Assembly: GCA_964016885.1 (NCBI GenBank)
Contig: CAXHJY010000835.1
Span: 1 to 30,182, forward strand
From: Eledone cirrhosa
Taxonomy: Eukaryota
Length of the DNA stretch: 30,182 bases
Direction: 5' to 3'
The notes below the pieces were generated by a model. That model did not search any database. It was not told the origin of the DNA and saw only the letters and a list, made by a program, of their open reading frames with translations. This document shows, in pieces, positions 1 to 30,182 of this stretch. Position numbers and translations under genes: made by a program. Numbering within the stretch: the first letter of the stretch is position 1; each line of letters begins with the position of its first letter.

Positions 1-81
1 ATAAAAAGTAGCGAAGCAAGCGGTTAACAAACAATTCTCTAAATAAATTAAAAAAGGATTTAAATAATCACCTGTTCTGTT

Positions 82-162
82 GCTGTTACCGACGGTTTCA
101 TCATTCCAAAAGATTGGAAATCCAGAGAATTTCCAATGGAAAGAAATGAATCTTCAGACAGC
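82..162 (-). ncRNA. Type I hammerhead ribozyme motif (Penelope-type), extended stem II
   Basis: Minus strand reads GCTGT-CTGAAGA-[TCATTTC..ATTGGAAAT/ATTTCCAAT..GGAATGA]-GAA-ACCGTCGGT-A-ACAGC. Stem I is a perfect 5 bp, the CUGANGA/GAAA core is intact, helix III is quasi-palindromic, and the cleavage triplet is GUA. The pair closing stem II is a U-U mismatch. Confidence 0.75.
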
Positions 163-172
163 CTATTTCCAC

Positions 173-634
<462 letters not shown>

Positions 635-753
635 GAAGGCGCGTGGCTGAGTGGTTAGCGAATTGGATTCGCAATCGTGAGGTTGTGAGTTCGATTCCTG
701 GACCGGGCGATGCGTTATGTCCTTGAGCAAGACACTTTGTTTCACGTTGCTCC
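635..753 (+). mobile_element. tRNA-derived SINE (CORE-like body), 3' truncated
   Basis: Pol III box A TGGCTGAGTGG (644-654) and box B GTTCGATTCC (689-698), then GTCCTTGAGCAAGACACTT...TTTCACGTTGCTCC shared with the copy at 12557. Confidence 0.85.
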
Positions 754-2740
754 TTCTACCTGGAGTTGCGACCGATAGATAGAAAGACCAATGGAAACAT
801 TGTTTCCCCGGTCCGATTTGACGAAAGTCGATCGTTCCTTAAAAAAAAAAAAAATATATATATATATATAGTGAAAACAGTGTGGACATTCGAAAACGTT
901 CTATACAGATCACATTATATAAAGAAAATTCTAAAAAAAAAGGGACTTGAAAAGCACACCTGGTATATATGTATAGAAAGGATCTTTATAATATGTATAA
1001 AAAAATTGGTGTTTGCAAAGCCTGCTTTCTCCGTTTTGGATTATGAAAACATTTATCATTGGGTTAAATTGTCTTTTCGTTAAAACTGCTGATTTTCGAC
1101 CACCACATATATAATGTTTAATATAGAAATGGATACTACTCCTTTATAAATGTACATGTTTATTGTTTTCTGTATAGTTTCTTTTTGTTTTAAACTATAT
1201 ATATTTCAGGTTCTTATGTATTTTTTGTGTCTTAATTATGGATTTTGTCAATTCTATGTTATTTTAGACATGGTTGAACTTTTTCTCATTTGTATGTATT
1301 TAATGCATCTGTATAGTGCATCTGTATATTTTTTACACTCTCATCTTTTTCTTTTGTTGTCAGCGTTATTTGTTTATTGATTGCAATAATAATAGGACAT
1401 TACCTTGAAGATGTTTAGTAGAGAATAACAGCTTCAGTAATTATTTCAAACAGGTAAGATTTTGACGATCTCTATACATATAGAAATAAAAATGATAAAC
1501 GGAATACAGACACACTTATTTTTATATTTTATATTCTTTAACTGTTTCACAACTTCTTATACAATTTATATCTTTTTAAGTAGAGTTCTCTTCTTTATTA
1601 CTTCTACGTCTCACAATTTGTTCATTTGTTATGTCTTACTTAAATATTTTAATTGTTTTACAATTTTAGTTTTTTGATTTTACTTCATATGAATTTTGTA
1701 CCTTATCTCTTTCAAAACGTTTTTAACTTTTAGACTTTCATATTTCTAGTTTATGTATTTCGTTTTTAGAATTAACAACTCATATTTTCTTAATTTTATC
1801 TCTCTAATCTCTTTCATTTTTTCTTTTTTTTTGTCTAATTTCATATCTGTTTTACGTCTTATAGATTTTGTCTGCTTTATTTGTTTCCAACTTCATTTTT
1901 TTACATCTTAAAACTTTTCCGCGTTATCTAATTTACAACTTGTAGTCCATCTTTAAAAATGTTATATATTGTGTCTAATTTATCTGTTCGTCAATTTTAA
2001 TTCCCTCCCGTTACTATAGTTTATTAAATACATTCATCCATACACCCCCCTCCATGTATACTATAATAATTCTACTCTTTATCTATTTTCCAGGTTCTGT
2101 TATTTCTGTGTGAATTTAGATATTTTCGCCTTTTTTGTTTAACTTATTTCATTTCTTTATTTTTACATTTCGCTTATATTCATCTTTTATCAACTGGTTT
2201 ACAACTGTTTTTTAATGTTTACTTCATATTCTATTTCACGATCTAAATACAATAGTAATATCTTCTTTTTAAAGTCCTGTATATATTTTCTTTGTGAGAT
2301 TTCCGTCCCATATTTCGTCCTTTTTTTAAGGTCCTATTTTGATCTTTCATTTATTTCGCAACTTTAATCTTTTCCTTTGTTTGTTTTTTTAATGTAATTT
2401 TCAGCTTTCATTTCTATTTTTAACGCCTGAAATACTTTCATCTTTTTCAATTTTATAGTATTTATTTGCCTTATTTTAGATTTTATAATACATTTTCTCG
2501 CGGTTAGTCTTTTGCCATTTTTTGCCTTCGTTACTTTCTCATATATTTTGTTTTATATTTTCTCCTTACAGTTTTACGTATCATATTTTTACACATGAAT
2601 TTATTTTAAGTTTTCCTTTAATTTATTCCCTCTTATATATTTCTCTTCTCTGTCTGCTGTACATCGGTAATGTTTTCTTTTTATGTTATACATATTTTTT
2701 CCTTTCCCTATATTAAGAATTTCATTTCTTATGTTTACGT

Positions 2741-2801
<61 letters not shown>

Positions 2802-3279
2802 CTTTATTTCTTTTGTGGGGTTTACCTATTTTGTCTTTATCTATTATATAACTTCAATTTTATCTTTTTACGGCTTCTATAGGTGTTATCTATTTACTTC
2901 CTTATTTTCCCTTTTACCGCTGATATATTCTTTTTATCTATTATCTGTTTTGCAACGTTAACTCATTTTTTAGTCCTATAATCTGTCTTCATTATCTGTT
3001 ATATATTTCTTATTTCTTTTTATATATTATATACATTCTTACATAATGTGGTTCGTATTTTCTTATTGTTTCGCATCTCATATTTTGTTTGCATTATACA
3101 CTATACAAAGTTCATTGAATTTTTTAACGTCATATTTACGATATATATTTAAAATAATGTAAATCTGGTTTCACTTCCACATTTACTTATTTCCTTATTT
3201 CTATACCTAGTATTATAATTAGTATACTTTATAAATACATCAGATATGTAATTCTTTGTGGTTGTTTGGTAATGAAGAT

Positions 3280-3322
3280 ATCCTCTGACGAAACACAATA
3301 GAGGTCGAAAATTGATTAAGAT
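3280..3322 (+). ncRNA. Decayed minimal hammerhead motif
   Basis: ATCCT-CTGACGA-AAC..GTC-GAA-AATTGATT-A-AGAT: core intact and helix III self-complementary with G-U pairs, but stems I and II are mismatched. Confidence 0.5.
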
Positions 3323-3621
3323 GATTCATCACATTTTCAAGAGGGTAATACACAAATTTGACATGTACATATCTATATACACAATGCGTATATTTATATA
3401 CAGATTCACGCAATTTCAGTTAACCCTGTACATTATATATACAGATCTATTTATCTTATATTTCGACTGCTTACTGAATAATTTAATGTATTCTAAACTA
3501 TCTATCAACATGTACATTAATATTCAACTGAATAGCTCCAGTTCAAAGTTACCGCTACATTTGGTAGTCTATTTAAGGCCATCAATTACGTATGTCTTTG
3601 TTTTTGTTCTTGAATGTAGAT

Positions 3622-3665
3622 ATTCGTTGATTATATCCGAATAAGGATAGAAACCGATTAAACAT
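3622..3665 (+). ncRNA. Strongly decayed hammerhead motif (second unit of an old tandem)
   Basis: TTGATTA-TATCC-GAATAA-GGATA-GAAACCGAT: perfect stem II, but the core is mutated from CTGATGA. Downstream sequence resembles that after 3322. Confidence 0.35.
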
Positions 3666-3723
3666 GATCAGCTTTTACAATCTACAGGGGAAATATATAC
3701 AATTACACGTTTATATACTCAAC

Positions 3724-3789
<66 letters not shown>

Positions 3790-3927
3790 AGACAATCACG
3801 GTTAACCTTGTACTGTTTATATATATAATATATATGTATGTAAAAGGTAAACAGAAATAACAACACAATCGGTACAGTATATGGAAGGTATATATTAGGT
3901 TAACGCTTGAAATAGCAGGAAGAGGGT

Positions 3928-3961
3928 CTTAACGTTTTGGGCGCTAGTCCTTCATCAGAAG
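3928..3961 (-). ncRNA. Decayed minimal Penelope-type hammerhead motif
   Basis: Minus strand CTT-CTGATGA-AGG..CCC-AAA-ACGT-T-AAG. GAAA appears as AAAA (consistent with CpG decay); ACGT palindromic helix III; 3-bp stem I. Confidence 0.5.
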
Positions 3962-4936
3962 TAAAAATGAAAAATTAGAAAGATTAAAGGGACGGACGGG
4001 GCGGAATCGGAAAAAATGTTTTTCGATAAAAATAACAGGTCCATTCGTGTTGCCATTTCTTGGAAATATATATATATATATATTATTCATAAACATATAC
4101 ATATATGTCACGCTGTGGGTATTTTAAGCTGTGATCATGTCACATATACGTTCAGTCACTTTTTATTCAATGTAGGTGAGGTTTATTCATTCAGTAGTGA
4201 GGTAAATAAGCTGATGCCATATATGTGGAAGTTTGCACATGATAAATATACATATTGTAAAGGTTTTTGTTTGATTGTAAACTTGCAGTGTGTCTATATG
4301 TATGGTTTGCGTGCACATGCGTATGTTGTATGCATCTGTTTTTGTGAATACGTGTGGATACCGAAATTACTGAATTGAAATATCCGTGACCTATACCGAG
4401 ATATTGATTATTGTATATTATTGGTCGTTTAATTAGAAAATAACGAAACTATATGGAATATTAGTTAGCCATATGTCATTTTTTCAATAATGCCATTTAA
4501 AAAAAATTATATATTTTCGATGAAAATAGTCAAACCTAATGAGAACTGATCATTGATATAAACGTTCAAATCTCTCTTTTCTTTATTTATTTGTTTGTCC
4601 CTATCAATTTATCCAATATCTATCTATCTATCTATCTATCTGTCTGTCTGTTCGCCTGTCTGTCTGTTCGCCTGTCTGTCTGTATGTCCGCCTGACTGCC
4701 TGTCTCTCTATCTATCCACCTAGATTATATTCCATATATCCATGTCTCCACTAATCCATCTATATATATATTTAACAATTAAATTGTGTTTGTTTCAATC
4801 GTGCTGCGTGGTACTTTGGTAAATATTTTGTGAATGGAATTCAGGGGACGTAAAGCGTGAAGAAGTCTTTTCTATTGTTTTTTTCTTTTTTACTATATAT
4901 ATATTTTTTCTATATATCAACTTTTCTATATATGTC

Positions 4937-5600
<664 letters not shown>

Positions 5601-5624
5601 TTTACATATATATGGTTCTTTTGT

Positions 5625-5945
5625 AGAGCGAGGGACATCTCTCTAGGAGAAGGTCACTTTGATATAAAATCTGCAACTTCGTTTGCATCCAATGATGTAG
5701 ACCAGTTCTACTTTTTGAGTAAATGCAAGTGATGTTCAGAGAATGGTTTGGCCCCGTGCAAAGTCTTTCCTTACTTACAAAATCTTCAAGCACAGACAGG
5801 CTTCGCTTGATATGTGACATTTTTGCGATGCATGGCATTGCTGGCCATGGGCAAGTCCTTAGCAGAACTAATAGGCCACGGTCCTTGATGCTCATGCTTA
5901 AGTATCAAGCGATGGCATTACTCGAAATCGAGTTGCAGCCATCAT
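5625..5945 (+). mobile_element. Decayed non-autonomous RTE-type element (5'UTR-like part joined to 3' end)
   Basis: CTAGGAGAAGG..GATATAAAATCTGC and GGTTTGGCCCCGTGCAAAGTCTTTCCTTACTT match 13300-13460. CAAGTCCTTAGCAGAACTA..CAC matches the KSLAGLKSH finger at 12383. The 3' end GGCATTACTCGAAATCGAGTTGCAGCCATCAT is shared with 12460-12490 and 13510-13546. Confidence 0.6.
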
Positions 5946-8487
5946 ATATATATATGGGGGGGGGGGGGGGGGGGGGTGCATGTGTGTGCGTGTATGTGAA
6001 TCTGTGTCCATGTCTGTGTTTATTCAACCATTGCGATGCCATAGACTGAACAGTCAGTATTTTACACGCATAGACGTTATCTATGTTAGCAGAGTAAATC
6101 TTTAACTTAATTTCGAAGGATTGAACGAACTCTAACGTGGCTGCTTGTTATATTTGATACATAGCACACAACTAAGACTTCTCTAAGAAACCATCCTTGT
6201 TACGTTTCATAAACGAAGCAGGCATAATATAATTACAGCAGCTTAGCAAAACATTTCTGACAATAAATTTAAAATGGCGACGTTTATAATTTTTCCGTGG
6301 TATAACATAAACGTTTTCAGACTCAGTCATGATCAGATCGAATATATATTTGTATACTATTGCGATAGCTATCATTGTTTCTTTGAAGTTCATAACTACA
6401 ACAACAACAACATCATGAGCAGCAGTAACACTAGTAGTAGTAATTGTTATTTTTACTGTTAGCATTTAACCCCAAGTTAGCTTTACGAACGAACGCATTC
6501 AAACTTTGTCCAGTTCGTCTTTTGCAAATGAGGCTTACCTGTATGCAGGTATACTTGTATGTAGGACTATCTATCTGCACATCTACATGGACTGTCCAAC
6601 ATTTCCCTCCTTATTTTACAATATTGATGTGTGATTTTGGGAGATATATGACGGCATTCGTTTCGAGTAATGTCATCGCTCTAAGCTTATAGATTATCGT
6701 GGTCAAATTTGTTTTCCATTCGTTTGGTATTGATAAAAGAAGTACCACCTAGGTCAGTGAATAGTCAAAATTATAGAGATGCCTGGTGTTATTTATTCCG
6801 ATACATTATTCCACTGGAGTAACTATTCCAGTACACTACTGGTCATCATTCATGTGCTCAGTGAAACCTAGCCTGGGGATAAAAAAAACCCATTTAAATG
6901 TAGAACTTCATCGTTGAGAGCTTAGTATTTTGATCATTGATACAGTATTGTGCCGGTAACGATATTTGATGGCATTCCTATTCCAGAGAGCTATATATTC
7001 CATTTGCAAGTAGGAATCTATAGCAAATGAAAAGCGTTTCTTGAATTCAAACTCACGGGCCTCTTCTCCATTTTATAGCGATGTTACTGATTTATGCAGC
7101 GATCTGTATCTAATATTAACTATATATTAACTATATATTCTCAGCTAGGACGACTGACGAATTTTAAAGTAACGATTGTTGTTTGTGGACACAAGGCAAT
7201 AAGGTTTATAGGATGTAAGCCACTAAATTTGTTATCTGATATATTATTCACCAGGAGGGTTGTCACTCTGATTAATCGAATGTATCGAAATGTGAAGACA
7301 GGGATAGTTTATCAATCAGTTTATCGGCACCGACCTGCAGTATAGAGGTGTGATAAGTTTAAGAGAAAAAAACTATTCGTCGAGGAAGAATACTGGCCTT
7401 ACAACTCATGAATGTGTTATTCATAATTGTTATGTGTCTGATAAGATCAGTTAATTACATCTACAACTCTTAGTTCAGGAAAGTGGAGATTAATTAGTCG
7501 AATTCTCTGTAGAGGTTAGATTTTCCAAGGAAACCGTATTATCTTCGCTTTTTCTTTTTTGAGAAACCGAGTTTAAGAACTGACAGAATATAAATCTAGG
7601 TAGTGACACATTTAGGAATAATTTTGAGCAATCATCACTACTATTTTGATAAAGCAACGGCATAGAGATTCAAGCTTTCTCGAGGAAATTAGTTATATGC
7701 TTTTAAACAGGCCACTTTACTAAGAGACGAATTCAACTAATTCAAGTGGAGGAGTTGCTTTTAACGAGATCGTCTGAAATATTCTCCTTACTCGCCAGTT
7801 TGTTATAAGTTGGATGCGTTTTTTAAGTATTCAAATCGTGTTGCACATGAGATCCTTTGTTGTTTTTTTGTTAAACTAACACCAAAATATAAATTAATAC
7901 CGCTTCATCTTGAACTACGTCACACTTTGTATATAGCTATGAGATGTTTCTTCAGAGTATCATATTATATCAGCTTCATTTAGATCTAAGTCATACTGTG
8001 TATATGACCATGGACTGTTTCTTTGTCGTACCACGAGGGCAAGACTTCCCAAAGAACTTTGACAAAACAATTAACAAATTTTAAACTGCAAGAAATGCGA
8101 TACAAATAAATACTGGAGTTGATATGAGCAACAAAATGCGTTGATGTCAATGATCGAGAGTGGCTGAAGACTAATTACTGACACCAGCAAATAGACAATA
8201 ATCGTCGTTTCTTCCTCAATCTGCTTAACTTCTTCCCTGTAACTTCATCACCATGCCCATCTCATTCTTCTCATCCTTAGCCTCTTAGTCGACACGCACA
8301 CACGTGCACCACACAACGTGCACCAACACACTAGGCACATACATTAGTAGTGTGTGCATTTATGCTTATGTATATGAATATATACACTCACATGAACACA
8401 GGCAGTCACACGTGTATTAAGACATCTACCTATCTATCGCTATCCATCACTCTCTCTCTCTCTCTCGCTCTCTCTCTCTATCAATTT

Positions 8488-8525
8488 GTTTATATATATA
8501 TATGTATATACATATATATATATAC

Positions 8526-8584
<59 letters not shown>

Positions 8585-8586
8585 TG

Positions 8587-8627
<41 letters not shown>

Positions 8628-8986
8628 GTATATATATATATGTATATATATATATGTATATACATATATGTATATATATATATGTATATACATATATGTA
8701 TATATATATGTATATATATATATGTATATATATATATGTATATACATATATGTATATACATATATGTATATATATATATGTATATACATATATCTATATA
8801 TATATATGTATATACATATATGTATATATATATATACATATATATATATATGTATATATATATATACATATATATATATGTATATATACATATATATGTA
8901 TATATATATGTGTGTGTGTATATACATATATGTATATATATATACATATATATATATATGTATATATATGTGTGTGTGTATATAAA

Positions 8987-9025
<39 letters not shown>
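8488..9025. repeat. (TA)n with TG/CA interruptions
   Basis: Direct reading. Confidence 0.97.
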
Positions 9026-9027
<2 letters not shown>

Positions 9028-9451
9028 AAAGTTATATTTAAATTGTTGGGTTACAACTAGTAAATATTTATAACTGATATAAAAGCACTCAACAAGTATT
9101 TGGAGTATATTTACGATATTAAATAAATGGAAACTATATTTATAAAACCATATCTATTTCATTATATATATTTCAGGGATATCATATTAACAATATGTTA
9201 TGCCTTCTTCAGACAAAATACAATATAGACAGTTTTATAGATAAATAGATTTGACATACCGTTCAACATCGACTTGTATTTGAAAAATCAACTTTTTCAA
9301 ATACAAGTCGATGTTGAACGGTATGTCAAATCTATTTATCTATAAAACTGTCTCTGAAGAAAGCATAACATATTGTTAATATGATATCCCTGAAATATAT
9401 ATAATGAAATAGATATGGTTTTATAAATATAGTTTCCATTTATTTAATATC

Positions 9452-9454
<3 letters not shown>
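9026..9454. mobile_element. Fold-back Penelope-like mini-element, 'family B' copy 1
   Basis: Inverted arms 9112-9287 and 9293-9454 (5-nt loop; 14-bp deletion in the right arm), unique tail 9026-9111, hammerhead inside, (TA)n on both sides. Confidence 0.85.
9155..9220 (-). ncRNA. Type I minimal hammerhead ribozyme motif
   Basis: TATTTTGT-CTGAAGA-AGGCATAACATATT.GTT.AATATGATATCCCT-GAA-ATATATAT-A-ATGAAATA: 8-bp stem I (2 G-U pairs) and palindromic helix III. Confidence 0.8.
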
Positions 9455-9545
<91 letters not shown>

Positions 9546-10151
9546 GCCATTATCTCTGAGACTAATTAAATGTAGGTCATCGAAATAATCGTTTTTATTT
9601 TATTTTATTTTTAATTATTGTATTTATTTATATATTCATATATAATTTTCATGAGTTTTATGCTGTCTTTCTGTTTTGCTTAGGTTTGTTTACTGCTTTT
9701 ATTGTTATTGTTGTTTGAAAATTGATAGGAAAATGCCAAATGATGATAGGAGAAAGAGAGGAGAAAGAGACAAAGCGAGGGGTATAGTGGATGTTATCTC
9801 TCAAGTGTCGGACATTTTCCAATATGAACGACTTCAAAAGTGTATCACGTGTCTTATAGGAAAATCAATGGGTATGGCGGCGCTTAATTGAATTGTCTTT
9901 GGCTAATATCACGTCACTCAGACAAATAGAGCGACTGGGAGCAAGAGCGATGACGATAATAACAACAAAACCAATAAAAAAGAAAATAATAGCAATAATA
10001 ACGATAATATTGATAATAATAATGATAATAATAAACGGGTGATAGTGATGATAATACAACTAATAAAAGCCATAATGAAACGACGTCCTCAACAAGTAAC
10101 AAGTCCCTCCAACCAACACCACCATAAAGAAATGCATAATAGATTACCAAC

Positions 10152-10562
10152 CGCCGCCGCCGCTGCCACCAACACCACCGCCGCTGCCACCACCACCACC
10201 ACCGCCAACGTGGACGCCGCCGCCGCCGCTACTACTACTACTACTACTACTACTAAAAATACTACTACTACTACTACTGCCACCACAACCTCCCCACTAC
10301 CACCACCACCACCACCACCACCAATACCACTACCACCACCACTACCCACTACTACTACTACCACCACCACCTCCCCACACCACCACCACCACCACCAATA
10401 CCACCACAACCACCACTACTACTACTACTCCTACTACTACTACCATCACCACCACCACCACCACCACTACCCACTATCACCACCACCACTACCACTACCA
10501 TCACAACCTCCTCCACCACCACCACCACCACCACCACCACCACCACCACCACCACCACCACC

Positions 10563-10594
<32 letters not shown>

Positions 10595-10880
10595 CATCAC
10601 AACCTCCTCCACCACCACCACTACTACTACTACCATCACAACCTCCTCCTCCACCACCACCACCAATACCACCACAACCACCACTACTACTACTACCATC
10701 ACAACCTCTTCTACCACCACCACTACCACCACCACCACTACCACTACCACCACTACTACTACTACTACTACCATCACAACCTCCTCCACCACCACCACTA
10801 CCACCACCACCACCACCACCACCACCACCACCACCACCACCACCACCACTACTACTACTACCATCACAACCTCCTCCACC

Positions 10881-10912
<32 letters not shown>

Positions 10913-10936
10913 CATCACAACCTCCTCCTCCACCAC
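10152..10936. repeat. Compound (CCG)/(CTA)/(CCA)n trinucleotide array with a recurring CCATCACAACCTCCT sub-unit
   Basis: Direct reading; explains the poly-P, poly-T and poly-V ORFs. Confidence 0.95.
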
Positions 10937-11118
10937 TGATGTTGATGGTGTGATGGTTATGGTGATGTTGATGGTGTGATGGTTATGGTGATGTTGATGG
11001 TGTGATGGTTATGGTGATGTTGATGGTGTGATGGTTATGGTGATGTTGATGGTGTGATGGTTATGGTGATGTTGATGGTGTGATGGTTATGGTGATGTTG
11101 ATGGTGTGATGGTTATGG
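10937..11118. repeat. 26-bp tandem repeat TGATGTTGATGGTGTGATGGTTATGG, ~7 copies
   Basis: Direct reading; units identical. Confidence 0.95.
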
Positions 11119-11221
11119 TGGTAACGATAAAGAGTTAAATATCGTCTGAAGTGTTTTTCAAATGTTGTGATTAGTGGTATTGCTAAAGCATACATATATA
11201 TATATATATGGATATATCCTG

Positions 11222-11342
<121 letters not shown>

Positions 11343-11351
11343 TATATATAT

Positions 11352-11641
11352 GCAGAGGTTATATTTAATTTGTTGGGATTCAACAAGCTTAAACATTTTA
11401 TAACAAATATAAAGCACTCAACAGCTTAGTGGAGTAAATATACAATATATTAACAAATGGAAACTATATTTATAAAACCATATTTATTTTATTATACATA
11501 TTTCAAGGGCCACCTTGAAAACAAATCTGTATTGTATTTTATCTGATGAAAGCGCACCATAATTTGCCTTGGTGGCCCTTGAAATATGTATAATAAAATA
11601 AATATGGTTTTATAAACATAGTTTCCATTTGTTAATATATT
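11352..11641. mobile_element. Fold-back Penelope-like mini-element, 'family B' copy 2
   Basis: Homologous to 9026-9454. Arms 11444-11514 and 11571-11641, tail 11352-11443, flanked by (TA)n. Confidence 0.85.
11535..11600 (+). ncRNA. Type I minimal hammerhead ribozyme motif
   Basis: TATTTTAT-CTGATGA-AAGCGCACCA..TGGTGGCCCTT-GAA-ATATGTAT-A-ATAAAATA: perfect 8-bp stem I, intact core. Confidence 0.85.
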
Positions 11642-11663
11642 ATATATATATATATATATATAT

Positions 11664-11852
11664 GAAAATGTTTAACCCCGACGTCAGAGCTCAAGCCGTT
11701 TCGACGGCTATTTCTGGACAGAAATAGCCGTCGAAACGGCTTGAGCTCTGACGTCGGGGTTAAACATTTTCCTATTACCCACTCTACTACCCTAAGTATT
11801 GAGTACTCTGGTGCGTTATGGTCCATCTGATTCCTTACCACACTTCCTTCGT

Positions 11853-11854
<2 letters not shown>
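11664..11854. mobile_element. Fold-back mini-element, 'family C' (53-bp perfect arms plus tail)
   Basis: Arms 11664-11716 and 11719-11771; tail 11772-11854 with an ACTC..GAGT hairpin; carries the 3' half of a hammerhead-like fold (GAAACGGC..GACGTC); (TA)n flanks. Confidence 0.8.
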
Positions 11855-11891
<37 letters not shown>

Positions 11892-12339
11892 GAGGGGAGA
11901 AAGAGAGGTGAGAATATATTAATATGATATCCTTATATATACACACATGAAATCATATATATACTAGCGTAATATCCGATAATGTCGCCATTCATTCCAT
12001 TATTTGTACATTTATTTTATATTTACCCTTATTCCATTTCTTTGGCGTGTCTCATTTTCTCTTCTTTCAGTATGAGTTGGTTCGAATATTTAATTCGCCT
12101 AATAAATTTAGTTTGTATGTATGTATGTATGTATGTATGTATGTATGTATGTATGTATGTATGTATGTATGTATGTTGACTTGTTCTTCTTTTTGGTAAA
12201 TATCATCTTGGTTAAGAGAGTGAGACTGGCTTTGTGCAGTGCCTTTGCTCACTATAAAAGCTTCACGGCACAGGCATTGCTTTATATCTGGAGATCTCTC
12301 TGCACTTGTCGTCACATGGTACCATGGACCCAGCACTGT

Positions 12340-12490
12340 GTGTCAGTAATTGTCACAAGTGTAGTGTTTGTACCAGAGTTTTCAAGTCGCTGGCTGGACT
12401 AAAAAGTCACACTCGTTCAGCGCATCGGCAGGGGTTCTCCTACATGGATATAAAGTTGTGGCCGTACTCGAAAACGAGTCGGCAGCCACC
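12340..12490 (+). mobile_element. 3' end of an RTE-type LINE (C-terminal C2H2 finger plus 3'UTR)
   Basis: Translates to CSVCTRVFKSLAGLKSHTRSAH, the CxxC..S..GL.SH.R.H finger typical of RTE ORF C-termini, followed by a terminus shared with two other copies. Confidence 0.65.
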
Positions 12491-12556
12491 ATGTATGTAT
12501 GTATGTATGTATGTATGTATGTATGTATGTATGTATGTATGTATGTATGTGTGCAT

Positions 12557-12870
12557 GAGAAGATGCATGGCTTTGTGGTTAGGATATTCGGTTCATAATC
12601 GTAAGGCCATGAGTTCGATTCCCAGTGGCTTGTTCTGTCCTTGAGCGAGACGCTATTTCACGTTGCTCCAGTCCACTCAGCTGACAAAAATGAATTCTTC
12701 CTGTAGTTCGAAGGTGCCAGTTATGTCATTCTATATCACGCTGAATCTTCCTGAGAACTACGTCAAGGGTACACGTGCCTCTGGAATGCTCAGCGTTAAT
12801 TTCACGCGCAGTCTGTTGCCTTTATCGTATCAATTGGAACATTCATCGTCATAACCAACGGAGTGCCAAT
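12557..12870 (+). mobile_element. tRNA-derived SINE, near full length
   Basis: Box A-like TGGCTTTGTGG, box B GTTCGATTCC, body GTCCTTGAGCGAGACGCTATTTCACGTTGCTCC homologous to 635-753. Confidence 0.8.
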
Positions 12871-12944
12871 TGATGTATGTATGTATGTATGTATGTATGT
12901 ATGTATGTATGTATGTATGTATGTATGTATGTATGTATGTATGT

Positions 12945-13546
12945 TGAGTGCTACTGGTAACATGTAACCCAGTACAACTTGTCACGTGGTGGGGTCGTCG
13001 GCGACTAAACCGGCAACCCCACCAAGTTTACTTGATGAGGAGGGTGATTTTAGACACCCTGCAGGACAAAAAACAAAACCTGACAAAGGGTGGAAGAACT
13101 CATAAGGGTCAACGGTCATCGAAAAGTGTGTAAATATGTATATACACATGTACATATGTACGTATATGTATATGTGTGTATATGCATGGGTCCATTGTAT
13201 GTAAATGCGCGGGGACATAGAAATATTCGGGCTGGACACCCGATCGCGCAGTTAAACCACTGGGAGTGAAGGACCCCTAGCCTTTGTCAGGGCATTCTTC
13301 TAGGAAACTGGGATAACTCCGATATAAAACCTGCGGCTCAGTAGTTACCGATGATATTGATCTTTTCTTATTTTCGGGTTATGGCTATTGTCGCTCAGAA
13401 AGTGGGATTGGCTCAGTGCACAGTATTTCCTCACTTTAAAAAATATCTTCATGTACAGGCAATGCTCAATAGAATCAATTAATAATTATTAATAATGGTA
13501 TATTGTGCAATGGCCATACTCGATAACGAGGGGGCAGCCATCATCA
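12945..13546 (+). mobile_element. Non-autonomous bipartite RTE-type element
   Basis: GC-richer 5' part homologous to 5625-5800, no ORF, ending in GGCCATACTCGATAACGAG..GCAGCCATCATC; bounded by (TATG)n. Confidence 0.6.
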
Positions 13547-14409
13547 TGTATGTATGTATGTATGTATGTATGTATGTATGTATGTATGTATGTATGTATG
13601 TATGTATGTATGTATGTATGTATGTATGTTTTCTCTTTCTCTTAATTTCGAGTATATTTTTTTGACCGGCCACCTTCCTGGTGGCAAGGTTGTAAAAGAA
13701 AAGAAATTGTCATCCCTTGAATCGCAAGAATGTTTTTAGGTATGTATGTATGTATGTATGTATGTATGTATGTATGTATGTATGTATGTATGTATGTATG
13801 TATGTATGTATGTATGCATGCATGCATGAATGAATGTTTGTATCTGTGTGGATTACATATGCATGTATGTATCGGTCAATGTGAATCTCTAGGAGACCAA
13901 ATACAAAACCCTGTTCCAGTTATTGCGAGGGAATGACACCGAACCTGGAGTTCTGTGCATTCGAAGCAAATTCTTTCACCTCACTTCTCTGCCGAACCTC
14001 ACATTTACAGTTATTTTTTTCTGCTTTATCATTTAACTTGTACAGTCTACCGCGACCAATTCCAACTTAATCAGATCTATTAAAATTCTCTCTCTACTGA
14101 CTTCCAGTTGGTCATCTTCCAAGACTATATCCGAGTTATATCAGTGTGGCTTTATCTTACAACACCCCAGATAAAATATAGAAAATGGTTTTCAACTCTC
14201 AAGACGTGGAGAATAAATGATTCTTTCAAATTGTACAGCAACAATAAATTGGTTCACGTGTATTGTTTTCGTTGTGGGGGGTTGGCTTATACGTTCTAAA
14301 ATAAATTAAGTGTGCATGCATGTATTTATACATATGTGTATTCATATACTGTTACACATGCATACTTTCAGTGATGTGTATACAAACATATAGAGATGCA
14401 TATAAATAC

Positions 14410-14552
<143 letters not shown>

Positions 14553-14578
14553 AGAATATATATGACATACATAAATTG

Positions 14579-14650
14579 GTGAAAGTGTGTGGCTTAGTGG
14601 TTTGATGGGCTTACAATCGTGAAGTTGTGAGTTCGATTCCCTCACCATGT
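14579..14650 (+). mobile_element. SINE head fragment
   Basis: TGGCTTAGTGG...CAATCGTGAAGTTGTGAGTTCGATTCC matches the 635-700 head. Confidence 0.75.
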
Positions 14651-15499
14651 AGCTACATTTAAGTTCATGTCTATAATGGCTTCTGCATGTATATGCCTGT
14701 GTGCACATGTGCTTTTGTATGTATGCGTGTATACGTAAGACGGTGGTGACGAGACGTTGGGTGTACCTCATATGGACACACTCATGGCAGAATCCGTATA
14801 TGTGAGCATATAATGGGGCTTAATGTGCAAATATGGGTTATTTGTGGCTATCTGTATATTAGAAAATAAACCGGTGCATATATGTAACCTGAAAATAATA
14901 CTGGAAACCTCTAGATAATTTTATCCAATATGGGCTTCTATAGAATTTTATATTAACACATAAAATACCGTGTATTTAGGTTAAATTCGATTGTAACTTC
15001 AGTGAATAAATAGTATTGTATATGCACTAACTTCAAACATATAATATATTTATGTCAAAACATGTGTGCTGAAAATACCTGTCAGATTATCTACTAGATA
15101 TCAGCACTGTTAATATAATACTTACACTTCTAACCTTCCATAACGTTAATGATAAACGTTGTTTGCATTTTCAAATCTTCACGGATGGAGGCATACATAG
15201 TCGTTTCATAAATAAATACCGTTCTATATCACATATAATTGATTCTGATGATTTCTCTACAAAATTATTGAAAACCACATCCTTTGCAATAGAATGAAAC
15301 ATATGTAAATCAAATGAATGATGAATTAATTGTGAAATCTTGGTGATCTATTAATTGTTATATATGCTCTGCGGTTTACAAATCTACGATGACCGGATGT
15401 GGACTGATTGGATTTATCTCTGAACTGACTTTTGTCAATCTGAAAAAAATTATATTAGAGCTTTACATATCTTAATGACTTATACAGTTTAATAATTAA

Positions 15500-15583
<84 letters not shown>

Positions 15584-15599
15584 TATAAATATATATATA

Positions 15600-15730
<131 letters not shown>

Positions 15731-15758
15731 TACAATACAATAGGAGGAAACATAATAG

Positions 15759-15802
15759 TACCACTGATGATGTTGCAGATTTACGACGAAAGAACTTTGA
15801 TA
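15759..15802 (+). ncRNA. Minimal hammerhead motif, slightly decayed
   Basis: TACCA-CTGATGA-T-GTTG..CGAC-GAA-AGAACT-T-TGATA: core intact, one mismatch in stem I; lies between (TA)n arrays. Confidence 0.55.
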
Positions 15803-15985
15803 GACTATATATATATTTATATCTGTATTTTTAACCGCTGGTCAATCAATGATAAACATTGATTGCCAAATAAATGAACTATGGAGATATAAAAGAAACA
15901 GAAGCGAAAACCAACCAAACAGTGAGTATGTTCTGTTATTCTGTTATTCTGGCAATATTATAACAATATGACCCTCCCCAAGTAT

Positions 15986-16131
<146 letters not shown>

Positions 16132-16212
16132 ATACTTGTGCGTGTATATATATATATATATAAATATATATATATAACGAAGGAGATGTGGCGTCTTGGT
16201 CATACATTTTCC

Positions 16213-16291
<79 letters not shown>

Positions 16292-16477
16292 TCCAGCAAG
16301 GGAAATAACCCCCGGTTTTTGGCGGGTCATTCAAAATGTTAGACACAGGAAATATTATAACTTTCAGAATAAGCTCTCGACTAGATGTTATTAAACAAAC
16401 ACAAATAATTAACCAATCAACAGAATTGTCTAATTAAATTAATTAGTTAATTATTAAATCTAGGAGAAAATAATATA

Positions 16478-16970
16478 ATTGGATGCTTAGTAAAATCGAA
16501 TCTTTGGCGGTGTGCAAGAAAATTCGACCTACTATGTGAATGACTTTTGCTGGAAATAACACGTGAGCACTAAATATACGATTCGCTGCTGCGAACGGCA
16601 ACATTTAGTATCTCGCCCCGTTCTTTGGTAGAACGAAAACCTGTTGATGAATTGAATCCTCTGTTCGATCATGAATACCACGAGCTTGCCAGCTACGCAA
16701 GTCTGATATTTGATTTCGGATTCATAGAAACACTTTAAACGTATAACGTTTGATTTGTCCAGGTTTATTTTTTCTCAACCTGTTAGTTCTTTCGTTACTT
16801 TGGTATTGTGTGTTAGATTTTGCCTACCACAATGTTCAATTTGTCAAGCTATTTAAACGTATATTATTACTCTAAGGACCTACCTTGTCGAGTGCTTTGC
16901 TAACTCATTCATATAGTAAGTCGAATTTGCTTGCACACCGCCAAAGATTCGATTTTACTAAGCATCCAGT
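16478..16970. mobile_element. MITE (493 bp) with 66-bp terminal inverted repeats and TA flanks
   Basis: TIRs 16478-16543 and 16905-16970 (A[T/C]TGGATGCTTAGTAAAATCGAATCTTTGGCGGTGTGCAAG...; 4 mismatches), TA on each side, no ORF. Confidence 0.8.
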
Positions 16971-17002
16971 TATATATATATATATGTATATATATGTATG
17001 TA

Positions 17003-17033
<31 letters not shown>

Positions 17034-17042
17034 ATATGTATG

Positions 17043-17157
<115 letters not shown>

Positions 17158-17191
17158 TGAGAAAAACCACAAACCCTCCATCTCAATCGTA

Positions 17192-17227
17192 CTTTTGAAA
17201 AGCAGAAGAACTGCGAAACCGGTAGAG
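17192..17227 (+). ncRNA. Decayed minimal hammerhead motif
   Basis: CTT-TTGAAAA-GCAG.AAGAA.CTGC-GAA-ACCGGT-A-GAG: perfect stem II and palindromic helix III; core two transitions away from CTGAAGA. Confidence 0.45.
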
Positions 17228-17406
17228 GAACCAAATAAATATATATATTTAAAAAAAAAAAAAAGACTCCAGTTGCATTTTCGATTTCATCTCTTTTCCT
17301 TATACTCTCACTCGTGTAGGACACATCGGTTATTTTTCATTTTGTCAAAAAAACCTCACTTTTTAATATATATATATGTATATACGTGTGTATATATATG
17401 TGTATG

Positions 17407-17439
<33 letters not shown>

Positions 17440-17444
<5 letters not shown>

Positions 17445-17607
17445 ATCAAAAGATGGTTAAAGGAGTTCCATATATTTTATAAAATATATGGAACTCCTTT
17501 AACCATCTTTTGATCTTATATTATGCATACTCCAGTCCCACAAACTGTAGAGTGCTTCTTATCCGATATCTGCATTGCTTTATTGTACTACAATAAAACT
17601 CACCTCC

Positions 17608-17611
<4 letters not shown>
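17440..17611. mobile_element. Ultra-short fold-back insertion of the same family as the RT-encoding Penelope-like element ('family E')
   Basis: Perfect palindrome ~17440-17520 centred on 17479/17480. The arm equals 25528-25568 with one mismatch. Tail 17521-17611; (TA)n flanks. Confidence 0.85.
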
Positions 17612-17686
<75 letters not shown>

Positions 17687-18006
17687 ATATATGTGTGTGT
17701 ATATGTGTGTATGTATATATATGTATATATATAACTTCCGGTGACTGCACATCATCAACGCTGCAAATACTGCACCACAACGTCAGAAAATATTTCATGA
17801 ATGCAAACAACTAATGATTCTCTATTAAGTACAATATGGAAGACTCCACAAAACATGTCGGTGGGTGCTGCTGCTATATACACAGACATCCTCGACATAA
17901 GAATGGCCACTGGACTTATTGATATGAAGATACTCACAAACAATATTGGTCCATATACGTCATCTCTCCAATTTCAGTCATTTCTAGAATTATTAGAGTG
18001 ATCTTT

Positions 18007-18185
18007 ACTGCTCCGAGTTTGCTGGTCTTGTGCTGTCCGAGTTTGCTGCTCCGAGTTTGCTGGTCTTGTGCTGTCCGAGTTTGCTGGTCTTGTGCTGTCC
18101 GAGTTTACTGGTCTTGTGCTGTCCGAGTTTGCTGGTCTTGTGCTGTCCGAGTTTGCTGCTCCGAGTTTGCTGGTCTTATGCTGTC
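18007..18185. repeat. Minisatellite, 24-bp unit GCTGTCCGAGTTTGCTGGTCTTGT with 14-bp variants
   Basis: Direct reading. Confidence 0.92.
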
Positions 18186-18825
18186 AATTATCATGCAATT
18201 CCCCACAGCTTGTCACCCTTCCAGAATCAGTACTAATCAAGTATTTCGGACATATACTCAAAGAAATAATTGTTTGCCAAACCAACTAGAATATATTATC
18301 AGGATCCATGGTTGAAGTATGCAGAAATTCTAAACCTGTCTGTTGATGAGGCAAATAGATAATCAGAATTTGAATTCGCCAAGTTTGCCCCAAGGACTTC
18401 AATGGATCTGGTGGAGGATCTCTTGGAACAGAATGAAATTACACCTAGTTCCTTCATCTAAAGTCGGTATCTGGAATTGCTTCACTGTACATGTTTTTCC
18501 AGCAGTAGTTGAAATGCCACTGTTTAAAAATAATTTTAATCAGGTCAACCTCGCCGATCTCGGAGGCCCTACAAAGGGCAAGGGAACAACTCATTCCCTA
18601 AACCAATAACAAAAAATATAGAGTAAAATTATTCTATATTTTGTTGTTGAAAATTAGTCTTTGTTTTCTTTTTCACTGATCCAAATAGGTAATGTCAGAG
18701 GCTGTTATCAAAGGTTCTGGGGATAGAAATTGAATTGGGCCTAAATAATGGTAAACTCTGCATTTTATCTGAACAATGATATTTTCTTTTGGAGTATTTA
18801 ACTGTATTATTACAAACAGCCATAG

Positions 18826-19000
18826 TGTGGTGGATTGGCAGTATCGGTAAAGTAAGACCATGCTTGGCAGCATAGAGTTACGGTCCTTTACGGTCTGAGT
18901 TCAAATCCCGCCGAGGTTAATTTTGCCTTTCATCTTTACGGGGTCGATAAAATAAAGCACAAGTAACGTACTGGGGTTGATTTAATCGACTTTCCCTTGT
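18826..19000 (+). mobile_element. SINE, second family
   Basis: TGGATTGGCAGTATCGGTA...TCTGAGTTCAAATCCCGCCGAGGT..TTTGCCTTTCATC.TTACGGGGTCGATAAAATAAAG; homologous to 19541-19729; box B GTTCAAATCC. Confidence 0.8.
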
Positions 19001-19309
19001 GCCTATACTGTCAATCATTATTGGAAACAGCTATGTGTACTGATTACCCAGGGAGAGATTCGTAGCATATGAAAGTTTTCGGGATTCAAAACTGGTGCGT
19101 TTGGAGAAGGTAGGTATTCTCCAACTGGAGATCTAGCCCAAATGCTTGTAAGAGAGTGTATTTCCCAAGAGGCAATCAAAGATATAGGCGAAGGTGTGAA
19201 CCTGAGTGGAGGAGGGTAAAACCTACCACCAATGTAGACCAGAGCGGAATTAAAAAACAACACAAGGAGTCGAATCTAACACCGCTATAACAATCCCCTT
19301 AATTTCCAG

Positions 19310-19432
19310 CCACACTGAATTGGTACTTTGTTTTATCTACTCAGAAAAGGTGATAGGGAAAGTTGACCACAAGGCGCAGAAAGCTGGAACAAGACATTTT
19401 ATCAACGCTCTAACGATTCTGCTATTTCGTCG
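19310..19432 (-). mobile_element. Decayed SINE of the second family, reverse orientation
   Basis: TGGTACTTTGTTTTATCTACTC..AAAGTTGACC..CTCTAACGATTCTGC is a diverged reverse complement of 19541-19690. Confidence 0.5.
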
Positions 19433-19540
19433 TTTGCAAAGCAAAACATTGTAAAATTTCTCGTTTTTTATTATTTGTTATTATTTTTTAAGACTGCGAT
19501 ATGCTGAAAACAATTTCTATTATATATATTATATATAATA

Positions 19541-19729
19541 GGGCGGTGGATTGGCAGTATCGGTAGAGGGTCGGACGCCATGCTTTCCAGCGTGGTTACG
19601 TCCCTTTACCATCTGAGTTCAAATCCCGCCGAGGTTGACTTTGCCTTTCATCCTTACGGGGTCGATAAAATAAAGTACCAGTAATACACTGGGATAATTG
19701 CTGGCCTTGTGCCTAAAGTAGAAACAATT
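19541..19729 (+). mobile_element. SINE, second family
   Basis: Same head, box B and GCCTTTCATCC..GGGGTCGATAAAATAAAGTACCAG body as 18826-19000. Confidence 0.85.
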
Positions 19730-20207
19730 ATATATATTATATAGGATGATTGTTCATATTGTTTGTTATCCAAATGAATGTAACGCTGAGAAATAGGACA
19801 GAAGCGTGGAGAATAGGCATAAATGGTAACTAAACAATGTGATTAGAGAAAAAAATTCGTAATTTGTTTACTATATTGCCAATTACTTAGCTGAGCAGGT
19901 GCAGTAAAGTCTGTTGCCAATTTACTTGACAGTCACTGTTTCAGACGTGTTATCTCTTCTTTACACGTTGACACATTTCTGTTTCCAACTTGTGTTGATA
20001 GAAAGATTAGAAAAATAACTGGCTAGCAAGACAGATTTACAAACAAACATACATACACACACACATGCACGTACGTACGCATGTGCACACACTCACTCAT
20101 ACACGCACGCACGCACACACACACATATATACATACATACATATTTATATAAGTATATATATATTTTAATATATATGTATATATAATATATGTAAGTATG
20201 CATATAT

Positions 20208-20238
<31 letters not shown>

Positions 20239-20402
20239 CATATTATATATATACATATATATATGCATATATATTATATATATATACATATATATTATAT
20301 ATGTACATATATATATAACTTTGAATAACTTTGAAATGTTTTGGCCAGTATTGGCCCAGGCCATGTCTAACTTAATAGCACCACCTGGCGAAGTCTTTCA
20401 AT

Positions 20403-20846
20403 TCAGGATTTGGGCACCATGGCCCATTCGAGAAGAGAATTACTGTTTGCGGAGACATATCCGGGTGTGGGTGGTTTGTCCGGGATTACTTGGAGGAATT
20501 TGTCCAAAGACTTCTTGAATTTTGTGTGGTCAGTTTCTGTTTTGATGTGTCCTGGTGTGATGTTGAAGAGAGCAGGGCCGATTGAGGTGAAATAATTGTG
20601 CCGTATTGTTGTTATGAGTTGCGATTTAGATTTTTGAATGGGACGGATAGCACGGGGCCCAAGCCTTGGGTGTATCTTGAAGGCGATGCCAACATCATTT
20701 GGGCAGTGATGATGGAACATTTTCCACATCATGCAGATAATATAACGCTCACGGCGACGTTGGAGTGAGTAAAGTTTCAGGTTTTCTAATCGACCCCAGT
20801 AGTCAAGGTCTGACATGCCATCTATCTTTTTCGTGATTGCCCTTTG
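20403..20846 (-). pseudogene. C-terminal part of a CR1-like LINE ORF2 (downstream of the RT core)
   Basis: QRAITKKIDGMSDLDYWGRLENLKLYSLQRRRERY...FKKSLDKFLQVIPDKP..PGY...SNSLL matches the QR..T..I.G...L.Y..RL..L.L.SL..RR pattern of CR1-group ORF2 ends. Confidence 0.85.
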
Positions 20847-21024
20847 ATTTATTTTGAATCTGTTGTTCAGATCGAGTTTTCAAAAATTGAACTGTACGTT
20901 TAGCAATGTCGTTCAGAGATGAAGCATGTATGTCTTCTGTTTGGGTAAGGCAATGCCATGTGTTTATTAGAATGTCGATTTCATTATCAGACCAGTTCTG
21001 TTTGGATTTTTGCTGGTTAGCCAT
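20847..21024 (-). pseudogene. N-terminal ORF1 stub with a Myb/SANT-like (trihelix) motif
   Basis: ATG at 21024; NWSDNEIDILINTW...RSEQQIQNK resembles the W(S/T)..E...LI..W...R(S/T)..Q...K pattern. Confidence 0.5.
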
Positions 21025-21283
21025 TCTAGTTTTGAGTGTGTGTGTGTTTTAGTTAAGAATTTCAATATATATATATTTTTTTTTTAAATTTATTTTTGAT
21101 TTATTTTTGTTTTTTGTTTTTCTTGTGTGTGAGTGAGAAGAGTATATATATAAATATGAGTATATATATATATATATGTATATTCTGGTTATTTGAAATT
21201 AATTAAGTTAATGAAAAGACGAAAGTATATAATAATAATTTGTAGTTAAAGGAAAATGTACTCACAAGTTCGAAAACACGTAG

Positions 21284-21385
21284 TTTCAAATATATAATAA
21301 TATAGATGTATGTAAATGTATTAACCGGTCAATTTTCAAATATATAATAATATAGATGTATGTAAATGTATTAACCGGTCAATTT
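21284..21385. repeat. 50-bp perfect tandem duplication
   Basis: TTTCAAATATATAATAATATAGATGTATGTAAATGTATTAACCGGTCAAT occurs twice. Confidence 0.95.
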
Positions 21386-21658
21386 TTGTTTGTTTGGTTT
21401 TGTTTTGTGGTTTTGTTTTGTGGCTGTGTGACTTGCTGCTTACTCGGGGTGAGAAGTAAAAACACGTCCTTATACTTCAACTGCTCAACTGCTATATTAT
21501 ATATATATTATATATATACATATATATATATATTGTATATACATATATATATATTATATATGTGAAGTAATTCAGTCGGAAAAGTCCAGGAAAAAGAGTG
21601 CTCTATGTAGGCAACAGAGCTTAATTATTATTATGTAATAAACAACATAAGGCAATTA

Positions 21659-21718
21659 TTCCATTTACCAGTGGTTTCTTAAAAGCAAAAGGTTTTGCTT
21701 TCAATCCTCAGAATGAAA
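21659..21718 (-). ncRNA. Type I hammerhead ribozyme motif
   Basis: Exact reverse complement of 23276-23335. Confidence 0.88.
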
Positions 21719-21866
21719 AAATCCTGGTTTGTTTATTGAATTTGGATTTTAAAAAACAAAAATGCAATCTATGTGAAAGTGAGGCTGGAGAAGGAAGAAG
21801 GAAAGGAAAAATAAAATAAAACTACACATGCAAACACACACACACAAAAACACAAAAGCATACATT

Positions 21867-21910
<44 letters not shown>

Positions 21911-22453
21911 CACATATATATAAAACATACACTTATATACACATACACATACATACACATATACACATACATACATTCATTCATACACACACACACACAC
22001 ACACATACACACATATATATATACATATATATATACACATATACACATACATATATATACATGTGTGTACAAGCATACACATACACAAACATAGCCATAC
22101 ACACACACATATACATACATACATTCACACAATCATACATATATACATACATACATACATACACATACATAAATGCACTCCTCTACATATTCACACACGC
22201 AAATAAATATAAGAAAAAAAAATATATATTAAACATTTTTGACACCGTTACATAAGGCAGCTAACTGGACAGACACGCGTGGTAAGTAATACACACAAAT
22301 GCACGTATACATACGTACGAAATCGTAAGCACATACACACACTCTCACACATAAATATACATATACAAATACATAAACACATACATACACATACATGCAC
22401 AAACACGCACACGTATACAATATATACACACACATATGTATATGTAATTATAT

Positions 22454-22500
<47 letters not shown>

Positions 22501-22616
22501 CATAAATATAAACGCACACACACACACATGTACGTATACATACACACACATATACATACATAGCTAAACAATTATACACATACAAATACGTACATATAAA
22601 CACGCACAACCAAATA

Positions 22617-22676
<60 letters not shown>

Positions 22677-22707
22677 TATATACATACAGACGCATACATA
22701 TACACAC

Positions 22708-22738
<31 letters not shown>

Positions 22739-23039
22739 CACATATATATACATATGCATACACATACACACACACAAATGAATATGTAGAGGAGTGCATT
22801 TATGTATGTGTATGTATGTACGTATGTATATATGTATGATTGTGTGAATGTATGTATGTATATGTGTGCGTGTATGGCTATGTTTGTGTATGTGTATGCT
22901 TGTACACACATGTATATATATGTATGTGTATATGTGTGTGTGTGTGTGTGTGCGTGTATGTATGAATGTATGTATGCGTATATGTGTATGTATGTGTATG
23001 TGTATATAAGCGTATGTTTTATATATATGTGTATGTGTA

Positions 23040-23130
<91 letters not shown>

Positions 23131-23275
23131 ATGTATGCTTTTGTGTTTTTGTGTGTGTGTTTGCATGTGTAGTTTTATTTTATTTTTCCTTTCCTTCTTC
23201 CTTCTCCAGCCTCACTTTCATATAGATTGCATTTTTGTTTTTTAAAATCCAAATTCAATAAACAAACCAGGATTT

Positions 23276-23335
23276 TTTCATTCTGAGGATTGAAAGCAAA
23301 ACCTTTTGCTTTTAAGAAACCACTGGTAAATGGAA
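23276..23335 (+). ncRNA. Type I hammerhead ribozyme motif
   Basis: TTTCATT-CTGAGGA-TTGAAAGCAAAA.CC.TTTTGCTTTTAA-GAA-ACCACTGGT-A-AATGGAA: all three helices and the core intact; GUA cleavage triplet. Confidence 0.88.
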
Positions 23336-23369
23336 TAATTGCCTTATGTTGTTTATTACATAATAATAA

Positions 23370-24000
<631 letters not shown>

Positions 24001-24003
<3 letters not shown>

Positions 24004-24245
24004 GATAAATCTACCAAGAGTTTACGGTAGTGTCCAATCCGTATGAAGAACTCAATGTAATCCGGATATCATGGAAAGAAGAGATGCAATGAAAAATCAC
24101 TTTCGGTGAAAGATAAACGGAATACAGAGTCAAGATAAAATGCCAATTCTAACACATATATATCCCAGAAACGATCGTTAAATAATGAACTTTTTTTGTT
24201 TAATATAAGGAACTGTTTCATTGTTTTATTCATTATTTTTTTAAT

Positions 24246-24248
<3 letters not shown>
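24001..24248. mobile_element. Short inverted insertion of 'family A' (tail plus inverted partial pseudo-LTR)
   Basis: 24001-24141 is a direct repeat of 24532-24672, and 24141-24246 is the reverse complement of ~24671-24777. Confidence 0.85.
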
Positions 24249-24334
<86 letters not shown>

Positions 24335-24403
24335 AATATATAATATATATATATATATAATATATATATATATATATAATATATATATATATATATAATA
24401 TAT

Positions 24404-24437
<34 letters not shown>

Positions 24438-24452
24438 ATATATATATATTAT

Positions 24453-24507
<55 letters not shown>

Positions 24508-24531
24508 TATATATATATATTATTATATAAT

Positions 24532-24882
24532 GTAGATAAATCTACCAAGAGTTTACGGTAGTGTCCAATCCGTATGAAGAACTCAATGTAATCCGGATAT
24601 CATGGAAAGAAGAGATGCAATGAAAAATTACTTTCGGTGAAAGATAAACGGAATACAGAGTCAAGATAAAATATAAAAAAAATAATGAATAAAACAATGA
24701 AACAGTTCCTTATATTAAACAAAAAATGTTCATTATTTAACGATCGTTTCTGGGATATATATGTGTTAGAATTGGCATGTATATTTAACAGATCTATGTA
24801 CAAAATTATACAAAATTATACAAACTATCAAAATTAAATATACATACCAACTCATATATATGCCGTCTTCAGAAATAATGAA
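24532..24882 (-). mobile_element. 'Family A' Penelope-like 3' end (hammerhead plus tail); body may extend to ~25490
   Basis: Contains the 24729-24882 hammerhead and the 140-bp tail duplicated at 24001. Confidence 0.75.
24729..24882 (-). ncRNA. Type I hammerhead ribozyme motif with a ~115-nt stem II
   Basis: TTCATTATTT-CTGAAGA-[115-nt hairpin]-GAA-ACGATCGT-T-AAATAATGAA: perfect 10-bp stem I, palindromic helix III. Confidence 0.8.
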
Positions 24883-25481
24883 ATATATTTATTGATAATA
24901 ACAACAATTCAAAATTACAGGTCTGTTTGGGAACAGAGTTCAAATTGACCAATGGAAACACAAAAAGTTTATACAGTTAGGTGTGTGTATATATGTAAGT
25001 AACTTCGTTCACAGATATGCATAAAAATATATGTTCACATGCATACGCATGCCGAAAAGATGTATGTAAATACAAAAATTCAGGGCTAATGTCTCTGTAT
25101 GTTTATAATCTACAGATAAAAAACATATACGCATATAAACATATAAATATAAAAGTAAATATATAAACACATTCATATACTCACACATATACATACATTC
25201 ACACACACACGCGCATATACGCATAAACATACACACAACCACGAACATACATACACACACACACTCACACACACATATATATGTGTATATACTATTATCA
25301 TAAGCATATGGACATTAATGCGCGCACATAAACACTGCCACACATATTTAGATCCAAATACAGAAAGTAGGTGGGGGGGGGGGGAAGAGGTCAGTATTTA
25401 CTGGTGTCAGCAAACTGCCTATTTATAAATGTATCTATAAATTTAGAAATAAAAAGAAAAAGAAAAAAGAAAAATATTAAG

Positions 25482-25530
<49 letters not shown>

Positions 25531-25562
25531 AGATCAAAAGATGGTTAAAGGAGTTCAATATA

Positions 25563-25629
25563 TTTTATTATGCGCATTTCAAAAACAAACATCATCAAAC
25601 AATAATATTTGTGTTTTCATCAGATAAAA
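25563..25629 (-). ncRNA. Type I minimal hammerhead ribozyme motif of the RT-encoding element's pseudo-LTR
   Basis: TTTTAT-CTGATGA-AAACACAAATATTATTG.TT.TGATGATGTTTGTTTTT-GAA-ATGCGCAT-A-ATAAAA: core intact, palindromic helix III. Confidence 0.88.
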
Positions 25630-26849
25630 CAGGAGAACATGATATGAAGGCTAAAAAAACACTTGTTGATAGTGCAGTTTTAAATCAACATATGAAAAGT
25701 GGTTTTAGATTGATGTGTGATATTGGGAAAAATATTTTATTTAGAGAGGGGGGGAGAGAAAAGGATGAAAAGGGAAGGAGATGAGAGGGAGAGATGGGTG
25801 ATAGAGAGAAAGAGATAGTTTTTATAACAGAGAGGAGATATATTTTATATAGAGGGGTTGAAAACCGTTGGAAGATACTGTATAAATTAAAAATTTTGAA
25901 AATTAACGAAGGGAGGATATGTGCGAGGAAAAAATATATTATATTTAGGGAGGGGTGGGGGTGGAAAGGATGAAAAAAAGGGGAGGAGATGAGAGTGAAG
26001 GTGGAAAGGGAGAGATGGGTGATAGAGAGAAAGAGATAGTTTTTATAACTGAGAAAAAGATATAATGTTTTAATATAGAGAGGTTGGGAACCGTTGGAAG
26101 ATAATGTATAAATTAAAGGAATTTGAAAATTAACGAAGGGAAATTATGTATGGAGATAGAGAGAAAAAAAATAACGAAGGGAGATTATGTATGGAGATAG
26201 AGAGAAAAAAATAATAATTGTGGGTGAATATTCAAAAGGAGAAATGTAGGAATCTTAAAATTAGCAAAGAGAAAAAGTTTATGTATAGGATTTGAGAAAA
26301 ATTTATATTGAATTCATATGTATTAATAATGAGTTCGTTGATGGGGAGAAAAAAATAATAATAATAAATTAAGGATGAAATTGAGATTAAAAAGATTTAT
26401 GATAGAGAGAAAAAATAATAATGATTGCGGATGAATACTCAAAATGTCAAAAACAAATGTTATTGTTTTACGAAGAGATATAATGAGGGTGATGAGTAAA
26501 CGGGTATTATAGAGTGTATAATGCCCTTTAAAGTAAGGTAGATGGGTATATTTTAAAGAATATATGAGTATATATTAAAAAAAATATATATAATAATAAA
26601 TTAAGGATGAAATTGAGATTAAAAAGATTTATGATAGAGGGAAAAAAAAATAATAATGATTGCGGATGAATATTCAAAATGTCAAAAACAAATGTTATTG
26701 TTTTACGAGAAGATAGGATGAGGTAAATGAATAAACGAGTACTATAGAGTGTATAATGCCCTTTAAAGTAAGGTAGATGGGTATATTTTAAAGAGGTGTA
26801 TGTATATGTGCCTTTGAGAAAAGATTCTAAATTGATAAAGAATTGAATA

Positions 26850-27172
26850 TTAACTGTATACTTTGTGAAAAGTTCTATGGAATTTATGAAGGCAGATGGA
26901 AAACAAATCCGAGCGTCTATTTATTATGGATTCTAGGTTAGAGATAATGGTAAATTTTTCATTTAGGCAGAGATTACAGATTTTAGATAGAGAACTGTTC
27001 AAGTACGAGGATGCAGAAGAAATCTTTTTCCAAAAGATGTTATATTTAATGTTTTTGTCTTTTAAGGACCATATGAGTTCTGAGAGAGCAGTGTTAGTTC
27101 TTTTAAGTTTGTATTTGAAAGATGAATGATGATTATAGAGACGAGCTTTAAAAGAGGTGGAAGTGGAGCCAA
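26850..27172 (-). pseudogene. Inverted duplicate of the GIY-YIG 3' portion
   Basis: Protein GSTSTSFKARLYNHH...HKVYS is identical to the end of the + strand ORF. Confidence 0.92.
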
Positions 27173-29031
27173 GAACTCCGAGGATAAATCTCAAGGATCA
27201 CAAAAACAATTTTCGCACTGAACTACCTGTTAGATTAATCGCCCCCTCTAAATCTGATCTGGGGGTTGTTAGTAAAGCCATCTTGGATAGGATTATCCCA
27301 CAGGTTAGTTCTAATTGCTCTTCTTTAAACCTAAATTTATGGTTTGGTACTTCTGAAGTGATTGGCTGGTTCAACAAATTGGATAATAAAAACAAACTAA
27401 AATTTATTCAATTCGATATTGCCAGCTACTATTCCTCCATTTCGCCTTCACTTCTCAATAATGCTCTATCTTTCGCACTTAAATATTCTGACATCACCAC
27501 AGATGAACTTCACATCATCCTCACCGCACGTAAAACCATCCTAGAGTTCAACAACGAATATTGGACCAGAGCCGATACCTCTAACAACTTCGACATCACA
27601 ATGGGAGCATCCGATTCATCCCAATTGACTGATTTAATTGGTATATTCATTTTGAACTCTTTGAGTCGGAAAATTCCTCAACTTCGCGGTGGAATTTATC
27701 GTGACGATGGACTCTTTACTATCCTAAATTGCAATATAGTTAAACTTAATATTATTAAGAACAATATACGTAATCTCTTTAACCAACATAACCTAAAAAT
27801 TGAATTTGATAATAGTACCAAACTAGCTAATTTCTTGGATGTATCTCTTAATCTTGACACTGGCCTATATTACCCTTACCATAAAAACAATGAGAATCTT
27901 AATTATGTTAACTTTAAATCTAACCATCCTACCAATATCAAGAATGCTATAGTTAATAATATTGGAAATAGAATATCTAACATATCTTCTAATAAAAACA
28001 TCTTTGATGCTAACGCCAATTACTATAATAACGCACTTTCTAAAGCTGGCTATCCAGATAAAATCAAATATAATAAAGAAACAAATTCTAGGAAAACTTA
28101 CAGTAGAATATTTAATCATAACCATTCCAATAATTTTAATAAAAGACCTAGATACAAAAACATAATCTGGTATAATGCTCCTTTCTCCATCTCTATTAAT
28201 AACAATATTCCTAAATTATTTTTTAGTGCCTTAAATAAATGCTTCCCTCCCTCACATATCTATAGTAAAATATTTAACAAACACACCATTAAATTTTCGT
28301 ATTCTACATCCTCCAATATTTCCAACATCATTTCTAAACACAACAACAAAATATTAAATACTAAATCTCTTCCTTCCAATATTGAATCTCATAATAACAA
28401 TAATAGTACTCCTGACGTCATTGTAAACCCTAGGCTAACTTCTGTAAACCCAAATGCAACGTCAAACACAACTTCGCTAAATGTTCATAATCCAACTCTA
28501 AATCAAGAAACTATTATTCCTATTATTCCTATCGCAAACAACTTCTCCAATCCAATTCCTTCTATAGATAACACTAGATCACTCATTAATAATCTCTCTA
28601 ATTGCAACTGCCGCATTAAAAATAAATGTCCTCTCAACAACCATTGCCTCGATAAAAACTTAATTTATGAATGTAAAATTATAACTAGCACCAACTCCTT
28701 CACCTATTTTGGCTCCACTTCCACCTCTTTTAAAGCTCGTCTCTATAATCATCATTCATCTTTCAAATACAAACTTAAAAGAACTAACACTGCTCTCTCA
28801 GAACTCATATGGTCCTTAAAAGACAAAAACATTAAATATAACATCTTTTGGAAAAAGATTTCTTCTGCATCCTCGTACTTGAACAGTTCTCTATCTAAAA
28901 TCTGTAATCTCTGCCTAAATGAAAAATTTACCATTATCTCTAACCTAGAATCCATAATAAATAGACGCTCGGATTTGTTTTCCATCTGCCTTCATAAATT
29001 CCATAGAACTTTTCACAAAGTATACAGTTAA
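27173..29031 (+). CDS. Penelope-like reverse transcriptase plus C-terminal GIY-YIG endonuclease (N-terminus missing)
   Basis: RT motifs LKDHK..VRLI, FIQFDIASYYSSI, ITMGASDSSQL, IYRDDGL and NFLDV; thumb Y.K....YVNFKSNHP; Cys motif CNCRIKNKCPLNNHC; endonuclease LIY..YFGST...FKARLYNH and CNLCLNEK..INRR. No stop or frameshift over ~619 codons. The called GTG start at 27157 lies in the inverted arm. Confidence 0.93.
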
Positions 29032-29086
29032 TATTCAATTCTTTATCAATTTAGAATCTTTTCTCAAAGGCACATATACATACACC

Positions 29087-30165
29087 TCTTTAAAATATAC
29101 CCATCTACCTTACTTTAAAGGGCATTATACACTCTATAGTACTCGTTTATTCATTTACCTCATCCTATCTTCTCGTAAAACAATAACATTTGTTTTTGAC
29201 ATTTTGAATATTCATCCGCAATCATTATTATTTTTTTTTTCCCTCTATCATAAATCTTTTTAATCTCAATTTCATCCTTAATTTATTATTATTATATATA
29301 TTTTTTTTAATATATACTCATATATTCTTTAAAATATACCCATCTACCTTACTTTAAAGGGCATTATACACTCTATAATACCCGTTTACTCATCACCCTC
29401 ATTATATCTCTTCGTAAAACAATAACATTTGTTTTTGACATTTTGAGTATTCATCCGCAATCATTATTATTTTTTCTCTCTATCATAAATCTTTTTAATC
29501 TCAATTTCATCCTTAATTTATTATTATTATTTTTTTCTCCCCATCAACGAACTCATTATTAATACATATGAATTCAATATAAATTTTTCTCAAATCCTAT
29601 ACATAAACTTTTTCTCTTTGCTAATTTTAAGATTCCTACATTTCTCCTTTTGAATATTCACCCACAATTATTATTTTTTTCTCTCTATCTCCATACATAA
29701 TCTCCCTTCGTTATTTTTTTTTCTCTCTATCTCCATACATAATTTCCCTTCGTTAATTTTCAAATTCCTTTAATTTATACATTATCTTCCAACGGTTCCC
29801 AACCTCTCTATATTAAAACATTATATCTTTTTCTCAGTTATAAAAACTATCTCTTTCTCTCTATCACCCATCTCTCCCTTTCCACCTTCACTCTCATCTC
29901 CTCCCCTTTTTTTCATCCTTTCCACCCCCACCCCTCCCTAAATATAATATATTTTTTCCTCGCACATATCCTCCCTTCGTTAATTTTCAAAATTTTTAAT
30001 TTATACAGTATCTTCCAACGGTTTTCAACCCCTCTATATAAAATATATCTCCTCTCTGTTATAAAAACTATCTCTTTCTCTCTATCACCCATCTCTCCCT
30101 CTCATCTCCTTCCCTTTTCATCCTTTTCTCTCCCCCCCTCTCTAAATAAAATATTTTTCCCAATA
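29087..30165 (+). repeat. Internal tandem duplications in the Penelope-like 3'UTR
   Basis: A ~240-bp unit starts at ~29088 and ~29327, and a ~225-bp unit at ~29746 and ~29973; both are mirrored in the inverted arm. Confidence 0.85.
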
Positions 30166-30182
30166 TCACACATCAATCTAAA

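What the first reader, a model, noticed from the sequence alone, without database searches (positions are those of the whole stretch)
17440..17611. Palindrome centre coincides with the predicted ribozyme cleavage site of the RT-encoding element
Seen: the hammerhead at 25563-25629 (-) should cut GAAATGCGCATA^ATAAAATATATTGAACTCC. The perfect palindrome at 17440-17520 is centred on AT at 17479-17480, and from 17479 reads ATAAAATATATGGAACTCCTTTAACCATCTTTTGATC. It therefore starts at the first nucleotide after the cut, with one mismatch. Inference: this insertion is a cDNA of the 3' cleavage product that was copied to its ribozyme-made 5' end and then folded back, or was primed twice. That would be genomic evidence that the minimal hammerhead cuts in vivo and that the ~130-nt product is itself retrotransposed.
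Basis: partly seen in the sequence, partly recalled or inferred. Interest (0 to 1): 0.85.

Follow-up and report, generated by a model that had tools for sequence, protein, structure and literature searches.

The report
Ribozyme cut marks in retrotransposon copies
This short palindrome is a miniature copy of a Penelope-like jumping gene whose two halves both begin at the predicted cut site of the element's self-cleaving RNA; dozens of copies of a sister family stop at the same kind of site, which makes it likely that these ribozymes cut in the living animal, although only a small share of copies arise this way.

Summary
Observation confirmed: an 84-bp perfect palindrome (17438-17521) is centred on the first two bases after the predicted hammerhead cut of a Penelope-like element (family A, about 5,000 insertions). 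It is a miniature of the family's standard insertion: two outward-facing arms ending at fixed sites about +46 and +133. The '130-nt product' is wrong: +133 is shared by the family and runs on into the ORF. Family-wide junctions favour two primed cDNAs over fold-back. Most short copies stop not at the cut but 125 nt upstream (3,271 arms, 51% with an extra G, likely a copied cap). Cut-centred palindromes are 4 of 75 very short ones: a modest, test-dependent excess. A sister family in this window (B; U3-A8 core, stable stem III) gives a clear signal: 25 of 47 fetched very short palindromes have one arm starting exactly at the cut, the other at or just after it, joined by filler bases. So in vivo cleavage is likely real but a minor route (about 1.5% of short copies in B, under 0.5% in A). 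This copy likely came from cleaved RNA (about 0.65). The scan noted a similar, mildly favoured junction in another genome.

The parts
17438..17480 (-). Short arm of the mini insertion: element sequence from +1 (first base after the predicted cut) to the short end at about +43/+46
17479..17611 (+). Long arm: element sequence from +1 to the long end at +133; overlaps the short arm by the self-complementary dinucleotide at 17479-17480
   Evidence: 133 nt match to natural copy L028 with one subfamily difference
17525..17611 (+). The 'tail' (about 87 nt) between the two fixed ends; inferred to lie between two internal priming sites
   Evidence: 59 of 60 sampled palindromes have one short and one long end; in tandem copies it continues into the 5' UTR and ORF
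17411..17441 (.). (TA)n target, left side
17612..17672 (.). (TA)n target, right side
25563..25629 (-). Type I minimal hammerhead of family A; predicted cut between 25569 and 25568
   Evidence: cleavage not assayed
25683..25693 (-). Position -125: dominant 5' stop of family A arms, likely the capped transcription start
   Evidence: 1,676 arms with G and 1,595 with A/T directly before it, template base is C
25523..27172 (-). Inverted arm of the large family A copy (end of ORF, 3' UTR, hammerhead, short end in a TA repeat)
   Evidence: inverted repeats I1-I3
27139..29031 (+). 5'-truncated ORF: reverse transcriptase motifs, cysteine-rich linker, C-terminal GIY-YIG-type nuclease with CCHH residues
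   Evidence: Atlas look-alikes carry RVT_1, GIY-YIG and HTH_animal; direct Pfam scan empty
11664..11851 (+). Mini insertion of sister family B (53-bp arms, centre at 11716-11718 near that family's main stop, long tail to about 11851); this copy is not cut-centred but led to the family
11400..11640 (+). Palindromic insertion of a third hammerhead-bearing family (C)

Best explanation
The insertion is a miniature head-to-head copy of a Penelope-like retrotransposon, likely made when two reverse transcripts, primed from the two sides of a TA-repeat target at fixed internal RNA sites (about +46 and +133), both ran to the 5' end of an RNA that the hammerhead had likely cut. Shown: the two fixed ends, the TA target, the junction at +1, its recurrence at five loci, the -125 hot spot with an extra G, and the sharp +1 stop with filler bases in sister family B. 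Inferred: sense RNA is the template; each cDNA runs until the RNA ends (cap at -125 in most short copies, ribozyme cut in a few); the two cDNA 3' ends then join. In family A both cDNAs would end in a self-complementary AT and anneal directly; in family B they end in a C run and need filler. The cleaved RNA would be the long downstream transcript, not a 130-nt piece. These minis are by-products; cleavage is a minor route.
For: Twin priming: 59 of 60 sampled palindromes have one short and one long end; the short arm reaches at least 10 nt further upstream in 29, the long arm in 8, so neither can be a copy of the other. Run-off to RNA ends: 3,271 arms stop at -125, 51% with a G the template lacks; 30 of 30 fetched G cases are true ends; 13 of 13 junctions with both arms complete to -125 hold a G next to an arm. 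Family B: 25 of 30 fetched copies parse as a full hammerhead with a U3-A8 core and a 4-position stem III, a known active variant (PMC3088659, passage); 13 of 32 and 12 of 15 fetched very short palindromes have both arms at or after +1, one exactly at +1, with filler, against a 5% share of such cells by chance. Family A: +1 is the most enriched of 22 positions (12 against 6.3-6.6, p about 0.01); the exact junction occurs 3 times besides this copy against 0.37-1.0 expected, and the neighbouring class (long arm readable as ending at +1) 4 times against 0.33-0.38.
Against: In family A the sequence round the cut is all A and T, so the junction is equally a 2-nt microhomology; the strict test is not significant (5 against 2.7-3.7, p 0.18-0.45) and +6 and -2 score as high. 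Arms that appear to start at +1 (31 after removing 6 internal deletions) are not much more common than at +6 (26 of 28). Other junctions recur as often: centred in the stem III palindrome (5) or -15/+4 (6) among 60 fetched. The null model is simple and 7 of 39 junctions were dropped from it. The monomer fold of the family A ribozyme is unfavourable and not the predicted minimum, and minimal hammerheads cut poorly in vitro (PMC4209133, passages). In the lizard element uncleaved RNA was the main template and no reads ended at the cut (PMC11167929). No RNA or cleavage data here.
Confidence: 0.65

Rival explanations
1. Same twin-primed mini insertion, but from uncleaved (capped) RNA: one cDNA stopped early by chance and joined the other through the 2-nt AT microhomology that happens to sit at +1/+2.
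For: Junctions in family A follow microhomology (fitted weight about e^1.2 per base); perfect palindromes also occur at +9, +6, -2 and -9; stops at +6 are nearly as common as at +1; strict test not significant; uncleaved RNA dominates by at least 50 to 1.
Against: The exact junction and its neighbour class are 3-10 times above the model's expectation, while equivalent centres at -3 and +2 have none; it cannot explain family B, where filler bases leave no microhomology.
Confidence: 0.27
2. A longer palindromic insertion (arms to -125) lost its centre later by hairpin-driven deletion, or was collapsed in assembly.
For: 1,752 palindromes of the longer class exist; long palindromes are unstable (general knowledge); the window is a small unplaced contig.
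Against: The same junction stands at five loci with different flanks, three of them on large contigs; asymmetric junctions are the majority; deletion would not add filler at one fixed base in family B. Reads were not checked.
Confidence: 0.05
3. One reading: a discrete ~130-nt cleavage product was copied to its 5' end and the cDNA folded back on itself.
For: For this symmetric copy alone, fold-back of a cDNA primed at +133 followed by resolution at +46 fits the letters; self-priming was proposed for such palindromes (PMC3846280, passages).
Against: +133 is the family's general long end and continues into 5' UTR and ORF; in 29 of 59 palindromes the short arm holds sequence the long arm lacks; both arms can carry their own extra G with filler between.
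Confidence: 0.03

Closest known systems
Endonuclease-bearing Penelope-like elements with a cysteine-rich linker (Neptune/Nematis type; Craig et al. 2021, PMC8557442)
   Same: RT plus C-terminal GIY-YIG nuclease, linker and CCHH cysteines, pLTR with hammerhead, inverted 5'-truncated arm, tail on one end only, (TA)n target.
   Different: Tail about 87 nt rather than 30-40; clade not placed by a tree; the passages read call hammerhead function unclear and do not describe arms ending at the cut or at a capped start.
Poseidon element of Anolis in vitro (Frangieh et al. 2024, PMC11167929)
   Same: Two internal initiation sites that define the tail, cleavage and extension of both target strands, AT-rich targets, uncleaved RNA as main template.
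   Different: That study found no RNA-seq reads beginning or ending at the cut and no need for cleavage; here genomic junctions record a minority of cut templates and a likely cap.
Minimal, dimer-dependent Penelope hammerheads (Cervera and de la Pena 2014, PMC4209133)
   Same: Family A: type I, short stem I, long stem II, 1-bp stem III with palindromic loop.
   Different: Family B has a 4-bp stem III and a U3-A8 core; the paper states that in vivo evidence was lacking.
Self-priming on an antisense template (Arkhipova et al. 2013, PMC3846280)
   Same: Explains the same head-to-head palindromic junctions.
   Different: Stops at a sense-strand ribozyme cut and at a sense start with an extra G point to a sense template primed twice.
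LINE-1 twin priming and 5' extra G of full-length copies (recalled, not from a call)
   Same: Inversion made by two cDNAs joined by microhomology; cap copied as a G.
   Different: LINE-1 primes once at the poly(A) tail and once at a random internal site; here both sites are fixed, internal and 87 nt apart.

Membership tests
Penelope-like element (EN+) | Single ORF with RT and C-terminal GIY-YIG endonuclease | tested here: met
   RT motifs and nuclease-like C-terminus read in the ORF; Atlas neighbours at 0.95-0.97 carry RVT_1, GIY-YIG, HTH_animal in part of their members; direct Pfam and PDB scans gave nothing
Penelope-like element (EN+) | pLTR from partial tandem arrangement, preceding the ORF | tested here: met
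   Fetched copies continue past +133 into a 5' UTR and ORF start about 80 nt later
Penelope-like element (EN+) | Inverted 5'-truncated arm and tail on one end | tested here: met
   59 of 60; window inverted repeats
Penelope-like element (EN+) | RT phylogeny within the PLE clades | not tested
   No tree built; no named references fetched
Neptune/Nematis type | CX2-5CxxC linker plus CCHH motif, microsatellite targeting | tested here: inconclusive
   Cysteine cluster before the nuclease and later C/H residues seen, TA targets seen; clade not separated from Nematis
Type I hammerhead (family A) | CUGANGA, GAAA, UH core with stems I-III | tested here: met
   stem III is minimal
Type I hammerhead (family B) | Core and three stems; 3-8 pair kept | tested here: met
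   25 of 30 copies parse: stem I 5/5, stem II 6-7/8, stem III 3-4/4, U3-A8 core; one copy has a compensatory change in stem III
Type I hammerhead (A and B) | Self-cleavage at the predicted site | not testable with these tools
   Only the genomic footprint was tested
Non-LTR retrozyme | Head-to-tail tandem units each with a hammerhead | tested here: not met
   The insertion is head-to-head and holds no ribozyme core; definition from the 2026 preprint, part 1

The most novel reading that the evidence does not exclude
Penelope-like hammerheads cut their RNA in the germ line, and the element's reverse transcriptase copies the cleaved RNA twice from two fixed internal sites; the centres of head-to-head insertions are a fossil record of RNA 5' ends (cap with extra G, ribozyme cut with filler), which settles sense-template twin priming as the origin of inverted pLTRs and lets ribozyme activity in vivo be read from any genome.
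Probability: 0.7. Interest if true: 0.78.

Novelty: new variant of a known kind. Interest (0 to 1): 0.63.

Why it matters
Whether hammerheads in Penelope-like elements cut in vivo, and how the head-to-head repeats form, are open in the papers read. Junction sequences give a genome-only test of both: they mark the RNA's 5' ends to the base, show that uncleaved capped RNA is the usual template, and show that cleaved RNA is used in about 1-2% of short copies where the ribozyme has a stable stem III and less where it is minimal. The method transfers to any genome rich in these elements.

Tried and rejected
DNA similarity search of the own genome with 17440-17611 found nothing because common words are skipped; patterns were used instead. 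Rfam gave only miRNA-type hairpin matches below threshold. Pfam and PDB gave nothing for the ORF. Sequencing runs: no RNA holder listed, so no reads were laid. The contig ends at 30182, so the other end of the large element could not be read. A search for a canonical CUGANGA at a fixed distance in family B found none; the core proved to be the U3-A8 variant further upstream. CpG decay as the source of family B single-base fillers was rejected: by my reading 11 single A/T fillers stand against 0-1 possible parent forms among 82 listed loci, while the no-filler form is mostly unmutated (7 against 3). Family C was inconclusive: a few junctions at its cut among the first 50 of 103, but all-AT sequence. 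Free folding of the family B region did not give the hammerhead as minimum structure. 25 of the 75 palindromes with gap up to 40 were not listed; the gap 0-30 class was then listed in full, 14 of the gap 31-40 class remain unseen. A paper looked up for the cap-G precedent did not address it.

Full report
1. Observation. The window is a whole 30,182-base contig of a 3.0-Gb genome. At 17438-17521 lies a perfect palindrome with 42-bp arms centred between 17479 and 17480, between TA repeats. On the minus strand at 25629-25563 is a type I hammerhead motif whose predicted cut leaves 25568 as first base of the 3' product; 17479 onward matches it with one difference at +12, a subfamily variant carried by both arms. 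Positions below are counted from the cut (+1 = first base after it).

2. The element. The hammerhead lies in the inverted arm of a large insertion with a 630-codon, 5'-truncated ORF (27139-29031) showing RT motifs, a cysteine-rich linker and a GIY-YIG-type end. Pfam and PDB scans were empty; Atlas look-alikes carry RVT_1, GIY-YIG and HTH_animal in part of their members. A 27-mer downstream of the cut has 9,816 exact matches, mostly in outward-facing pairs. Of 60 sampled palindromes 59 have one arm ending near +46 and the other near +133, nearly always in TA repeats. In tandem copies +133 continues into a 5' UTR and the ORF start about 80 nt later. This is the known Penelope-like layout with a tail on one end (PMC8557442, passages), which in vitro work ties to two internal initiation sites (PMC11167929, parts 1-2 of 4 read). 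The finding is a miniature of it; no 130-nt product is needed.

3. Two cDNAs, not fold-back. Among the 59, the short arm reaches at least 10 nt further upstream in 29, the long arm in 8, and 22 are within 10 nt. A fold-back copy cannot hold sequence its parent lacks, so two separately primed cDNAs are inferred. For this one symmetric copy fold-back cannot be excluded from letters alone.

4. Where arms stop. Palindromes by gap between anchors: 75 (0-40), 273 (41-150), 659 (151-250), 1,752 (251-320). The last class is a stop at -125 (window 25693). Directly before it 1,676 arms have G and 1,595 have A or T, where the template has C; all 30 fetched G cases are true ends, not point changes, though by my reading about half of them could also take the G from the partner arm. 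All 13 junctions with both arms complete to -125 have a G beside an arm, two with G-AT-G symmetry. I infer a capped transcription start whose cap is copied (the precedent is recalled, not from a call; one search did not supply it). So the usual template for short copies is uncleaved sense RNA.

5. The cut site in family A. All 39 palindromes with gap 0-30 were listed; 4 are exactly cut-centred, a fifth has a mutated anchor, and their flanks differ. A model with microhomology and symmetry terms was fitted to 32 of the 39 (7 with insertions or mutations dropped). Without the window's copy, junctions readable as coming from an RNA that ends at +1 number 12 against 6.3-6.6 expected (p 0.009-0.013), the highest of 22 positions; under a strict reading 5 against 2.7-3.7 (p 0.18-0.45), no better than +6 or -2. 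The exact junction occurs 3 times against 0.37-1.0, the neighbouring class 4 times against 0.33-0.38, picked after seeing the data. Against: under one filter arms appearing to start at +1, +6 and -3 number 37, 28 and 18, or about 31, 26 and 12 after removing internal indels by eye; junctions in the stem III palindrome recur as often. Family A thus shows a weak excess, under 0.5% of its 2,759 short palindromes.

6. Sister family B. A second palindrome at 11664-11851 belongs to a larger family whose fetched copies include GIY-YIG-type frames upstream. Its hammerhead has a U3-A8 core instead of C3-G8 (4,183 matches to the 5' half); 25 of 30 fetched copies parse with stem I 5/5, stem II 6-7/8 and stem III 3-4/4. 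U3-A8 is a natural, active variant (PMC3088659, passage). Here the cut is followed by a G run, so arms ending at +1 have no AT microhomology. In one subfamily 13 of all 32 palindromes with gap up to 18, and in others 12 of the first 15 of 453, have both arms at or after +1, one exactly at +1, and filler between, mostly 1-6 bases rich in A/T. That is 25 of 38 filler-type junctions where 5% would be expected; many of the other 13 are point changes that break exact matching. Reading the 50 listed loci by eye gives 27 such and 5 more joined without filler. Extrapolated, 245-300 of 19,078 short palindromes (453 plus 18,625), about 1.5%. CpG decay does not account for the fillers (see Tried and rejected). 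A pause at RNA structure is not excluded by experiment, but both arms ending on the same base with added letters is what a template end gives. Most family B copies stop near -45, inside the stem II loop, so only read-through RNA would hold the whole ribozyme (inference).

7. Mechanism. The nuclease would cut both strands of a TA repeat; two RT copies start at fixed internal sites and run to the RNA's 5' end; the cDNA ends join by microhomology or filler. With capped RNA the arms reach -125; with cleaved RNA they end at +1, and in family A the terminal AT anneals directly, giving this palindrome. The stronger footprint in B fits its stable stem III; A has the minimal, dimer-type stem (PMC4209133, passages). 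I put the chance that this copy came from cleaved RNA at about 0.65 and in vivo cleavage in family B at about 0.85.

8. What is known. Four literature searches listed no paper whose text I read reports genomic junctions at the cut. The lizard study found no reads at the cut and uncleaved RNA as main substrate; the 2014 study notes the lack of in vivo evidence; an antisense self-priming model was proposed for the palindromes (PMC3846280, passages). I read only part 1 of 5 of the 2026 retrozyme preprint and no supplements of any paper, which may bear on novelty; subscription journals are not searched.

9. Verdict. Real feature, known element type, interpretation partly right. The value lies in the family-wide junction record, above all family B. 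Interest 0.63.

Noticed in passing
window 25693 (-) and about 3,300 genomic arms: Dominant stop at -125 with an extra G in 51% of cases, at an initiator-like sequence: likely a copied cap marking the pLTR transcription start.
   Followed up: partly
window 11664-11851; L382-L411: Family B: very abundant Penelope-like family (over 19,000 short palindromes) with a U3-A8 hammerhead core, 4-bp stem III and a main stop inside the stem II loop that looks like both an initiator and a splice acceptor.
   Followed up: partly
window 11400-11640: Family C: third hammerhead-bearing, TA-targeted family with the same short-end/long-end layout; cut-site test inconclusive.
   Followed up: partly
window 28380-28600: Asparagine/proline-rich stretch between RT and the cysteine linker, recalling the N-rich inserts described in rotifer Penelopes.
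   Followed up: no
L215, L218, L219, L235: Junctions with short tandem re-copies of the first bases after -125, suggesting repeated template jumps at the RNA 5' end.
   Followed up: no
window 20403-20879 (-): 158-codon frame that looks like the C-terminal fragment of a LINE-type RT; no Pfam match.
   Followed up: no
window 18010-18185: Short tandem array of a roughly 16-25-nt GC-richer unit.
   Followed up: no
L256, L341, L335, L153: Copies of families A, B and C often sit side by side or nested, because each leaves new TA repeats for the next.
   Followed up: no
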